A DNA stretch of 64,000 nt from a virus. The stretch lies in IMG/VR virus record IMGVR_UViG_3300044957_000619. One strand, 5' to 3'. The translations under genes were made by a program, and so were the position numbers. Below the pieces are notes generated by a model. It worked only from the letters and a program-made list of their open reading frames with translations. It ran no database searches and had not been told where the DNA came from. Numbering within the stretch: position 1 is the first letter of the stretch; every line of letters starts with the position of its first letter. Positions 1 to 64,000 of the stretch are shown piece after piece.

Positions 1-572
1 CAAAGTCTCGGCGTAATCATATTGTGAGTATATTCCATGGGCCAACCTGTTTTGTTAAAAGATCTGTCATGTGAAATATAATATGTTTTACTCATTAGTT
101 TAAAATGTGCTGCAGTTGCAATCCAATTATGATCATATGCTGCAATCATGGCCTGTTCAGCGTGTCTAATCCATGGTTTATCTCCTACGAGACGACCTAA
201 AAAATCATTTGGGTCATATGAACCCGCGTGCCAAAGTCCGTGCGTTATAACGGGAATATTTAAAAGTTCACTCATGTATTTTACATTGATAATACCTGGA
301 TGCCACGCATCTGTAAAAATAATATGATCGCCTGGCAGTATATGTGCGTGAGTAAATAATTCTGCTAACTTATGAATTTGAGTTGATTTGTACATATTGG
401 TGCCACCAAAATTCAAAAATGCACCTGTAGTAGCTGCCTCTGGAATTGTTAAATCGCCTTGGATAACTTCTACATCGAAGCCATTATCTCTAAGCAATTG
501 CGGCACGTGCCATTTCCATTCGCACGTATACCGAGTTGGTACTGATTCTATGTCTACTAAAAATATTCTCAT
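1..572 (-). CDS. Phage glycosyltransferase (GT-B-like), truncated by the window edge
   Basis: Not in the ORF track. Manual translation from ATG at 572 (ATGA overlap with the upstream stop) gives MRIFLVDIESVPTRYTCEW...GAFLNFGGTN...FTDAWHPG...HGLWHAGSYDPNDFLGR, open to position 1. Resembles phage GTs found near deazaguanine genes. Confidence 0.65.
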   Translation of the reverse strand, partial: MRIFLVDIESVPTRYTCEWKWHVPQLLRDNGFDVEVIQGDLTIPEAATTGAFLNFGGTNMYKSTQIHKLAELFTHAHILPGDHIIFTDAWHPGIINVKYMSELLNIPVITHGLWHAGSYDPNDFLGRLVGDKPWIRHAEQAMIAAYDHNWIATAAHFKLMSKTYYISHDRSFNKTGWPMEYTHNMITPRL

Positions 573-928
573 GCTTTTGATTTTTTTATGCACGCACCAT
601 TTTCCCAATCTTCCCAAACTTCTACTTTGTAAAGAGACGGAAATGATTCTAATAACCATTCTCCAATTGCTTCGCAAGACATTGACCCGAATTCTAATAC
701 ATTTGGTATGTTGCTACCAAATTCAATTCGAAGTCCTTTTTGTATTTTACGATTCAATAAAATAAATTCTTCATCGCGATCTGTATGCGTTACTCGTGCA
801 TAACAACGAAAGCCAAACATGTGACGATGTCTATCTGATAAAAATGCTACTTCTGGAAAAACATCTTTGGCATCGGGCCAACAATGGAATCCTTCAATGC
901 TAAAACTAACCATAATACTATATTTCAT
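569..928 (-). CDS. QueD-like T-fold protein, probable DpdL-type CDG decarboxylase
   Basis: EGFHxWP, LSDRHRHMF (LxxxHRHxF), SCEAI and VEVWEDWENG motifs; a canonical QueD is encoded separately. Confidence 0.6.
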   Translation of the reverse strand: MKYSIMVSFSIEGFHCWPDAKDVFPEVAFLSDRHRHMFGFRCYARVTHTDRDEEFILLNRKIQKGLRIEFGSNIPNVLEFGSMSCEAIGEWLLESFPSLYKVEVWEDWENGACIKKSKA

Positions 929-1590
929 ACTTTATTTTTATTTTGTTGACGTTTTGTTTGAGCTGCACTCATTTTAGCTATAGTATCTTTTGAAAATACT
1001 CTACCTTTCAATGTTGCACTAGTTTTTTGTCTTGTTTCTATAGAAGGTATTTTACCTAAATGCGCTTGTCTATTTTTTTCTTTTGCATCTTCCGAATGAG
1101 TTTTATCTTTCATCGGAGACGGTTTACCTAAATGCGCTTGTCTATTTTTTTCTTTACTTTCGTTAGAATGGTTTCTTAATTTACTAGCAGCTCCAATTTT
1201 TTGTTTATGTTCTTTAGATAATATACGGTTACTCATTTTTGTAGAAAACATTTCTATACGGTTACTCATTTTTGTAGAAAACATTTCTTTTAACTGAGCA
1301 TATTCTCTCGAACTAATAATATAATCTCGTTCTTGATATTGATTTTTTATATTAATCATCATATAATAAGCAAAAAATAAATTATTATCTAATGGATATA
1401 AGTAATGCAATAACTTATGTGCTATATAATGTTCTCGTGCTGTAAGTAATACTAAATTAGTTTTTATATCACTTCCGCCTATACATTTTGGAACAATATG
1501 ATGTTGTTCAAAATATACGCCACAACCTTTTTGTCGATTTTCGGATTGTGCTTGTTCTATTAGTTGATTATATATTTTTTGATAATTCAT
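925..1590 (-). CDS. HNH homing endonuclease with NUMOD3 repeats
   Basis: EQHHIVPKCIGG...NLVLLTAREHYIAH; C-terminal HSxESKEK...HLGK repeats. Confidence 0.9.
   Translation of the reverse strand: MNYQKIYNQLIEQAQSENRQKGCGVYFEQHHIVPKCIGGSDIKTNLVLLTAREHYIAHKLLHYLYPLDNNLFFAYYMMINIKNQYQERDYIISSREYAQLKEMFSTKMSNRIEMFSTKMSNRILSKEHKQKIGAASKLRNHSNESKEKNRQAHLGKPSPMKDKTHSEDAKEKNRQAHLGKIPSIETRQKTSATLKGRVFSKDTIAKMSAAQTKRQQNKNKV
1222..1287. repeat. Perfect 33-bp tandem duplication inside the HNH gene
   Basis: tatacggttactcatttttgtagaaaacatttc x2, encoding EMFSTKMSNRI twice. Confidence 0.95.
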
Positions 1591-2002
1591 TTACTTTATC
1601 TGCTATTAATTTTTTATATTTAGTTGTTGACCAACCATGGTCTCTGTTTAAGTATCGAATTGGAAGATCTAAATCATCGCCGGTAAATGACTTACCAACA
1701 TAATCATCGCCCAAATAACGAACATATTCAGCTGATTGGTTACCGGCAAATTGCTTTAATTTATAATGCAATTCTGATTCTAATGTATATGGAATAACAT
1801 GATTAACGTGTCGCAATGCAATCAACATCTCCGTTCTATCTTTAACTGAAAGAATGGGTTTCATTTTTTCGGGACGTTCAACGGTTGGATCGGTTTGAAG
1901 CAATACCCATATTTGATCACATTCGTCTTGCATTTGTTCAAACATTGCAATGTAACCTGGATGCAATACATCAAAGCTACCAGCAATAAGTCCTATCTTC
2001 AT
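1568..2002 (-). CDS. Cytidylyltransferase-like nucleotidyltransferase (TagD/RfaE family)
   Basis: GSFDVLHPGY (HxGH-like), KPIL, GDDY, RDHGWSTT. Confidence 0.85.
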   Translation of the reverse strand: MKIGLIAGSFDVLHPGYIAMFEQMQDECDQIWVLLQTDPTVERPEKMKPILSVKDRTEMLIALRHVNHVIPYTLESELHYKLKQFAGNQSAEYVRYLGDDYVGKSFTGDDLDLPIRYLNRDHGWSTTKYKKLIADKVNELSKNI

Positions 2003-2421
2003 TGTCTATCAAATTTATAGTCATCTAAAGTAACATGTTGCATATTGTGCACGGTTGTACAATACAAAGAATAATCTGCATATACAACTTTGATGCTATC
2101 TGTTTTCTTTAACAATGCAGCATCTTCACAATCCAACATCAATAAAATGTGTGCTCGAATTCTAATCATTGGCGGAATATGTTTTAGCATACCTGGAGTA
2201 ACTTCTATAGTAACAAATGTAGTATCCGTTATCATATCGAATATTGAACTCCATGCTTTCCGATCAACTAATTGCTTTGTTGCGGGCGAACAAATATAAA
2301 TGTGCGCACAAGGAGTTAATTTTTCATATGTTGCTTTCATATCTGCAATGAATAGCGTTTCGATATCGGTAAATCGTCCTTCAACTTCTTTACCATACCA
2401 ATGTGTCTTATAACCAATCAT
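1999..2421 (-). CDS. Hypothetical protein of the modification cassette
   Basis: WYGKEVEG...ETLFI N-terminal motif; ATGA-coupled to the downstream gene. Confidence 0.6.
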   Translation of the reverse strand: MIGYKTHWYGKEVEGRFTDIETLFIADMKATYEKLTPCAHIYICSPATKQLVDRKAWSSIFDMITDTTFVTIEVTPGMLKHIPPMIRIRAHILLMLDCEDAALLKKTDSIKVVYADYSLYCTTVHNMQHVTLDDYKFDRQ

Positions 2422-2426
2422 ACTTT

Positions 2427-2455
2427 ATTATAATAAATTTATTCTTGTTTTCCAA
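2427..2455 (-). promoter_or_regulatory. Sigma70-like promoter TTGGAA-N17-TATAAT
   Basis: -10 box 5 nt upstream of the ATG at 2421; the same motif recurs elsewhere. Confidence 0.65.
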
Positions 2456-4964
2456 ATGAAAAGAACTTTGCTACTGAATTATTTTCTGGAAATGCACCCC
2501 AATTCATTGCAGCATAAAAATCATCCAATTTGTTTTTTAATTCTTTTTCAAATATTTTGTTTCGGTCTATGTATTGCGTAACAAACTCTTCAATTTCTTT
2601 TGGGTCTTGATAACCACGCAATGCCATTGTATCAAATCCATATGGATTATCTGATAAGTATGCCCATTTAACCTTTTCTCCATTTTGAATAGGTTGAACA
2701 TCTCTAATACCGTGCATTGATAACAAATCATTGAAATTGATTGCTGACTTAACATGTGCTGGAGTACCCGATGAGTATCCCGTAAATGGTTTGCGACCTT
2801 TAGTAAATTTTGATATTTCTTTGACACCTGAATTCTTCATTACATTGAGTACTGGTGATTTCTTGAGGTTGTTTTTAAATTTATGAATCATATCCGTTGT
2901 AGCAGTTTTGTCTCGTTCTTTAAGAATGTGCCACAATGTTTCTTTCATGATTTTTTTGAAATCTTCTGGAAATGATGATCTAACAACATCCAATCCTTTG
3001 ATATCTAATTTATCCGTAGGTTTGCCTTCTTTGAAAATTACCCATTGTGCATATCGTTTCTTTGCGATCCATAAACCAGATTTGGCAACATATTCTTGTT
3101 TGATTTGCCAACGGTGTGATGTGGTATTATGGAATACTTCAGCATATCGGTCATACATTTGATTTACTAATGCTTGTACTTCTGATGCAATTGCATTGGT
3201 TTGTGCAATCATAAATTGTTCATCCGATTCATCATATCTAGAAAAACGTTTTGCAATAAGTGGCAAGCTAGATACAAATGTTGAATCTGTATCTGTATAA
3301 AAAGCAAATTCTGCTTTGCCGTTGGTTGCATTAACAAAATGATCTTGTCCTGTTTCTTTTGCATAATGATTGTTAATAACCTTTGCTGAAAATTTAATTA
3401 CGCTTTGGCCAGTTGCTGTAATTGCACCTGCATTATCTAAATCGTGAAAACGAAATGTTTTAAGTCCTAATACTCCATAAAATGAATTAAGCAATACTTT
3501 TTGCGTTAATTGCATTGCATCATAAAATTTATATTCTTCAGAACCTTCTTCATATTCATCTCGTTTGTCTTTAAATTCAACTCGTTCATTAAACCATTTT
3601 TCTAGAATAGCTGGTAAAAATCCACGTCGGTCATTTCGATAAACTGTGCCATTACTTGCAACGGTTAAATTGTTATCTTGCAACCACGTTTTAACATCTT
3701 GTGTATATGTACCATCTGTAAATTTTACTTGCTGCGGATCTGATTTCAATAAACATTCTTGGTCCCAATTTTGAATTACGCCCAATTTAGTTTCTGGTGA
3801 AATATTCAAACTCATAATGATGCTTGGATATAATGAAGTTAAATCCAAGTCATATATCCATTTATATAATCCAGGCACCGGATCTTTTACATATGCTCCT
3901 TCTAGTGCATCTGCTTCTGTTTCTTCTTCTACAAATCTAAATTGTTTGTTAGGAGCAACCAATCCATTGCGTTTTAAATCTACAATGGCAGCACCATCCA
4001 GGTATTTAGATGCATAATATACATCTTCATATGGAACGTGCCCTTTATGGCATATGGTTCTTGCAAGTGCAATTAATTGCAGTTTATCATCCATTTCATA
4101 AATAAGATCAACGTCGGTAACGTTATATTCTACAAATTTATGAATGTCATCTGCAAACAATTGATCTAAATCTCCTTCATATTCAACCTTACCTCTACCC
4201 AATTCTTTTTTGGCAACTGTATCTAATCGATAATTTGGTAATTCGGTATATGTAAACTTTTTATACAATGTCAAATAGTCTAAACTAGATATGCCAAATA
4301 TTTTATATCGACCTCTGTTTTTATTCCATTCGACAATGCCTGCTGGAGATAATTTTTTAATTGCTTGTGCACCTAATACCTTTTTGATGCGATTGATAAG
4401 ATATGGAATATCGAAATTATCTGTATTCCATCCTGTAATTACAGTGGGTTGTATTTCTGCAAATGCATTGATAAAACGCATCAACATGTTTGCTTCTGAA
4501 TCAAATATTTCTACTTGATATTTATTAGTAGCAAATGCATCATGTTTCACTCTTCTTTCTTCATCTAACAGCAAAACTTGCATGGTACGCCCAGCTTTAT
4601 CATAATATGCAATGGACGTTATTCGCAAACGAGCTTCTTCAGGAGTCGAATACCCATCTTCGTCCCGTTCTACTTCGATATCAAAGAAAAAGTCTTTATG
4701 CCCTTTCGAAACTAAATCGCTTTCGTAATAAAGGTCAATAAGCGTACGCATTTCTTCATTTAAATCAGATTCATATGCATTTGGATTATCTTTCCAATTG
4801 CCATCTACCCGATCTAAACGAACGCCATCCAATGACTGATATTGTCCCGTATCTGATGGTAAGTATGCATATGGTTTGAATGGGAACTTTTGATGCCCCA
4901 ATTCATCATCGAAAATGTGCATAATACCAGTTTTTTTATCGTAACCTATTGCTTGATATGCCAT
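2439..4964 (-). CDS. Family B DNA polymerase (T4 gp43-like)
   Basis: Exo FFDIE and TGWNTDNFDIPY; polymerase DLTSLYPS, KVLLNSFYG, YTDTDS. Confidence 0.97.
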   Translation of the reverse strand: MAYQAIGYDKKTGIMHIFDDELGHQKFPFKPYAYLPSDTGQYQSLDGVRLDRVDGNWKDNPNAYESDLNEEMRTLIDLYYESDLVSKGHKDFFFDIEVERDEDGYSTPEEARLRITSIAYYDKAGRTMQVLLLDEERRVKHDAFATNKYQVEIFDSEANMLMRFINAFAEIQPTVITGWNTDNFDIPYLINRIKKVLGAQAIKKLSPAGIVEWNKNRGRYKIFGISSLDYLTLYKKFTYTELPNYRLDTVAKKELGRGKVEYEGDLDQLFADDIHKFVEYNVTDVDLIYEMDDKLQLIALARTICHKGHVPYEDVYYASKYLDGAAIVDLKRNGLVAPNKQFRFVEEETEADALEGAYVKDPVPGLYKWIYDLDLTSLYPSIIMSLNISPETKLGVIQNWDQECLLKSDPQQVKFTDGTYTQDVKTWLQDNNLTVASNGTVYRNDRRGFLPAILEKWFNERVEFKDKRDEYEEGSEEYKFYDAMQLTQKVLLNSFYGVLGLKTFRFHDLDNAGAITATGQSVIKFSAKVINNHYAKETGQDHFVNATNGKAEFAFYTDTDSTFVSSLPLIAKRFSRYDESDEQFMIAQTNAIASEVQALVNQMYDRYAEVFHNTTSHRWQIKQEYVAKSGLWIAKKRYAQWVIFKEGKPTDKLDIKGLDVVRSSFPEDFKKIMKETLWHILKERDKTATTDMIHKFKNNLKKSPVLNVMKNSGVKEISKFTKGRKPFTGYSSGTPAHVKSAINFNDLLSMHGIRDVQPIQNGEKVKWAYLSDNPYGFDTMALRGYQDPKEIEEFVTQYIDRNKIFEKELKNKLDDFYAAMNWGAFPENNSVAKFFSFGKQE

Positions 4965-5473
4965 TAATTAACCTTGTATATATCTTGTAATTCACGATTT
5001 AAACCCAAATCGTCATCTAATCCATATCCAACTACCCATTCATTGCCAATTTCAAATCCACAATAGTTAGTTAAATCAACTCCACCTCGTCGCTTTAATA
5101 ATGTAACAACTTTAACTGCAGTCAGGCCAAGACTGTTTACCATAAACATCATTTCCATAATGCTAGCACCCGAATCGCAAATATCATCTACAATATAAAC
5201 TCGTTTGCCTCGCAAATCTATTTCTAATGATTTAGTAATTAATACGCCCCCAGAATTATCTCGTTTGTCATATGATTTTAATCTTACGAAGTCAATTTCA
5301 TGATTGATGGTCATCGCTCGACTTAAATCTGAAAAGAAATGCATTGCTCCGTTAAGAACACAAATCAATACTGGGGGCAATGTTGCTCCCGATTCTTTAT
5401 GATCCTGTGAAATTGCATCTGCTAATTCTTTGATGCGTTGTTGTATTTGTTGTTGTGTTATGATTTTTTCCAT
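4964..5473 (-). CDS. hpt: Hypoxanthine/guanine phosphoribosyltransferase-like protein
   Basis: ICVLNGA, PRPP loop VYIVDDICDSG, WVVGYGLD...R. Confidence 0.88.
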   Translation of the reverse strand: MEKIITQQQIQQRIKELADAISQDHKESGATLPPVLICVLNGAMHFFSDLSRAMTINHEIDFVRLKSYDKRDNSGGVLITKSLEIDLRGKRVYIVDDICDSGASIMEMMFMVNSLGLTAVKVVTLLKRRGGVDLTNYCGFEIGNEWVVGYGLDDDLGLNRELQDIYKVN

Positions 5474-5679
5474 ATTCTATAAATTCCGTAAACATTGATT
5501 GCAATTATAACTAAACTTAAAACTAGATGACTGTAATTGTCAATGAAAAAATCATATGTAATCCAACCAGTATCTCCAATGATCCATGTAACCATTGCGG
5601 CTTTTGTCCAGCCCCTTGCGTTTGAAAAGTACCCAGCCAATACTAAAGCTGTACTAATCCATCCTAAACATTCTATCAT
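5458..5679 (-). CDS. Small 3-TM membrane protein (half-PnuC/SemiSWEET-like)
   Basis: Three hydrophobic helices, GWIS...WIIGD..WI.Y...NVYGIY. Confidence 0.5.
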   Translation of the reverse strand: MIECLGWISTALVLAGYFSNARGWTKAAMVTWIIGDTGWITYDFFIDNYSHLVLSLVIIAINVYGIYRIWKKS

Positions 5680-5972
5680 TATTTTTTAATTAAAGCAATT
5701 TCAGATTCTCTAACCAAATGATATTTTTCTCCAGCAATTGAAACTTCTTTATGATCTCCAATTTGGTTGGAATGAATCATAACTTCATCACCTTCTGCAA
5801 CAGTCATTGGAATTCTATCTCCAGTTTGTGTAAAAAGACCTGGTCCTGTTTTTACAACATCTGCATAGCGATAATCATCTGTACCTGTCATAATGATAAT
5901 GCCACTTGTTGTTTTGTCTGTTTTTTCGTGTAATTTTAATAACACTTGATCTCCGGTTGGTAACCAATTCAT
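5679..5972 (-). CDS. groES: Co-chaperonin GroES
   Basis: PTGDQVL, TTSGII mobile loop, VKTGPG, VAEGDEV, VRESEI. Confidence 0.92.
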   Translation of the reverse strand: MNWLPTGDQVLLKLHEKTDKTTSGIIIMTGTDDYRYADVVKTGPGLFTQTGDRIPMTVAEGDEVMIHSNQIGDHKEVSIAGEKYHLVRESEIALIKK

Positions 5973-5986
5973 AACTTATTCCTTTT

Positions 5987-6232
5987 TTAATTATACATAT
6001 TTCTAATTGCATCTTCCGTAATATTGCTACCTACGATGCGTCCAATGCCATAATCATTCATCGTAATGATTATGCAAGGTACACTCTTAACACCAAATTT
6101 GTCGCATGTTGCTTTGTTCGTATCAACATCAATGATTTGTATAGGAAGTTCTGCAGATAATTTTTCTATTCTCGGTCTTAGTGCTTTGCATGGTTCGCAC
6201 CACGAAGCCGTAAAATAAAGTATTTTTTTCAT
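5987..6232 (-). CDS. Thioredoxin
   Basis: FTASWCEPC...VKSVP. Confidence 0.92.
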   Translation of the reverse strand: MKKILYFTASWCEPCKALRPRIEKLSAELPIQIIDVDTNKATCDKFGVKSVPCIIITMNDYGIGRIVGSNITEDAIRNMYN

Positions 6233-6288
6233 CGTATTTCATATATTATTTTAACGTCGCCAAACGTTGTTGTGATTGTCCAATTCAT
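6229..6288 (-). CDS. Putative 19-aa micro-ORF MNWTITTTFGDVKIIYEIR
   Basis: ATGA overlaps at both ends; fills the gap exactly. Confidence 0.45.
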   Translation of the reverse strand: MNWTITTTFGDVKIIYEIR

Positions 6289-6446
6289 TTTTCTTCCAAT
6301 TGATGTATTAAAAATCGTAATCTATTAATTTCGGCAATTACATCATTGCCCAATTCTATTTTAGACATTGCAGATAAATCCATTACTTGCGATTCTAAAA
6401 CTTTGATTAGTTCCTGCTGCGTTTCTATTAATTTGTCTTTATTCAT
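6285..6446 (-). CDS. 53-aa hypothetical helical protein
   Basis: Manual translation MNKDKLIETQQELIKVLESQ...QLEEK; TAATG overlap with the queE stop. Confidence 0.6.
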   Translation of the reverse strand: MNKDKLIETQQELIKVLESQVMDLSAMSKIELGNDVIAEINRLRFLIHQLEEK

Positions 6447-7231
6447 TATACTCCTCGTTTAGTGTCAAATGCAATGATATGGTCTCGTCCCGTCATGTTG
6501 TATCCGCGCTCTGCACACATTTCGAAAACTACAGGATACATATGTATCAATTCTTGCCGAGTATCACCTGCAGGCATGATAAATGTTTTTTCTTTTGGAA
6601 TACCTAACTCTACTCTAAAGTTTTCTATTTCTTGCAAGTTTTCTTCTGTACCATCCCATACTGGCTTGTAATGATAATCTGCATGAAACGCAATCATTTG
6701 TTTGATTGCTTCTCGATTAAGACGAAATTTATTATGTTGCGCCACCATTTTCTCATCTGTAATCGTCCCTTGCGGCGTAGCAACACCCACAACGGGAACA
6801 CTGTTACTAAACTTAGGGCTAAGACTAACCAAGCCAATAGGATAATCAGTATCGATAAAATGTGATCCTTCTGTTTCAATCGTGATAAGAATGTTTCTTT
6901 CATGTGCAAAATGCGTTAATTCATTTACCAAAGCCGGATGCATTGTTGGTGCGCCGCCAGTTAACATCATTTCTTTAATGTGAGGATTTTCATCATATAT
7001 AGCAATGATATCGTTAAAGGTAAATGTTCCTTTTTCTGGATGTATACTTGTGTACCAAGAATCGCACCAACCACCTTCTCCAAAGAAGCATCTATGTGTG
7101 CAACCCGTAGTTCGCACTGCTATTGTTGGTCTGCCAAAGCGTGACCCTTCGCTTTGCACGCATCGATACAATTCTACTATAGGCAATGTTTTTGTGTAAT
7201 CTGTTATTCTTTTAGAATGGGAGGTCGTCAT
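6446..7231 (-). CDS. queE: 7-carboxy-7-deazaguanine synthase (radical SAM)
   Basis: QSEG...GRPTIAVRTTGCTHRC...WCDS, LTGGAP, IETEG, SLSPK. Start taken at ATG 7231 (track gives 7258). Confidence 0.9.
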   Translation of the reverse strand: MTTSHSKRITDYTKTLPIVELYRCVQSEGSRFGRPTIAVRTTGCTHRCFFGEGGWCDSWYTSIHPEKGTFTFNDIIAIYDENPHIKEMMLTGGAPTMHPALVNELTHFAHERNILITIETEGSHFIDTDYPIGLVSLSPKFSNSVPVVGVATPQGTITDEKMVAQHNKFRLNREAIKQMIAFHADYHYKPVWDGTEENLQEIENFRVELGIPKEKTFIMPAGDTRQELIHMYPVVFEMCAERGYNMTGRDHIIAFDTKRGV

Positions 7232-7573
7232 CGTAGTACTCATTACTATTGGTAACATTGTTTTCTAATTTATTTAATAAAGTTTCAAATTTAGATTCTA
7301 AATCTTCAAGCTGTTGATATATTTCTATTAATGCAGATCGTCTTACAATTGGCGTTAAATCCATTTCAGGTTTAGTTGCAAAGTATTCATCTAAAAATGA
7401 TACGGGATATAATTGCACTTGATTGTATTCTGGTTTTTGAACTTCTTTTGGTAGCATTCTCCATTTAATCTCAACGCCTCGTTTAATAGCTTCAGCTGTT
7501 ACTTCTCGACCAATGTTCGATCCGCCAGAACTTTTACCTAAATATTCAAAAAGCGATAAATATGTTTCTTCAT
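7212..7573 (-). CDS. Hypothetical protein ending in an SSB-like DDDLPF tail
   Basis: YLSLFEYLG...LYPVSFLDEYF, a coiled coil, then YYDDDLPF. Start chosen at the TAATG overlap with queD. Confidence 0.65.
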
Positions 7574-8037
7574 TATTCTTCATAGCTGGCTGAATTTCTT
7601 TCGTGTTCATAAACTTCTACTTTTGTTGTTCGAACCCTACCTTCGGTTTCTTCAAACAAAAAGTTATTAATTACCGTATACAAGTATTCAGCAAATCGTT
7701 CACATCCGGTAGCAGGTAAAATTCGTAGTTGAATAATACCATCTTCATACATTTGTTTGAAATGCGGTAAATATGGGTCGTCTTGTGCTATAATTGTAGT
7801 ATGATCTAATAGGTATGCAAAATAGTCTTTTGGAGACATACCGTTAATTTGTGTTTTTGCACGTTTCATGCCACCAAAGTCCCATACCCAATTTCTTTCA
7901 TCTAAATCACCCTCAAACCATACACGAAATGATACAGCATACCCGTGTAAGAATTGACAATGGGTACCTTTTGCTCGCCATTGTCGAAAGCAAGTCGAAT
8001 AGCCATCAAATAATTTTGTTGAAGTGTATCGTGCCAT
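7573..8037 (-). CDS. queD: 6-carboxytetrahydropterin synthase
   Basis: FRQW...HCQFLHGY, WVWDFGG, LLDHT, GCERFA, VEVYEH.RNSA. Confidence 0.92.
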   Translation of the reverse strand: MARYTSTKLFDGYSTCFRQWRAKGTHCQFLHGYAVSFRVWFEGDLDERNWVWDFGGMKRAKTQINGMSPKDYFAYLLDHTTIIAQDDPYLPHFKQMYEDGIIQLRILPATGCERFAEYLYTVINNFLFEETEGRVRTTKVEVYEHERNSASYEE

Positions 8038-8738
8038 TAATTATAACCTTTTACGAATTGATAAAATTCTGATCTTGCATTCCCATCATCTAAAAATGCT
8101 CCAGACAATTTTGCAGTCTTCATCGAAGCTCCGCCATGCTTAACACCTCGACATTGAACGCAATTATGTGTTGCTTCAATCATAACCGCAACACCTTTAT
8201 TATTTTCAATAAGTTCATCTATTGCATGATGTATTGCTACTGTTAATTGTTCTTGTATTGCACCTCTTCTACCAAAATGCTCTACTACTCGATTCAATTT
8301 ACTTAAACCGATAACATTGCTATTTTCACCCGGAATATATGCAACATGTACATTACCCATAATGGTTTGATGATGATGTGAGCACATTGAAGTTAATGGA
8401 ATACCTCCTTCGAATACAATGCCATCATATCCGTCACTAGGAAATGCTGTGATTCCTGACATTGGATTGTATCGACCAGCCCATAGGTCATTAACATATG
8501 CTTTTGCAACTCGCCGTGGAGTATCAGATGAATTCGGATCTTGTTCCCAAGCTACCCCTAATGCACGAAGAAATTCTCCATAATAAAATGCAGCATCATC
8601 AATAATTGCTTGTTTTTCTTTTTGAGTTAATTGAGCATCAGGGCCAAACATTGCTTGTTTAGTTGCTAATTGTGTGGAAATTCCATTAGCAAAACCAGAT
8701 TTAACTAATTCTAAATTATTTCTTTGTTCTTTTGTCAT
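8037..8738 (-). CDS. folE: GTP cyclohydrolase I
   Basis: DTPRRVAK, SMCSHH, GLSKLNR, QEQLT, HNCVQCRGV. Confidence 0.96.
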   Translation of the reverse strand: MTKEQRNNLELVKSGFANGISTQLATKQAMFGPDAQLTQKEKQAIIDDAAFYYGEFLRALGVAWEQDPNSSDTPRRVAKAYVNDLWAGRYNPMSGITAFPSDGYDGIVFEGGIPLTSMCSHHHQTIMGNVHVAYIPGENSNVIGLSKLNRVVEHFGRRGAIQEQLTVAIHHAIDELIENNKGVAVMIEATHNCVQCRGVKHGGASMKTAKLSGAFLDDGNARSEFYQFVKGYN

Positions 8739-8772
8739 AACTTAATTCTTATTACTAATATAATAAACTTTA

Positions 8773-8988
8773 TTACATTTTCAAAGTTTTTACACCTTTT
8801 TCGTGACGAGGCTCATAAGGACAATGTCGACAACCATTACCACAACATGCCCCTCGGCGTACGTGATATGATTCAGTCATTACGCGACATCCATCGGAAT
8901 CATAATAAAAGTCCGTTGGAAGGAGCTTGCTTCCAAACTCCCTCACGAACTGTTGTTGTATCCAATCTTTTCCTGCCGGCTGTATCAT
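8773..8988 (-). CDS. Small Cys-rich protein (DUF5522-like)
   Basis: RRGACCGNGCRHCPY. Confidence 0.75.
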   Translation of the reverse strand: MIQPAGKDWIQQQFVREFGSKLLPTDFYYDSDGCRVMTESYHVRRGACCGNGCRHCPYEPRHEKGVKTLKM

Positions 8989-10844
8989 TATTTTATCTCA
9001 CAAGCTCCGCCTGCACAAGCTAATTCTCCGGATAAATCTGTGTTATCGTCCAATTCAACAACTTGTGTCAAGTCAATATTTGTTAATGATTGCAACATAA
9101 CTTCGTATTGATCTTTACTAATATCTTCAAATGGTGCTTGAGTATATGTTCCTCCATCATATGGTAATACTGATAATCCGTTATAATGATCTCTATTCGT
9201 CCACATCCATTCTCCTGCTAATTCCCATTCATCTGCTTTAAGTGAAACTGTTGCAGATACATTATGTGTATTATTTCCGGATCTATGTCCTGGTTTTACC
9301 CATTCCAAATGTACTCGTTTAATTCGATCCAATAATGCAAATGGCGATTCGGTACGAAGAATTGCTCCTTCTGGTGCTTTTTGTGGAATTGAAATAACTG
9401 CAGTATCGTGTGGACGAAAATATTCATCTTCTACCAATTCTGGATGATTAGTTGCTAAATATGCATAGATGGCTTCATTTTTACCAACTCGGATTCTTCT
9501 CATATAGTAATCATTATGCCAAGCATGAATGCCAGATGATGTTCCCAATGCTAAAGACGTTGTTCCTGCGGGTTTAACTGTTGTAGTACGAGCTGATTTG
9601 TTAATACCAATCATTTCTGCTACTCGTTGATTTTCTTCTTTAACTGCCTTAGCAGCTGCTTTCATATCATATCCTAATACGACGCCAGAACCGATACCCG
9701 TCATTGATACTCCAATAAGTGCATCTTTCTCAGTTGTGCGTTTCCATACTGTACGAAGATAATGAAAATCTGTATATCCTGCTTGAAGTGTTCCAATGAA
9801 TGCTGCAGCACGTACTCGTGCCATTAAAACTTCTTGTGATTCAATATCCGATGCATTTACTTCACATAGATTACAAAATTGAAATGGTCGAAGTGCAATT
9901 TCACAACATGGGTTAGTTCCCCAATCTTTGTCATTGCTCAAATAAATTCCAGGCTCTCCTGCATTTGATAATTCAACTCGTTTCCACAAATCCATGAAAA
10001 ACTCTTTAGTAACTTTGTGACGAATTAATACTGCAGAATTATTTGCTCGGCCTCGTTGTGGATTCGTTTCCCACCAGTTACCTGATTTAGATGCAATCAT
10101 TTCTTCATCATCTGCCGAAAACAAAGATATCAAAGCTGCTCTGCGAATTCCACCTGCTAATACTGCATCTGCAACGTGACATACCATATCATGAGTTTCA
10201 ATTGGAGAAAGTTTATCGCCATCTTCTTTGGCATCTAAAATACCTTGCAATTTGATCAAACATTCCTTTAATGGTTGAGGTCCTGGAGCTTTTCCTCCTG
10301 ATGTAACCAATCTTGCACCTTTAGCTCTAATATCAGAAAAATCAAATGTATATGATGTTCCGCCTTCAAAATAAGATTTAACTAAAACTTTTACCGCATC
10401 TGCCCACCCTTCAATTGAATCTGCAATTAGATATCTACGCGTACGTTTTGTGTTTGGTTTACGTATTTCTGGCAACGCTTCGACGTGATGTTTCTGTACA
10501 GAATATCCAACACCAGTACCGCCTAGCAATAAAAACATTGTTTCGCCAAATGCTCTCCAATCATCTATAGGAAGATATGCACAATTATAAATTCGGTTAG
10601 GAGAGATTTCAATTGGCTTACCACCAAATTGCAAACTACGCATTGATGGTAATATTTTTTTGTCATAAACGAATTGATATGCAGCTTCAATTTCTTCCCG
10701 TAATTTAGGATATTTTTTGATGTGCATATTCATGTTTCTTGTAACTAACTCTTCCCATGTTTCTCTGCGGTTAAGTTCGGGAAGATATTTCGCATATTTC
10801 ATATGCACCGTAATTTCACTTAAAATTTGATTTGAAATTTCCAT
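8988..10844 (-). CDS. nrdJ: Class II (B12-dependent, monomeric type) ribonucleotide reductase
   Basis: RRETWEE, YNCAY, NPCCEI, TVKPAGT, C-terminal CAGGACEI; no small subunit gene nearby. Confidence 0.88.
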   Translation of the reverse strand: MEISNQILSEITVHMKYAKYLPELNRRETWEELVTRNMNMHIKKYPKLREEIEAAYQFVYDKKILPSMRSLQFGGKPIEISPNRIYNCAYLPIDDWRAFGETMFLLLGGTGVGYSVQKHHVEALPEIRKPNTKRTRRYLIADSIEGWADAVKVLVKSYFEGGTSYTFDFSDIRAKGARLVTSGGKAPGPQPLKECLIKLQGILDAKEDGDKLSPIETHDMVCHVADAVLAGGIRRAALISLFSADDEEMIASKSGNWWETNPQRGRANNSAVLIRHKVTKEFFMDLWKRVELSNAGEPGIYLSNDKDWGTNPCCEIALRPFQFCNLCEVNASDIESQEVLMARVRAAAFIGTLQAGYTDFHYLRTVWKRTTEKDALIGVSMTGIGSGVVLGYDMKAAAKAVKEENQRVAEMIGINKSARTTTVKPAGTTSLALGTSSGIHAWHNDYYMRRIRVGKNEAIYAYLATNHPELVEDEYFRPHDTAVISIPQKAPEGAILRTESPFALLDRIKRVHLEWVKPGHRSGNNTHNVSATVSLKADEWELAGEWMWTNRDHYNGLSVLPYDGGTYTQAPFEDISKDQYEVMLQSLTNIDLTQVVELDDNTDLSGELACAGGACEIK

Positions 10845-10890
10845 TGTTGTAATCTCTTTAGATGATTTATTGATTTAAAATTTTTAGACG

Positions 10891-10915
10891 AAAAAAGGAA
10901 GGAAAACTCCTTCCT
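10891..10915 (-). terminator. Probable intrinsic terminator after the helicase gene
   Basis: AGGAAGGA/TCCTTCCT stem followed by a T tract on the minus strand. Confidence 0.6.
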
Positions 10916-10939
10916 ACGTTCTTTCATATAAATATCATT

Positions 10940-12295
10940 TTATCCCAAAGATCCTCCAAGATCTTTAAACTTTTGTGCCAAATTTTTCTTAACTAAATTT
11001 TCACCAGTTTTCATAATCTGCGTAGTTTGTTTGCCTTGGGTTGTTTGTGGTTCAAAGAATTGAAATTGACCATTATTTGTATTAATTTTACTTGGCAACG
11101 TGATGCCATCTGGTCCAAATCGATTCTTAATAACATGTCCTCTACCAGTTCCTGACATTTTATCTTCTACTTTTCTAGATAGTGACATTAAAAAGTCAGC
11201 AACCATTACTTTTCCATATGATGATGCAATTTTATCTGCTTCAATAACGTCTTCTTCCAATGCACTACGTCCTGCTTGCGATGCCGTCCATACTGGAATT
11301 TTATATTCGCCAGCCATTCCTCGCAGTTCTTCGTATAAATCTTCTAATGCTTCATGCTTATCTTTTTTCGTATTTACTTTAAGCAAATCACCATAATCTA
11401 CAATAATTAAATTAGGTGTTTTGCCTTGCATTATTGTTTTTTCAATATGTGCTTTAAGTGCCATTACGCCTACTGACTTAGTTGGAAAATATTTGACCAC
11501 CAAATCTCCCGTTAGAGACTGCATCTTTTTTTCTACTGTGTCTTGATGATGCTTCAATGTTTGTGCGTTTATACCGGTCAATACCGAGTCATATCGCTGT
11601 CCTACATAGTTCTCATTGAGCTCTAATGTATAATGTATAACTGTCTTACCTGCTCGGACTGCATTAGCACCAATATTAATAAGCATCCACGATTTACCAA
11701 TACCTGCAGGTGCCATTACTACTCCTAACTCGCCTGGAGCTAATCCGCCATCCATTAAATCGTCAATAACATCCCAGCCCGTAGTAATGGTATGTCGAGC
11801 CGCTTCATTGTATCGAGCCGCAACATTGTTAATGTAATCCAAACCAATATCAGTATCAGCACCAGCTTTCATAGCGCTGTCCATTTTAGTTTTAATTGCA
11901 TCATAATTACCCATTTTGAGCAATGATACCGAATCCATTATGGCACGCTTGATTTCTTGATTTTTACAAAACTTAAGAATTTCGTCCTTTACAAAAGAAA
12001 GGTCATCTGATTCCATGTATCGAAACACTTCTTTCAATTGTTCCAATACTGCAGTTTTCAAAATATCATTTTCAATCTCTGTTATTTTGACTTTAAGTAC
12101 ATCTTTAGACGGCGGAGCTTTATATTGTTTAAAATGATCCAATACAATTTCTAACAACCAACTATTTGCATCTGATTCAAAATAATCAGCTTGAATAATA
12201 TCTGCAATTTGTTGCAAAAATATTCGGTCTGTAAATAATGCGGCTATAACTTTGACTTGAAATGAAAATCCATATTCGGTTAGACGATCCGTCAT
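10940..12295 (-). CDS. Replicative DnaB-like helicase (T4 gp41-like)
   Basis: Walker A APAGIGKS, IIVDYGD, WTASQ, KNRFG. Confidence 0.95.
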   Translation of the reverse strand: MTDRLTEYGFSFQVKVIAALFTDRIFLQQIADIIQADYFESDANSWLLEIVLDHFKQYKAPPSKDVLKVKITEIENDILKTAVLEQLKEVFRYMESDDLSFVKDEILKFCKNQEIKRAIMDSVSLLKMGNYDAIKTKMDSAMKAGADTDIGLDYINNVAARYNEAARHTITTGWDVIDDLMDGGLAPGELGVVMAPAGIGKSWMLINIGANAVRAGKTVIHYTLELNENYVGQRYDSVLTGINAQTLKHHQDTVEKKMQSLTGDLVVKYFPTKSVGVMALKAHIEKTIMQGKTPNLIIVDYGDLLKVNTKKDKHEALEDLYEELRGMAGEYKIPVWTASQAGRSALEEDVIEADKIASSYGKVMVADFLMSLSRKVEDKMSGTGRGHVIKNRFGPDGITLPSKINTNNGQFQFFEPQTTQGKQTTQIMKTGENLVKKNLAQKFKDLGGSLG

Positions 12296-12701
12296 TGTAT
12301 AATCTTTTTTATTTCGTTGATAACTATTTGTTTATTATTATTTATTTCAGATTCCCAAAATCTTAGCAATATTTTACCGTTTTGAGTCATGATGTTAGTT
12401 TTTAAAATATCATTATTGATATTTTTTATTTGCACTTCATTTATAAATGCCCTTGTTTTGTAATGATTGATTGATTTTGCCGTTGTTGTTCTAATATTAA
12501 TGAGTCTCTATTTAATAAAGCTAATTTAGACCTTGATTTTGACTCATTAGTTCTTGGTGCATAATTTCGAATCTTATTTTTACATGACCCACATACGCGT
12601 ACTTTTTTATCAGAGTGATTGCGATTCCATTTAGCATTAATACCAGTATGCGTTACTTGTTGATTACATAATGAACAATTACGATAATAGTTTTGCATCA
12701 T
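12292..12701 (-). pseudogene. Decayed Vsr/DUF559-like homing endonuclease (internal deletion and frameshift)
   Basis: N-part has CSLC...CGSC. An out-of-frame C-part NEVQIKNINNDILK...LLRFWESEI...KKIIQ* ends with TGA overlapping the helicase ATG. The catalytic centre is missing. Confidence 0.7.
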
Positions 12702-12736
12702 ATAACCATTATATAAAAAACGTTGTTAAATTCAAA

Positions 12737-13804
12737 TTATTTTTGTGTTTGTTTTGCAAATGCATTCAACGACAACCAAGTATTGTTCAACCAATCTGGC
12801 AAATTTTTCATGATAGCCCACATTTTATCTTCATAAAACAATCGTTGAAACTCAGCACGATTTAATTCTGGTATAGGCTGTTCCATGATACCGCGAATCT
12901 TGGTTGCAGTTTGTGCTGGTATATCAAGCAATTTGATATTCATTAACTGATAATTTTGTTCGATGATGCGACTATTATCAAGAATCTTTTGATATGATTT
13001 AGATTCTTTGAGTAGCTTTGTGCTTTTGTCAAACAATTGTTGAGTTGTATATGGTGTAGCACCAGCTAATTCTGGAATCAATTTCAATATGGTCTTTGGT
13101 CCTATTCCATTAACACCTGGAATATTGTCTGAAGCGTCACCTGTAAATGATCTGTAAATAACCATGTTAGTAGGATGCACTCCAAATTCTTCTTGCACCG
13201 TGTTCGTATCATACATTTTCTTTTTAATAGGCGACCATACTTGAATACGATCATCTATCAATTGATAAAAGTCTCTGTCCGTAGATACAATGGTAATTTT
13301 TTTGCATTCCGTTTCATACAATTGTGCAATGTATGCAATAGTATCATCTGCCTCAATTCCATCCATTGATATAAATGTAACTGGCAAATTATCTAAATAT
13401 GAAATCAAACGACTAAATTGATGTTGCATCGATTCTTGTTCTTGTTCCAAAGTTGATTCATGGTGATCGTGACGTCGCAATTTGGTTTTATTTGCACGAT
13501 TTGCTTTGTAATCACTATAAATACGTTTTCTTCGTGCAGAACCCCCGCGACCATCAAAAACAATGATGCAACGAGTCGGTTTAAAATCTCGTATTGTTTT
13601 ACCTACTGAATATAAAAATCCAGTAATGCCACCAATATGATCGCCATCTTCATTGCATGCGGGAGTTGCGCCGAAGCTTCTAATAAAAGTGTTCAGCCCG
13701 TCAAACACCATGAAATGATCATTGACATTCAACGGACTAGAACTCTTTTCTTGTTGTAACTCTTTGAATAACTGTTGATACTTATTCTTCATCATAAACT
13801 TCAT
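12737..13804 (-). CDS. 5'-3' exonuclease / RNase H (FEN, T4 rnh-like)
   Basis: FDGLN, VFDG, YKANR, EADD, STDRD, GDASDNIPGV.GIGPKT. True start probably a few codons in. Confidence 0.93.
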   Translation of the reverse strand: MKFMMKNKYQQLFKELQQEKSSSPLNVNDHFMVFDGLNTFIRSFGATPACNEDGDHIGGITGFLYSVGKTIRDFKPTRCIIVFDGRGGSARRKRIYSDYKANRANKTKLRRHDHHESTLEQEQESMQHQFSRLISYLDNLPVTFISMDGIEADDTIAYIAQLYETECKKITIVSTDRDFYQLIDDRIQVWSPIKKKMYDTNTVQEEFGVHPTNMVIYRSFTGDASDNIPGVNGIGPKTILKLIPELAGATPYTTQQLFDKSTKLLKESKSYQKILDNSRIIEQNYQLMNIKLLDIPAQTATKIRGIMEQPIPELNRAEFQRLFYEDKMWAIMKNLPDWLNNTWLSLNAFAKQTQK

Positions 13805-14942
13805 CTACGACAATTACGTCATCAATACCACCATCAACACCAGCTTGATATTTGAAGATATAAGCATCGCATATTCTTTGATATAATCTTTCTTTTGCTT
13901 CCGGATTATTAATAACCTTTTCCACAAAATCTTTGCTTTGAAATTTGAATTCGCCAAAGGATTCTCCAGTGTCGATATCTACGTCATCCATAGTATACCA
14001 AGCACCTGATTGTTTAACGATATCAAAATTCTTCATGATGTTCAACCAACCACCATAATTGTCAATTCCAGAATCATAGTAAATTTCGTAATTGACTTTG
14101 CGGTGCGGCGGACCCATCCTGTTTTTAACTACCTGTACTTCTGTTTTGCTACCCACAACTTGTTCTACACCACTTACTTTGGCTTTAATCATTCCGGTAT
14201 TTTTTAAACGCAATCTAACCGAAGCATGAAATGGAATTGCTTTACCACCTGCAGTTGTCCATTGGTCACCAAATGATACGCCCATTTTGGTACGTAATTG
14301 ATTGGTAAATATGAGACAAATACGTTCTCTTGCAATCCAATTAGTAACTTTTCGCATTGCTTTGGATAAAATGATGGATTTGCTAGTTGCATAACCATCC
14401 TTATCATATTCAGCAGACATTTCAATTTTTGTAGATGCACCCATAATTGAATCCACTACAATTGTAACTAATCGGTCTTTATCTGATTTACGTACTCCTT
14501 CAACAATGGTTTCAATTGTTTCAAAAATTTCTTCAATTGTTTCCAAAGGAACATAAAGCATTGTTTTTAAATCAACCCCAATTGCTGCTAGAAACTCAGA
14601 ACTTACTGCGGCTTCTGTATCAATATATACTGCCAATCCACCTTTCTTTTGTGTTTCTGCTAATGTGTGTGCAGCTAACAACGATTTACCAGATGCTTCC
14701 AATCCGGTAATTTCAGTGATGCGCCCAACGGGGAAACCCCCATGGGCGCGATTTGAAATTGCTAAATCGAGCATCGAGCAACCAGATGATACCCATTCTG
14801 TTACATTGCTTGGAGCATCTTCATCGCCATCTAAAAAGAATGCAGTTTTGAGTGATTGACCTTTAAATTGCTTGTTGATACTTTCTGCCAATGTTGATGC
14901 TAGAGTATCTTCTATTTCCAGTTTGCTTTTACTCTTTGCCAT
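13782..14942 (-). CDS. uvsX: RecA/UvsX recombinase
   Basis: GRITEITGLEASGKS, YIDTE, VVDS, FTNQLR, GGKA. Confidence 0.93.
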   Translation of the reverse strand: MAKSKSKLEIEDTLASTLAESINKQFKGQSLKTAFFLDGDEDAPSNVTEWVSSGCSMLDLAISNRAHGGFPVGRITEITGLEASGKSLLAAHTLAETQKKGGLAVYIDTEAAVSSEFLAAIGVDLKTMLYVPLETIEEIFETIETIVEGVRKSDKDRLVTIVVDSIMGASTKIEMSAEYDKDGYATSKSIILSKAMRKVTNWIARERICLIFTNQLRTKMGVSFGDQWTTAGGKAIPFHASVRLRLKNTGMIKAKVSGVEQVVGSKTEVQVVKNRMGPPHRKVNYEIYYDSGIDNYGGWLNIMKNFDIVKQSGAWYTMDDVDIDTGESFGEFKFQSKDFVEKVINNPEAKERLYQRICDAYIFKYQAGVDGGIDDVIVVDEVYDEE

Positions 14943-14957
14943 TACATAACCTCACTG

Positions 14958-15728
14958 TTAGTTGTTGAATAAATCATCGAATGCAGAAGCAACATCATCA
15001 ACTTTTTTAGTTGCAGCTGGTTTAGCAGCCTTTGTTGCTGGAGCTTCTTCTTCCTCATCGTCAGCATCAACATCTGAATCTGCATTTTCTGGATTCATCC
15101 ATTCTGCTAATGCGTTTTCTAATTCTTCGTACGTTGGTTCCGGAAATAAATCAGTAATTTCAGGTTGATTCATGATTTTTTGTGCAATCTCCTTGTTATC
15201 AGTTGCAGGTTGAGTATTAGGCTTAACACGAATTGCAGTCTTTGGATAAGCTCCGCCTTCTGCTGGTGTAAATTCTACATCAATATCACGACCCTTCATC
15301 AAATCCGTAATGTCACCATAATCTGGATCTGAAATGATTGAAAGCAATTCTGTATAGATTGTTTTACCGAATCCCCAAAACTTAACGCCTTCGGATTCTT
15401 TACCGCGAATAAGTACAGGAACATAGGTACGCATTTTAGGTTCAATCTTACGACCCATTAGCCAATCTTCTTTATCTCCGGTCTTTTTTAGTTTGTCTGC
15501 AAATTCTACGATTGGATCTGCATTACCAAATGTTATTGGAGATAACATGGATTTCTTTCCAATGTCATAATGAAAATACAATTCTAAAAACGGATTGTCT
15601 TTGCGATGAACGTAAGGTACAATGCGCACCCTCGTTTTTCCTGCTTCGGGTTTCCAAATTAGCTGCTTTTTGTCATCAGCTTTGTTTAATTGATTAAGTT
15701 TTGCCTTAATGGCGTCTAAATTTAACAT
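14958..15728 (-). CDS. Single-stranded DNA binding protein (gp32-like)
   Basis: WKP.GK..VRIVP, GVKFWGFGK, DITDL..GRDI, acidic tail AFDDLF. Confidence 0.88.
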   Translation of the reverse strand: MLNLDAIKAKLNQLNKADDKKQLIWKPEAGKTRVRIVPYVHRKDNPFLELYFHYDIGKKSMLSPITFGNADPIVEFADKLKKTGDKEDWLMGRKIEPKMRTYVPVLIRGKESEGVKFWGFGKTIYTELLSIISDPDYGDITDLMKGRDIDVEFTPAEGGAYPKTAIRVKPNTQPATDNKEIAQKIMNQPEITDLFPEPTYEELENALAEWMNPENADSDVDADDEEEEAPATKAAKPAATKKVDDVASAFDDLFNN

Positions 15729-15760
15729 AAATTTCCTTTTTTTTTTTGTTAATTAATAAT

Positions 15761-15789
15761 AATATAATTGATTTACTAGTTAAATCCAA
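15761..15789 (-). promoter_or_regulatory. Promoter TTGGAT-N17-TATATT upstream of the SSB gene
   Basis: Matches the recurrent motif with a 17-nt spacer. Confidence 0.6.
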
Positions 15790-15791
15790 GT

Positions 15792-16481
15792 TTATAATTT
15801 ATTTTTTGATTTTATTGTGTTTTTAAATGATTCAATGCGTTTTCGTTTATGTTCTTCAGATTGTGGTCCAGTTTTGCGTCCAGTTAGTGTATTGCTAATT
15901 TTTTGTTTTATTTCATCAGTTTTAGGTTTACCATAATTATGATTTTTTTGACCTTTGTGTGCATCACTCATTTTATTCTTTGTCTCCAACGGTAGTTGTT
16001 TACCTATCTGAGAAGCGCTTTTTTGTTTGCGGCGGTCTATAGACCAGGCTGAATTTAATTTTTGCTTAGTTTCGTTAGAATGTTGTTTACCCTTATTCCA
16101 AGCTGTCCGTCCTTTACTAGATTGACTAATTTTAAATTTAGTTTCATTTGAATGAGTAAATGATTTTCTTGATTCGCTAATTAATAGTTTAATACGCTCG
16201 TATTCTTGACTACTAACAGTATAATTGCGTTGCTGATTGTTACTCTGTGCCTTGTTAGACATCAGCCAATATGCATACAATAATTTGGAATTGTTTGGAT
16301 AAATTTCACAAAGAAGTTTATGTGCTATGAAATGTTCCCGAGCTGTTAAATCAACTAAGTTTGATGCATCATCACTTCCGCCTACACAACGAGGAATAAT
16401 ATGATGCCTTTCTTTGTAACCTGTTAAGACTCTTGTTTTAGCTCGGTCGATTAGTTGATTGTAAATTTGTTCATAATTCAT
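15792..16481 (-). CDS. HNH homing endonuclease with NUMOD3 repeats
   Basis: ERHHIIPRCVGG...NLVDLTAREHFIAH; HSNETK repeats; paralogue of 925-1590. Confidence 0.9.
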   Translation of the reverse strand: MNYEQIYNQLIDRAKTRVLTGYKERHHIIPRCVGGSDDASNLVDLTAREHFIAHKLLCEIYPNNSKLLYAYWLMSNKAQSNNQQRNYTVSSQEYERIKLLISESRKSFTHSNETKFKISQSSKGRTAWNKGKQHSNETKQKLNSAWSIDRRKQKSASQIGKQLPLETKNKMSDAHKGQKNHNYGKPKTDEIKQKISNTLTGRKTGPQSEEHKRKRIESFKNTIKSKNKL

Positions 16482-16573
16482 TTAATTAGTTTCCTTAGTT
16501 AATTAATTATAATTTAATTAGTTATGTCGTTAATTCAAAGTTAATTGGTAAATTTCTTTTACATATATAAATA

Positions 16574-16960
16574 TCAGTTCCAAACGATTTTCTTGAAGAA
16601 AATCAAGTCAATTACGCAGTATCCTGCATCATCTGTAAGGATAAAAGAATTTTGATATTTGGTCCAATCTAATCGATATGATTTGTCCAATACGCCGTTA
16701 TTTACTACTCGAATAACTTTATTAAGTGCATTAACGGTATACAAGGTATTGGTTTCTTTTTTGCGGTGAATGCTAATTGTATTCTGACCCCGTTGTGTTA
16801 CTGCGACGGCATTGTATGTGCAATATAAATTATCGGTAGCTTCTGCATTGGCAAATACAAAGATTCGACGTTCTGGTATAGTATAGCTTTGTTGTATGTA
16901 ATCTGATATTATGTTTAAATCTGACTTATGTGCAAATGTGCAAAGTAATTGTGTTTTCAT
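16574..16960 (-). CDS. Hypothetical phage protein
   Basis: MKTQLLCTF...ISIHRKKETNTLYTVNALN. Confidence 0.7.
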   Translation of the reverse strand: MKTQLLCTFAHKSDLNIISDYIQQSYTIPERRIFVFANAEATDNLYCTYNAVAVTQRGQNTISIHRKKETNTLYTVNALNKVIRVVNNGVLDKSYRLDWTKYQNSFILTDDAGYCVIDLIFFKKIVWN

Positions 16961-16966
16961 TCTTCA

Positions 16967-18031
16967 TCAATCCTGCGGTTTTTTTGTTACTTTAGTGTTT
17001 AATTGGCTGCCTAATACGAATAATTTATTTTGGTGAAAATTTGCAATTGCCGGTGATAAGCGATCATTGCGACATTTTAAAATAGGTGCTAATTCATCGG
17101 CAGCTTCTAAAAACAACGTTTCATTTGATTTGATTATCATACCCCACCAATTAACTGATGTAATTTTTTCAACAACCATTTTATCTACAATATTACAAAA
17201 TGCATGAATCATGGTATCTAAATTATCATCCAATTGATAAAATGATTGTAGTTTTTTGCTTATGTTTTGTAACATTGGAATATCTGATTCGTCACCTAAT
17301 TTGATAATACGACGAATATCCGTTTCGGTTTTTTCTGTATCTAAAAAATCTAAAACTGAATTAATTTGTTCTCGACCTTTCGATTTGCTAATATCCTGGC
17401 CAGTTAATAGTTTTGCCATTTCTAAAAAACTATTTAACAATTGTACACCTTCGGAAGATAATGACCCAAAATCGAAAGTGATCTTTTCATAGTTTTTCAA
17501 TGAAACTGTTTGATCGCCGACTTCGATATCTGCTTCAATTCCCGATTCGCCAGCGACTGCCCCTTTAACTAATCCGCCATATGAAATTGCAAACCATAAT
17601 TCTGATTCATCGCCGTTTGGAATTTTGATTGTATTTTTGATTATATTATATAATGTACTATAAACTCCTCGAATTGGCACAACGCCAGTCGCTAATCGCA
17701 TTTTTACCGGTCCGGTAATTAAATCAATTAATTGATCAGATTCATTACTACTCATAACAGCGTCATACATAGCAGGCAGTCCGATTATTTGTTGTCCTTC
17801 AACGCTAAACTTTGTTTTAATATATTGTTCAAATGATGCAGCATTATTAAATAAATCTGCCGTTGCTTCTGTAATACCTTGAGCTCGATTAACAATATGT
17901 TGAGCTTCAAGTGGTGAGAGGTCTGTCATTTCTAAAATGATATCATATAACATTTTGTAATCTCGAGATTGCGTTGGATATCCTTTTGGTAATCTGTAAC
18001 TCCATTCTGTAAGTATTGAATCTATAGTCAT
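16967..18031 (-). CDS. Hypothetical protein, possible PD-(D/E)xK nuclease
   Basis: N-terminal ILTEWSYRLPKGYP; central E...ADIEVGDQTVSLK. Confidence 0.45.
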   Translation of the reverse strand: MTIDSILTEWSYRLPKGYPTQSRDYKMLYDIILEMTDLSPLEAQHIVNRAQGITEATADLFNNAASFEQYIKTKFSVEGQQIIGLPAMYDAVMSSNESDQLIDLITGPVKMRLATGVVPIRGVYSTLYNIIKNTIKIPNGDESELWFAISYGGLVKGAVAGESGIEADIEVGDQTVSLKNYEKITFDFGSLSSEGVQLLNSFLEMAKLLTGQDISKSKGREQINSVLDFLDTEKTETDIRRIIKLGDESDIPMLQNISKKLQSFYQLDDNLDTMIHAFCNIVDKMVVEKITSVNWWGMIIKSNETLFLEAADELAPILKCRNDRLSPAIANFHQNKLFVLGSQLNTKVTKKPQD

Positions 18032-19350
18032 AATGAGATAGTTTTCATTTTATCATAAATATCGCCAACTTTACATTTTACCGGCAAATTTCCTTGTTCT
18101 AACACGTTCTTGATTGCAGGAAGCAATTCTCGAGCTTCATCATAATTCATATCAAAAAGTATAGAATCATACGTATAAAGCACAATGCAACTTTGTGCAC
18201 CATGCAGTAATTCTTGTACTTGTTGCAATTTTCTTACGGATACTTCGGTTTCAATGGCCTGCAAATAGTAATTAAACAATTTAAATGCTGTCATGTTTTG
18301 AACTGCATCTTTGCATATACTACGTTTTGTAATGGGCGTATAAATACAACCCGCACGTTTCCATTTATCCCACAATACGTACACAAAATCATTTACTTTG
18401 CGAAAAAATGGTATTGATAAAAATTCTGCATCAATACCTCCGTACAATAAACGAAATGTTATAGCTTTGCTTTCTGCACGTTGTTCTTCTGTTAACGTTT
18501 CTGTATCAAAATAGAATCGGCCTAAATAATCATGTATAGATGATTCTGGTAATTTGTATCTAATAGCTGCTGCAATCAATCTAACATGATATGAATCAAA
18601 ATCCATTTCAACCAATGCACCTCGTTCAAATCTACTACAAAATGCTGCTCGAGTACCATCTTCTTTGTTCATTGCCGCAAAATTAAAACCGCCAAATGCA
18701 TTGCTCGGTCGACCTGTGGTTGTATGATAATGATAATTAGAATACACTCGTCCATCATGAATCAATTCCGGCATACGAAATGCATCATTAACTGCTAATC
18801 CTGCTTGTTCTATTTTAGCAAATACTTCCGGATACACTGCATTGAACTGCAAATATGATGGTGTTAATTCTGCATTTGCACACATTGGCCAAGCATAGTG
18901 TCGAATCTTCTGACACATTGCTAAATGTTGTTGCAAAGGCACAATGCTATTAACTGCTGGTAAATTAGTGTGTCGGCGCCAATAAAAGCGATGAGCTGCA
19001 GTTGGATAATGAGATTCATCATATGCTTCGGAGTATGTATACCACCACAACGTCTTAACATCCCATACAGACCCATTACCTCCCGTTTGAAGCCATTGCT
19101 TCTTGTCATGAACAAAGATATTCTCTAATGCTAAAAACTCCGGGACAATCTCAGTAAAGCCCCTTAGTTGTTCAGAATGACGAAATGGAATTATGCGTTC
19201 TATGTCATCTTCTGTATAAATGTACACAGCACATAACATATTCACTGCAACATGTTTCGTAGGACTACAGAATATAGGTACTAGCAAAGTTTTGCGACTC
19301 TGAATAAAGTTCAAGGTGGCTCGTGCATCTTCTATAGTATCCACAATCAT
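18028..19350 (-). CDS. Compact family A DNA polymerase
   Basis: TTTGRPS; motif A EMDFDSYHVR; motif B SKAITFRLLYG; NYYLQ; motif C YTYDS. Confidence 0.8.
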   Translation of the reverse strand: MIVDTIEDARATLNFIQSRKTLLVPIFCSPTKHVAVNMLCAVYIYTEDDIERIIPFRHSEQLRGFTEIVPEFLALENIFVHDKKQWLQTGGNGSVWDVKTLWWYTYSEAYDESHYPTAAHRFYWRRHTNLPAVNSIVPLQQHLAMCQKIRHYAWPMCANAELTPSYLQFNAVYPEVFAKIEQAGLAVNDAFRMPELIHDGRVYSNYHYHTTTGRPSNAFGGFNFAAMNKEDGTRAAFCSRFERGALVEMDFDSYHVRLIAAAIRYKLPESSIHDYLGRFYFDTETLTEEQRAESKAITFRLLYGGIDAEFLSIPFFRKVNDFVYVLWDKWKRAGCIYTPITKRSICKDAVQNMTAFKLFNYYLQAIETEVSVRKLQQVQELLHGAQSCIVLYTYDSILFDMNYDEARELLPAIKNVLEQGNLPVKCKVGDIYDKMKTISL

Positions 19351-19356
19351 ATATGA

Positions 19357-19385
19357 ATAATAAGAAAAAAATGTTAAGAATCCAA
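19357..19385 (-). promoter_or_regulatory. Promoter TTGGAT-N17-TATTAT
   Basis: -10 box 6 nt upstream of the ATG at 19350. Confidence 0.6.
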
Positions 19386-20006
19386 GCCGTTGATGTCTAT
19401 GGGTACAGAATAATCTGTATCAGTATAAAACTCTGTTAGATTTGTTAGAATTAAAGATAGATCTGGTATAACTAAACTTGCATTTGAAATTGCTTCTTTA
19501 TTTTTTGACATGGAACCTGGAATAAAAACTCCGCGCATTGTTATATCTTCAATGTTTCCTGTAATAAACCATTGAAGTTGTGTTGCAACGTGCATTTTTT
19601 TATCAATCGTATTTGCCGACCACTTTTCATATGTTGATTGATTTATTTCTAAAACTGTTGGATCGTTAATTCGTTGAATAAAATATCGAGTAATATAACC
19701 ATTAGTAATATCAGCTTTCGTAACAGTCGGACTAGATGCATATGGAGTTTGATATTGAACGTTAATATCTGGTTTTAACAATCGATATTGAGCCGTTGCG
19801 GTATTATAATTTATAAGTGGAAGTAATCGTTTTGATATTTTATTATTCCATACAGAATTCGTATATCGTTCGCCCGTTGTATATGCATGATATGCACCAA
19901 TATATTCTACGCGATCGTCAGTCATGAATTCACTACCACTCGTATACAAATTGTTAGTGATTTCATCTGCCGTATAAAATGTTTTTAATCTAGCCATATT
20001 ATTCAA
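19374..20006 (-). CDS. Hypothetical tail/baseplate-associated protein
   Basis: NLYTSGSEF...YIGAYH...ITRYFIQR; last gene of the tail operon. Confidence 0.55.
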   Translation of the reverse strand: MNNMARLKTFYTADEITNNLYTSGSEFMTDDRVEYIGAYHAYTTGERYTNSVWNNKISKRLLPLINYNTATAQYRLLKPDINVQYQTPYASSPTVTKADITNGYITRYFIQRINDPTVLEINQSTYEKWSANTIDKKMHVATQLQWFITGNIEDITMRGVFIPGSMSKNKEAISNASLVIPDLSLILTNLTEFYTDTDYSVPIDINGLDS

Positions 20007-22257
20007 TACTTGGTCGTTGTATACATGTTATTTGAGTTTTCCATTCTCCTTGATTTGATACAGTATGGTTAATACTTATTATACTAAATACCGTATTAAC
20101 ACGATATTTTGTAGGTAATGCATCAAATGTTAAAACATCTCCATATCGAAATCCATTAATACCATCAATTGTAAAATTTACAGTAAATGGAAATATTGGA
20201 GCAGTAAGTAAATTAGTATTTTTAATATCATCTGTTGGATATTGAACATATTTTTTTAGTGCTTTAATTAATTCAGCTTGCACTGATGGCACATCGGGTG
20301 ATTGTCCAAATTTAGTTTTTGCATCTGATAACTCTTTAGCAGCTCGAACATGTTGTTGATTATATTGTGCTAAAATTCGATTCACAGCATCAACATTTTT
20401 TCCATTATACATAAAATTTAAATATGGAGCAATGTCTTCTTCCGATACATCTGAACTAGAATTTAAAACATATGATAGATTTTTTGCAGATTCTGGTAAT
20501 TTTGCATCGAATTGAAAATCATGTACAATTGTACCATACGGATGATTTGCAAACATCGGTACTGAAAATGGTATTACTTTTGTAGTATCAGCCGGTGTTC
20601 GTATAAATTTACTATCTGTTAAAAACAATTTGGAGGTATCATATGGATATGTGACGAGCGTTAAATTAATAGAATTACCTGATGCTTCTAGTATTTTTTC
20701 ACATAGTTTGCTAATAAAAACAGATACTGAAAAAGATTGTGTATTTTTTTGACTTAAATTATTAACTAACGATTCAATTGTTTCTAAATTTATGAATATT
20801 CTAGAAGGATATATCTTACCTGACCCATCTGGACTTTTTTCATAAACTCCAGGCCATTCTTTAAATAAACCTTTTTGTTGCAATACGGCCGAATTAACGG
20901 CATTTTCATCTATCTGTTTAATTACATCATTATAATATACCAAATTGCCATATACATTATAATCTTGCGGCACATCTATAACTAATACACTTGCATTAAT
21001 ATTTGGATTTTTTGGTAAAAATAGTATTTCATCCGGATTAGCAGATACTAATAATGGATGATAAACACTAAAACATTCAATATCCGTACAAATTATTTGA
21101 GCCCCAGGTAGTTTAGATAAAACATAACTATTAATATGCTGAATTAATGCACCTAATGTTATATATCTAGAATCATTAGATAGTGTTGTTGGATTAGTTG
21201 GTACCGTGTTAACATTTGCCACTGACGGTAAAATTTGTTGAAATGCTGAAAATTGTTCGCCTTTTAAAATAAAATGATCTGTTGCTGCAGGAGATGGTAA
21301 TTTTGCATCAATATATGGAATTAAAAATTTAGTTAATTTTGGTGCTGCCGGATCTGCAGCTTTAAATTGACCAATTAGTTCTTCAAATCTATCGTATAAT
21401 ATACCATAAAATTCTTTTGAGTTAGTGTCTGGTATTGTTGCTGCAATTGCAGTCCCAGAATCAGCTTCTGCAGTGCCAGCTTTTGCTGTATCAATATACA
21501 TTGAAAGATTTGTATATACATTACTAGTACCGGTTAGATTAACATCTACTTCGATAGTACCATCTTTAGTATAAGAAAAAGAAAATGATGTAATTAAACC
21601 TTCAAATACAAATCTACGCATTTCGCGCGCTTCTTGTTCTAGTTCTTGAATGTTCCAGTCTGGATATAAACTTTTTAATTTTTCACGATTTGGTATAACT
21701 AGTTTAGTTAATAATCCATAATTCGTATTTACTCCAGATGCAATCGCAGTCGATGGGTGTACTATTTCAATTCTAGCATATCTGCCTGGACGCATCCATG
21801 TTTCTTCAAATATGTCCAAATCTCGATCTGGGTTAGGTATTACGGTTCGGAATGATGCCTTATTCAAAAGTCCCATTGAATGGTCTCCAATTGATACATC
21901 TACTGTAGTAATAAATGGACCTGTTCTAGTACTATTATCTGTCCACGTTGACCCCGATAATGATGCCTGTCCCGTTACCGAATTAAATGCTAATTCAGAA
22001 CGACTATATTTTCTGTTTGGCATTAAATATCCATCTGGGCCTGTTGGTAAATAACGCCCTTCTCGTACAGTATTGCCGCCCAATCTACCTACTAATGTAG
22101 ATTTAGAACTAGTTGTTTCATATGCACTGATTTCAACATTTGCAATTTTAGATAACATAAAATTTAATGAATCATTATCTCGTACGAGAAATGATTGTCC
22201 TCGTGCTCGTAACTCTGTTATTAAATTTTTATCAACCTCTGAATAAAATATGTTCAT
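19999..22257 (-). CDS. Putative baseplate hub protein
   Basis: FEGLITSFSFS near the N-terminus; IDGINGFRYGD...INHTVS..EWKT C-terminus; position in the operon. Confidence 0.55.
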   Translation of the reverse strand: MNIFYSEVDKNLITELRARGQSFLVRDNDSLNFMLSKIANVEISAYETTSSKSTLVGRLGGNTVREGRYLPTGPDGYLMPNRKYSRSELAFNSVTGQASLSGSTWTDNSTRTGPFITTVDVSIGDHSMGLLNKASFRTVIPNPDRDLDIFEETWMRPGRYARIEIVHPSTAIASGVNTNYGLLTKLVIPNREKLKSLYPDWNIQELEQEAREMRRFVFEGLITSFSFSYTKDGTIEVDVNLTGTSNVYTNLSMYIDTAKAGTAEADSGTAIAATIPDTNSKEFYGILYDRFEELIGQFKAADPAAPKLTKFLIPYIDAKLPSPAATDHFILKGEQFSAFQQILPSVANVNTVPTNPTTLSNDSRYITLGALIQHINSYVLSKLPGAQIICTDIECFSVYHPLLVSANPDEILFLPKNPNINASVLVIDVPQDYNVYGNLVYYNDVIKQIDENAVNSAVLQQKGLFKEWPGVYEKSPDGSGKIYPSRIFINLETIESLVNNLSQKNTQSFSVSVFISKLCEKILEASGNSINLTLVTYPYDTSKLFLTDSKFIRTPADTTKVIPFSVPMFANHPYGTIVHDFQFDAKLPESAKNLSYVLNSSSDVSEEDIAPYLNFMYNGKNVDAVNRILAQYNQQHVRAAKELSDAKTKFGQSPDVPSVQAELIKALKKYVQYPTDDIKNTNLLTAPIFPFTVNFTIDGINGFRYGDVLTFDALPTKYRVNTVFSIISINHTVSNQGEWKTQITCIQRPSIE

Positions 22258-22259
22258 TC

Positions 22260-22556
22260 TTATCTTATATTTACATTATTAATTATTTGTTGATAGTTTG
22301 ATTTACTTGGAATTCGCAATGGTCTATTTGCCGGGACCATTAATGAACCTCTACCTAAACCATTTGCTGCAGCAATTATCCACCATAATGTAGGATCTTG
22401 ATAAAAACGATATGCTAGATTGTCTAATCGTTCTACGCTAGTAGTTCGTATAAATATATCTGCTGGTGATAATGGCAATGCTGGAATTATTGTAGATGCA
22501 AATCTACGTTTTTCGTTGACATCTTGAATTGTTTGTGTTGTGCTATATCTACTCAT
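22260..22556 (-). CDS. Baseplate wedge LysM-like protein (gp53/tail X-like)
   Basis: RLDNLAYRFYQDPTLWWIIAAAN...LRIP. Confidence 0.8.
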   Translation of the reverse strand: MSRYSTTQTIQDVNEKRRFASTIIPALPLSPADIFIRTTSVERLDNLAYRFYQDPTLWWIIAAANGLGRGSLMVPANRPLRIPSKSNYQQIINNVNIR

Positions 22557-22562
22557 AAAATT

Positions 22563-24971
22563 TTAATTTGAAAAATTAATTAAACCAGTATTATTAACTA
22601 CTGAATTTATGTCGCGTTTCCGGGGTTCGTATGTGGTAAGTTTCACTGCTTTATCTACCGTTTTATCTTTTTCCAATTTAAATGTTTCTTGTTGTTTCAT
22701 TTCAACAACGGTATTAACATTATCTCTAAAATCACTTAACCAGTTATCACTTCCTCGTTTTGGTGTGCCTGTTTCATCAAATCGTTTAGCCAATGTATAG
22801 AAACGACCACCTTTCTGCGGCATATAATCACTAATCATATTAAATTGTAACGAAACGCCGATTTTTAATGGCACTTGCATCATGGTTGGATCTTCTTCAA
22901 TGTTAATTTCCCATGGAGCATCCATTGCAAATTGATATGATAATGACGTTAACGTTACTGGTTGTTGTACAAATAAATCTCCAATTGTAATTCGCATCCA
23001 TGAGGCAATCATTGCAATTGATTCCGGGTCATATGTTGGTGCAGTATACCCAGCAAGTGCGTTTAATTTACGCCAAATTGGTTTTACTTCATCTCTATCA
23101 GTTGCATAAATATCAAATGATACACTAACATCGCGCGTCATTCCTGTATATATGTAATTTGGATCTGCTCGACCTATCATTGTTACGGGAGTCCAATTGG
23201 ATTGAAATGAATCATCTAAATTTGTTATGTGTGCCCTAAATACAATAATGTCATCAGCATTTGGATCATCTAAAAAATTAGAAAGATACCCGTCTGGATC
23301 TGCAAACGCATCTCGGCCTTGGAGCCCATTATGTAATTTAGGTCCTGTTAGATAAAACTTTATAAAATCTTGCGTTAATGATTGTTTATCAAAAAGCTCT
23401 AATGCTCGTTTAGGTTTCCATCGATATGCATCTTTAAGTGTGCGTTTACCAAAATCAATAACTGTAACTTTGTCTCCCCGAAATGGTGTTACTAATTCGG
23501 TTGGATTGAGTGTTGGGCCCCAACGGCCGCGATCTAAAAGTACACTTTTATATAATATATTTCCGTTTGCATCTCGTTCAGTAAATGAATATGGAGTTAT
23601 TTTTGTTCGCCATACTGTAGCTACATGACTTCGTATAGTAAAATCGTTTCGGAATGCATCTGGATTATCGTGATCTCCATAACCATACCCAGTATTACCA
23701 AAACCATCTAAATTAAATACGCTATATGGACCAACGGGCGTTGCGGCAGCTGCTGCATACGCTATAGATTTCCATGATTTTTCCATACCCAAACGTGTTG
23801 ATGCAGCCAAACCATCAATTCTTCTACTAGTAAAATATGCAATTGTTTGATTTGTAGTTTGAAATGTTGAATTAGTTTCATTAAACAAATCGCCTTCTGG
23901 AAACGTAAACGTAGATCTAAAATCTGGATACTTTATCCATTGTCTAATTCCTTGTCGCGTTAAACGATCTTTAGCTAATGTTAAATAAGAATTAGTTGAA
24001 TCAAACATTCCTGCAGCTGTTTGACCTACTTGACCAATTTGTGGTATTCCTGATATAGATCCTAGCAATGACGATGCATATCCAATTGCATTTCCTACTA
24101 TGCTTTTAGGCGTAATGTTTGTATTAATTCCAACAGCAGGATCTACGTTAATTTTTGGAGAAAAATTATTTGTAAATTGTGATATAAATACCTGCTCATT
24201 TGTAAATTCATTTGTTCCAACAACCCCAGGATTTTCAGAGCCAGGTGCGTAAGTATTATTAACTAATGTTGGATTTGCTTGAGACTGCGATAATGCAGGA
24301 AATCCACCTTGTTGTACTCCATTAAATGGATTAGGAATAAAATCATTGCTTGATGTATAATTAAATGTTGGTTCAGTTCCTAGTACAGTTGTGGGAGTAA
24401 ATTGCGTCGATGCAATAGTTGGATTAGGAATAAAATCATTGCTTGATGTATAATTAAATGTTGGTTCAGTTCCTAGTACAGTTGTGGGAGTAAATTGCGT
24501 CGATGCAATAGTTGGATTAGGAATAAAATCATTGCTTGATGTATAATTAAACGTATCATATTGCCCTAATGTTAATGATTGCGTAAATTGTTGCATCGAT
24601 GGCAACATGGTATTAGGTGTTATGATATCATTGCTTGTTACATAGTTAAATGTATCATATTGTCCCAATGTAATAGGTTGAGAAAACTGTGCAATGCCTA
24701 TAGTTGGATTTGTATATATCGTATCTGGCAATATGTTATATGTATTAAATTGTCCCAATACTAACGGTGTTGCAAATTGTGCAGGTGCATTTATAGTTGC
24801 ATTTGTAAATATCGTATCTGGTAAAATATTATACGTATCATATTGTCCTAATATTAAAGGCGTCGTGAATTGTGATAAAGCTACATTTGTAGGATTAGTA
24901 TATATCATATCCGGTATAATATTATACGGAGCATTAAATTGTGATGGTGCTTGCGTAGTTGGATTGATCAT
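22563..24971 (-). CDS. Baseplate/tube-initiator-like protein with a repetitive N-terminal extension
   Basis: C-terminal FRAHITNLDDSF.SNW...GRAD..YIY.G..RDVSVSF; N-terminal ~30-aa repeats. Confidence 0.6.
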   Translation of the reverse strand: MINPTTQAPSQFNAPYNIIPDMIYTNPTNVALSQFTTPLILGQYDTYNILPDTIFTNATINAPAQFATPLVLGQFNTYNILPDTIYTNPTIGIAQFSQPITLGQYDTFNYVTSNDIITPNTMLPSMQQFTQSLTLGQYDTFNYTSSNDFIPNPTIASTQFTPTTVLGTEPTFNYTSSNDFIPNPTIASTQFTPTTVLGTEPTFNYTSSNDFIPNPFNGVQQGGFPALSQSQANPTLVNNTYAPGSENPGVVGTNEFTNEQVFISQFTNNFSPKINVDPAVGINTNITPKSIVGNAIGYASSLLGSISGIPQIGQVGQTAAGMFDSTNSYLTLAKDRLTRQGIRQWIKYPDFRSTFTFPEGDLFNETNSTFQTTNQTIAYFTSRRIDGLAASTRLGMEKSWKSIAYAAAAATPVGPYSVFNLDGFGNTGYGYGDHDNPDAFRNDFTIRSHVATVWRTKITPYSFTERDANGNILYKSVLLDRGRWGPTLNPTELVTPFRGDKVTVIDFGKRTLKDAYRWKPKRALELFDKQSLTQDFIKFYLTGPKLHNGLQGRDAFADPDGYLSNFLDDPNADDIIVFRAHITNLDDSFQSNWTPVTMIGRADPNYIYTGMTRDVSVSFDIYATDRDEVKPIWRKLNALAGYTAPTYDPESIAMIASWMRITIGDLFVQQPVTLTSLSYQFAMDAPWEINIEEDPTMMQVPLKIGVSLQFNMISDYMPQKGGRFYTLAKRFDETGTPKRGSDNWLSDFRDNVNTVVEMKQQETFKLEKDKTVDKAVKLTTYEPRKRDINSVVNNTGLINFSN
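24328..24551. repeat. 93-bp perfect tandem repeat (~2.4 copies), coding
   Basis: Units start at 24328, 24421 and 24514; encodes FNYTSSNDFIPNPTIASTQFTPTTVLGTEPT. Confidence 0.92.
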
Positions 24972-24975
24972 GATA

Positions 24976-26607
24976 TTATCCGTAATATGAATTTGTTAAA
25001 CCTCGACCAAATACTGGATCAGCTTTTAATTCTCGAGTTTGATTGTTAATTGCATTCACTATGGCCGCAGCCATTTGTGCAACTGCTTGACTGTTACTAC
25101 CATTAGAACCGCCAAATAAATTTGTACCGCCGACTACTAAATCATTATCATTGATTGACATTGCACCAGCTGGACCTAATAACATTCTGCCAGTGCCTCC
25201 AAATGATGCAAAGTCATCAGCTTCGTCAGCTGCAACAACTGCAACTGGTAATGGATTTGTTTTACTAATTGATTTACCACCACCAATAACATCTAAAAAT
25301 GCGTCGCCGATGATACCGGGCAAGCTTTTTATTGCTGTAGCCGTTTTTAATGCTGTATTTATAGCTGCTGCACCATATGCTGTTTTGACGCCTGATTGTA
25401 AAGTTGAAGCTGCGTACTGTGCTGTGCCAATTCTAAGTCCACGTTGGTCCGCTGCAATTGCTTCAGAACTCACACCGGTATCTAATATAGCCTTTATGCC
25501 TCCAGTTACTAATTGATCTTCAATATCTTTTAATATTTTCTCAGTTGAACGTTGATCATCTGCTTCGAGTGTTGCAGCAATTGCTGCAGCATTTGTTGCA
25601 GTTGATACTGTAGCAAGTTGGGCCATTAATGCATCCCCAGTAAGACCAAATAAGTCTTTTGCTCCGGGTAAATCTTGAATTGCTTCATATTTTTGAAGCA
25701 TTGTAGATAACGTTGCTTCATCTATGCCCATTAATTCAGCCATTTTTTGTCGAGCAAACATATTTTGCCGCAATGTTTTGCCTTCTTTCTGAAGTATTTC
25801 ATACATTATATCAGCTTGTTTGGTTGAATTTCCTTGTAATTCTGCCATACGATATTGATTGGTTAAACTTTCTCCATTATTATCAACTAATCGGCGACCA
25901 GTTAATAATTGATACTCCATTTCTTGACCGATACTTGATTCAATATTTAATAAATTTTGTCCTGCACTGTGCAATGTAGACATTGAAATACCAAGTTGTT
26001 TGGCTTTAATTACAGATAATTCTAATTGTCCTGGCATCCGGTCGTATTGAATTTGTATATCTGAAGTTAAATTTGCAACATCCGTTAATGTTTCTGTTGT
26101 TAATTCAATACCACCTAAGCTAGCTTCTATTGCATTGGTTATCGCAACGCGTTTAGCAATTTCATCGTCTGCATTTTTTCCAGCGCGATATGATGCTTGA
26201 ATCAATTTATTTGTTGCCGTCCCCGTTAACCCGTAATTTTTTAATAGCATATCACTTGCTTTGATCAATGATTTACCAAACGTATTGGTAGCTAAATCAT
26301 TTAAAGTTGCAAATGGGCCAATCAAACCTTTAAGATTTTGGGTGATTGCGCGCATAGCATCGCCACCTATGCCGAAACTTGCAGCTGCTCTATCCATGGA
26401 TTCGCCCAATTTAGCTGCTTGTATTACAGTTAGGTTGAATGATTTGGCTAGATCGGCATTTCGACGTTCGATAACATCATATGCTTTAGTTAAGTCTGTT
26501 ACTTGGTTGTACGCGGTTTGCAATGCACCTATAGAACGATCCATTGCAAGACCTCTTTGAGCATTTGCTAAATTAGTTAAGTCACTAATAAGACCACCAC
26601 CGGGCAT
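24976..26607 (-). CDS. Tape-measure-like protein
   Basis: Ala/Gln-rich and helical, LLNIESSIGQEMEYQLLTG; follows the tail chaperone genes. Confidence 0.7.
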   Translation of the reverse strand: MPGGGLISDLTNLANAQRGLAMDRSIGALQTAYNQVTDLTKAYDVIERRNADLAKSFNLTVIQAAKLGESMDRAAASFGIGGDAMRAITQNLKGLIGPFATLNDLATNTFGKSLIKASDMLLKNYGLTGTATNKLIQASYRAGKNADDEIAKRVAITNAIEASLGGIELTTETLTDVANLTSDIQIQYDRMPGQLELSVIKAKQLGISMSTLHSAGQNLLNIESSIGQEMEYQLLTGRRLVDNNGESLTNQYRMAELQGNSTKQADIMYEILQKEGKTLRQNMFARQKMAELMGIDEATLSTMLQKYEAIQDLPGAKDLFGLTGDALMAQLATVSTATNAAAIAATLEADDQRSTEKILKDIEDQLVTGGIKAILDTGVSSEAIAADQRGLRIGTAQYAASTLQSGVKTAYGAAAINTALKTATAIKSLPGIIGDAFLDVIGGGKSISKTNPLPVAVVAADEADDFASFGGTGRMLLGPAGAMSINDNDLVVGGTNLFGGSNGSNSQAVAQMAAAIVNAINNQTRELKADPVFGRGLTNSYYG

Positions 26608-26645
26608 AATTTACTTCTTTAATAATAAATATATGATTTATTTTT

Positions 26646-26894
26646 TTATGTTGTTTTCTTTGATTTTGCAACAACCTTACGAGATTCGGTTATTTCATTG
26701 ATTTTTTTAATCCAAAAATTTCGTAAAAAAATAGGCATATTGTAAACAGTATCCCAATCCCAACGGCCTTCGCCGAACCAAATCATATTAAAAATAGTAT
26801 CATGTAATTGAATGCGATATGTAGAATCAAAACCAAAAAAGGTCAGATCCAATTGGAAACATGGATTTGAAGGTGCTCCCATCTTCACCTTCAA
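26646..26894 (-). CDS. Tail assembly chaperone C-terminal extension (probable frameshift product)
   Basis: YRIQLHDTIF...WDWDTVYNMPIFLRNFWIKKI overlaps the upstream stop in the +1 frame. Confidence 0.6.
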   Translation of the reverse strand: MKVKMGAPSNPCFQLDLTFFGFDSTYRIQLHDTIFNMIWFGEGRWDWDTVYNMPIFLRNFWIKKINEITESRKVVAKSKKTT

Positions 26895-27588
26895 AATTTA
26901 TTTCATAATCAATACCTGGGGCATTTGATTTAACATACTCACGAAAACGTTTTGCATCTCGTGCTAAAAAATCATATCGTATAAATTGATCAATAACAGA
27001 ACGTTCTCGAATTCCATTAACTTCTGTAATTAGATTTGTAATTAATTGAGTTACGGTATCATTGTCAACTTGCGAAGATGGATATGAAAATTTAATTGTT
27101 GTTTCTTCATTTACTTTATATGAAAATTCTCCATTATCGTCACTGACTAAGTCGAAAGGTTTAAATTGTACTTCTGTTAAATCAACGATACGATTTAACA
27201 TTTTTTTTGTTTTAGGATCTTGAATTTTAACTGCATACTCTGGACCATATGCCATTATTCGTGCATGTAAAATTAATCCATCTTTGTCTACTGCACAAAT
27301 ATCATTAATATTAATTGGCGTTAAAATAATTGATTCTAATAATTTATCAAAAACAACGCCTTCGGTAATATATGATGCATTAGTTAAAATATCTTCATCA
27401 TACGCAGTCATATAACGCATTTCTAATTGACCGCTACGCAATGGATGATTTTTTGGATAAATTTTACCACCGGATGCTAATTTAACAATAACTGATGGTA
27501 ATTTGCTTTTTTGTTTGTTTTCGTATTGCTGCCGTGCAATGTTTACTAGGTCTTGATTACCTAATCGTGTTGTGACTTTATTATCCAT
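26827..27588 (-). CDS. T4 gp26-like baseplate hub assembly / tail chaperone protein
   Basis: LASGGKIY, MRYMTAYDEDILT, DKDGLI..ARI.AYG, PGID...LFW. Confidence 0.75.
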   Translation of the reverse strand: MDNKVTTRLGNQDLVNIARQQYENKQKSKLPSVIVKLASGGKIYPKNHPLRSGQLEMRYMTAYDEDILTNASYITEGVVFDKLLESIILTPININDICAVDKDGLILHARIMAYGPEYAVKIQDPKTKKMLNRIVDLTEVQFKPFDLVSDDNGEFSYKVNEETTIKFSYPSSQVDNDTVTQLITNLITEVNGIRERSVIDQFIRYDFLARDAKRFREYVKSNAPGIDYEINFEGEDGSTFKSMFPIGSDLFWF

Positions 27589-27610
27589 TTTTTCCTTTTT
27601 ATAACTTTTT

Positions 27611-27632
27611 AAAAAAAGGGGCCGAAGCCCCT
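27611..27632 (-). terminator. Intrinsic terminator with a cUUCGg tetraloop after the tube gene
   Basis: GGGGC-TTCG-GCCCC-T7. Confidence 0.9.
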
Positions 27633-27645
27633 ATATAATTTTGTA

Positions 27646-28167
27646 TTAGAAGCTTAAGAATGCCCAATCGTAACGTACTGATATATTTATTTCTTGTACT
27701 CCATCATTTCCCCAATCATAAGCACCAAATTCTGCAGACACTAAAAATGCACCATTTAAAATCCATTCTTCAACTGTTTCACCTAATGGTGATAGTTGAG
27801 ATAATTTAATTTGTTTTTTATAGAAAGATGAATACCCATCTCGTCCGGTCGAAGATTCATGATGTAAACGAATCCATTCCATTACAGCTTGTGCGCCAGA
27901 TGGAACAATTGGATCATATAGTGTCATAGATATTTCGTTCCACTCTGATTTTCCTTTAACATATCGTTTAATGTTAATCATATCAAGCGTAACCTCGCCG
28001 TTATTGATTGTAGGTTTAGCTGATGTTTTTATTAAATATGCAGGGATATCTGGAACTGATAATATGAACTGATGCTGTCTTTTCGGCTCCCAAGAAAACG
28101 CCCTATCGAATAATTGCTCTTGACCTGCAATTGCTAAGCTAGGATTTCTGTTATCATACAATGCCAT
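27646..28167 (-). CDS. Tail tube protein (gp19-like)
   Basis: WEPKRQHQF, YVKGKSEW, YDPIVPSGAQAVMEW, EEWIL.GAF. Confidence 0.9.
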   Translation of the reverse strand: MALYDNRNPSLAIAGQEQLFDRAFSWEPKRQHQFILSVPDIPAYLIKTSAKPTINNGEVTLDMINIKRYVKGKSEWNEISMTLYDPIVPSGAQAVMEWIRLHHESSTGRDGYSSFYKKQIKLSQLSPLGETVEEWILNGAFLVSAEFGAYDWGNDGVQEINISVRYDWAFLSF

Positions 28168-28205
28168 GTTCGTATTCCTTTTTTTATATAAATATGATGA
28201 TCAGT

Positions 28206-28235
28206 AAAAAAGGTAGAACCGAAATTCTACCTTTT
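28206..28235 (-). terminator. Intrinsic terminator after the sheath gene
   Basis: AGGTAGAA/TTCTACCT stem, TTTCGG loop, T tract. Confidence 0.85.
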
Positions 28236-28244
28236 AATGTTAAT

Positions 28245-30767
28245 TTATACCGATGGTTCAAATGCAGCACCGGTAGGTTGAATATTAAAGTCTAACACGA
28301 TAAATTCAGCCGTTCTAGTTGGTTGTAAAAATATTTGACCATATAATATATTTTGATCAATTAGATCCGGTGTATTATTTTTATCATTCATAATAACTCG
28401 GAATGCATACAACCCTTGCTGTACTCTTACTGATTCCATATATGGATTAACAATTGCTAAAAATCTATTTCTTGTTTCTACTGAATTTTGTTCGAATACT
28501 AAAAATCTTGTAGATGATGCAATAAATTTCTTAACTGCAATAAGTAATCGCCTAACATTGATTCTATCTAATGCACTTGGACGAGCTTGTAATGTCTTTT
28601 GACCCCAAACAACAATACCGCCGTTAGCACCGCCAAAGTTTGCAATTGGATTAACGCGCGCTTGATATAAAGTATCTCGATCTGCTTGTGCCAATGAAAC
28701 TTTAGTACCAATTGCCGATATCTTTCCTCGTTGTAATCCAGCTGGTGCATACCATGGTGCTTGCGTTTTATCATTAAATGCAATTACATTTGGCAATAAA
28801 ACAGATGGTGGTACAAATATTTGTGCACCAGTAGCCGTATTAGTTGTGCTTAACCATGGCCAATATACTGCAGTATAATTAGTATCAAGCGGCGTAACTT
28901 GAGATGTTACTGTTGCAACGGAATCATCAATTGCATTCGAATCCATTATATAAAAAGTATCTTGACGAGTTTGGCATAAATTTCTTGCTAATGATGTAGC
29001 AGATGAATGTAAACTATCGATAAGTCCTGGAGTAACGAGCAAATTCATATCATAATAATCCGTATTGCTTAATACTAAAAAGGCTTTATTATATGACTCA
29101 GTTCCAGTTGATGTAGATGTCTGACAATCAAAACCGTATGTGTTATTAGACGCAATATATTCTCCACGATACTTAGGTAAATTTGGACGAGCTCCATCAA
29201 ATCCACCTTGGAATGGTACCATGAATCTTCTAGTTGACAATTTTACATTGGTTATGAAGTTTGAATTAGTTAATGCATTTTGCAATGAACCGGTATATGG
29301 TGTTATGCTATTTGGATAATTAGATGCAGTTGCTTGCAAAACATTTCCCAGATAAAAATCAACCGAACTACCTGTATTTGATCCTGATGTAGGAACTGGC
29401 GCTAAGTAATTCATGTTAGTTGCAGCAGTATAATCAAATCCATGAAAACTTGTTCCTGCATATACTCCTGAAACTAATTGTGATGTTCGATATGATGCTG
29501 CAGGTAATGATAAACTAGATGATACTAACGGTGTTGGCGAACTAGGTGCACGGAAACCAAATGGTATCAATGTTTTATCAATAATTTTATTTCGTACATC
29601 TTCAGACACTTCTACTCGAATGTAATTGTTTTGTGTTGGATAACTACCATTAAAAAATACTTGTCCGTTATTATTAACGGTTTGATAACTATCTCCAATT
29701 ACTCGTCCAATATATTTAGGCGAGTCTGGATCTAAATTAACTTCCCATTCTTGAATAATATCTGGACTAGCATCCGTATCTTGAGATGCATATGGCGAAC
29801 CTGGAATACCTGGTGTTAATGTATTAACTTTTCTAAGTTGAATTACAAATGTGCCGTATGTATCTGCAGGTCCTAATTCCGTACCAGTTCCGGATGTGCC
29901 AGGGGCTAATTTAATATCTTTGATTCCAACTTTTACTTCATGGCTAACCGACGTACCATGTGATAATGTATGGAATCTAATTAAATCCGTAGTAGCACTA
30001 CCTACCAATTGTGATGTAATCCATGGGGTTGATGCTACATTATAGTCTTGCAAAAATTCATAGTTATTAATAATATGCAATGATGCAGTAACTTTAGTAA
30101 TATCTGCAAATTCCGTATGAAGTTTTTTGGCTTCATATTGTACATATACTGGATAATTTGATGATGCTGGACTTGTACCTAATACTGTACTTATGTATTG
30201 ATTTGATGAATCAACAATTGAACAAGAAATTCCTGTCGACGTATTAGATAAAAACGATCCATCGAATCCAATAGCTGAATTTTGTGGTGCTGTATATGAA
30301 CCAGAAATAATTAAAGAAAATGATCCGTTGTTAGTTGATGTATTATATGTTAATAATGAAGATTCAAACAATGGACCCGTCAATCCTACGGTCGTAACTG
30401 GACGTGTCGGATGAAGGATATGCGATACTTTTTTAACTAATCCTGCTCCAGAACCAGATTGTGCAACGATTGCTAAAGCTCCGCGGTCTAAATAATACCC
30501 ATCTTCATATAAAATTCGTGTTACCGTAATTACTTGACCATTTTTTAAATAATCTTCAACTACCATCGGTACATAATAATCATCCGATGTATTTGTTCCG
30601 AATATTTGATTGTATTCTGTTAACGAGGTAATTCTCGTTGGTACTAATGCAGGCCCCTTTACTGTTGGGCCGACAATTGCAGCACCTATAGTTTGTATTC
30701 CTACTGTTAAAAATGATTGATCGATCTCCCGTGTAAATACGCCAGGTGATACTATTCTTTCTGCCAT
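28245..30767 (-). CDS. Contractile tail sheath protein (gp18-like)
   Basis: SPGVFTREID, YWPW, PWYAPAG, WGQKTL, DRINVRRL, PTRTAEFI. Confidence 0.95.
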   Translation of the reverse strand: MAERIVSPGVFTREIDQSFLTVGIQTIGAAIVGPTVKGPALVPTRITSLTEYNQIFGTNTSDDYYVPMVVEDYLKNGQVITVTRILYEDGYYLDRGALAIVAQSGSGAGLVKKVSHILHPTRPVTTVGLTGPLFESSLLTYNTSTNNGSFSLIISGSYTAPQNSAIGFDGSFLSNTSTGISCSIVDSSNQYISTVLGTSPASSNYPVYVQYEAKKLHTEFADITKVTASLHIINNYEFLQDYNVASTPWITSQLVGSATTDLIRFHTLSHGTSVSHEVKVGIKDIKLAPGTSGTGTELGPADTYGTFVIQLRKVNTLTPGIPGSPYASQDTDASPDIIQEWEVNLDPDSPKYIGRVIGDSYQTVNNNGQVFFNGSYPTQNNYIRVEVSEDVRNKIIDKTLIPFGFRAPSSPTPLVSSSLSLPAASYRTSQLVSGVYAGTSFHGFDYTAATNMNYLAPVPTSGSNTGSSVDFYLGNVLQATASNYPNSITPYTGSLQNALTNSNFITNVKLSTRRFMVPFQGGFDGARPNLPKYRGEYIASNNTYGFDCQTSTSTGTESYNKAFLVLSNTDYYDMNLLVTPGLIDSLHSSATSLARNLCQTRQDTFYIMDSNAIDDSVATVTSQVTPLDTNYTAVYWPWLSTTNTATGAQIFVPPSVLLPNVIAFNDKTQAPWYAPAGLQRGKISAIGTKVSLAQADRDTLYQARVNPIANFGGANGGIVVWGQKTLQARPSALDRINVRRLLIAVKKFIASSTRFLVFEQNSVETRNRFLAIVNPYMESVRVQQGLYAFRVIMNDKNNTPDLIDQNILYGQIFLQPTRTAEFIVLDFNIQPTGAAFEPSV

Positions 30768-30817
30768 TTATGTCTCCTAATGATTTTCTTATAAATATAA
30801 TACGTTAAGTCCAAACC

Positions 30818-31087
30818 TTACGCAGTAGGAGTAAATGTACCTTGAGCGATATTTATTTGACCATCGCCATACCGATTGCGCATTTTTTCTAACAATTCTT
30901 CTTCTTGTTTACGCAAATCAACAAACCATTTCATTTGTTCTTCACGTTGTGCATCTATTTGTCGAAGTTGCTGTTGCAAAGAAAATTCTTCAATATATAG
31001 ATTTCCTAGTAATTGCGAATTTTGTGTGAATGCATCTCGAAGTGCTTGAATTTCATCTAAATGCTCTTTATCTATTTTTCGAGTCAT
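30818..31087 (-). CDS. Hypothetical coiled-coil protein
   Basis: Helical body ending RYGDGQINIAQGTF. Confidence 0.65.
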   Translation of the reverse strand: MTRKIDKEHLDEIQALRDAFTQNSQLLGNLYIEEFSLQQQLRQIDAQREEQMKWFVDLRKQEEELLEKMRNRYGDGQINIAQGTFTPTA

Positions 31088-31104
31088 AATAACCTTTTCT
31101 TGAT

Positions 31105-31133
31105 ATTATAATGAAAAAGATTGAATTATCCAA
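31105..31133 (-). promoter_or_regulatory. Promoter TTGGAT-N17-TATAAT
   Basis: Exact motif upstream of 31087. Confidence 0.65.
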
Positions 31134-31368
31134 GCATTTCGATTTTATTCATATCAATGGAAATGCTATCTACTGATAGGATGTCCCCATGTATGTTAAA
31201 ATCTTCTCGGGTAGTTAAAGTTGTTCCACCGGGTACATTTGATAGGTCAATGTTTAATCCGTAGCACGTATCATCTACGTATACGTTAACGATTAAATCA
31301 TAACCATCAACCGTATCAACAGCTGTTATGCGTTTATCAAATAAAAATTGTTTTAATGTTAATTTCAT
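31126..31368 (-). CDS. Hypothetical protein
   Basis: ORF with an AGGAA RBS directly after the beta-propeller gene. Confidence 0.55.
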   Translation of the reverse strand: MKLTLKQFLFDKRITAVDTVDGYDLIVNVYVDDTCYGLNIDLSNVPGGTTLTTREDFNIHGDILSVDSISIDMNKIEMLG

Positions 31369-31375
31369 ATATTTC

Positions 31376-33670
31376 CTATGTTATTATGTTTAATAAAGTA
31401 TGCGGAAGGGTATCAAAACCTAGACCCGTTTCATTAAATGTTTGTGTACCAGTATTAAATTCCGTAAGGCGTGTTCCCGATTGATTAATTTTCGCTATAT
31501 ATCCTACGTATGTTCCATTATACGATGTAAAATTATTACCAGCATATATGTTATTATTTATGTCCAAACTAATAGCTCGAGGTGATAAGATTGCCCAACC
31601 AGATGGTCCGGTGCCTACTGCAAATGCAGCATCTCTAGAGCCGTTGGAGTTTATTTTAACTAATCGGTTAGATGTAGAACCAGAATATGAAGTAAAAGAT
31701 CCGCCGGCTATCATTGTGCCATCATTAAATAACTTTATGGCGGATACGGTACCATTTAAAGTTCCGCCGGGACTAAATGTTGAATCTCGAGTTCCGTCGG
31801 TATTAATTCTTGCAAGTCTAACTGCGGAAGATCCAGAATATTGAGTAAAGTCACCGCCAATGATTGTTTTATCGTCAGGCTGAATGGTTATAACATATGT
31901 TATACCTGGTAATCCAGTTCCCGAATTATATGATAAATCTCTCGTACCATCAGTATTTATACGAAGTATTCTGGTTATACTAGATCCGCTATAATTTGTC
32001 ATAGCTCCGACTACAATAAATTTTCCATCAGATTGCATTGCAATAGAAAATGGCGTTCCAGTAAATCCGGTACCGACATTAAACGTTGTATCGCGTGTGC
32101 CATTAGTATTGATTCGCACTATTCCGGGGCTACTAGATCCACTATATGTTGTAAATCCTCCCGTTGCTACTATTTTACCATCGGACTGAATTACTGCATC
32201 AAGTACGCTACCGTTAGGACCTGTTCCAACGTTAAATGTTGCATCGCGCGTTCCGCTTACATTAAGTCGCGTAAGTCTGGTAACACTGGATCCGCTGTAT
32301 GTTGCAAAATCGCCACCTGCAATGAGTTTTCCGTCAGATTGAGTAACCATGGTATATACGGTATTACCAAAACCGGCTCCCATGTTAAAAGTCGTATCAA
32401 TAGATCCAGAATTATCTAATTTTATAATTCTATTATATGCAGGAGCATCGTATAAGGTAAAGCTTCCACCTAGATACAAACTACTTCCAGACACCAATGT
32501 AGTCCCAACTCCGGCATTAAAGCCTCTCGTTGTTTGACCGTTAAATGCAACACTGCCCGTATTGAATGTTAAATCTATAGTGCCACTCGGTGATGTTTTT
32601 ACAAATCGATTGACCGTTGAACCGCTATATGTTGTAAAATTGTTTCCAACATATACGTTTCCTGCAGAATCTAAAGATAATCCATTTATTGTATTGACTG
32701 TAACACTATTAATACCTGCTCCTACGTTATAGGAGGCATCTCGATTGCCGTTAGATAATATTCGAGCTATACTAGTTTGAGTGCTGCCACTAACAGAGGT
32801 AAAAGCACCAACACATAGAATTTTTTGATCGGGTTGTACTTTTACGGCATATACCAAGTTATTAATAGTACCCGGATTGAAAGTGGCATCTACGGTACCA
32901 TTAGTGTTTAATCGCATTAAGCGAGTTACAGTTGACCCACTATATTGTGTTGCTCCGTGACCTATAACAATTTTGCCGTCTGATTGAATGTCAACTGCAT
33001 AACCTACACGCGTTGTTGCAGTAAACCCAGTTCCATTATTAAATGTTGTGTCTAGAGTACCATTGGTGTTTATTCTTAGTGAGCCAGTTCCAATAGCCGA
33101 ACCTGAGTACGTAGTCATGCTGTTTCCAACTATAACAGCTTTATCGTCACTTTGTATGGCAACAGCAAATCCGTTTTGGTTTAGGCCAGTTCCAATGTTG
33201 TATGTTGTGTCGTATGTTCCGTTGGTGTTAAGTCTAGCAATACGATTTCTTGTTGATCCACTATATGTTGTAAATGCTCCCGTTGCAACTATTTTACCAT
33301 CGGACTGAAGTTTTAAATCATGTACCGTACCATTGAATCCTGTTCCAACGTTAAATGTTGCATCGCGCGTTCCATTAGTATTCACTCTTGCAATACATGG
33401 CGACGACGATCCTGAATACGTTGTAAAGTTTCCTCCCATTATTATTTTTCCGTCGGATTGAGTAACCATGCATAAAATGGAATTGTTAGCACCGCTAGTG
33501 CCCATATTGAATGTAGTGTCTACCGAACCAGATAAATCAGTACGTAAAATTCTAGTATATACTGGTTGTTCGTATGTTGTGAACGCACCACCTATATACA
33601 TGTAGTTTAGCGCTCCTGGAATTTCAATTCCAAGAGTAAACGACTGAATAAATGCAAAAGGTGTAAACAT
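31376..33670 (-). CDS. Delta-60 repeat (DUF5122-like) beta-propeller protein, putative receptor-binding/fibre tip
   Basis: About 13 repeats of QSDGKI..GG.FTTYSGS....RLNT.GT.D.TFN.GTG. Confidence 0.8.
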   Translation of the reverse strand: MFTPFAFIQSFTLGIEIPGALNYMYIGGAFTTYEQPVYTRILRTDLSGSVDTTFNMGTSGANNSILCMVTQSDGKIIMGGNFTTYSGSSSPCIARVNTNGTRDATFNVGTGFNGTVHDLKLQSDGKIVATGAFTTYSGSTRNRIARLNTNGTYDTTYNIGTGLNQNGFAVAIQSDDKAVIVGNSMTTYSGSAIGTGSLRINTNGTLDTTFNNGTGFTATTRVGYAVDIQSDGKIVIGHGATQYSGSTVTRLMRLNTNGTVDATFNPGTINNLVYAVKVQPDQKILCVGAFTSVSGSTQTSIARILSNGNRDASYNVGAGINSVTVNTINGLSLDSAGNVYVGNNFTTYSGSTVNRFVKTSPSGTIDLTFNTGSVAFNGQTTRGFNAGVGTTLVSGSSLYLGGSFTLYDAPAYNRIIKLDNSGSIDTTFNMGAGFGNTVYTMVTQSDGKLIAGGDFATYSGSSVTRLTRLNVSGTRDATFNVGTGPNGSVLDAVIQSDGKIVATGGFTTYSGSSSPGIVRINTNGTRDTTFNVGTGFTGTPFSIAMQSDGKFIVVGAMTNYSGSSITRILRINTDGTRDLSYNSGTGLPGITYVITIQPDDKTIIGGDFTQYSGSSAVRLARINTDGTRDSTFSPGGTLNGTVSAIKLFNDGTMIAGGSFTSYSGSTSNRLVKINSNGSRDAAFAVGTGPSGWAILSPRAISLDINNNIYAGNNFTSYNGTYVGYIAKINQSGTRLTEFNTGTQTFNETGLGFDTLPHTLLNIIT

Positions 33671-33674
33671 AACT

Positions 33675-34202
33675 TTATATCATATTTCTTACGGAACTTA
33701 CAAAAATAAGCGATGAATCAAACGTAATCATTGTTACTATATCAATAGCATTTGCTACTGCTGATCCAGTGTATGCAGACCCGCTTGGCTGATCAACGAA
33801 ACTTGGAAAACTTACTGTTCCTGTTCCCAAGGATCCTTGAGTAACACGTATATTTACTGTTTGTCCTGGGTTTATATTTGTTGGGTTAATATGGGTGTTT
33901 GCTCCGTCGACAAGTGCTAAGGTAAAAAAGTTGTTAGCAGACACGTTAACTGAAGCAGTATTTGAAGTAATTGAAAGTGCAGACACTTGCCCTCGAAGTG
34001 AGCCTGTAATAACCAAGGATTGGTTAAGTGGATTGATGAATGAAGCTGTTGCTGCAAATGATGCTGATGTTGCAAAACTACTTGATAATGCTTGAGAAGC
34101 ATATGAAGCGGTTCCTAATAAACTGCCTGTTATATGTGGTGCATACAAAGAATTTAGCGAAGCATTAGATCCTGATATTATGATCTTTTTCCATGACGGC
34201 AT
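33675..34202 (-). CDS. Short fibre/adaptor protein
   Basis: MPSWKKIIISGS N-terminus; TGSLLGTASYA fibre-like repeats. Confidence 0.55.
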   Translation of the reverse strand: MPSWKKIIISGSNASLNSLYAPHITGSLLGTASYASQALSSSFATSASFAATASFINPLNQSLVITGSLRGQVSALSITSNTASVNVSANNFFTLALVDGANTHINPTNINPGQTVNIRVTQGSLGTGTVSFPSFVDQPSGSAYTGSAVANAIDIVTMITFDSSLIFVSSVRNMI

Positions 34203-34217
34203 ATTGTTTTCCTTTTG

Positions 34218-34279
34218 TGTTGTGGTTGGTTACATACACTTATGCCGTGCGTGTGCCCACTTCCTTGCGGCCTACAACA
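34218..34279 (-). ncRNA. c-di-GMP-II riboswitch-like structured RNA in a 5' UTR
   Basis: TGTTGTAG GCCG CAAGGAAG TGG GCACACGC A CGGC ATAA GTGTATGT AA CCA A CCACAACA. Shows P1, P2 (TGG/CCA) with an AA bulge, P3 and a GCCG/CGGC pseudoknot; lies between a late promoter motif and the RBS. Confidence 0.6.
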
Positions 34280-34292
34280 TTTATAATAAATA

Positions 34293-34469
34293 TCACTGTT
34301 TTAGATATTGCTCTTGCAATTTCAAGATGATATTGTAAAACGTTTCTACTTGATTACCTCGTACAGAAACATCTTTTAACAACAACAACAAAAATTCAAT
34401 TTCTTGTTTTGTTAATTGATTTTCTAGTTGCTGTTTTGTTTGCGATTTTAACTTGTCAATTATGCTCAT
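34293..34469 (-). CDS. 58-aa hypothetical protein
   Basis: Manual translation MSIIDKLKSQ...LTKQEIEFLLLLLKDVSVRGNQVETFYNIILKLQEQYLKQ. Confidence 0.65.
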   Translation of the reverse strand: MSIIDKLKSQTKQQLENQLTKQEIEFLLLLLKDVSVRGNQVETFYNIILKLQEQYLKQ

Positions 34470-34483
34470 AACTTGTTTTATTT

Positions 34484-35053
34484 TTATGCGTAAATATAAA
34501 TATCTCCGGTATTTGAATCAACATGTATTGTACCATATCCATTACCCGAACCACCATATATTGGAGCTAGGGATGGTGCAGAAACACTTGTTTCTACTGC
34601 TCCTGCATACACAACTGGAGTAAACGAATTACCGGTTGTGTCAAATGATGACGTGAATCCCCAACGCGTTGTGCCAAAATCATACCCATATAATTCACCA
34701 ACGTTTTGAGTACCTTGTTGAACTACGATACCACCGTCGCCTGCAGTATTAGAGCCCGATGCAAATAACACAAATCGATCTGCAACAAGTAAATTAGCGG
34801 TATTTTGAAATGAAGCCGTACCTAATACGACTAAATCGCCCGTTAATGTTAATCCAACAAATGATGGAGAATCTGTTGTCTGTAAACCTAGATCTATGCT
34901 AAGTCCTGCAACGCCATTGTTAGTAAGACGTGCTTCGCCTTGTGCTGGCGATGATAATGCAGATGAAGAAATTGCAGATGTTATATAGCCTGCATCATTG
35001 TTTAATTGCGAAACATTACTGCCAGATACTATTACTTTTTTCCAAGTTGCCAT
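34484..35053 (-). CDS. Short fibre/structural protein
   Basis: MATWKKVIVSGS N-terminus; LTLTGDLVVLGT beta-helix-like segment. Confidence 0.55.
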   Translation of the reverse strand: MATWKKVIVSGSNVSQLNNDAGYITSAISSSALSSPAQGEARLTNNGVAGLSIDLGLQTTDSPSFVGLTLTGDLVVLGTASFQNTANLLVADRFVLFASGSNTAGDGGIVVQQGTQNVGELYGYDFGTTRWGFTSSFDTTGNSFTPVVYAGAVETSVSAPSLAPIYGGSGNGYGTIHVDSNTGDIYIYA

Positions 35054-35087
35054 GTTTTTAAATTCCTATTTTATATAAATATACGCA

Positions 35088-35660
35088 TCAATCTAAACCT
35101 ACAAAAAAAGATCCAGATGTAAAACATATTCCGCCGTTTGGAGCAGGGCCTGTTAGTTCTATACTTTGCGTTACTATTACGATAACACCACTTTGCGATA
35201 CGGTTAATATAGGCTGATCGTTAAAATTTTTAATTAAGAATATATTATTAATATCGCTTTTAATTTGCAACGATCCTGTAATAACAGCACTTCCAGAAAA
35301 TGGAAACGAATTTCCACCTCCGCCATTCAAAGCAAATGAGGCTGTAGTTGCATAACTTGAAGAAATTGAATTTGCAACATTATTAACTATTATTGGAAAT
35401 GATGTTCCATTGCCTCTAGTAAATGTAATTGTAGCATTATTAATCGACGCCGTATTTATACTAGTTAATGAATATGATGCTGTATTAGAAAATGACGCCG
35501 ACGTTGCAAATAATGAGTATGAAGCTGTTCTTGCGGTCAATGCATATGATGCCGATTCAGCCCATGATGCGGTACCAAAAAATGAACCTGTTATTTCGTA
35601 TGATCCAGTTGGTAATTGCGATATGTTAAATATTAATTTACCGCGACTCATTGTGCCCAT
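35088..35660 (-). CDS. Fibre-like structural protein
   Basis: TASWA/SASYA/TASF repeats, FPFSGSAVITGS. Confidence 0.5.
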   Translation of the reverse strand: MGTMSRGKLIFNISQLPTGSYEITGSFFGTASWAESASYALTARTASYSLFATSASFSNTASYSLTSINTASINNATITFTRGNGTSFPIIVNNVANSISSSYATTASFALNGGGGNSFPFSGSAVITGSLQIKSDINNIFLIKNFNDQPILTVSQSGVIVIVTQSIELTGPAPNGGICFTSGSFFVGLD

Positions 35661-36877
35661 CTCCCTTTAACTATAACAGTATCAGCTGGTGTTAAATTAT
35701 AGCCTATAGTAGCCGTATCGAATATTAACGTTTGAGGTGCATTAACGCTAGGTGTCCAATTATACAATGCTTTATCGATATATTGTCCATTAATGAATAC
35801 ATCAAATTCATGATATGTTGCACCTAATTTTGTTACTGGATTTACTGCAGTCTTAAAATTTAATGTGCTGGTAATCGAGTTTACATATGTACCTACTCGT
35901 TCTTGAATCAATGTTAAATAAAACATGATATCTGGAGTAATATTTGTAATTAATCCGCCTCCACCGACTGTTACGGATAATCCGGACATTACACTACTTT
36001 GAGCTTGTAATACTTCAACTGGCACTGTTGCTGTTTGAAATATATTTGTATTACCAACATCAACATATTGATCAAATGTTAATTTTTTGGGAGAAAACAT
36101 TTTTTTAATTGTAGATATTCGGGCTTCTTGATCTGATAATAACGTACCCAGTACTGTTAATGGTATAGTTGCACGTATCAATCTGTCCTCACCTATAGTA
36201 TTAACGGTTTCGAATGATATAGACCCAATAGTAGTTTGATACTTGTTTCCGCCATTTCCCCATGCAAATCTACCATATGGTAAAATTTGATCAACTAATT
36301 CATTCATTTGTGCTGTAAAATCGCACCATAACATCATATCATATTCGACTGTAACATACTTTGGTATATCTACAATATAAATTTTTTGAGACTCAGCTGG
36401 GACAGATGTTGGTATTGGAAATAAATCATCTTCATAACGATTGCGTTCATTGTATTTATTTTTATGAACGATATAATTTGTTGGGTATGGTCTGTTAACA
36501 TCCAAAGATTTTTGATTATCTCGTTCAGCTACGGAATTTCGTTTTAACATAATCAATGGCGATTGTAACATTCCTTTTTCATCTCGTAAATATCCTAATC
36601 TACGTACATTATCCCATTTTTCGCCACTTGCAAAAATTACCGGTACAGATATTAGTTGTTGATTTGCAGCAACTTGCGGTTGAATTTCATTTTCAACAAA
36701 CCATTTAATTGCATAATCAATATCATACAATGTACGTTGAGTTGATTTTATTATATCATCATCTCGACGTGTTTGTGCGGCACGATTTAATAATAGATCA
36801 TCACCGAATCCTTCTGTAGATGCTGGATTCGGTTTATTTGTTTTTCGATCTATATTTTCCCTATTTAATCTAGGCAT
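35648..36877 (-). CDS. Tail completion/sheath stabiliser (gp15-like) with a C-terminal extension
   Basis: VPVIFASGEKW, PLIMLKR, PKYVTVEYD...QMNELVDQI; follows the neck genes. Confidence 0.6.
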   Translation of the reverse strand: MPRLNRENIDRKTNKPNPASTEGFGDDLLLNRAAQTRRDDDIIKSTQRTLYDIDYAIKWFVENEIQPQVAANQQLISVPVIFASGEKWDNVRRLGYLRDEKGMLQSPLIMLKRNSVAERDNQKSLDVNRPYPTNYIVHKNKYNERNRYEDDLFPIPTSVPAESQKIYIVDIPKYVTVEYDMMLWCDFTAQMNELVDQILPYGRFAWGNGGNKYQTTIGSISFETVNTIGEDRLIRATIPLTVLGTLLSDQEARISTIKKMFSPKKLTFDQYVDVGNTNIFQTATVPVEVLQAQSSVMSGLSVTVGGGGLITNITPDIMFYLTLIQERVGTYVNSITSTLNFKTAVNPVTKLGATYHEFDVFINGQYIDKALYNWTPSVNAPQTLIFDTATIGYNLTPADTVIVKGRWAQ

Positions 36878-36879
36878 CG

Positions 36880-37398
36880 TTATCCTTTATATGAAAATGA
36901 CGTATTTGAGCCACCTCTTCTCAAATTTGTAATACCTAGCGGCGTCTGTCTCGTTGCATGAGCATTACATATAATAGAAACGCTATAACCATGAGAATCT
37001 CCATTTGGCCATGTTTCTGGGTTTTTTCCTACAAAATATTGATTTGCATCGACATTATCTAATTCATAATATTCGTTATCCCAAAAAACAATATCGCCAA
37101 CTTCTGGATAATAATCTGCTCGTTCTAATAAATCTCGCGAAACACCGAATGTTAATGTTCTAGTATATGAATGCCCATAATCATCCATTACTGCAGACTT
37201 ATCATCTTTAGTAATCATGCATGGTAATAGAATTGAATCAAAATATGATTTTGAATCTGATTCGCCGTACATGTTAGATTCGGTATTTTCTATAATAAGT
37301 TTATAAAACTCAATTTCAGTGTCTACGATCGCATTAATTAATTCACGATTAATTGATGCTAAAAATTTTGCATCTCGTTGTGTTCCAAACAAAGCCAT
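36880..37398 (-). CDS. Neck/head completion protein (gp14-like)
   Basis: NMYGES, YPEVGDIV.W..EYYE. Confidence 0.7.
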   Translation of the reverse strand: MALFGTQRDAKFLASINRELINAIVDTEIEFYKLIIENTESNMYGESDSKSYFDSILLPCMITKDDKSAVMDDYGHSYTRTLTFGVSRDLLERADYYPEVGDIVFWDNEYYELDNVDANQYFVGKNPETWPNGDSHGYSVSIICNAHATRQTPLGITNLRRGGSNTSFSYKG

Positions 37399-37406
37399 AT
37401 TTTCTC

Positions 37407-38633
37407 CTATCCTAAATATATTTTTAATGGAACTCTTGCAAGTATTTCGTTCATTTGCGATGATTCTGCATTTTGTCGCGTCATCATTTGTTCTTTGGTC
37501 ATTTTTTCTAAAAACTCTCGTAATTGAGTTATTAATTCTCCCTTTTCTGATTGCCCTTGTGATGTTAACTCAGAACCATTAAGTGTTACTTCACCATTTG
37601 GAATAGGAACATTTGAATACTTGCCTCGAATATATCCTAACATTTCTTTTGCGGTAGCAGTTGCATATTTAAAAATCCACGCACGCCCCATATCATTAAT
37701 TCTGCCGTATGTTTGATAAGTATATGGTATATTTGATGCGTCAGTAACAACCCCTCGCATAAGTGCGGAATTACCGTATAATACAGCCGCATTAGTTTTA
37801 TCTTCTTCTAATACAAATTCTATCCAAACTTTTTTATAAAAAATTGAAGATGCTGCGCTGCCAGTACCGCTACTAGGTACTGGATAAAACTTTATATCAT
37901 CGCCATGTACTTCAAATGTAAAATATGATTTACGAACCATATCATTGAATTCAATTGCTTGCAATCTAAATAAATCAGCATGAATTGGCATCATCATAAA
38001 TGATACAGAAGGCGAAAATCCACCAAAATCAAACGCATCTAATAATTGTTGCGAACCTAAACCAGTACCAACAAATGGATCAAAATACCGTACGATTGCG
38101 GGTGGCATTGTATGTAATACTCGTTTTATTTCTACTGAACTTGTTGTTAATACTAATCCTAATGATTTTGATATAGCTGTACGTATATTATATGTTTGTT
38201 GTCCAGGAATTACATCGATTGATGCAGTATACCATTTTAAATGGCCGCCCGAGTCAGCTTCGGTGCCGTATGCTTTTGATATTTTACTAATATATCCAAA
38301 TGAATTTCCAATCAACGAATCGGTAAAACTGTTGCCTTGAAGAAATCCTGAGCCAGTTTGGACGCCTAATGTATTTAATAAATTGTTAGCAATATTTACT
38401 TGGTTTACTTGATTTGAATATTCAATAACTGCCGATTCGAATGCAGTATAAAAGTTAATTGACTGCATTTCTACATCCATTATTGGATATCCTAATACTT
38501 GCGCAGCATGTTTAGCAAATTTATCTGCATGCAATTGAAATGTAGAATCAGAATCAAAAAATCCAAATGGAGTGTCACCAGGAATAAATGAAGAACTTCC
38601 AGGCCATATCGGGCGATTTTCTGAATAATCCAT
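37407..38633 (-). CDS. Neck protein (gp13-like)
   Basis: LGYPIMDVE, WIFKYA...KEMLG.IRGKY, VTLNG. Confidence 0.8.
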   Translation of the reverse strand: MDYSENRPIWPGSSSFIPGDTPFGFFDSDSTFQLHADKFAKHAAQVLGYPIMDVEMQSINFYTAFESAVIEYSNQVNQVNIANNLLNTLGVQTGSGFLQGNSFTDSLIGNSFGYISKISKAYGTEADSGGHLKWYTASIDVIPGQQTYNIRTAISKSLGLVLTTSSVEIKRVLHTMPPAIVRYFDPFVGTGLGSQQLLDAFDFGGFSPSVSFMMMPIHADLFRLQAIEFNDMVRKSYFTFEVHGDDIKFYPVPSSGTGSAASSIFYKKVWIEFVLEEDKTNAAVLYGNSALMRGVVTDASNIPYTYQTYGRINDMGRAWIFKYATATAKEMLGYIRGKYSNVPIPNGEVTLNGSELTSQGQSEKGELITQLREFLEKMTKEQMMTRQNAESSQMNEILARVPLKIYLG

Positions 38634-38659
38634 TGTTACATTCCTTTTTCATATAAATA

Positions 38660-39325
38660 TCAGTATGTTTCGTTTAGAAGTTTTAAAATTTCATCTAAAG
38701 CTATATGTCTATGATTATCTAATAATATAATTTCATTAACATATTTTGATTTAGTTAATTTTGGAACTTCATGCACTGCTGAATCATTTCCGAATTTTAA
38801 ATCAATTTGATATCTATCGCCTGTTAATATCATTATACTTTCTTTACCTAGTCTAGACAATACCATTTGAAGTTGTTGTTTAGTTAAATTTTGAAATTCA
38901 TCAACAATACAAACTGCATGATCAAATGTACGACCTCTAAAATGTGCTAAAGAAACTAATTCGATATTTTCTTCTCGTTCCATTTTTTCTAAAATATCAG
39001 GTTTATTATAAACTTTACGCATGTTGCTACGCAACGGTACTAGCCATGGCTCCATTTTTTCTGATAACGATCCTGGAAGAAACCCATTATCTTCATTTGA
39101 TACTGTTGGTCTCGTTATGATAATTTTATTAATTTGTCGTTTAAAAAACATATCTAATGCAACTTGTACTGCTAATAATGTTTTTCCAGATCCCGCTTTA
39201 CCTAAAATAAAGTTAAATGGCGTTTCTAAAATTTTTGCTTTTGCTTGTTTTTGTTCTTCTGATAATGTAATAGAAAATTTAATATCAGTTTTAGGTAGAG
39301 TTTTTTCCCGATTTTGAGTAGTCAT
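38660..39325 (-). CDS. phoH: PhoH-like ATPase
   Basis: GKAGSGKT, ITRP, GFLPG, RGRTF, VDEFQN, GD..QID, HRH. Confidence 0.93.
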   Translation of the reverse strand: MTTQNREKTLPKTDIKFSITLSEEQKQAKAKILETPFNFILGKAGSGKTLLAVQVALDMFFKRQINKIIITRPTVSNEDNGFLPGSLSEKMEPWLVPLRSNMRKVYNKPDILEKMEREENIELVSLAHFRGRTFDHAVCIVDEFQNLTKQQLQMVLSRLGKESIMILTGDRYQIDLKFGNDSAVHEVPKLTKSKYVNEIILLDNHRHIALDEILKLLNETY

Positions 39326-39340
39326 AACTAACCTTTTTAA

Positions 39341-39616
39341 TTATAATAATTTTGTAAGAGTTGATTCTCGATAGGTCATTGATTTAAGAGTTTCAATTTT
39401 ACCTAAACATAATTGACGAATTGCATAGAATGTTTTTCTTGCAGGATATGGTGTCATTATTTTTATTTTAATCAATTCTCTATCTGGACCTAGGTCTTGT
39501 TCTATATGTACCATTAGAACTAAACGAATTGCTCTAATACGATCTAATACGTCGATCAATCGACCATCATATCGAATTTCAGCAAACATTTCATATTTGT
39601 TTCTTACTACCGCCAT
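39341..39616 (-). CDS. Hypothetical protein
   Basis: ORF with its own late-promoter motif. Confidence 0.6.
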   Translation of the reverse strand: MAVVRNKYEMFAEIRYDGRLIDVLDRIRAIRLVLMVHIEQDLGPDRELIKIKIMTPYPARKTFYAIRQLCLGKIETLKSMTYRESTLTKLL

Positions 39617-39646
39617 ACTTCATTTTAATATAAATATACAAATAGT

Positions 39647-39673
39647 AAAAAAGGGTGACCGAAGCCACCCTTT
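39647..39673 (-). terminator. Intrinsic terminator after the major capsid gene
   Basis: AAAGGGTGGC-TTCG-GTCACCCTTTTTT. Confidence 0.88.
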
Positions 39674-39725
39674 CTTTCATTAATTCGTTAATTCGTTAAA
39701 TGTTAATTCTAATCGAAGTTAACTA

Positions 39726-41393
39726 TTAAAGCGTGTTAAGACCATGAACGTATACTTTTCCGTAGAATTCAGGACGAACTACTTTCTTTGCGTAACGTGT
39801 CATAACACCTTTACGTGGAGTGAAGTTTACTGGATCATATACAAGCGGAGTCATAATCAACGGAATATATGGGCTAAATACAGCACCCGTTTCAAGGAAC
39901 TGCGCACCACGGAATCCCATAAGGATTACATTCTCTAACATATATGGGTTTTTGTATATGGTATAACGATTGTTGATGCTACCAATTTTTTGAACGCCAG
40001 CAGCAAATTCCATTTTGTTACCATCTGTATCTGCAGCAAATCCTGGGATAGACTCAAGGATAGTTGCAACTGCAGGAGATGTTACAAGGAAGTTAGCACC
40101 ACCGCGTAACGTTTTTTGGTGAATCTTATTAGATACTTTTTGAAGTTTAGTACCTAAAGTTTGGAACCATCCGCCTTGGGTGTTGTAATATCCATCGCCT
40201 ACTGCGGTAGCTGCACCAGCGCCAGATTGAGTAAATCCAGAACCATTCCAGAAGTTGTTGTTTAATGCTGACCAATACTCAGTTGTTGGAGCTGCTGAAA
40301 TCAACATATCAAGGATTTCAAGATCGATTTCCATTGATACATATTCAGACAACATTGAAGTCAATTCAGCTTCGGCATCAATTGAGTGGTATGCATTTAA
40401 GTCTTGAGCAAATTCAGGTGTCCAAACTGCTTTCAACTTACGAGTTTTAGCAACGATTGGTTCTGATTGCATTTCAAGGTTAATTTCTGGGATATCAATA
40501 TCAACCCCGGTATTAATACCTGTATTAGCAGAAGAACCTTTGAATGGATTTTTATCTTCAAAATCACCACGAGTAATATCGGTAGGTTGTTTGCTATAGT
40601 TCAATTTGAAATTTGCTTGACCAATAGATGAAGAAATTGCAGTTGCTTGAGTTGATGTTACAACAAAAGATGCAGTGTAATTACTATCAATAGTTGAAAA
40701 TGCTTGAATTGGAATAACTTCAGTATTTCCAGATCCTGATGTAAATGTCCAAGAACGTACTGCATACAAATCAGCATCAGTTGGTACATTAACGGTTACC
40801 AGCTTGTAGTTTGATAATCCTGATGCAATGATAGCACCGTCATAATTTACAGATCCAGATCCTGGAGCAGAACCAGTTGTAGCAGTAACAAGTGAACTGG
40901 TATAATTAATTGAATATCCAAAACGACCTGCACCATAAAGACCGCCGGCTGCATCACTACCAGTTGTAGTAACACCAAACATTGAGTCTAATGCATTAGG
41001 ATTTCCAAATGGATCGCCTATTCTGTTGTTATTATCATCATCAAATCCAGGTACAGCTGTACCATATTTGAAATCAAGATAGAAAATAAGACCTGATGGC
41101 AAATTCATTGGCTGAACCGAAACGAATTCTTTTGCAGCAAATTCAGCAAAGATACGTCGTACCAATGGAAGTGCTACACCAGCCCACTCTTCAGATCCTT
41201 GAGCAACACCTGTTTGCGAAGCTTCTTTTACTAATTGACGTGCTTGGTTTTCAAGCAATTGTGCCATTCCGGCTTTTTCGGTTTCGCCACGAAGACCTTC
41301 TAAAAGTCCCGTACGTTCCCATTTGTTTACGATTGCAATTGCTGCAGCGCGTTGTGAGCGATCTGGGCTTTGCAATAAATTAGAAATACTCAT
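39726..41393 (-). CDS. Major capsid protein (gp23-like)
   Basis: LLENQ, LPLVRR, VQPMNLPSGLIFY, AKTRKLKA.WT.E.AQDL, YIPL, TRYA. Confidence 0.97.
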   Translation of the reverse strand: MSISNLLQSPDRSQRAAAIAIVNKWERTGLLEGLRGETEKAGMAQLLENQARQLVKEASQTGVAQGSEEWAGVALPLVRRIFAEFAAKEFVSVQPMNLPSGLIFYLDFKYGTAVPGFDDDNNNRIGDPFGNPNALDSMFGVTTTGSDAAGGLYGAGRFGYSINYTSSLVTATTGSAPGSGSVNYDGAIIASGLSNYKLVTVNVPTDADLYAVRSWTFTSGSGNTEVIPIQAFSTIDSNYTASFVVTSTQATAISSSIGQANFKLNYSKQPTDITRGDFEDKNPFKGSSANTGINTGVDIDIPEINLEMQSEPIVAKTRKLKAVWTPEFAQDLNAYHSIDAEAELTSMLSEYVSMEIDLEILDMLISAAPTTEYWSALNNNFWNGSGFTQSGAGAATAVGDGYYNTQGGWFQTLGTKLQKVSNKIHQKTLRGGANFLVTSPAVATILESIPGFAADTDGNKMEFAAGVQKIGSINNRYTIYKNPYMLENVILMGFRGAQFLETGAVFSPYIPLIMTPLVYDPVNFTPRKGVMTRYAKKVVRPEFYGKVYVHGLNTL

Positions 41394-41424
41394 TTTGTTT
41401 TCCTTTTTTTTTTTAAATTTGTTT

Positions 41425-42498
41425 TTACAATAATCCTGCTAATTTTTTCCATCTGTTAGCCATCTCAAAACCTTCAGAAAGAATTTGTGTTGTTTGTTTG
41501 CTTGGTGCAGTAGTTGTAGTAGCTTTTGATGCATACGATTCTTTAACTACACGTTTTTTGGTTGGACGTTTGAAACTTTCAGCCAATGTAGCGAAAACTA
41601 ATTTTGCTTCACGTGTATTTGCAGCTCTATCAAAATTCTCAATTACTTTCATTTTTTGAGATTCTGATAATTCAAAGTTACGGAACAGTTTGTTTGTGTA
41701 AAGCAATTTAGCATTAAGAAGATTTACTTCGTTAATAACGTTTTGAAGATGTTTTACCGTACGATATGCTTCTTCAAGTTTTTCTTCTTTATCTGCAATT
41801 TCTGCTTCCATTGCTTCTATTACTTCAGAATCTTCAGTTGATGCTGGTTCTTCTGCACCCATTTCACCTTCTTCACGTAAGATTGCTTCAATGATTTCAT
41901 CAATATCAGATACATCTTCATCACCTGAAGCCATCATCATTGGATCTTTCATTCCTTTTTCGTCACTAAATTCATCTTCGAAATACATACCTTCTTCCAT
42001 ATCAGATGGCATCATTTCATCTGGTGCGTCCATTCCGGCATCTTCTTCCAATTCTCGAATGATTTCTGAAATATCCAGATCTGAATCCATCATATCCATT
42101 CCTTCATTGTATTCTGCTGCCATTTCTTCTTCTGAAGCTGGTTCTTCTATTGCCCCTGCAGGTTCTTCCATTTCTTTACCGCCTGCCATTCCAACTTGAA
42201 AGTTATAATCCTTGCCACCAACTGATGCTGCTAAGGTATCATCCGTCCAATTGAAATCATCACCCATCTCTTTGCCTGCTGCCATTCCAGCTTCTGCTCC
42301 TGCCTCTGCTCCCGCTTCCATTGCTGCTGTTTCATCTTCTTCTTCGTCCATAAGTCCGGCGTCTAATTTTTCAGCAAACATTCTAGTAAGTCTAGGGGCA
42401 AATGCTTCTTGCAGAGCAATTTTTGCGTTAGCTAATGCAGTTTCTTTAACTGTCTTAGCGTCAGCAATCGCTTGTTTTAACAAGTCCGATTTTGCCAT
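41425..42498 (-). CDS. Prohead scaffolding/core protein (gp22-like)
   Basis: Highly acidic; EVNLLNAKLLY; directly upstream of the MCP gene. Confidence 0.8.
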   Translation of the reverse strand: MAKSDLLKQAIADAKTVKETALANAKIALQEAFAPRLTRMFAEKLDAGLMDEEEDETAAMEAGAEAGAEAGMAAGKEMGDDFNWTDDTLAASVGGKDYNFQVGMAGGKEMEEPAGAIEEPASEEEMAAEYNEGMDMMDSDLDISEIIRELEEDAGMDAPDEMMPSDMEEGMYFEDEFSDEKGMKDPMMMASGDEDVSDIDEIIEAILREEGEMGAEEPASTEDSEVIEAMEAEIADKEEKLEEAYRTVKHLQNVINEVNLLNAKLLYTNKLFRNFELSESQKMKVIENFDRAANTREAKLVFATLAESFKRPTKKRVVKESYASKATTTTAPSKQTTQILSEGFEMANRWKKLAGLL

Positions 42499-42633
42499 TT
42501 TTTCTCCTTAAATTTGTTTTTTGGAAATAAGATTATTTGAAATCTTAATAGAAATTATTTTTTATATATAAACGCTATATAAAGAACGAATAGCGTATTC
42601 TACAATAAATATAAGCAAGTTTTAAAAAACAGT

Positions 42634-42662
42634 AAAAAAGTCCTAACTTTTTGCTAGGACTT
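42634..42662 (-). terminator. Probable terminator after bS21
   Basis: AAGTCCTAG/TTAGGACTT stem plus a T tract. Confidence 0.65.
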
Positions 42663-42683
42663 AAAAATTTTTCTTAATTTTTA

Positions 42684-42923
42684 TTAAAATTTGTTTTGCA
42701 AATCTTGCATCTGTTGACGATATCTTGCTTTTGATATATCATTTCTGCGCTTAACACTTGGTTTAGTAAATGTTCGATTTTCTTTAACATATTCTAATAC
42801 GCCTGAATCTTTTACTTTTCGTTTCCATGTTCTTAATGCAAATCCTAGATCATGGTTTACTACATTTACTGCTACAGAATTACCTGGCACGATGGTTTGA
42901 TGTTGTTTTTGTTTTTTATTCAT
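42684..42923 (-). CDS. rpsU: Phage-encoded 30S ribosomal protein bS21
   Basis: DLGFALRTWKRKVKDSGVL...FTKPSVKRR...KARY.QQ. Confidence 0.85.
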   Translation of the reverse strand: MNKKQKQHQTIVPGNSVAVNVVNHDLGFALRTWKRKVKDSGVLEYVKENRTFTKPSVKRRNDISKARYRQQMQDLQNKF

Positions 42924-42932
42924 ATATAACTA

Positions 42933-43403
42933 TTAAATTTTTTCTTGTGGTTTTTTTGGAGCTTGTTGTCTAACATTAAATCTAAAATGTTTTAATTCTG
43001 GTTTCTGTGCTAAATAACCTTGTAACTTTTGTGATTCTAACGCTGGATCTTGACCTAATCTAAAATAGAAATATCCAATTTTACCTGTTGGTGAAATTGT
43101 TTTTTTAATTACCGTAAAGCCTTTGCGTTCTGCCCATTCTTGAATTTCAGTTGCAACTTGTTCTGATGTAGCAGGATCTCGAAGAACGTATTCAACACCA
43201 CCTCTATAATCAGTTAAATTATTTACTAACTGTGCTTCATCTAAATCAGCTTCAGTCATAGTTTTCATTATGTCTGCAGTTTTTTGCAATTCTTGATTAT
43301 ACATGGCTAATTGTTTTGGATCAGTTGGTAACTTAGCTGTTGAATCCGACTGTTCATTTAATCCAAAAAAATCGCGATATAATTTTTTAAATTTGCTCAT
43401 CAT
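42933..43403 (-). CDS. Hypothetical (head region) protein
   Basis: ORF with LNE/LDE motifs. Confidence 0.6.
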   Translation of the reverse strand: MMSKFKKLYRDFFGLNEQSDSTAKLPTDPKQLAMYNQELQKTADIMKTMTEADLDEAQLVNNLTDYRGGVEYVLRDPATSEQVATEIQEWAERKGFTVIKKTISPTGKIGYFYFRLGQDPALESQKLQGYLAQKPELKHFRFNVRQQAPKKPQEKI

Positions 43404-43411
43404 ACACCTAT

Positions 43412-43440
43412 ATTATAATAAATTATTTTTTGTTATCCAA
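43412..43440 (-). promoter_or_regulatory. Promoter TTGGAT-N17-TATAAT for the 43403-bS21 unit
   Basis: Exact motif, -10 box 8 nt upstream of the ATG. Confidence 0.65.
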
Positions 43441-43441
43441 A

Positions 43442-43819
43442 TTATCCGACTTCAAAAAAACGATTTAAATGATTACCAATGTTTTCATACGCAAGCGACA
43501 TACGTTGTTGTGCTTCTTTTAATTGAGTAGCAGCTTCTGAAAATTCTTTATAATCTTCGTGCATTCTTTTGTTTTCTTTTTTAATTGCCAAATTTGAAAA
43601 CCAATCATCGCCTTCCGTCATAATTCTATCAGCACCATCAACAATTTGTTTAACTCGCTCTACGATTTCTTCAATATCGCCTTTGCCGTAAACTGAATCT
43701 CCCATTGCAGAAAAGTTTTTTACGGCCTCTTTAAATGCTTGTTTTTCTGGTGCTGTCATCGGCGCAGGTTGATCTTGCATTATAGTTTCTAAAATAAATT
43801 TTAAATTGGGCGTTCTCAT
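43442..43819 (-). CDS. Hypothetical head protein
   Basis: DDWF...YENIG..LNRFFE; directly after the prohead protease gene. Confidence 0.65.
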   Translation of the reverse strand: MRTPNLKFILETIMQDQPAPMTAPEKQAFKEAVKNFSAMGDSVYGKGDIEEIVERVKQIVDGADRIMTEGDDWFSNLAIKKENKRMHEDYKEFSEAATQLKEAQQRMSLAYENIGNHLNRFFEVG

Positions 43820-44451
43820 TATATTATCCTACATTTACCATCTTCACACAAAATCGATGTAATGATGTCGTTTACTTTATTATATTTATTTGTTTGTGCC
43901 GTTTTATTAATTGATTCATTCATGTGCGCAGGCCGCATAAAAGCCCCATAGGTAGAAGGATTAGATACAAAGTCCCAACAAATTAATTCAAAATCTTCTT
44001 GTACCTCTACAGTGCCCTCATTGCGTAATTCCTTTACAGAACCTAATCCTCGCGATGAAATACCCAATGTAATTCCAGCTCTAAAAAGTTCCTTAAGTAT
44101 TTTACCTGATGGCGTATCTAATATTTGTACTGCTCCATGTAAATCATCACCTTTCCACCAAATTTTTAAAACGTTGTGAGAAACATTATTTAAGTTAACA
44201 ACTGATGATTCTGGATGATCCAGTTCTCCTAATGCTCTATGTTGATCAATATATTCCATTTGATACCGTTGGCATTCTCTTTCTAGAATACGTTTTGGGT
44301 ATACGCGACCATTTTGATTTTTAGCTCCTGCTCGTTGCAAAACTCCTTGTACAACAAAACCACCAGGTATTCCATATGCAGCACCGCTTGATTCAGTTAA
44401 TGAACCAACAGGTTTAAATGGCATATATTCTACAATTAGTTGTTTTGACAT
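43819..44451 (-). CDS. Prohead protease (gp21-like)
   Basis: NQNGRVYP, GELDHP, NVSH, GISSRGLGS, DFVSNPS. Confidence 0.96.
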   Translation of the reverse strand: MSKQLIVEYMPFKPVGSLTESSGAAYGIPGGFVVQGVLQRAGAKNQNGRVYPKRILERECQRYQMEYIDQHRALGELDHPESSVVNLNNVSHNVLKIWWKGDDLHGAVQILDTPSGKILKELFRAGITLGISSRGLGSVKELRNEGTVEVQEDFELICWDFVSNPSTYGAFMRPAHMNESINKTAQTNKYNKVNDIITSILCEDGKCRII

Positions 44452-44452
44452 T

Positions 44453-45010
44453 TTATTCTCCTAATGCTCTTACTCGCTCTGATATTTTGATTAATCTTTC
44501 TGATATCTTATTTAGTGCTTTATCTACTGCCGGACCATATCCTTTTCTAGCAACACCCGATTCTGTTTTTAATCTACTTGCGTAATTTACAGTTTGTTCA
44601 ATTTCTTGAAGTTGTTTTGCTACTTCTTTAATCGTATGTTTAATTTTTGATTCCGGCGTTAATTTTGAATCGCCAGTTGCGTATGTTCGATATGATTCAA
44701 TAATTGATTCATACTTACGATCCATTGCTTCTGCAACAGTCATTCCGCCTGCAGTTATAGTCGATTTCTTTGCCTTGCCGACCCAGTTGGGTGTCGTAAC
44801 TGGAGCTACAGCAGCTGTTACATTTTGTTCTTCTAAATCTTCTTCTTGCGTAACTGCTTTTGTACGTACGTCTCGTCTACGTTGAAGATATTTATCGGCA
44901 TCATCTTGATCGCCATCATTATCAATATCGCTATCCTCATTACCTACTGCATCTAATGTTTCTTCAAGTTCAACAAACTTTTCTTCCATTTCTTTTAATA
45001 ATGATTTCAT
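44453..45010 (-). CDS. Hypothetical head/core protein with an acidic EF-hand-like loop
   Basis: LDAVGNEDSDIDNDGDQDDADKYL.RR. Confidence 0.6.
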   Translation of the reverse strand: MKSLLKEMEEKFVELEETLDAVGNEDSDIDNDGDQDDADKYLQRRRDVRTKAVTQEEDLEEQNVTAAVAPVTTPNWVGKAKKSTITAGGMTVAEAMDRKYESIIESYRTYATGDSKLTPESKIKHTIKEVAKQLQEIEQTVNYASRLKTESGVARKGYGPAVDKALNKISERLIKISERVRALGE

Positions 45011-45861
45011 CGATGTAATCCTTTTAACTCATTAATTAAATCATAATATCTTAATAACGAAAGAATATGTGATTCTTTAATCGATTTCATATTTTCTACT
45101 GTACATAACATTTCAGAAAGTTTTTTGACTTTAATTTGCGTAGCTTTATCTGATATTAATTTTGATTGCTGCATTAATTGATTTTTAATTTGTGGAATAA
45201 TTTGTTCAATATATTGTTTTAATGCAGTTGTATCATTAACATTTGTTATATATTTATTTAAGAGTTGTTTTTGCGATTCATCTAATATAGAATATTTTTC
45301 ATTGAATTTATCAACTAATAATTTATACGCTAATAGACGTATATCTTTTGGCTGTGATTGATATGTTTCAATTAATTCATCTTTTTTAGCAATTGGTTTT
45401 TCTGCAATAATACCTGTTTGTAATATTACATGTTTACATTCCATTAACTGTTTAGGATTATCACTTTCTTCATATTCAAATAACATGTATATAGATGCCA
45501 TTGTTTTATAATTAGAAATATGAATTTTTGCAATATCGTTAAATACAAATTTTTCTGAAATTTCTTTTACTAAATTATACTTTTGACGTTTTAAAACGGA
45601 TTGATTTAATTTTTTATATGATTCTTTAATCATTCGTATGTAATCTAAACCCTGTGCATCTGTTTTATATTGTTGTTCTTTACTCAATGCATTATATAGT
45701 TGCAATTCTTTTGCTAATTCAGTATTACGTCCAAAATATTTTTTTATAATATCAACTGTTTTAGTTTTATTTGAAGATAACGTTTCAGAAGTTAGTTTCC
45801 TAACTAAAATTTCAAAAAGTATACCGGTATTTTTGTATTTCGAATGTTTTAATTTTTTCAT
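45007..45861 (-). CDS. Head-assembly region protein
   Basis: KHSKYKNTGILFE; located between the portal and protease genes. Confidence 0.65.
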   Translation of the reverse strand: MKKLKHSKYKNTGILFEILVRKLTSETLSSNKTKTVDIIKKYFGRNTELAKELQLYNALSKEQQYKTDAQGLDYIRMIKESYKKLNQSVLKRQKYNLVKEISEKFVFNDIAKIHISNYKTMASIYMLFEYEESDNPKQLMECKHVILQTGIIAEKPIAKKDELIETYQSQPKDIRLLAYKLLVDKFNEKYSILDESQKQLLNKYITNVNDTTALKQYIEQIIPQIKNQLMQQSKLISDKATQIKVKKLSEMLCTVENMKSIKESHILSLLRYYDLINELKGLHR

Positions 45862-45905
45862 ATTGCATTATACAATATTTCGTTTTTTAATAAATATGTT
45901 TGTAT

Positions 45906-47741
45906 TTATAAAATATTATTTTCATCTAACATAGTACCTTCATCAGAATGTTGTTGATGTTTATTTTTTAATGTTTCAGTAATGATATTAAGTGATTTTG
46001 ATTTTTTAAGATAACGCAAAATACTATGTGATTCCGCTGCAATTGGTTTGACGGATCTTTCTGCTCGAGAATCTGGTTGAAATGTAGTTTTTTGATTCTC
46101 TGGATTAAACGCTTGATCGATTGTTTTATTACCAATTGGGTCCCAACCAAATTCATTTTTATGTTGACCAAATTTAATTCCTTCTTTTGGACGACCACCT
46201 TTGTCTTTATCTTCAACTTCATCTGACGACATATGTATTGATGCTAAATCGTGTGGTGTTCCAAATGAAACCCCGGTAATTGCTGGATCATTGCCTTCTT
46301 GTTCAATTTGATTTTGACGGAATCGCAGTTTAAGATCTTCAATAACATCCGTACGTTGTTGCAACCATTGATCTTCTGACATATTAAAAATATATTCATA
46401 TATAAATTTATCAGAAACTAATTTACTATCACGCATTGCTGTTGCTAATGTCATTTTTTCAGTCATTAATGCAACTTTTTGTTGATCATAAATAATCGAT
46501 GGGGCTGTTAATTCTAATTCAAATCCAATTAAATCTTCGCCTTCAAATCCTTGTGCATATAAATGTACAATTGCAATTTTATATAATTCGGATATAGTAA
46601 TTTTTTGAATTCGTTCGATAGTTCTAGCAAAACGAATATCCATCGATGCTAATGTAGTTTTTCCTTCTACAGCTTCTTCAAATCCTAAAAATGCTTTTGG
46701 AATTCGTAAAGCTGCCATCATTTTATGTTTAATATAATTGATATCATCAATTCCAGTAAATGTCATTCCTGGTAATGTGTCAATTGCAGTAGAAGATTGT
46801 CCTCCGCGAACTGGCAAATAATAATCTTCTAACATATTAGCAAGATTAAATTTCAAGTTATAGTTGCCGGTATTTGGATCTACATGCGGAATTTTTTTCA
46901 TTTTCATGATAATTTGTTCCATAAATGAATCAACTTCATTTGGTGGAATATTACCAATATCGATTTTAAAAATTCGTTTTTCTGGCGCTCGCATAATACG
47001 ATGAATTAACATCGCATCTTCTAACATCATAAGTTTTTGAAATTCTTGTCGAGCTCCTTCTAACATTGATTTACCATATGGTAAAAAATTTGAATCCGAT
47101 AACATTCGAAAATGTGCAATCTCAAAAACATCGTATGTAGCTTGTTGATTTGCTATGTTTTTAAATTGAATTTTATATTCTCCAGATACTTCATCATATT
47201 CTTCCCATCGTTCCATTTCATAACTAGAAAATGGTCTTACATTAATAATACCAATTTCTTCAGCAATATCCATTTTAAGGAAAAAATCTCCGTATTTTAC
47301 CATGTTTCTAATCCATGGCCATAAATTGAATTCTATGTTTAAAACATCATAAAATAAATTATAAAGAATTTTTTGAATACGCGTATTGCTAGTTTTGATA
47401 GTTAAAATATCACCAAATTGGTCTGCTAATGTAGATTCATCTGCGTATATATCTAATGCTGAACTAATAATTGGATCTCGATCCATCATTTCATAATCAG
47501 CATAAAGTTGCATACGATTTTGATGCATATAATAATTAGAATCATATCCACCCATACCACCTACGCGATGTTTATTAGCACCATGTAGTCTAGTATATCT
47601 ATCTGCAACTTTTGATTGATTTAAATTTCCCCGAGATTGTAATCGATTAGTATCAACAACTTTTAATCGATCTTTACCGTAAGTACGAACGATGACATTC
47701 GTAGCAAAGAGATTTTGTAATCGTTTTCTTAATGTAGGCAT
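45906..47741 (-). CDS. Portal protein (gp20-like)
   Basis: EDAMLIHRIMRAPEKRIFKIDIGN, EDYYLPVRG, DTLPG, DIRFARTIERIQ. Confidence 0.96.
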   Translation of the reverse strand: MPTLRKRLQNLFATNVIVRTYGKDRLKVVDTNRLQSRGNLNQSKVADRYTRLHGANKHRVGGMGGYDSNYYMHQNRMQLYADYEMMDRDPIISSALDIYADESTLADQFGDILTIKTSNTRIQKILYNLFYDVLNIEFNLWPWIRNMVKYGDFFLKMDIAEEIGIINVRPFSSYEMERWEEYDEVSGEYKIQFKNIANQQATYDVFEIAHFRMLSDSNFLPYGKSMLEGARQEFQKLMMLEDAMLIHRIMRAPEKRIFKIDIGNIPPNEVDSFMEQIIMKMKKIPHVDPNTGNYNLKFNLANMLEDYYLPVRGGQSSTAIDTLPGMTFTGIDDINYIKHKMMAALRIPKAFLGFEEAVEGKTTLASMDIRFARTIERIQKITISELYKIAIVHLYAQGFEGEDLIGFELELTAPSIIYDQQKVALMTEKMTLATAMRDSKLVSDKFIYEYIFNMSEDQWLQQRTDVIEDLKLRFRQNQIEQEGNDPAITGVSFGTPHDLASIHMSSDEVEDKDKGGRPKEGIKFGQHKNEFGWDPIGNKTIDQAFNPENQKTTFQPDSRAERSVKPIAAESHSILRYLKKSKSLNIITETLKNKHQQHSDEGTMLDENNIL

Positions 47742-47790
47742 ATTTTTATCTATTTTAATATAAATATAACTAGTTGTAGAACTGCGGTAA

Positions 47791-49380
47791 TTATCGTATC
47801 AACCATGTTAAATCTTCATTACTATCACCCACATTCCAATTCCATGAGTCTCGTCCAGAATTTTGTGATCGGTTAGTGTAAATAATTTGATCTGAAGTTT
47901 TTTGAAATTGTGACAGTGCTCGTTTATTTAGCTCTATTCCTTGTTGTCGCAATTTAAGCGACGTATCTCGTAACCATAAACCAATACAAAATGACATAAC
48001 AAGGTCATCATTATATCCGCCGTGTGCTTGTGCTTTACCATTTAACCAAACAAACACAAATAATTCTTGTATCAATCGTTTAGAACGAATAATTGGTGTT
48101 CGTTCTCGCATATACATTTCAAGTGCAGATATCATTAATGGACGAGTACGCGTTGTTGTTGATACGCCAGGAACCATCTGCGATTTATCCTTCATATCAT
48201 AACCTTTTTTAAGTTGTACATCTACATCAACATAACCATCATCTTTGTATGTATAAAATATATTTTCATATCCCCTATCTAATGCGGGTTGAATTGCAGC
48301 CCAACCAATGTTTGCATTTTCTATTGCTAAGAGTGCATTATTCCATTCTGTTGCAACTGTTACAAGCATATTACCGAAATCTTTAGGTGGTAATTTACCT
48401 TTATATTCGGCAACTTGTGCAATCGATTCTACATCAATAACATGAAATGTTGACCAGTCAGCTCCATCTCCGCGGGCAACGTCAGCTACTACTATATAAT
48501 TTTTATCATAGTTTGGATATTCCCAAATCCAATATCCATTGTCATACCCGCGACGTTCGATGGGTTCTATACATTTATTTTCATAATCCATTAATATAGC
48601 ACCATCTACTACAGTATGTCCAGATGAAATAAAGTCACAATCACATTCTTGTGCTGCGCCTCGCTCTCCCAATAATTGTGTTTGTTCATCTCGCCATTGC
48701 TGATCGCGATCTGGATGTACGGTCCAATGCAATTTAATTGTATGAAATCCATTAATTTCTTGTTCGGCTTCTGACCATACTGAATGAAACCAATTCCCAA
48801 CACCGTTTGGTGTAGACAATACAATTGCTCCACCACCGGTTGATAATGTTGCTTGCGATGCTATCCAAATTTCTTCAATATTTCTAATGAATGCAGCCTC
48901 ATCTATAATTAATAAAGATAATGCTTCTGAACGTGCACCAGTGGTTGCAGAAGAAACTGCTTTGATTTGAGAGCCGTTTTTAAACTTAAGAGAAAGTTTA
49001 TTGTCTGCTTCAATATTACCTTTTAACCAACTAGGTAAATTGTCATGCATCACTCGTACTTTAGTTACTAAGTTTTTTGCAACTTCTTGAGTCGTTGCAA
49101 TAACAAGTACATTAAAATCTTCTTTGAATAACATGCTCCAAAGAGCAAATCCAGCCGATAATGTTGATATGCCTAACTGCCGCGATTTCAATATTACATT
49201 GTAACGATTATCTCTTAATTCGGTTAATGAATTTTCCTGGAATGGATATAAGTTAAATTTAATCTTGCCGCGTTTAGGGTGCTGAATATAACAATATTGA
49301 CGCATAAAGAAAACAGGATCTTTAGCACACATTGTGTACTGTTGTTGAATAATCTGTTTTATATTTATATTTTGTGACAT
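47791..49380 (-). CDS. Terminase large subunit (gp17-like)
   Basis: KSRQLGIST, IIDEAAF, LSTPNG, ADVARG, DDLVMS. Confidence 0.96.
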   Translation of the reverse strand: MSQNINIKQIIQQQYTMCAKDPVFFMRQYCYIQHPKRGKIKFNLYPFQENSLTELRDNRYNVILKSRQLGISTLSAGFALWSMLFKEDFNVLVIATTQEVAKNLVTKVRVMHDNLPSWLKGNIEADNKLSLKFKNGSQIKAVSSATTGARSEALSLLIIDEAAFIRNIEEIWIASQATLSTGGGAIVLSTPNGVGNWFHSVWSEAEQEINGFHTIKLHWTVHPDRDQQWRDEQTQLLGERGAAQECDCDFISSGHTVVDGAILMDYENKCIEPIERRGYDNGYWIWEYPNYDKNYIVVADVARGDGADWSTFHVIDVESIAQVAEYKGKLPPKDFGNMLVTVATEWNNALLAIENANIGWAAIQPALDRGYENIFYTYKDDGYVDVDVQLKKGYDMKDKSQMVPGVSTTTRTRPLMISALEMYMRERTPIIRSKRLIQELFVFVWLNGKAQAHGGYNDDLVMSFCIGLWLRDTSLKLRQQGIELNKRALSQFQKTSDQIIYTNRSQNSGRDSWNWNVGDSNEDLTWLIR

Positions 49381-49381
49381 A

Positions 49382-49762
49382 TTATTTTAAAATTTCATTG
49401 ATTAATATTCCAGAACCTAAAGTTGTAAAAATGCCTGCAGCAAACCATAATGCTTTTGAATCATACCATTTTGGTTTAAAATATCGTTCTCGTCGAATAT
49501 ATATTTCTACATTTTCTTGTAATAAAGCAATTTGCTGATCTTTATATCGTAATTGCAACGAATCTAATTTAATTAATTCTTCATGTTGTTTTGACAACAT
49601 AATATATTTATCAATCAATTTATTATTAATTGAATCTAATGCATATAACGAATCTAATGTATATGAAATATCAATAATTTCTTGTTGAGTAAAACATGTA
49701 TCTGGTTTTGTTTGCGTTAATGCAAATATTGGAAATAGTAATATAACTAATAATTGTTTCAT
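49382..49762 (-). CDS. Exported coiled-coil protein with a C-terminal TM (possible spanin component)
   Basis: Signal peptide ...FALT-Q, coiled coil, KWY followed by a hydrophobic tail. Confidence 0.45.
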   Translation of the reverse strand: MKQLLVILLFPIFALTQTKPDTCFTQQEIIDISYTLDSLYALDSINNKLIDKYIMLSKQHEELIKLDSLQLRYKDQQIALLQENVEIYIRRERYFKPKWYDSKALWFAAGIFTTLGSGILINEILK

Positions 49763-49763
49763 A

Positions 49764-50099
49764 TTATTTTTTTGGTTTACGGCCGCGGCGTGTTTTATTT
49801 AAAATATTTTGTTTTGCTTCTTCTACAGGTCGTTCTTCTATTTGTAGATCTTCTTTAGCTGTTTGTAATTCTTCAATTTCTGTTTTAGTTTCTTGAATTT
49901 CTTGTTTTACTTCTTCCCGCTGTTCTTCAATTATTTCAGTTTTACCTTGAAGCTGATCAATTTGTTTATTGTTATCATCGAGTTGTTTATCAGTTTTTTC
50001 TATTTTTTTCTTGTTAAGTTTATCACTTGCAAAAATAGCAGCAATAATTGCTAAAATTATTCCGGCAAGTATTGCCCAATACTTTTTAATTGTTTTCAT
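49764..50099 (-). CDS. N-terminal TM coiled-coil protein (i-spanin-like)
   Basis: Single TM followed by a long coiled coil. Confidence 0.45.
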   Translation of the reverse strand: MKTIKKYWAILAGIILAIIAAIFASDKLNKKKIEKTDKQLDDNNKQIDQLQGKTEIIEEQREEVKQEIQETKTEIEELQTAKEDLQIEERPVEEAKQNILNKTRRGRKPKK

Positions 50100-50736
50100 C
50101 TTGATTTTCTTTTTTATTTAATTTTGCTAAAAAATTTTCTTTAAACTGATTGAATTGTTTTTGAATAGTATTTTCAAATTCTTCTGGTGTCATTTTTGCT
50201 GACCAATGTTCTATTTGCCCATCTGAATTAGATACGAATTGTTGAACTTGTGTGTATGCTTGTTTTAATAATTCAACGTCTCGTTCAGCATCACGTAACC
50301 ATGCTAATGCATTTTCTCGAATTTTATTTCGTTCATATTCTTCGAATTTGCCTTCTTTTTTTAATTCATGCTCCATTTCAATCACGCAATCAAAACACAT
50401 TCCATGAAGTTTTCTCATTTTTTGATCTAAATGATGCGTTCCTATACACGTGCATGTTTCCTTTCTACAATTAGGAAATGCATGTAATTCATCTCGTACA
50501 GATTGAAATAAATCAGAATTTTTTGTTTTTCGAATTCGAAAACCATCTCGTTGCTCTACAACATAAGTATTACCGTGAGCATCTGTTTCTTCCCAAATAT
50601 CTCCAACTTCATGATATTCAGCTTGGGCCGCTTTAGATTTTGCATCAGAAAACCCAACTGTTTTTTTGGTTTGAAACTTATGAGTACCATCCAACATTTG
50701 TTGAACTGCTTTAACATTTTGTAACTTTTTTGACAT
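50086..50736 (-). CDS. Hypothetical protein with a Cys cluster
   Basis: GDIWEE, CRKETCTC, CFDC. Confidence 0.65.
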   Translation of the reverse strand: MSKKLQNVKAVQQMLDGTHKFQTKKTVGFSDAKSKAAQAEYHEVGDIWEETDAHGNTYVVEQRDGFRIRKTKNSDLFQSVRDELHAFPNCRKETCTCIGTHHLDQKMRKLHGMCFDCVIEMEHELKKEGKFEEYERNKIRENALAWLRDAERDVELLKQAYTQVQQFVSNSDGQIEHWSAKMTPEEFENTIQKQFNQFKENFLAKLNKKENQDENN

Positions 50737-50753
50737 AACTTATTTATTTTTAT

Positions 50754-51722
50754 TTATTTTGCTTCTGCAGCATCATCTGTTGTTTGTTCTGGAGCACTAA
50801 TACTTTTAATTTGTCGAATTGCAATATTTTTAGCTCGTTCTAAATCTTCTGGATCTAATTTTGCAATTAATTTTGCTAATGGTGATATTGCAGCCGATAC
50901 CATGGAATTTGGACCTCGTTGCTTTTTTTGTTTTAAAAATTCTAACCATTTTTTAATAGCCATAATATTTTCAGCTTCTTGTTGCTCTACATCTTTTTTA
51001 ACATCAACTTCTTCGCTGCCTTTGTCTGCAGCAGCTGGAGTAGTTTCAGGTGTAGCTGTTGTCGGCGCCGGAGCGGGCGTTGCTGGTGCCGGAGCAGTTG
51101 GTGCCGGAGCAGTTGGTGCTGGAGCAGTTGGTGCTGCGGCCGCTGCTGCATCTGGAGCTGGAGTTTCAGTAGGCGTTTCTTTTGCAGGAGCATTAGGCGT
51201 CTCTGGCGTAGCGGCATCTGGAGTTTCTGTAGGCGTTTCTTCTGAAGGTGCTTTAGCTCCTTCTTCATCACCTTGCTCGCGTAATACTTTTAAAATTTTT
51301 CTTCGAATATATTCTCTAACTAACATTTCTTTTTGATTAGCAGTTAATCGATTAATTCGTTCTTGAATTTCTGGAGTCGTTACGCCATGGTCAATTAATT
51401 CTAATTTTTTTAGATATTCGTCTGAATCTGTTTTTTGTCGTTTATTTAAAACTTTAGCAGCATGTTTTGGATCATAATCTGCAGATTCTGGATCATATAA
51501 TCGATCGTTATCTGTATATTTTTGGTATAATTTTCCGTCATCTTGCACAGCTTTATCTGTTTTCCGAGCAACCTTTTCTTGTTTCTTACCAGTAGAAAAT
51601 GGGTTTAGAGAATCATGTTTATCATCGTGAGTGTAATCTTTAAGATCTTTTCTTGCATGAATTTTTTGAGATTTTTCAAAATCTTTTGGTGTTTTATACT
51701 TGCTTTTGTGTTTTTCAGCCAT
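50754..51722 (-). CDS. Hypothetical protein with a Pro/Ala/Thr-rich linker (possible internal virion protein)
   Basis: IRRKILKVLREQ followed by ETP/APTAP low-complexity sequence. Confidence 0.65.
   Translation of the reverse strand: MAEKHKSKYKTPKDFEKSQKIHARKDLKDYTHDDKHDSLNPFSTGKKQEKVARKTDKAVQDDGKLYQKYTDNDRLYDPESADYDPKHAAKVLNKRQKTDSDEYLKKLELIDHGVTTPEIQERINRLTANQKEMLVREYIRRKILKVLREQGDEEGAKAPSEETPTETPDAATPETPNAPAKETPTETPAPDAAAAAAPTAPAPTAPAPTAPAPATPAPAPTTATPETTPAAADKGSEEVDVKKDVEQQEAENIMAIKKWLEFLKQKKQRGPNSMVSAAISPLAKLIAKLDPEDLERAKNIAIRQIKSISAPEQTTDDAAEAK
51085..51136. repeat. 15-bp coding tandem repeat (TAPAP)
   Basis: ggtgc(c/t)ggagcagtt x3.5. Confidence 0.85.
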
Positions 51723-51751
51723 GATTAAATTCCAATTTTAATATAAATATA

Positions 51752-53776
51752 TCAACGTGCATATTTCAATACGCCTAGTATCTGATTAACGGGCGCAAAT
51801 GCTCCTGTTAATTTATATGTATTGCCGCGATAAGTAAATACTACGCCTTCTGATGGGACAATTGCATCAAAACCACCTAATCGTTCAATTCGTTTTAGTT
51901 CTAATTCCAGTTTTGCGACTGTTTGTGGATTTGGATTATTTTGAAGTTCTTGAATAAGCTCAGCCATTTCTTGCTTGATTGTTTGTACCGTTTTTGATGG
52001 ATTTGCTGCTAAAAAGTTTTCTGCATTTTTTAATGCTACTGCTCCTAATCGCAAAAACAATGTTTCAAATGGTTCCATGTTTTGCTTGTAATAACGTTTG
52101 AATTCCGATTTATCAAATTCTTGAACCCAATTTAAAAATTCTGCATTATCAATTTGTTTTTTAAGCGTAGTCATACTTTCTGACTTATCAAAAAATGCCC
52201 AACGATATATCAATGTGTTTAATATGTTTTCTGGAATATCGTATCCCGTTTTATTGGCTTGCGTTTTAATAACATCTGACCACCATGCTCGATGATATTC
52301 AGTTAATCGATCCGTATCTTTCAACCCGTAACGATTTTGTAATTGTGCAACTTCATTAAAAAATGCAGCTTGTTGATCTTCAAAATCAGATATTCTACCA
52401 ATTTTGATTCGTTGTGGCGGAATGAACGAAAATGTTTTTTGAAGGTGAGCATTGGCATCTTGAATAATACCTTGCAATGTAGCTCCGCCTGTTAGATCCG
52501 TTTCTACTTGATTGCCTTGCTCGTCATATTCTATTAAATTATGAAATTGTAATACTGCAATTTCGTATGAAATAACATTTTTTGTAGCAGGGTATATAAT
52601 TTCCATGTTTGCAAATACTCGACCATTTTTAAATATTTGGTTGAGTTTATCTTGCGATACGCGACTAAATGCTTCTGCTAAATCTTCTGCAGCATTTGCA
52701 AATGCATCTGATATTGGCCCTCTACCTCCAAACTTGTCTTGAATTTGTTGTACAGACATTGGCGTAATAACAGTACCTTTATTTCGTGCAAAACCAATTT
52801 GTCCATTTTTCCACGTTACTTGAATGTTTTGGCCATCGGTTTTTTCTGTAACTGCAGATTCAATATCTAATCGCCCTTCTAAAGCACGAGATATAATTTC
52901 TTTGACATCGCTAAATGTTAAACCATGATCATCCCATGGATGTGCCATATGTCCTGCAGCACCGCCTTCTTTGATTAGTTGAATTCCTTCTGATAGTGGC
53001 ACTCCATAAACCGTTTTATCAAAATCTGCAAAGTCATATGTAAATGCTTTTCCGACGTGATTATCTAAAAATTTTCTTAATTTTTTAATTTTTGTTTGAT
53101 GTTTTGCTAATTGTTTTGGAGTAGGATACCCTTCAAATATTTGAATAACATTTTCTTGTAAATGTTTAGCCCACCAATCTTTCGTAAATAATGCTTCTTG
53201 CAATCCCGTTACAACTTGCCATGCATTTTTTACTAATGCATCTTTGTATTGCGGATATGATGCACGAAATATTCCATAATCTCTATCTGCAATTGCTTTG
53301 CGTACGATGGTTGCTGATATAGGAGTTCCGTCTGCGTATGTTTCTGGATCTACATCTATACTAATTTCAGTTGCATCTATTCCCATGGGAATTTTGCGTC
53401 CTTTTTTATCACCGATTGTAGCATATTTGTCTACGTTAGGAACAAATGCTTTTGCTCTAACATAATCATCTCCCTTTGCGGATGCAGCCATGGCATAACG
53501 ACCTGTTGCATCTGATGGTAATGCAAACAAATACTCATATGCTGCGGTTATTGGTGAATTAAATTCGGTAGGTTGAATTCGTATGTCTGGATTATCATTA
53601 AGTAAATTGAACATTTCAATGCTTTGTTCTCTCGTAACGCCATCTCTCGGTTGTGGCCCTATCAGCATTATTACTTGTCCTACCTGCAGAGTCTCTGCAT
53701 AACGTTGTGCTAATGCTAAATGTGCTCCCGTTAATGGTTTAAATCCGCCTGGAAATAAAACTGTTATTTTATCCAT
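51752..53776 (-). CDS. Fusion: HxGH-type nucleotidyltransferase plus RNA-ligase-like (DUF6267-like) domain
   Basis: N-part FPGGFKPLTGAH...ISATIVR; C-part GHMAHP, TEKTDG.N, EGVV, YKLTG. Confidence 0.7.
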   Translation of the reverse strand: MDKITVLFPGGFKPLTGAHLALAQRYAETLQVGQVIMLIGPQPRDGVTREQSIEMFNLLNDNPDIRIQPTEFNSPITAAYEYLFALPSDATGRYAMAASAKGDDYVRAKAFVPNVDKYATIGDKKGRKIPMGIDATEISIDVDPETYADGTPISATIVRKAIADRDYGIFRASYPQYKDALVKNAWQVVTGLQEALFTKDWWAKHLQENVIQIFEGYPTPKQLAKHQTKIKKLRKFLDNHVGKAFTYDFADFDKTVYGVPLSEGIQLIKEGGAAGHMAHPWDDHGLTFSDVKEIISRALEGRLDIESAVTEKTDGQNIQVTWKNGQIGFARNKGTVITPMSVQQIQDKFGGRGPISDAFANAAEDLAEAFSRVSQDKLNQIFKNGRVFANMEIIYPATKNVISYEIAVLQFHNLIEYDEQGNQVETDLTGGATLQGIIQDANAHLQKTFSFIPPQRIKIGRISDFEDQQAAFFNEVAQLQNRYGLKDTDRLTEYHRAWWSDVIKTQANKTGYDIPENILNTLIYRWAFFDKSESMTTLKKQIDNAEFLNWVQEFDKSEFKRYYKQNMEPFETLFLRLGAVALKNAENFLAANPSKTVQTIKQEMAELIQELQNNPNPQTVAKLELELKRIERLGGFDAIVPSEGVVFTYRGNTYKLTGAFAPVNQILGVLKYAR

Positions 53777-53799
53777 ATGTTCCGTTTTATATAAATATG

Positions 53800-56478
53800 T
53801 TAAGATACAATACCAGCTGGGGGAGGTAATATAGAACTACCTACAACGCGGCTTGTTCGATATACAAATCCTTTCATTGCTAATAAATCACCAACATTGC
53901 CTGTTGCATCTCTACTAACAATCATGAATATCCTTACATAACGGCCTTGGTAATTTGCAAATGTTGAAGATGTTGTAGTAAATGTACGAGAGCCGCCTTC
54001 ATATGTTCCAGTTGAATTTATTGTTGTAATTAATTGAGTTGATGCAAATAATGATTGCGGCGTACTCCATGAATCATATCCTGTACTAGTACCGGTACTA
54101 CCAGATATACTTGCAGATTGAATATACCACTGTGCTTCTAAATTGCCAGTTGTACTCGTAGCAGCATTAAAATTATACATTAATGATATTTGCATTCTCG
54201 TTTCACCTGGTAATACAAATGTTTCAAACATTGATGCTGTTTGTGCTCCGGTTGTAGATAAACTTCCGGTGTATGTAAATTCAGATCTATCAAAATATAC
54301 AACGCGTCCTACGTTTAGTCCATCAACAAATTCACTATTGGAATCAAATAATACATCTCCTCCTTGTATAGCAATAAATGATGATGCTGTTACATTGCCT
54401 TGAGCAGTTAAATGAAATCCACTTGCGGAAATTGCTATATTTCCATTAGCACCGCTAATAAATGTAGTTGCAGGATTTCCAAAAAAGAATTTATTGGTAC
54501 GAACATCAATTTCAGAATCAGCAGTTGAATATCTAAAATAACTCGCCGTATTTGCATAAAGTTCTAAACCTACACCGCTATATGCCGCACCCCCTTTGGT
54601 TCCTGCACTACCTGGTAAAGCTGATCCGGACCACAATAAAAATCCAGGAAATCCGGCAGCAAATCCTTCATAACCCAATGATCTAATAAATCCGGAATTT
54701 GTATATCCGCTGATTGCTACACCACTATTTAGTGAATCTGCTACGTATAAAGATCCAGTAAGCATTGAATAATCGCCATCAATATAACGATTTCCGCCTT
54801 CCCAATCTTTATTGTATACATATGATGTTTGCTTGCTTCGTACGCCTGCTACGTTGTAAAATTCTGCTTTAAATGAAATTTGATTGTCAATTTTATGTGT
54901 AGTTTGTATGGGTGTTTTTATGCGTGTATAATTGGGAGTATATCCTGCATCATTATCTGTAGTTACACTAATATCAGCAACTTGCCAAGCACCAGACTCT
55001 GCTACTAAGATCAGCGTACCAGTCCCGGTATAATCTGATTCAAAGTTTAAAACAACATCATCAAAACGCTGATTATTGCCCGTAGCACGTAGTTCTCCGA
55101 TGCGTTTACCAAACGAAAAATCTTGATTGAAATAATCTGTTGGATCTGCATAAAATGAACTACCTGATAAATATACCGACAATACTGGATCTGTTGTGAT
55201 TCGCGTTGCTAATGCATCAACCGTAACTTTGTACGCAGAGTTTTTAATAAATACGGCCGTTGTTGTTGTGTTTGCAACAAGTACGGAATTTTTTGCAGTT
55301 AAATCAATTGAACTAGAAATTTGCATTGCATTGTTCAATGAAGCCGTTGTATATATTAATGTTGGTGCTGTGGTTTGAACTCCTTGCAGGAATGCTGAAG
55401 CTGACCAATATGTATCAATTATGCTTTGTGATGTAAATGCTCCAACTGCTAAATCAGGAAACAGTGATGCAGTGTTTGCAACAAAAATTTCTGTTTCTTC
55501 AAGTTCTACATCATTAACTAAGTCCCATGTTCCAACAGTACCGTTATTATTAGTAAACACTTTGATTCTAGAAACGTCGCCGGTTGCTGGATCTAAGCCT
55601 TTAATTTGTATGTAAGCAAATGATTGTGAATTTTCAGTTGCAACATAAGTAGGAGTAGCTTCATATGTCAATGAAAATGCAGAATTTGCAAACTCAGAAT
55701 ATGTATGTGCAGATATACTTTGACTGCTATAAACTGTATATTCTGTATCTAACAATGCCGTAGTTGGTGATAATATTTTTTTAATCGTTGATATGTAAGG
55801 GGTTATTGCTACCGCATAATTAGGAGTAGGCGTAGCATTTTGCGGTGATGCTACAGTAATAGTTCCTGTCGACATATCTGCACTAAACTGTCCTCCGATA
55901 ATTTCAATGGCGGGTTGATTATTATATAAATAATATCGTATTTGGCCGGTAGTATATGTCGGAAATTGTCCTGACGTATATACTCTATCAAGTTGAACTC
56001 CTATAATTTCTTCAACAACTAATTCCGGTTCAGTTTCGAAAATTATTTCAGAAACATTTGATACATTTGGATTAACTGAAACAGACCGAATCCATCGAAT
56101 ATTTGGTTTGCCTTGCCACTCAGTTGGTATTATTTGATTATTAATTGTAACTGCTTCTGATATTAATGTTATCGTACAATCTCCTGGAGATGTATCTTCA
56201 TAAATATAAATTGCAATTACACGACTTTTATCTTCATCAATATAATCTACAACTTCATGATAAATTGGATCTCCATTATAATCTAATATTTCAATTCCTA
56301 ATACTCCGCCAACTTTTAAATTTTGAGGATTACCACGAAGTTTAAATAAATTTTTGCCCGCAGTTAAGCGTGTAGGAAATTCCGATATTTGAAAATAATC
56401 AGGTGATGTTAGTGATGTATCTTCAAAATAAACAGGAACGAATTGTAAACCTTTATATACAGCTTCTTTGCGTTTCAT
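53800..56478 (-). CDS. Large structural (baseplate/fibre) protein
   Basis: Beta-rich and Ser/Thr/Gly-rich; YFQISEFP..LTAGKN; late promoter motif upstream. Confidence 0.55.
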   Translation of the reverse strand: MKRKEAVYKGLQFVPVYFEDTSLTSPDYFQISEFPTRLTAGKNLFKLRGNPQNLKVGGVLGIEILDYNGDPIYHEVVDYIDEDKSRVIAIYIYEDTSPGDCTITLISEAVTINNQIIPTEWQGKPNIRWIRSVSVNPNVSNVSEIIFETEPELVVEEIIGVQLDRVYTSGQFPTYTTGQIRYYLYNNQPAIEIIGGQFSADMSTGTITVASPQNATPTPNYAVAITPYISTIKKILSPTTALLDTEYTVYSSQSISAHTYSEFANSAFSLTYEATPTYVATENSQSFAYIQIKGLDPATGDVSRIKVFTNNNGTVGTWDLVNDVELEETEIFVANTASLFPDLAVGAFTSQSIIDTYWSASAFLQGVQTTAPTLIYTTASLNNAMQISSSIDLTAKNSVLVANTTTTAVFIKNSAYKVTVDALATRITTDPVLSVYLSGSSFYADPTDYFNQDFSFGKRIGELRATGNNQRFDDVVLNFESDYTGTGTLILVAESGAWQVADISVTTDNDAGYTPNYTRIKTPIQTTHKIDNQISFKAEFYNVAGVRSKQTSYVYNKDWEGGNRYIDGDYSMLTGSLYVADSLNSGVAISGYTNSGFIRSLGYEGFAAGFPGFLLWSGSALPGSAGTKGGAAYSGVGLELYANTASYFRYSTADSEIDVRTNKFFFGNPATTFISGANGNIAISASGFHLTAQGNVTASSFIAIQGGDVLFDSNSEFVDGLNVGRVVYFDRSEFTYTGSLSTTGAQTASMFETFVLPGETRMQISLMYNFNAATSTTGNLEAQWYIQSASISGSTGTSTGYDSWSTPQSLFASTQLITTINSTGTYEGGSRTFTTTSSTFANYQGRYVRIFMIVSRDATGNVGDLLAMKGFVYRTSRVVGSSILPPPAGIVS

Positions 56479-56518
56479 TGTGCGAAATATCTTTTATATA
56501 AATATTACGCATGAAATT

Positions 56519-57139
56519 TTAGTTATATAATTTGCATTTCATAAAATGCCAACGCTGCATTACATTAACACCTCCAGATTTTCTACAATAAGGACATGTT
56601 GATATTTTATATTCTCTACCTTTTTGTGCAGCACTAATATTCTTACGATGCTGATCTGTTAATGATTTATTTTTTAATGCTTCTGATAATTTCTTTTTTG
56701 TTTCTTCGGATCGCGGAATACCAGTATTCCATGGTTTAGTTCCTTTAAGTTTATCATGTAATTTTTTACGAGTTTCTGCAGAAACAATACGTCCTGTATT
56801 TGCTTCACTGATTTTTTTACGAGTTTCTATCGATCGTTGTCGTTTTTTACAATTTTCAGAAAATCCACCAGCACCACCTTTTGTTAAATTATAATATTCC
56901 GGATTGTTTATTGCATCATATTTTTTTATTAAATATTCTTCATATAAACGGGCATCAGATTCATTATTAAATTCTTTTAATATCATTTTTTGAAAATTTT
57001 CTTTTCCATATTTTTCAATTGCACGATTAATTAATTTTCCAGATCCATAATATGTTAAGCTAGTATCAGGCGTTTTAGAACAAAATCCGATATATTTTTT
57101 ATTATCTATCAAATTTTTTATTTCATATACATATGGCAT
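56519..57139 (-). CDS. GIY-YIG homing endonuclease (Seg-like) with NUMOD3 repeats
   Basis: YVYEIKN..D.KKYIG, YYGSG, YYNLT.GG, SxETRKK repeats. Confidence 0.9.
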   Translation of the reverse strand: MPYVYEIKNLIDNKKYIGFCSKTPDTSLTYYGSGKLINRAIEKYGKENFQKMILKEFNNESDARLYEEYLIKKYDAINNPEYYNLTKGGAGGFSENCKKRQRSIETRKKISEANTGRIVSAETRKKLHDKLKGTKPWNTGIPRSEETKKKLSEALKNKSLTDQHRKNISAAQKGREYKISTCPYCRKSGGVNVMQRWHFMKCKLYN

Positions 57140-57150
57140 AATAGTAAATA

Positions 57151-57232
57151 ACCTTATGCTTTTCGAGGTGGAAGCACTCTAATCAGCATAAGGTTTTAAT
57201 AATGTTTTACAATGTAGCTTCCACTCTACATT
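57151..57232 (-). ncRNA. Structured 5' leader (two hairpins with complementary loops) of the GIY-YIG gene
   Basis: Stems AATGTAG/CTACATT and ACCTTATGCT/AGCATAAGGT; GTGGAAG and CTTCCAC in the loops are complementary. Confidence 0.6.
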
Positions 57233-57244
57233 AATAAATATGTT

Positions 57245-59803
57245 TCATATATGATTAATTCGACTATAACCATTAAGTTTATCAACTGTTATAAACGTAT
57301 CTACCATATCTTTCATCGAATCAACATGAGATATAATAATTGAGAAATCAAATTTGGTTCGTAAATATTCAAATAAATTAACTAACGATGATATATGTGA
57401 CGAATCTAGAGTTCCAAATCCTTCGTCTATTGCAATAAAATTAGGACGAGGCAAAGCTGAAACATTGATAAGTGCAATGCGAATTGCTAATGATGAAATA
57501 AATCGTTCCATACCAGATGTTAATTCTAATGGCCAATAATTATCTTCATCATAAATAATATAACCATTGATATTTTTGCCATCTGTATTTAACACCATGT
57601 TAAATTCTACAATTTGATTAAGTACGTTGTTAATTTCAGATTCAATTTTAGGAACTGCTTTTGCAATTAATTCATATGGAATACCATTACGTTGAACTGA
57701 TTGCAAATAATATTCATATGCTTTATATTCAGTTTCTAATTGTTGATATCGTTCTAATTGATCAATCGCAGTACTTTTATTTGTACGTGCAACTTCAATA
57801 GCACCAAACAAAGATTTAATTTGATCTTGAATTATTTTAATTTGTTGAGAACATGATGTAATTTGCGTTTTACATTCTTCAATCGATTGATCTATTTGTT
57901 GATTATGTATAATTGCCGTTTCATTTTTACGAAATAATTCTTGTCGTTCAATAACTGTTTCTAATTCAGATTCTCGTGTTTGCAGATCACTTTCTAAAAT
58001 TTGTAATTGTAATTCGTTGCGTTCCAATGTAATTTTTTTAGTATCAATATTGGATTTCAATTTATTATATTGATCTACAATTTCAAATATAGGTTTTAAC
58101 GTATCTAATTGAGAATTTAAGTCTGTTAATTCTTGTTGTAATTCTTCTAATAACGCTCTATCTGAATCAATTGTATTTTGAGCTTCGATTGCATTTTGCA
58201 CGAAAACGTTAGATGTACAGTATTTGCAGTTTGGATCATATTCGTGAGATTCGAGATGTTTAATTTTTTCTTGTTTGGCATTTACTTTCTCCTGTTGTTG
58301 TCTGAATTTTTGTAAGCAGGTATTGACTGTTTGTTCTATCTTTTGGTATTGAGTTGTTTGTGTTTTAATTGCATCTATATCTATTTGCAATAAGTCCGAT
58401 TCTAACGTCTCAATAATTTCAGATAATGTTTCTAATTCTTGTTCTGCAGTTTCTATATCTGTTTGAATTGTTTCAATTTTACCAATTAATGTTTGTTCTT
58501 GTGATTTCAATTCTGCAATATTCGGTCCGTCGTATGTTGTTGGTAATTTAGTTTCAATAAGTTGCAAAATTTGTTCTTGAAATTCGTTTCTACGTTCTTG
58601 TTGCTGATCTTCAAGTTGTTCTAATGAAATAATAATATCTTGATTGTCAGTAATAACTGCATCAGCTTGTACAATAATTTCAGCGAAATCTGTTTTCTTA
58701 TAATCTTTTAATCGTCCTGCCGTTTCTTTAATTTCATCTGCTGCAAGCTGATATAGTTGTTCGAATACCGTAATATCTAAAAACTGCGATAACAAATCTT
58801 TGCGTTCTTTTTGTGACTTTTCAATAAAATTATTGTTATCTGCTTGCAATGCAAATGCCGTTAAAATAAAATCATCATATGTCCCTAAATAGCGACGAAT
58901 GTTTTTATTTGTTTCACTGCGTTCTTCTCCGTTTAATTTTGCTGAATCAGTATAAAAATCTACATCAACTTTCACGTGCGTATCTTTCTTTTTGTTTTGA
59001 GTACCACGTCGTTCAATGGTATATATGATGCCATTCATTTCAAAACGAAATACACCTCGGAACCATGTTTGTTTATTATTTAATACTTCGTTTGCTTTGC
59101 TTGTTTTGCTGCATTTATCAAATATAGTATATATAATTGCATCAAGCAAACTTGATTTGCCAGATGCATTTGCAGCAAAAAGTCCACATACATCAGAAAG
59201 TTTATCAAAGTTTAACATGTTACCTTCGCCATATGAAAACATGTTGTCAAATTCAAATGATATAGGATGCCATGTAGTATGTCGTATCGATTCTACTGCA
59301 GGCAATTTTGAATTTATTGTGCGATTAATATGTCGAATAGCATCAATTTCCTTAGGAGTAGCTTGCGGAAAATTTGTATCAATATAATCCGTTAACAACA
59401 CATTTTGATACTCAACATCTCGAACATTTCCTATTGTTAAACTAGTAGCAGTATTAGTTGTAGTTGAGCCTATAGTTCGTTGAATTGTAATATCTTCTAC
59501 TTGATATTTTTTACGGATTGTTGCAATTAGCCGCTTCATATCTGCTGCACTCGTTTCATTAAATTTAATGCGAATTCGTGGTCGTTTTGGCATACGATGT
59601 GGAGAAGATATAATTGTAGAACCTTGTGTTTCTATGGTTACATAACCATAATCATTTTCGATTTGCACAAATTCTGCACTTCTTTGCTCTACATTCCAAA
59701 CCAATATCCCATGGTCTAATGCTTCGCCATGATTTTGTTGAATTGTGCTACCAGCATATCTAATTTCTGGTTTTTTTTTATATAACTTTATTTTTTTACT
59801 CAT
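57245..59803 (-). CDS. SbcC/Rad50 (gp46-like) ATPase carrying the C-terminal part of SbcD/Mre11
   Basis: Begins YAGSTIQQNHGE (phosphoesterase tail); then NASGKSS, CKYC hook, SGMERF, IDEGFG, IISH. Confidence 0.92.
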   Translation of the reverse strand: MSKKIKLYKKKPEIRYAGSTIQQNHGEALDHGILVWNVEQRSAEFVQIENDYGYVTIETQGSTIISSPHRMPKRPRIRIKFNETSAADMKRLIATIRKKYQVEDITIQRTIGSTTTNTATSLTIGNVRDVEYQNVLLTDYIDTNFPQATPKEIDAIRHINRTINSKLPAVESIRHTTWHPISFEFDNMFSYGEGNMLNFDKLSDVCGLFAANASGKSSLLDAIIYTIFDKCSKTSKANEVLNNKQTWFRGVFRFEMNGIIYTIERRGTQNKKKDTHVKVDVDFYTDSAKLNGEERSETNKNIRRYLGTYDDFILTAFALQADNNNFIEKSQKERKDLLSQFLDITVFEQLYQLAADEIKETAGRLKDYKKTDFAEIIVQADAVITDNQDIIISLEQLEDQQQERRNEFQEQILQLIETKLPTTYDGPNIAELKSQEQTLIGKIETIQTDIETAEQELETLSEIIETLESDLLQIDIDAIKTQTTQYQKIEQTVNTCLQKFRQQQEKVNAKQEKIKHLESHEYDPNCKYCTSNVFVQNAIEAQNTIDSDRALLEELQQELTDLNSQLDTLKPIFEIVDQYNKLKSNIDTKKITLERNELQLQILESDLQTRESELETVIERQELFRKNETAIIHNQQIDQSIEECKTQITSCSQQIKIIQDQIKSLFGAIEVARTNKSTAIDQLERYQQLETEYKAYEYYLQSVQRNGIPYELIAKAVPKIESEINNVLNQIVEFNMVLNTDGKNINGYIIYDEDNYWPLELTSGMERFISSLAIRIALINVSALPRPNFIAIDEGFGTLDSSHISSLVNLFEYLRTKFDFSIIISHVDSMKDMVDTFITVDKLNGYSRINHI

Positions 59804-59928
59804 ATAGTTTCATATTTAATTTGATCAATCTCATCTTCCCAGATACGTATTAACGTCCAGTTACTAGATGCTACTAATCCATTTTTATATAAATCATTTT
59901 CCCTTGTTCGTAGTTGGATTTCATTTAA
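59800..59928 (-). pseudogene. C-terminal remnant of a Vsr/DUF559-like homing endonuclease
   Basis: LNEIQLRTRENDLYKN...WTLIRIWEDEIDQIKYETI*; TGA overlaps the ATG at 59803. Confidence 0.7.
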
Positions 59929-60613
59929 TTTCCCAGCCATTTTTTAAATATTCATCTAGTTCTAATTCATCAACTTCAATTTCTTTATATGAATAAGATT
60001 GCAATATTTGATTTGATTTATGAATATCTCCTAGCAACGTAATGTCATGACCTTCAAACAAATCAACGCCTACATGATCATTTGATATTTGATAGCCAAT
60101 ATCGGTACGAGCGGTATTAACAGCACCATGGTGCAATGCAATCTTATAAGAAGCTGCGAAATCTTTAGCACGAATATAATCAGCAGGCATTTTGTCGACA
60201 GCCATATGATTCCAAGTAACGCCGCCTAATTCAAATAAACCGTTGTCTTTAATAAAATGTATATTCTTATTTTGAATAACATCTAATACTGGACTAACTG
60301 CATCAATACGGTGCATATTATTTAAGTTCATATCATGGTTACCTAAAATAACAATTGTAGTTAATTCAAATCCGTTAAAGAAATCGACTAGCATTTGTAC
60401 TAGCTCCGGAGACATATCTAATTTGCTATGCACAATATCACCTGTAACTACAGCAATGCTACGATCCGTTTTGGTTTGATTAATATATTCAAACATGTTT
60501 TTAAATACTCCTCGATATTCTCGATGTCGTTTCAATGTTCGAATGTGTACGTCTGAAATATGATAAATTTTATCAATTCGATCAATTCCCGTTTCAATTT
60601 TTTTTATGTCCAT
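59921..60613 (-). CDS. SbcD/Mre11 (gp47-like) nuclease N-terminal fragment
   Basis: SDVH, GDIVH, GNHD, HHG, GDIH motifs, then an acidic tail. Confidence 0.9.
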   Translation of the reverse strand: MDIKKIETGIDRIDKIYHISDVHIRTLKRHREYRGVFKNMFEYINQTKTDRSIAVVTGDIVHSKLDMSPELVQMLVDFFNGFELTTIVILGNHDMNLNNMHRIDAVSPVLDVIQNKNIHFIKDNGLFELGGVTWNHMAVDKMPADYIRAKDFAASYKIALHHGAVNTARTDIGYQISNDHVGVDLFEGHDITLLGDIHKSNQILQSYSYKEIEVDELELDEYLKNGWEIK

Positions 60614-61545
60614 AACATGTCCATTTTAAGCGCCATAATGCGCTCAAACGTTAATATATCAGTATCGTTAATAATTTCTGTAATTTGTTCAAAACCTAAT
60701 TCTGATGCATCAGCATCTTGCAATTTAATAAAATAAACATTTAATCCTTCTGCCATAAACCGTTCTGCAATTTGCACTGCATTTTTAAGTGCATCAGCAT
60801 CTAAGCAAATATAGATATCTTTAACACGTTTTTCAATGATTTTCTTTTGCAGGGCCGGTTGTATAATTTTTCCGAACAATGGAATTGCATTGCGTTTGAT
60901 TGCAATTGCATCAAATGCTCCTTCACAAAGTATAATCGGCTGTGACCAATTAATAGTTAAATCAAATCCAATGATATCTTTTGATATTTTCGGATTTTTA
61001 TGTTTTTGTTTATCGGCTCGATAAAATGCTCTAGAAACAAAATAATTTAATTGTCCTGCTTCATCATAACTAGGAATAATTATTTTTCCAGAATATTCAC
61101 CTTGTTCACAATACCCAATTCGATATTTTAAAATATCTAACATACCAACACCACGTTGCGATAGATAATGCATTGCATTTCGATAATCTGGTGTATTTTT
61201 TCTATTCCATAACGGAATATAATTTTCTGGTAATGATAATGCAGCTACAGTTTTTGTTTCCGTATTAACGCGATATCTAGAAGATTCAATTATTTTTGAA
61301 AGTTGTTCAAACCATTCTTTTGATAAACCCATCTGTTTGAATAAGCTAGAAATGGTTCGTCCTTTTTTATCAGATATCCAACAATGCCATGGATTTTCTC
61401 CAGCATGATTAGTATTTATATCAATTTCTAATTTTGGTTTGTAATGTGAAGTAAATGGAGAAAAGAATGCAATATTATTTCCGGAAGTAGATTTTCCTTT
61501 ACCTAGAACTGATTCTAATAATTGTAACAGTTTAAGATTCTTCAC
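60604..61545 (-). CDS. DNA primase (DnaG/gp61-like)
   Basis: IIIPSYD..GQLNYFVSR; Toprim CEGAFD, LDADA, DASE; GTG start. Confidence 0.9.
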   Translation of the reverse strand: MKNLKLLQLLESVLGKGKSTSGNNIAFFSPFTSHYKPKLEIDINTNHAGENPWHCWISDKKGRTISSLFKQMGLSKEWFEQLSKIIESSRYRVNTETKTVAALSLPENYIPLWNRKNTPDYRNAMHYLSQRGVGMLDILKYRIGYCEQGEYSGKIIIPSYDEAGQLNYFVSRAFYRADKQKHKNPKISKDIIGFDLTINWSQPIILCEGAFDAIAIKRNAIPLFGKIIQPALQKKIIEKRVKDIYICLDADALKNAVQIAERFMAEGLNVYFIKLQDADASELGFEQITEIINDTDILTFERIMALKMDMLWT

Positions 61546-61551
61546 AATTAT

Positions 61552-61580
61552 AATATAATAAAAAACTGTAAGGAATCCAA
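61552..61580 (-). promoter_or_regulatory. Promoter TTGGAT-N17-TATATT
   Basis: -10 box 6 nt upstream of the primase start. Confidence 0.6.
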
Positions 61581-61722
61581 TTAATAATTAATTATAATAT
61601 ATGTTAAGCACATACATTTCATTTCTGGCTTAACGATTGAATCAATAAATTCTTCAATCTATTAATAAAATAAATTTCATTAATCTTCATGAATATATTA
61701 AAAATAATTCAAAAAACAAACC

Positions 61723-62205
61723 TTACTTAAAAAAACGTTTTGGATCTGTTGGAATTTCACCGGGTTTTATGCATTCAGCAAACCATTCTGTAGGTATATC
61801 TTTCTTTGCAACATATTGAATGCCCAATTTACGAGCAAATGCTTCATATGTAGTCGGAGATGTTTTTGATAATTTTTGATTAGGATTTTGAAACACCATC
61901 CTTATATCAATTCCAGGATTAGATTGTAATACGTGTTTCATTTTAGTACGATCTGCAGTAGTCCACCGGCCTTTAGTTTCAATATACATAGTGCCACCAT
62001 TTCGTTTCGTAAAAACAAAATCAGGAGTATATTTTGCTTTACGTTCTGGAACTACGTAATTAAGTGTTTCAGTTTCATATCGCAATTCATATTCTGTTTG
62101 TTTAATCTGTTCTGATATAGTAAGTTCTAATCCAGATTTATAACCATGTTTGAGAGCATTTGTTCGTTTCGAGTTGCTACCCGAGTGCCAATGATTTCGT
62201 TTCAT
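61723..62205 (-). CDS. T7 endonuclease I-like Holliday junction resolvase
   Basis: YKSGLE, YE...Y, YTPDF, IETKGRW...DR.KM. Confidence 0.9.
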   Translation of the reverse strand: MKRNHWHSGSNSKRTNALKHGYKSGLELTISEQIKQTEYELRYETETLNYVVPERKAKYTPDFVFTKRNGGTMYIETKGRWTTADRTKMKHVLQSNPGIDIRMVFQNPNQKLSKTSPTTYEAFARKLGIQYVAKKDIPTEWFAECIKPGEIPTDPKRFFK

Positions 62206-62209
62206 AACT

Positions 62210-62962
62210 TTACATGTAATTCCATTTAATATTTTGAATGGTAAGTTTATATTGATTTGCTAATTTATTCCATTTATAAAATTCCACCGGAATGCTGCCT
62301 GTTTTACCATTTTTGATCATGTAATAAATTTGTTTACATGCAGATCGTAAACTTTCAATACTTAAACGATCTTCTAACGTGCATGATAATTCAATTTTTT
62401 TCAATATTGGATTATTAACTTTATTTGAATATAAATCATTAAAATATTTGGAAGCACTTTCTTCGTCATCATTAAAAAATGACGAAAATTGTTTAAAATG
62501 GCGTTGTGGGTATTTTGTTATAGTATTATATATTATCCATATGGCTTTTTGAATTGCATCATTGTTTTTTTGTTTGTCAGCTGATTGTTTCGTACGTTTA
62601 AAATCAACGTGTACATGATCGATATGAGGATTTTTTCCGGTATATGAATGCCATCCAGCTGGATAGTTCCATATTTTATTATTATAGATTACATTAACGA
62701 TATTATATTTAGTTGCATTTTTAACTAAATAATTTGCTAATTTTTGCATAACTGGATCGCCGGGTCCTTTTTTTCCGTGCCAATCGATTGCATTTCCTAT
62801 AGAATGTTCTGATGAAATATTAGTACCAGCAATATTCCTTTTAGACATTATTCCAATTGCCTTCCATTTATCTGCAGAAAATTCAGCTCGAGATAGTACA
62901 TCTCGTTTACAATATAATGTAGCTGTAGTTTGTTCTGCAAGTAAATGTTTTAATATTATCAT
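62210..62962 (-). CDS. Putative M15/LAS-family Zn peptidoglycan peptidase
   Basis: SEHSIGNAID (HxxxxxxD) ... HIDHVHV (HxH); N-terminal MIILKHLLAEQ. Confidence 0.65.
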   Translation of the reverse strand: MIILKHLLAEQTTATLYCKRDVLSRAEFSADKWKAIGIMSKRNIAGTNISSEHSIGNAIDWHGKKGPGDPVMQKLANYLVKNATKYNIVNVIYNNKIWNYPAGWHSYTGKNPHIDHVHVDFKRTKQSADKQKNNDAIQKAIWIIYNTITKYPQRHFKQFSSFFNDDEESASKYFNDLYSNKVNNPILKKIELSCTLEDRLSIESLRSACKQIYYMIKNGKTGSIPVEFYKWNKLANQYKLTIQNIKWNYM

Positions 62963-64000
62963 TCGCTCTTAGCTTCATAATTACCGTTAGTATAAGTACC
63001 GATAATAGTTGTTCTAGTATCATCACTATATAGCTTGCCCGTTTTAGGATCACCATCTAAATTAAATGTACCTTCATAATATGCTATTACTTTATTACTA
63101 GCATCATATGCATATATTTTAGATTTATCATTTGTCGTATCTACAGCTTTTCCAGTTTTAAAGCCATGATATACTCGATATGATATCTCTGGCATTGAAT
63201 CTACAGCATCTCGATTTGTAAATTGATATTTTCCATCTGTAAAAACTCCATTTTTTGTAAATGTTCCATCTCGAGTTTGATCGGGCGTTTGCCAAATACC
63301 TTTACTAAACCACCATGTATTATCCGTATCATCATATGAAAATATACCATTCAAAGTCGTATTACGATGTTTAAACGTACCTTCAACAGGAATTCCTTTT
63401 GTAGCATTATATATTCCAGTAAACATTGCACCATCTGTACCAATTGGTTGATTTGTTACATTTGATATTATATCTGTTTCATCAGCATTTTCTTCACTAT
63501 TAGTATTATAATTAAAATTGAAATCTAAATTATATTTTGAACTTCGTTTAACCTGTAAAGCATCAATAAGATCTTTTGGTAATTTGGAATAATTATGTTC
63601 CAATATTCTAACATGTATCATATTTGAACTACCAATCTGTCCGATAATTGATGAGTCTGTTTGTTGTTTTTTTGGTAGTTTATATGCATCTAATATGGAA
63701 TTTGGTATTACAAGTACATTTACAACGTAACGTCTATAGCTATTGGTAGTGTCTATATCTGCAGTAGTCGATATAATATATGTATATTCACCTGAATTCC
63801 ATGGAGGTGACATACTACCTATTTGTGAATTTCCAGCTGATTTACCATGAACTATATTATTTATTTCGCCGATACCTAACTGTTTGCCTCGAATTACTAC
63901 TTGATATGCAATTCCTTTATACTTCGCTGCAACAGCTCGTACATCTTTAGGTGCTTTTCTTAAAATAGTGGTTCTACGTCTTGCAACTTTAGCTGCAGGC
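62959..64000 (-). CDS. Hypothetical protein with MORN-like C-terminal repeats; start lies beyond the window
   Basis: Frame stays open from 63813 to the window end; YYEGTF..DG.P..GKLY repeats. Confidence 0.55.
   Translation of the reverse strand, partial: PAAKVARRRTTILRKAPKDVRAVAAKYKGIAYQVVIRGKQLGIGEINNIVHGKSAGNSQIGSMSPPWNSGEYTYIISTTADIDTTNSYRRYVVNVLVIPNSILDAYKLPKKQQTDSSIIGQIGSSNMIHVRILEHNYSKLPKDLIDALQVKRSSKYNLDFNFNYNTNSEENADETDIISNVTNQPIGTDGAMFTGIYNATKGIPVEGTFKHRNTTLNGIFSYDDTDNTWWFSKGIWQTPDQTRDGTFTKNGVFTDGKYQFTNRDAVDSMPEISYRVYHGFKTGKAVDTTNDKSKIYAYDASNKVIAYYEGTFNLDGDPKTGKLYSDDTRTTIIGTYTNGNYEAKSE

Follow-up and report, generated by a model that had tools for sequence, protein, structure and literature searches.

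A conserved three-way-junction RNA in the leaders of tail-fibre genes of aquatic phages

On the comparative evidence assembled here, the 62-base island that precedes a fibre operon in IMG/VR virus record IMGVR_UViG_3300044957_000619 is a real, widely conserved three-armed RNA, its fold being backed by comparison among relatives and not by the lone sequence. We propose that this phage-specific three-way-junction RNA of about 60 nt, placed at the 5′ end of a late fibre mRNA, probably gates the translation of fibres that begin MP[S/N]WKK, a reading that we hold with some reservation. Full-text literature searches found no published description of this leader RNA family, and Rfam 15 holds no match to it. 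The text of a 2023 catalogue of 10,006 viral structured-RNA candidates makes no mention of fibre genes, and an unnamed entry of that catalogue may correspond to the element described here (PMC10690425).

The leader RNA and its covariation

Read 5′ to 3′ on the minus strand of the window (the whole 64-kb stretch of DNA that was analysed), the intergenic stretch 34292-34203 comprises the motif ATATTTAT, an island with a GC content of 0.51 against about 0.25 in nearby intergenic DNA, the hexamer AAGGAA (34214-34209) and the ATG of a 175-aa ORF, as the initial annotation of this DNA had described. The copy of ATATTTAT at 34293-34286 (minus strand) overlaps the TGA stop of a 58-aa ORF upstream, and its 3′ end lies 6 nt 5′ of the first paired base of the RNA. 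The motif had been taken for a late promoter, and its distribution agrees with that view. It occurs 31 times in the window versus 20 ± 4 expected, a count reached by none of 100 shuffles; 23 of the 31 copies are on the minus, coding strand, and at the sites checked against ORF starts they stand 20-30 nt upstream. ATATTTAT is, from this enrichment and placement, likely a late promoter element of this phage group. Copies are found 20-31 nt before the ATG of structural genes at, for example, 30791-30798, 34496-34503, 35075-35082 and 38653-38660 (all minus strand). In relatives, TATTTAT ends 4-10 nt before the start of the RNA model or of its closing helix P1, and the transcript probably begins at P1 or next to it. 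Since the promoter motif of other late genes lies only 20-30 nt from the ATG, the RNA would amount to an insertion of about 60 nt into an otherwise short leader.

The arms of the RNA can be followed along the minus strand. P1 joins UGUUGU, a bulged A (34273) and GG (34279-34271) to CC-ACAACA (34225-34218), and its 3′ strand, ACAACA (34218-34223), ends 15 nt before the AUG. Hairpin A (34263-34270), CC-GCAA-GG with a GNRA loop, is 100% paired in 77 distinct sequences. It is followed by the junction strand AAG, the UGG that forms the 5′ strand of P3, and G (34256-34262), invariant in the family alignment of 77 distinct sequences save for the middle G of UGG; UGG (34259-34257) pairs with CCA (34229-34227). 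Hairpin B (34233-34255), the variable arm and the P3 arm of the initial annotation, carries the 9-nt apical loop ACGGCAUAA. All four of its modelled pairs covary, and a C:A mismatch in its stem in the window is a U-A pair in the relative L007. The invariant 3′ core UAACCAACC (34224-34232), again defined from the family alignment, holds the AA bulge, the CCA that forms the 3′ strand of P3, an A, and the CC at the top of P1. Folded alone, the island adopts approximately the P1, UGG/CCA and P3 structure that had been drawn for it; its single-sequence folding energy does not exceed chance relative to shuffles (z = -0.85, or -1.0 with flanks), and because these z-scores are not significant they carry no weight for or against structure.

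Relatives were found through IMG/VR homologues of the 175-aa protein. Many phage genes that start MP[S/N]WKK have a homologous element upstream, with its parts in the same order. It opens with the P1 5′ strand, which includes a bulged base and is followed by GG; next come a hairpin of the form CC...GG, the strand AAGUGGGC and the arm that varies between members, and GUAACCAACC then leads into the P1 3′ strand. A covariance model, R1, was built from 25 of these sequences (alignment A1). Its single match within the window is 34216-34280 (minus strand), at 51.2 bits and an E-value of 2.6e-13. The model has 90 matches in 100 IMG/VR sources, among the matches listed by the pattern scan, and 97 in 100 further sources, among the matches listed for a UAG/CUA subclass; at least 187 IMG/VR loci match it, each with one match.

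The family alignments bear out the stems of the initial annotation, which had proposed collecting the homologous leaders upstream of WKK genes. When sequences are fitted to the model (alignment A2), 96.5% of cells are paired, 14 of 18 pairs show compensatory changes and covariation is 0.418, versus 0.146 for shuffled alignments (0/500 reach the observed value) and at most 0.123 for slid controls. The result does not depend on fitting: alignment A1, made with MAFFT and not structure-fitted, gives 97.0% paired cells and a covariation of 0.381 (shuffled 0.124, slid controls at most 0.139), and alignment A3, from a second sequence set, gives 96.1% and 0.336 (shuffled 0.144, slid controls at most 0.094). 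Compensatory changes are seen in all four helices of the family alignments. In P1 they affect 7 of the 8 pairs, GG/CC becoming GA/UC in 7 sequences, and in hairpin A, whose stem varies from 2 to 9 bp across the family, the inner pairs covary between CG and UA. G-U and U-G pairs are abundant (UG in 30/77 and 27/65 at one P1 pair). They would be A:C mismatches on the opposite strand, and the structure therefore belongs to the sense RNA.

The consensus fold thus described, consisting of P1 with its bulge and GG/CC, a GNRA-type hairpin A, UGG/CCA, a bulge and the variable hairpin B, encloses two invariant junction strands, AAGUGGGC and GUAACCAACC. Across 77 distinct sequences, 17 positions of the junction show no or almost no variation. 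In family numbering, A43, A44, G45, U46, G48 and G49 are present in 77/77, a change of G47 to A is accompanied by one of C95 to U, and in the 3′ core U91, C94, A96 and A97 are invariant and A93 becomes U jointly with the change of G47-C95 to A-U. The middle pair of UGG/CCA is accordingly UAG/CUA in a large subclass, with the second bulge base changing from A to U alongside (A in 73/73 UGG members versus U in about 78/87 UAG members). This three-way covariation links columns 47, 95 and 93, corresponding to window positions 34258, 34228 and 34230, with few exceptions (GUAACUAACC, 3 sequences), and suggests a base triple in the core of the RNA.

Two further pairings were rejected. The initial annotation had placed a GCCG/CGGC pseudoknot between the 5′ junction and the P3 loop. 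Family-wide, its 5′ segment is instead the fully paired CC-loop-GG hairpin, with a GNRA loop in the window, most P3 loops are 3-6 nt long and lack CGGC, and L032 retains GGCAUA/UAUGCC, yet has no GCCG. Pairing of UUGGC, at P1 and hairpin A, to GCCAA was dropped as well, being absent from members with UAGG.

Gene context and phage distribution

The leader precedes a three-gene operon on the minus strand whose ORFs of 175, 764 and 80 aa are present as first annotated. The 175-aa gene (33675-34202) starts MPSWKKIIISGS and falls in phrog_9017, tail fiber. The 764-aa gene (31376-33670) encodes a beta-propeller protein with 12 repeats of DUF5122 (PF17164; E 5e-127), and the 80-aa ORF (31126-31368) has no family match. 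A tail sheath gene is located further downstream of this operon. Residues 24-175 of the 175-aa protein match relatives (L001-L013) at 68-80% identity with the first 23-61 residues unmatched, and its N-terminus alone matches other loci; judged by these alignments, the fibre gene of the window seems to join a docking module straight to a terminal domain.

An ORF beginning MP[SNA]W[KR]K and spanning 98 to more than 1600 aa lies within a few nucleotides downstream of 77 of the 80 RNA matches examined, in keeping with the view that the element is a conserved, structured cis leader of a fibre operon. Because ORFs of very different length share the leader, the RNA accompanies a conserved N-terminal module, whatever the fibre body. 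The usual features of a cis-acting leader are present: a sense-strand 5′ position, a fixed short distance from the start codon and a single gene family. Complete or near-complete carrier genomes hold exactly one copy. Three full-scoring copies stand without an MPxWKK gene, at L120:11256-11315(-), L156:11483-11541(+) and L054:1803-1861(-); the first is followed by MSNSENF (241 aa), the second by a short ORF some distance away, and the third by MPNYLSYY (81 aa), which may be what is left of a fibre start. The complete contig G001 has no RNA copy.

Neighbouring genes were also compared. A second fibre-type gene in the window (34484-35053, minus strand) starts MATWKKVIVSGS and has ATATTTAT 22 nt upstream, at 35075-35082, with no structured leader; MA[TS]WKK paralogues without the RNA are likewise present in relatives. 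From this pattern we infer that two fibres share a docking N-terminus and that only one of them would be gated. The gene directly upstream of the leader (34293-34469, minus strand) encodes a 58-aa helical protein with no family match and no informative atlas neighbour. In 105 of 144 distinct loci a homologue precedes the RNA by 31-1034 nt (median 238) in the same orientation, which may reflect plain synteny or mark a candidate partner.

The leader RNA is essentially confined to phages: a search of 185,579 species genomes recovered true copies only in three MAG contigs. Among cultured phages the 175-aa product had no match, and of two leader queries one had no match and the second matched the immuto phages. 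Flavobacterium phage vB_FspM_immuto_2-6A (NC_055915.1) carries the element at 137891-137947, eight nucleotides before a gene annotated 'putative tail fiber-like protein'. No RNA copy was found in Microcystis phage Mel-JY01, whose sheath protein is the closest cultured one to that of the marine subclass. A study of 7-deazaguanine DNA modifications (bioRxiv 10.1101/2023.04.13.536721) mentions the cultured carrier phages by name 11 times.

Predicted start-site masking and the case for a proposed translational gate

In the window, the loop of hairpin B contains an anti-start sequence, ACGGCAUA (34248-34241, minus strand), complementary over 8 bp to the initiation region UAUGCCGU (34203-34196, minus strand; AUG at 34202-34200). 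The predicted duplex energy is -10.7 kcal/mol, and the predicted probability that the AUG is unpaired is 0.01-0.03. The GGCAUA/UAUGCC complementarity is kept among 59 distinct members with a GGCAU loop, and position -1 is U in 53 of these 59 versus 35 of 83 other members, the members of the subclass being related to one another so that the -1 and loop counts are not independent. A C:A mismatch prevails at the position adjoining GGCAU, and the loop-start complementarity shows little true covariation. In the marine subclass hairpin B is short, and UUGGCA-type loops complementary to UGCCAA (5-7 bp) are carried by a lengthened hairpin A. That two different arms aim at the same target is the best argument for start-site masking as the output of the RNA. 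A loop-start duplex of 6 bp or more is present in 19% of leaders versus 3% of control windows, and many short-hairpin members have no obvious anti-start loop.

The position of the fold points in the same direction. In 58 of 72 leaders 8-12 nt separate P1 from the AUG, and the end of P1 lies inside the ribosome footprint of the AUG. Bacteroidota largely ignore Shine-Dalgarno sites, and AAGGAA may therefore be irrelevant. Only 32% of leaders have the consensus P1 in their MFE structure, and the mean energy of the consensus fold is 1.2 kcal/mol higher than the MFE; folds above the thermodynamic optimum are typical of RNAs that need tertiary or effector stabilisation.

We envisage the following sequence of events. 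Transcription would start at or adjoining P1, and the folded leader, ending about 10 nt before the AUG, would hide the initiation site; in the window this would be accomplished by pairing of the hairpin B loop ACGGCAUA with UAUGCCGU. The invariant junction would form a pocket for a putative trans-acting effector, either a small molecule or a protein, and the effector would shift the balance between masked and open states and so set the amount or timing of fibre made. The 17 invariant junction nucleotides and the three-way covariation argue for a defined tertiary core, which we count in favour of such a gate. To our knowledge a structural gene is an unusual target for a metabolite riboswitch, and this counts against a gate with a small-molecule effector.

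It is possible, if unlikely, that the element acts constitutively and needs no effector, a stable 5′-terminal fold serving to protect the fibre mRNA or to fix a low rate of translation. Its location at the very 5′ end, past the promoter motif, would suit such a role, as would an AUG predicted to be masked by default, and no effector is known. Yet the 17 invariant junction nucleotides and the covarying triple, held across more than 140 distinct sequences, far exceed the needs of a protective hairpin, most leaders have a thermodynamic optimum other than the consensus fold, and P1 is weak and AU-rich.

The proposed gate resembles several systems in part. The T4 gp43 and RegA operators are phage translational operators in mRNA leaders. 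The leader pseudoknot of T4 gene 32 is a phage translational operator as well (summarised in PMC10690425). Like these three, the RNA is a structured leader beside a start codon, present once per genome and coupled to the product of that gene, and it offers a plausible means of matching protein supply to assembly. The T4-type operators, however, are simple hairpins or pseudoknots with a known protein, whereas here a three-way junction with an invariant core precedes a virion fibre gene. As in the SAM-II, SMK box and preQ1-II riboswitches, the would-be aptamer ends within the ribosome footprint, part of it may pair with the initiation site and there is no terminator. Unlike them, the phage RNA would mask the AUG and a Pro codon and not a Shine-Dalgarno site, and the putative masking loop is borne by different arms in different phage subclasses.

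The c-di-GMP-II comparison and the remaining explanations

The initial annotation had proposed the leader as a candidate class II c-di-GMP-like riboswitch on the strength of its core strings and topology. The strings themselves stand: UGGGCAC and GUGCAACC are truly conserved in c-di-GMP-II, and the likeness of the phage UGGGC...GUAACCAAC, which adjoins P1 and mirrors the strands of the binding pocket, is real. Membership in the class does not follow. The RF01786 consensus runs from P1 (11 bp) through A, P2 (ggC), a kink-turn (gaUGAa), a hairpin with a UGGGCAC loop, gGA-Gcc and AGUgGUGCAACCGgC to the P1 3′ strand, and a pseudoknot forms between UGGGCAC and GUGC[AA]CC. The ligand site of c-di-GMP-II is the meeting point of three helices; there A69 reads one guanine of the ligand, A70 intercalates and G73 reads the other (PMC13715770, which cites the structures 3Q3Z and 22MT). 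The numbering used there, U60-A61...A69 A70 C71 C72 G73, fits the RF01786 consensus string AACCG.

There are several likenesses. Both RNAs are 5′ leader elements in which three helices meet at a conserved site. Both have UGGGC and G(C/U)AACC(G/A)(g/A)C strings, the latter immediately 5′ of the P1 3′ strand, and a segment of the phage 3′ core UAACCAACC resembles GCAACCGgC of c-di-GMP-II. The same module of a helix, an AA bulge and a second helix is stacked on P1 (here UGGGC / GU-AA-CC-A-A-C), and the ligand-contacting A69 and A70 have equivalents in A92 and A93.

There are also differences. The UGGGCAC of c-di-GMP-II lies in a hairpin-loop pseudoknot with GUGCAACC, whereas the phage UGGGC and GUAACC close a local, covarying hairpin. 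In place of the P2 kink-turn (gaUGAa / gGA), the phage hairpin A is a continuous stem of 2-9 bp with a GNRA or other loop. The strand order differs, and with both the loop pseudoknot and the kink-turn absent, the shared topology that had been claimed does not hold. The phage P1 is short and AU-rich and not about 11 bp long, its string GUAACCA differs from GCAACCG (C68 to U, G73 to A in 77/77), the equivalent of G73 being A in all members and apparently paired with U, and the element is confined to phages, where a structural gene follows it. Nor is the AA bulge constant: it is AA in the UGG subclass (75 and 73 of 77 at its two positions) and AU or UU in half of the family, with 78 of 87 UAG-subclass members so changed. 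The A70 equivalent thus covaries with a base pair, which argues for a structural triple rather than a ligand contact.

Model searches agree with the structural comparison. Rfam 15 returned nothing relevant for the whole window at the gathering threshold or for 701-nt and 86-nt regions at E<=10, and RF01786 and its variant RF03169, the search that the initial annotation had called for, gave no match to the leader RNA even at E<=10 in the 86-nt search. The gathering threshold of RF01786 (clan CL00127) is 53.5 bits; for real c-di-GMP-II members taken from a metagenome scan, the tool used here gives 70-82 bits. RF01786 scores highest in the close relative G003 at places other than the leader, and an IMG/VR scan for the c-di-GMP-II 3′ core yielded only coding-sequence look-alikes. 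Judged by sequence and model, the leader RNA is not a member of the c-di-GMP-II class, every testable feature of which fails in it. One soil metagenome contig has two such riboswitches, a c-di-GMP-II and a c-di-GMP-II-GAG, in divergent orientation on its two strands with about 190 nt between them (L237:1764-1848(-) and L237:2034-2118(+)).

A looser kinship would have the leader be a cyclic-dinucleotide riboswitch akin to c-di-GMP-II, a minimal form of the P1/P2/P4 junction, rearranged and lacking the pseudoknot, whose AA bulge and neighbouring bases bind the ligand; given the differences just listed, we consider this improbable. The A in place of G73 would make c-di-AMP, cGAMP or a CBASS signal likelier ligands than c-di-GMP. 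The signalling repertoire of the host order bears on the choice: none of the 61 Flavobacteriales genomes sampled (G005-G078) yielded a GGDEF domain, and the host c-di-GMP or biofilm signal that had been proposed is unlikely for that reason, whereas the DAC (c-di-AMP cyclase) domain is common in the same set (45/61). Three carrier phages have no GGDEF and no SMODS genes, and the downstream gene has no link to nucleotide signalling. It is equally doubtful that the junction is a stripped-down, re-wired c-di-GMP-II pocket that binds a cyclic (oligo)nucleotide such as housekeeping c-di-AMP, or a CBASS signal in GGDEF-less hosts.

The glutamine-I riboswitch (glnA RNA, RF01739) offers another likeness, of layout only: P1, hairpin, purine junction, hairpin, junction and P1 follow in the same order. 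The two are similar in size (53 versus 58 model positions), both have GGAAGU(A/G) after the first hairpin, and both occur in aquatic microbes and their phages. However, RF01739 has no match to the leader at E<=10, its conserved CGUUC/GAACG P1 is absent from the phage RNA, whose P1 is AU-rich and varies at 7 of 8 pairs, its 3′ junction is GAAG and not UAACCAA, and the phage RNA is not tied to genes of nitrogen metabolism.

Small ribozymes are common in phages, and a compact junction with invariant unpaired nucleotides might suggest a self-cleaving ribozyme or an RNase processing site that trims the fibre mRNA, an explanation to which we give very little credence: no Rfam ribozyme family matched, the element has its own promoter directly upstream, and its strict 8-12 nt spacing from the AUG and single gene family fit translation control better. 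Least probable of all is a DNA-level element, either a boundary at which recombination exchanges fibre cassettes or a palindrome bound by a protein, for although promoter, leader and the N-terminal 12 codons travel together before unrelated fibre bodies, the abundant G-U and U-G pairs are A:C mismatches on the other strand and the stems vary by compensatory substitution while the loops stay conserved.

The leader thus defines a large RNA family that is present in hundreds of copies on contigs of aquatic phages, and what is new here includes a tested comparison with c-di-GMP-II, the coupling of bulge and base pair as a triple, and the GGDEF/DAC census of the host order, which bears on any second-messenger reading of phage or host RNAs in Flavobacteriales. 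Its invariant junction is of the kind seen in ligand- or protein-binding RNAs, and since its core partly mirrors the c-di-GMP-II pocket, a concrete and cheap ligand panel suggests itself. A cultured carrier and its host, vB_FspM_immuto_2-6A on Flavobacterium sp. LMO8, make the question testable now. If the cyclic-nucleotide reading were true, the phage would read a nucleotide messenger of its host through an RNA and adjust the amount of one tail fibre on its progeny. For the translational gate that we favour, the target is a host-recognition gene and not a metabolic one, and if an effector exists, the leader would place virion composition under direct control at the level of RNA.
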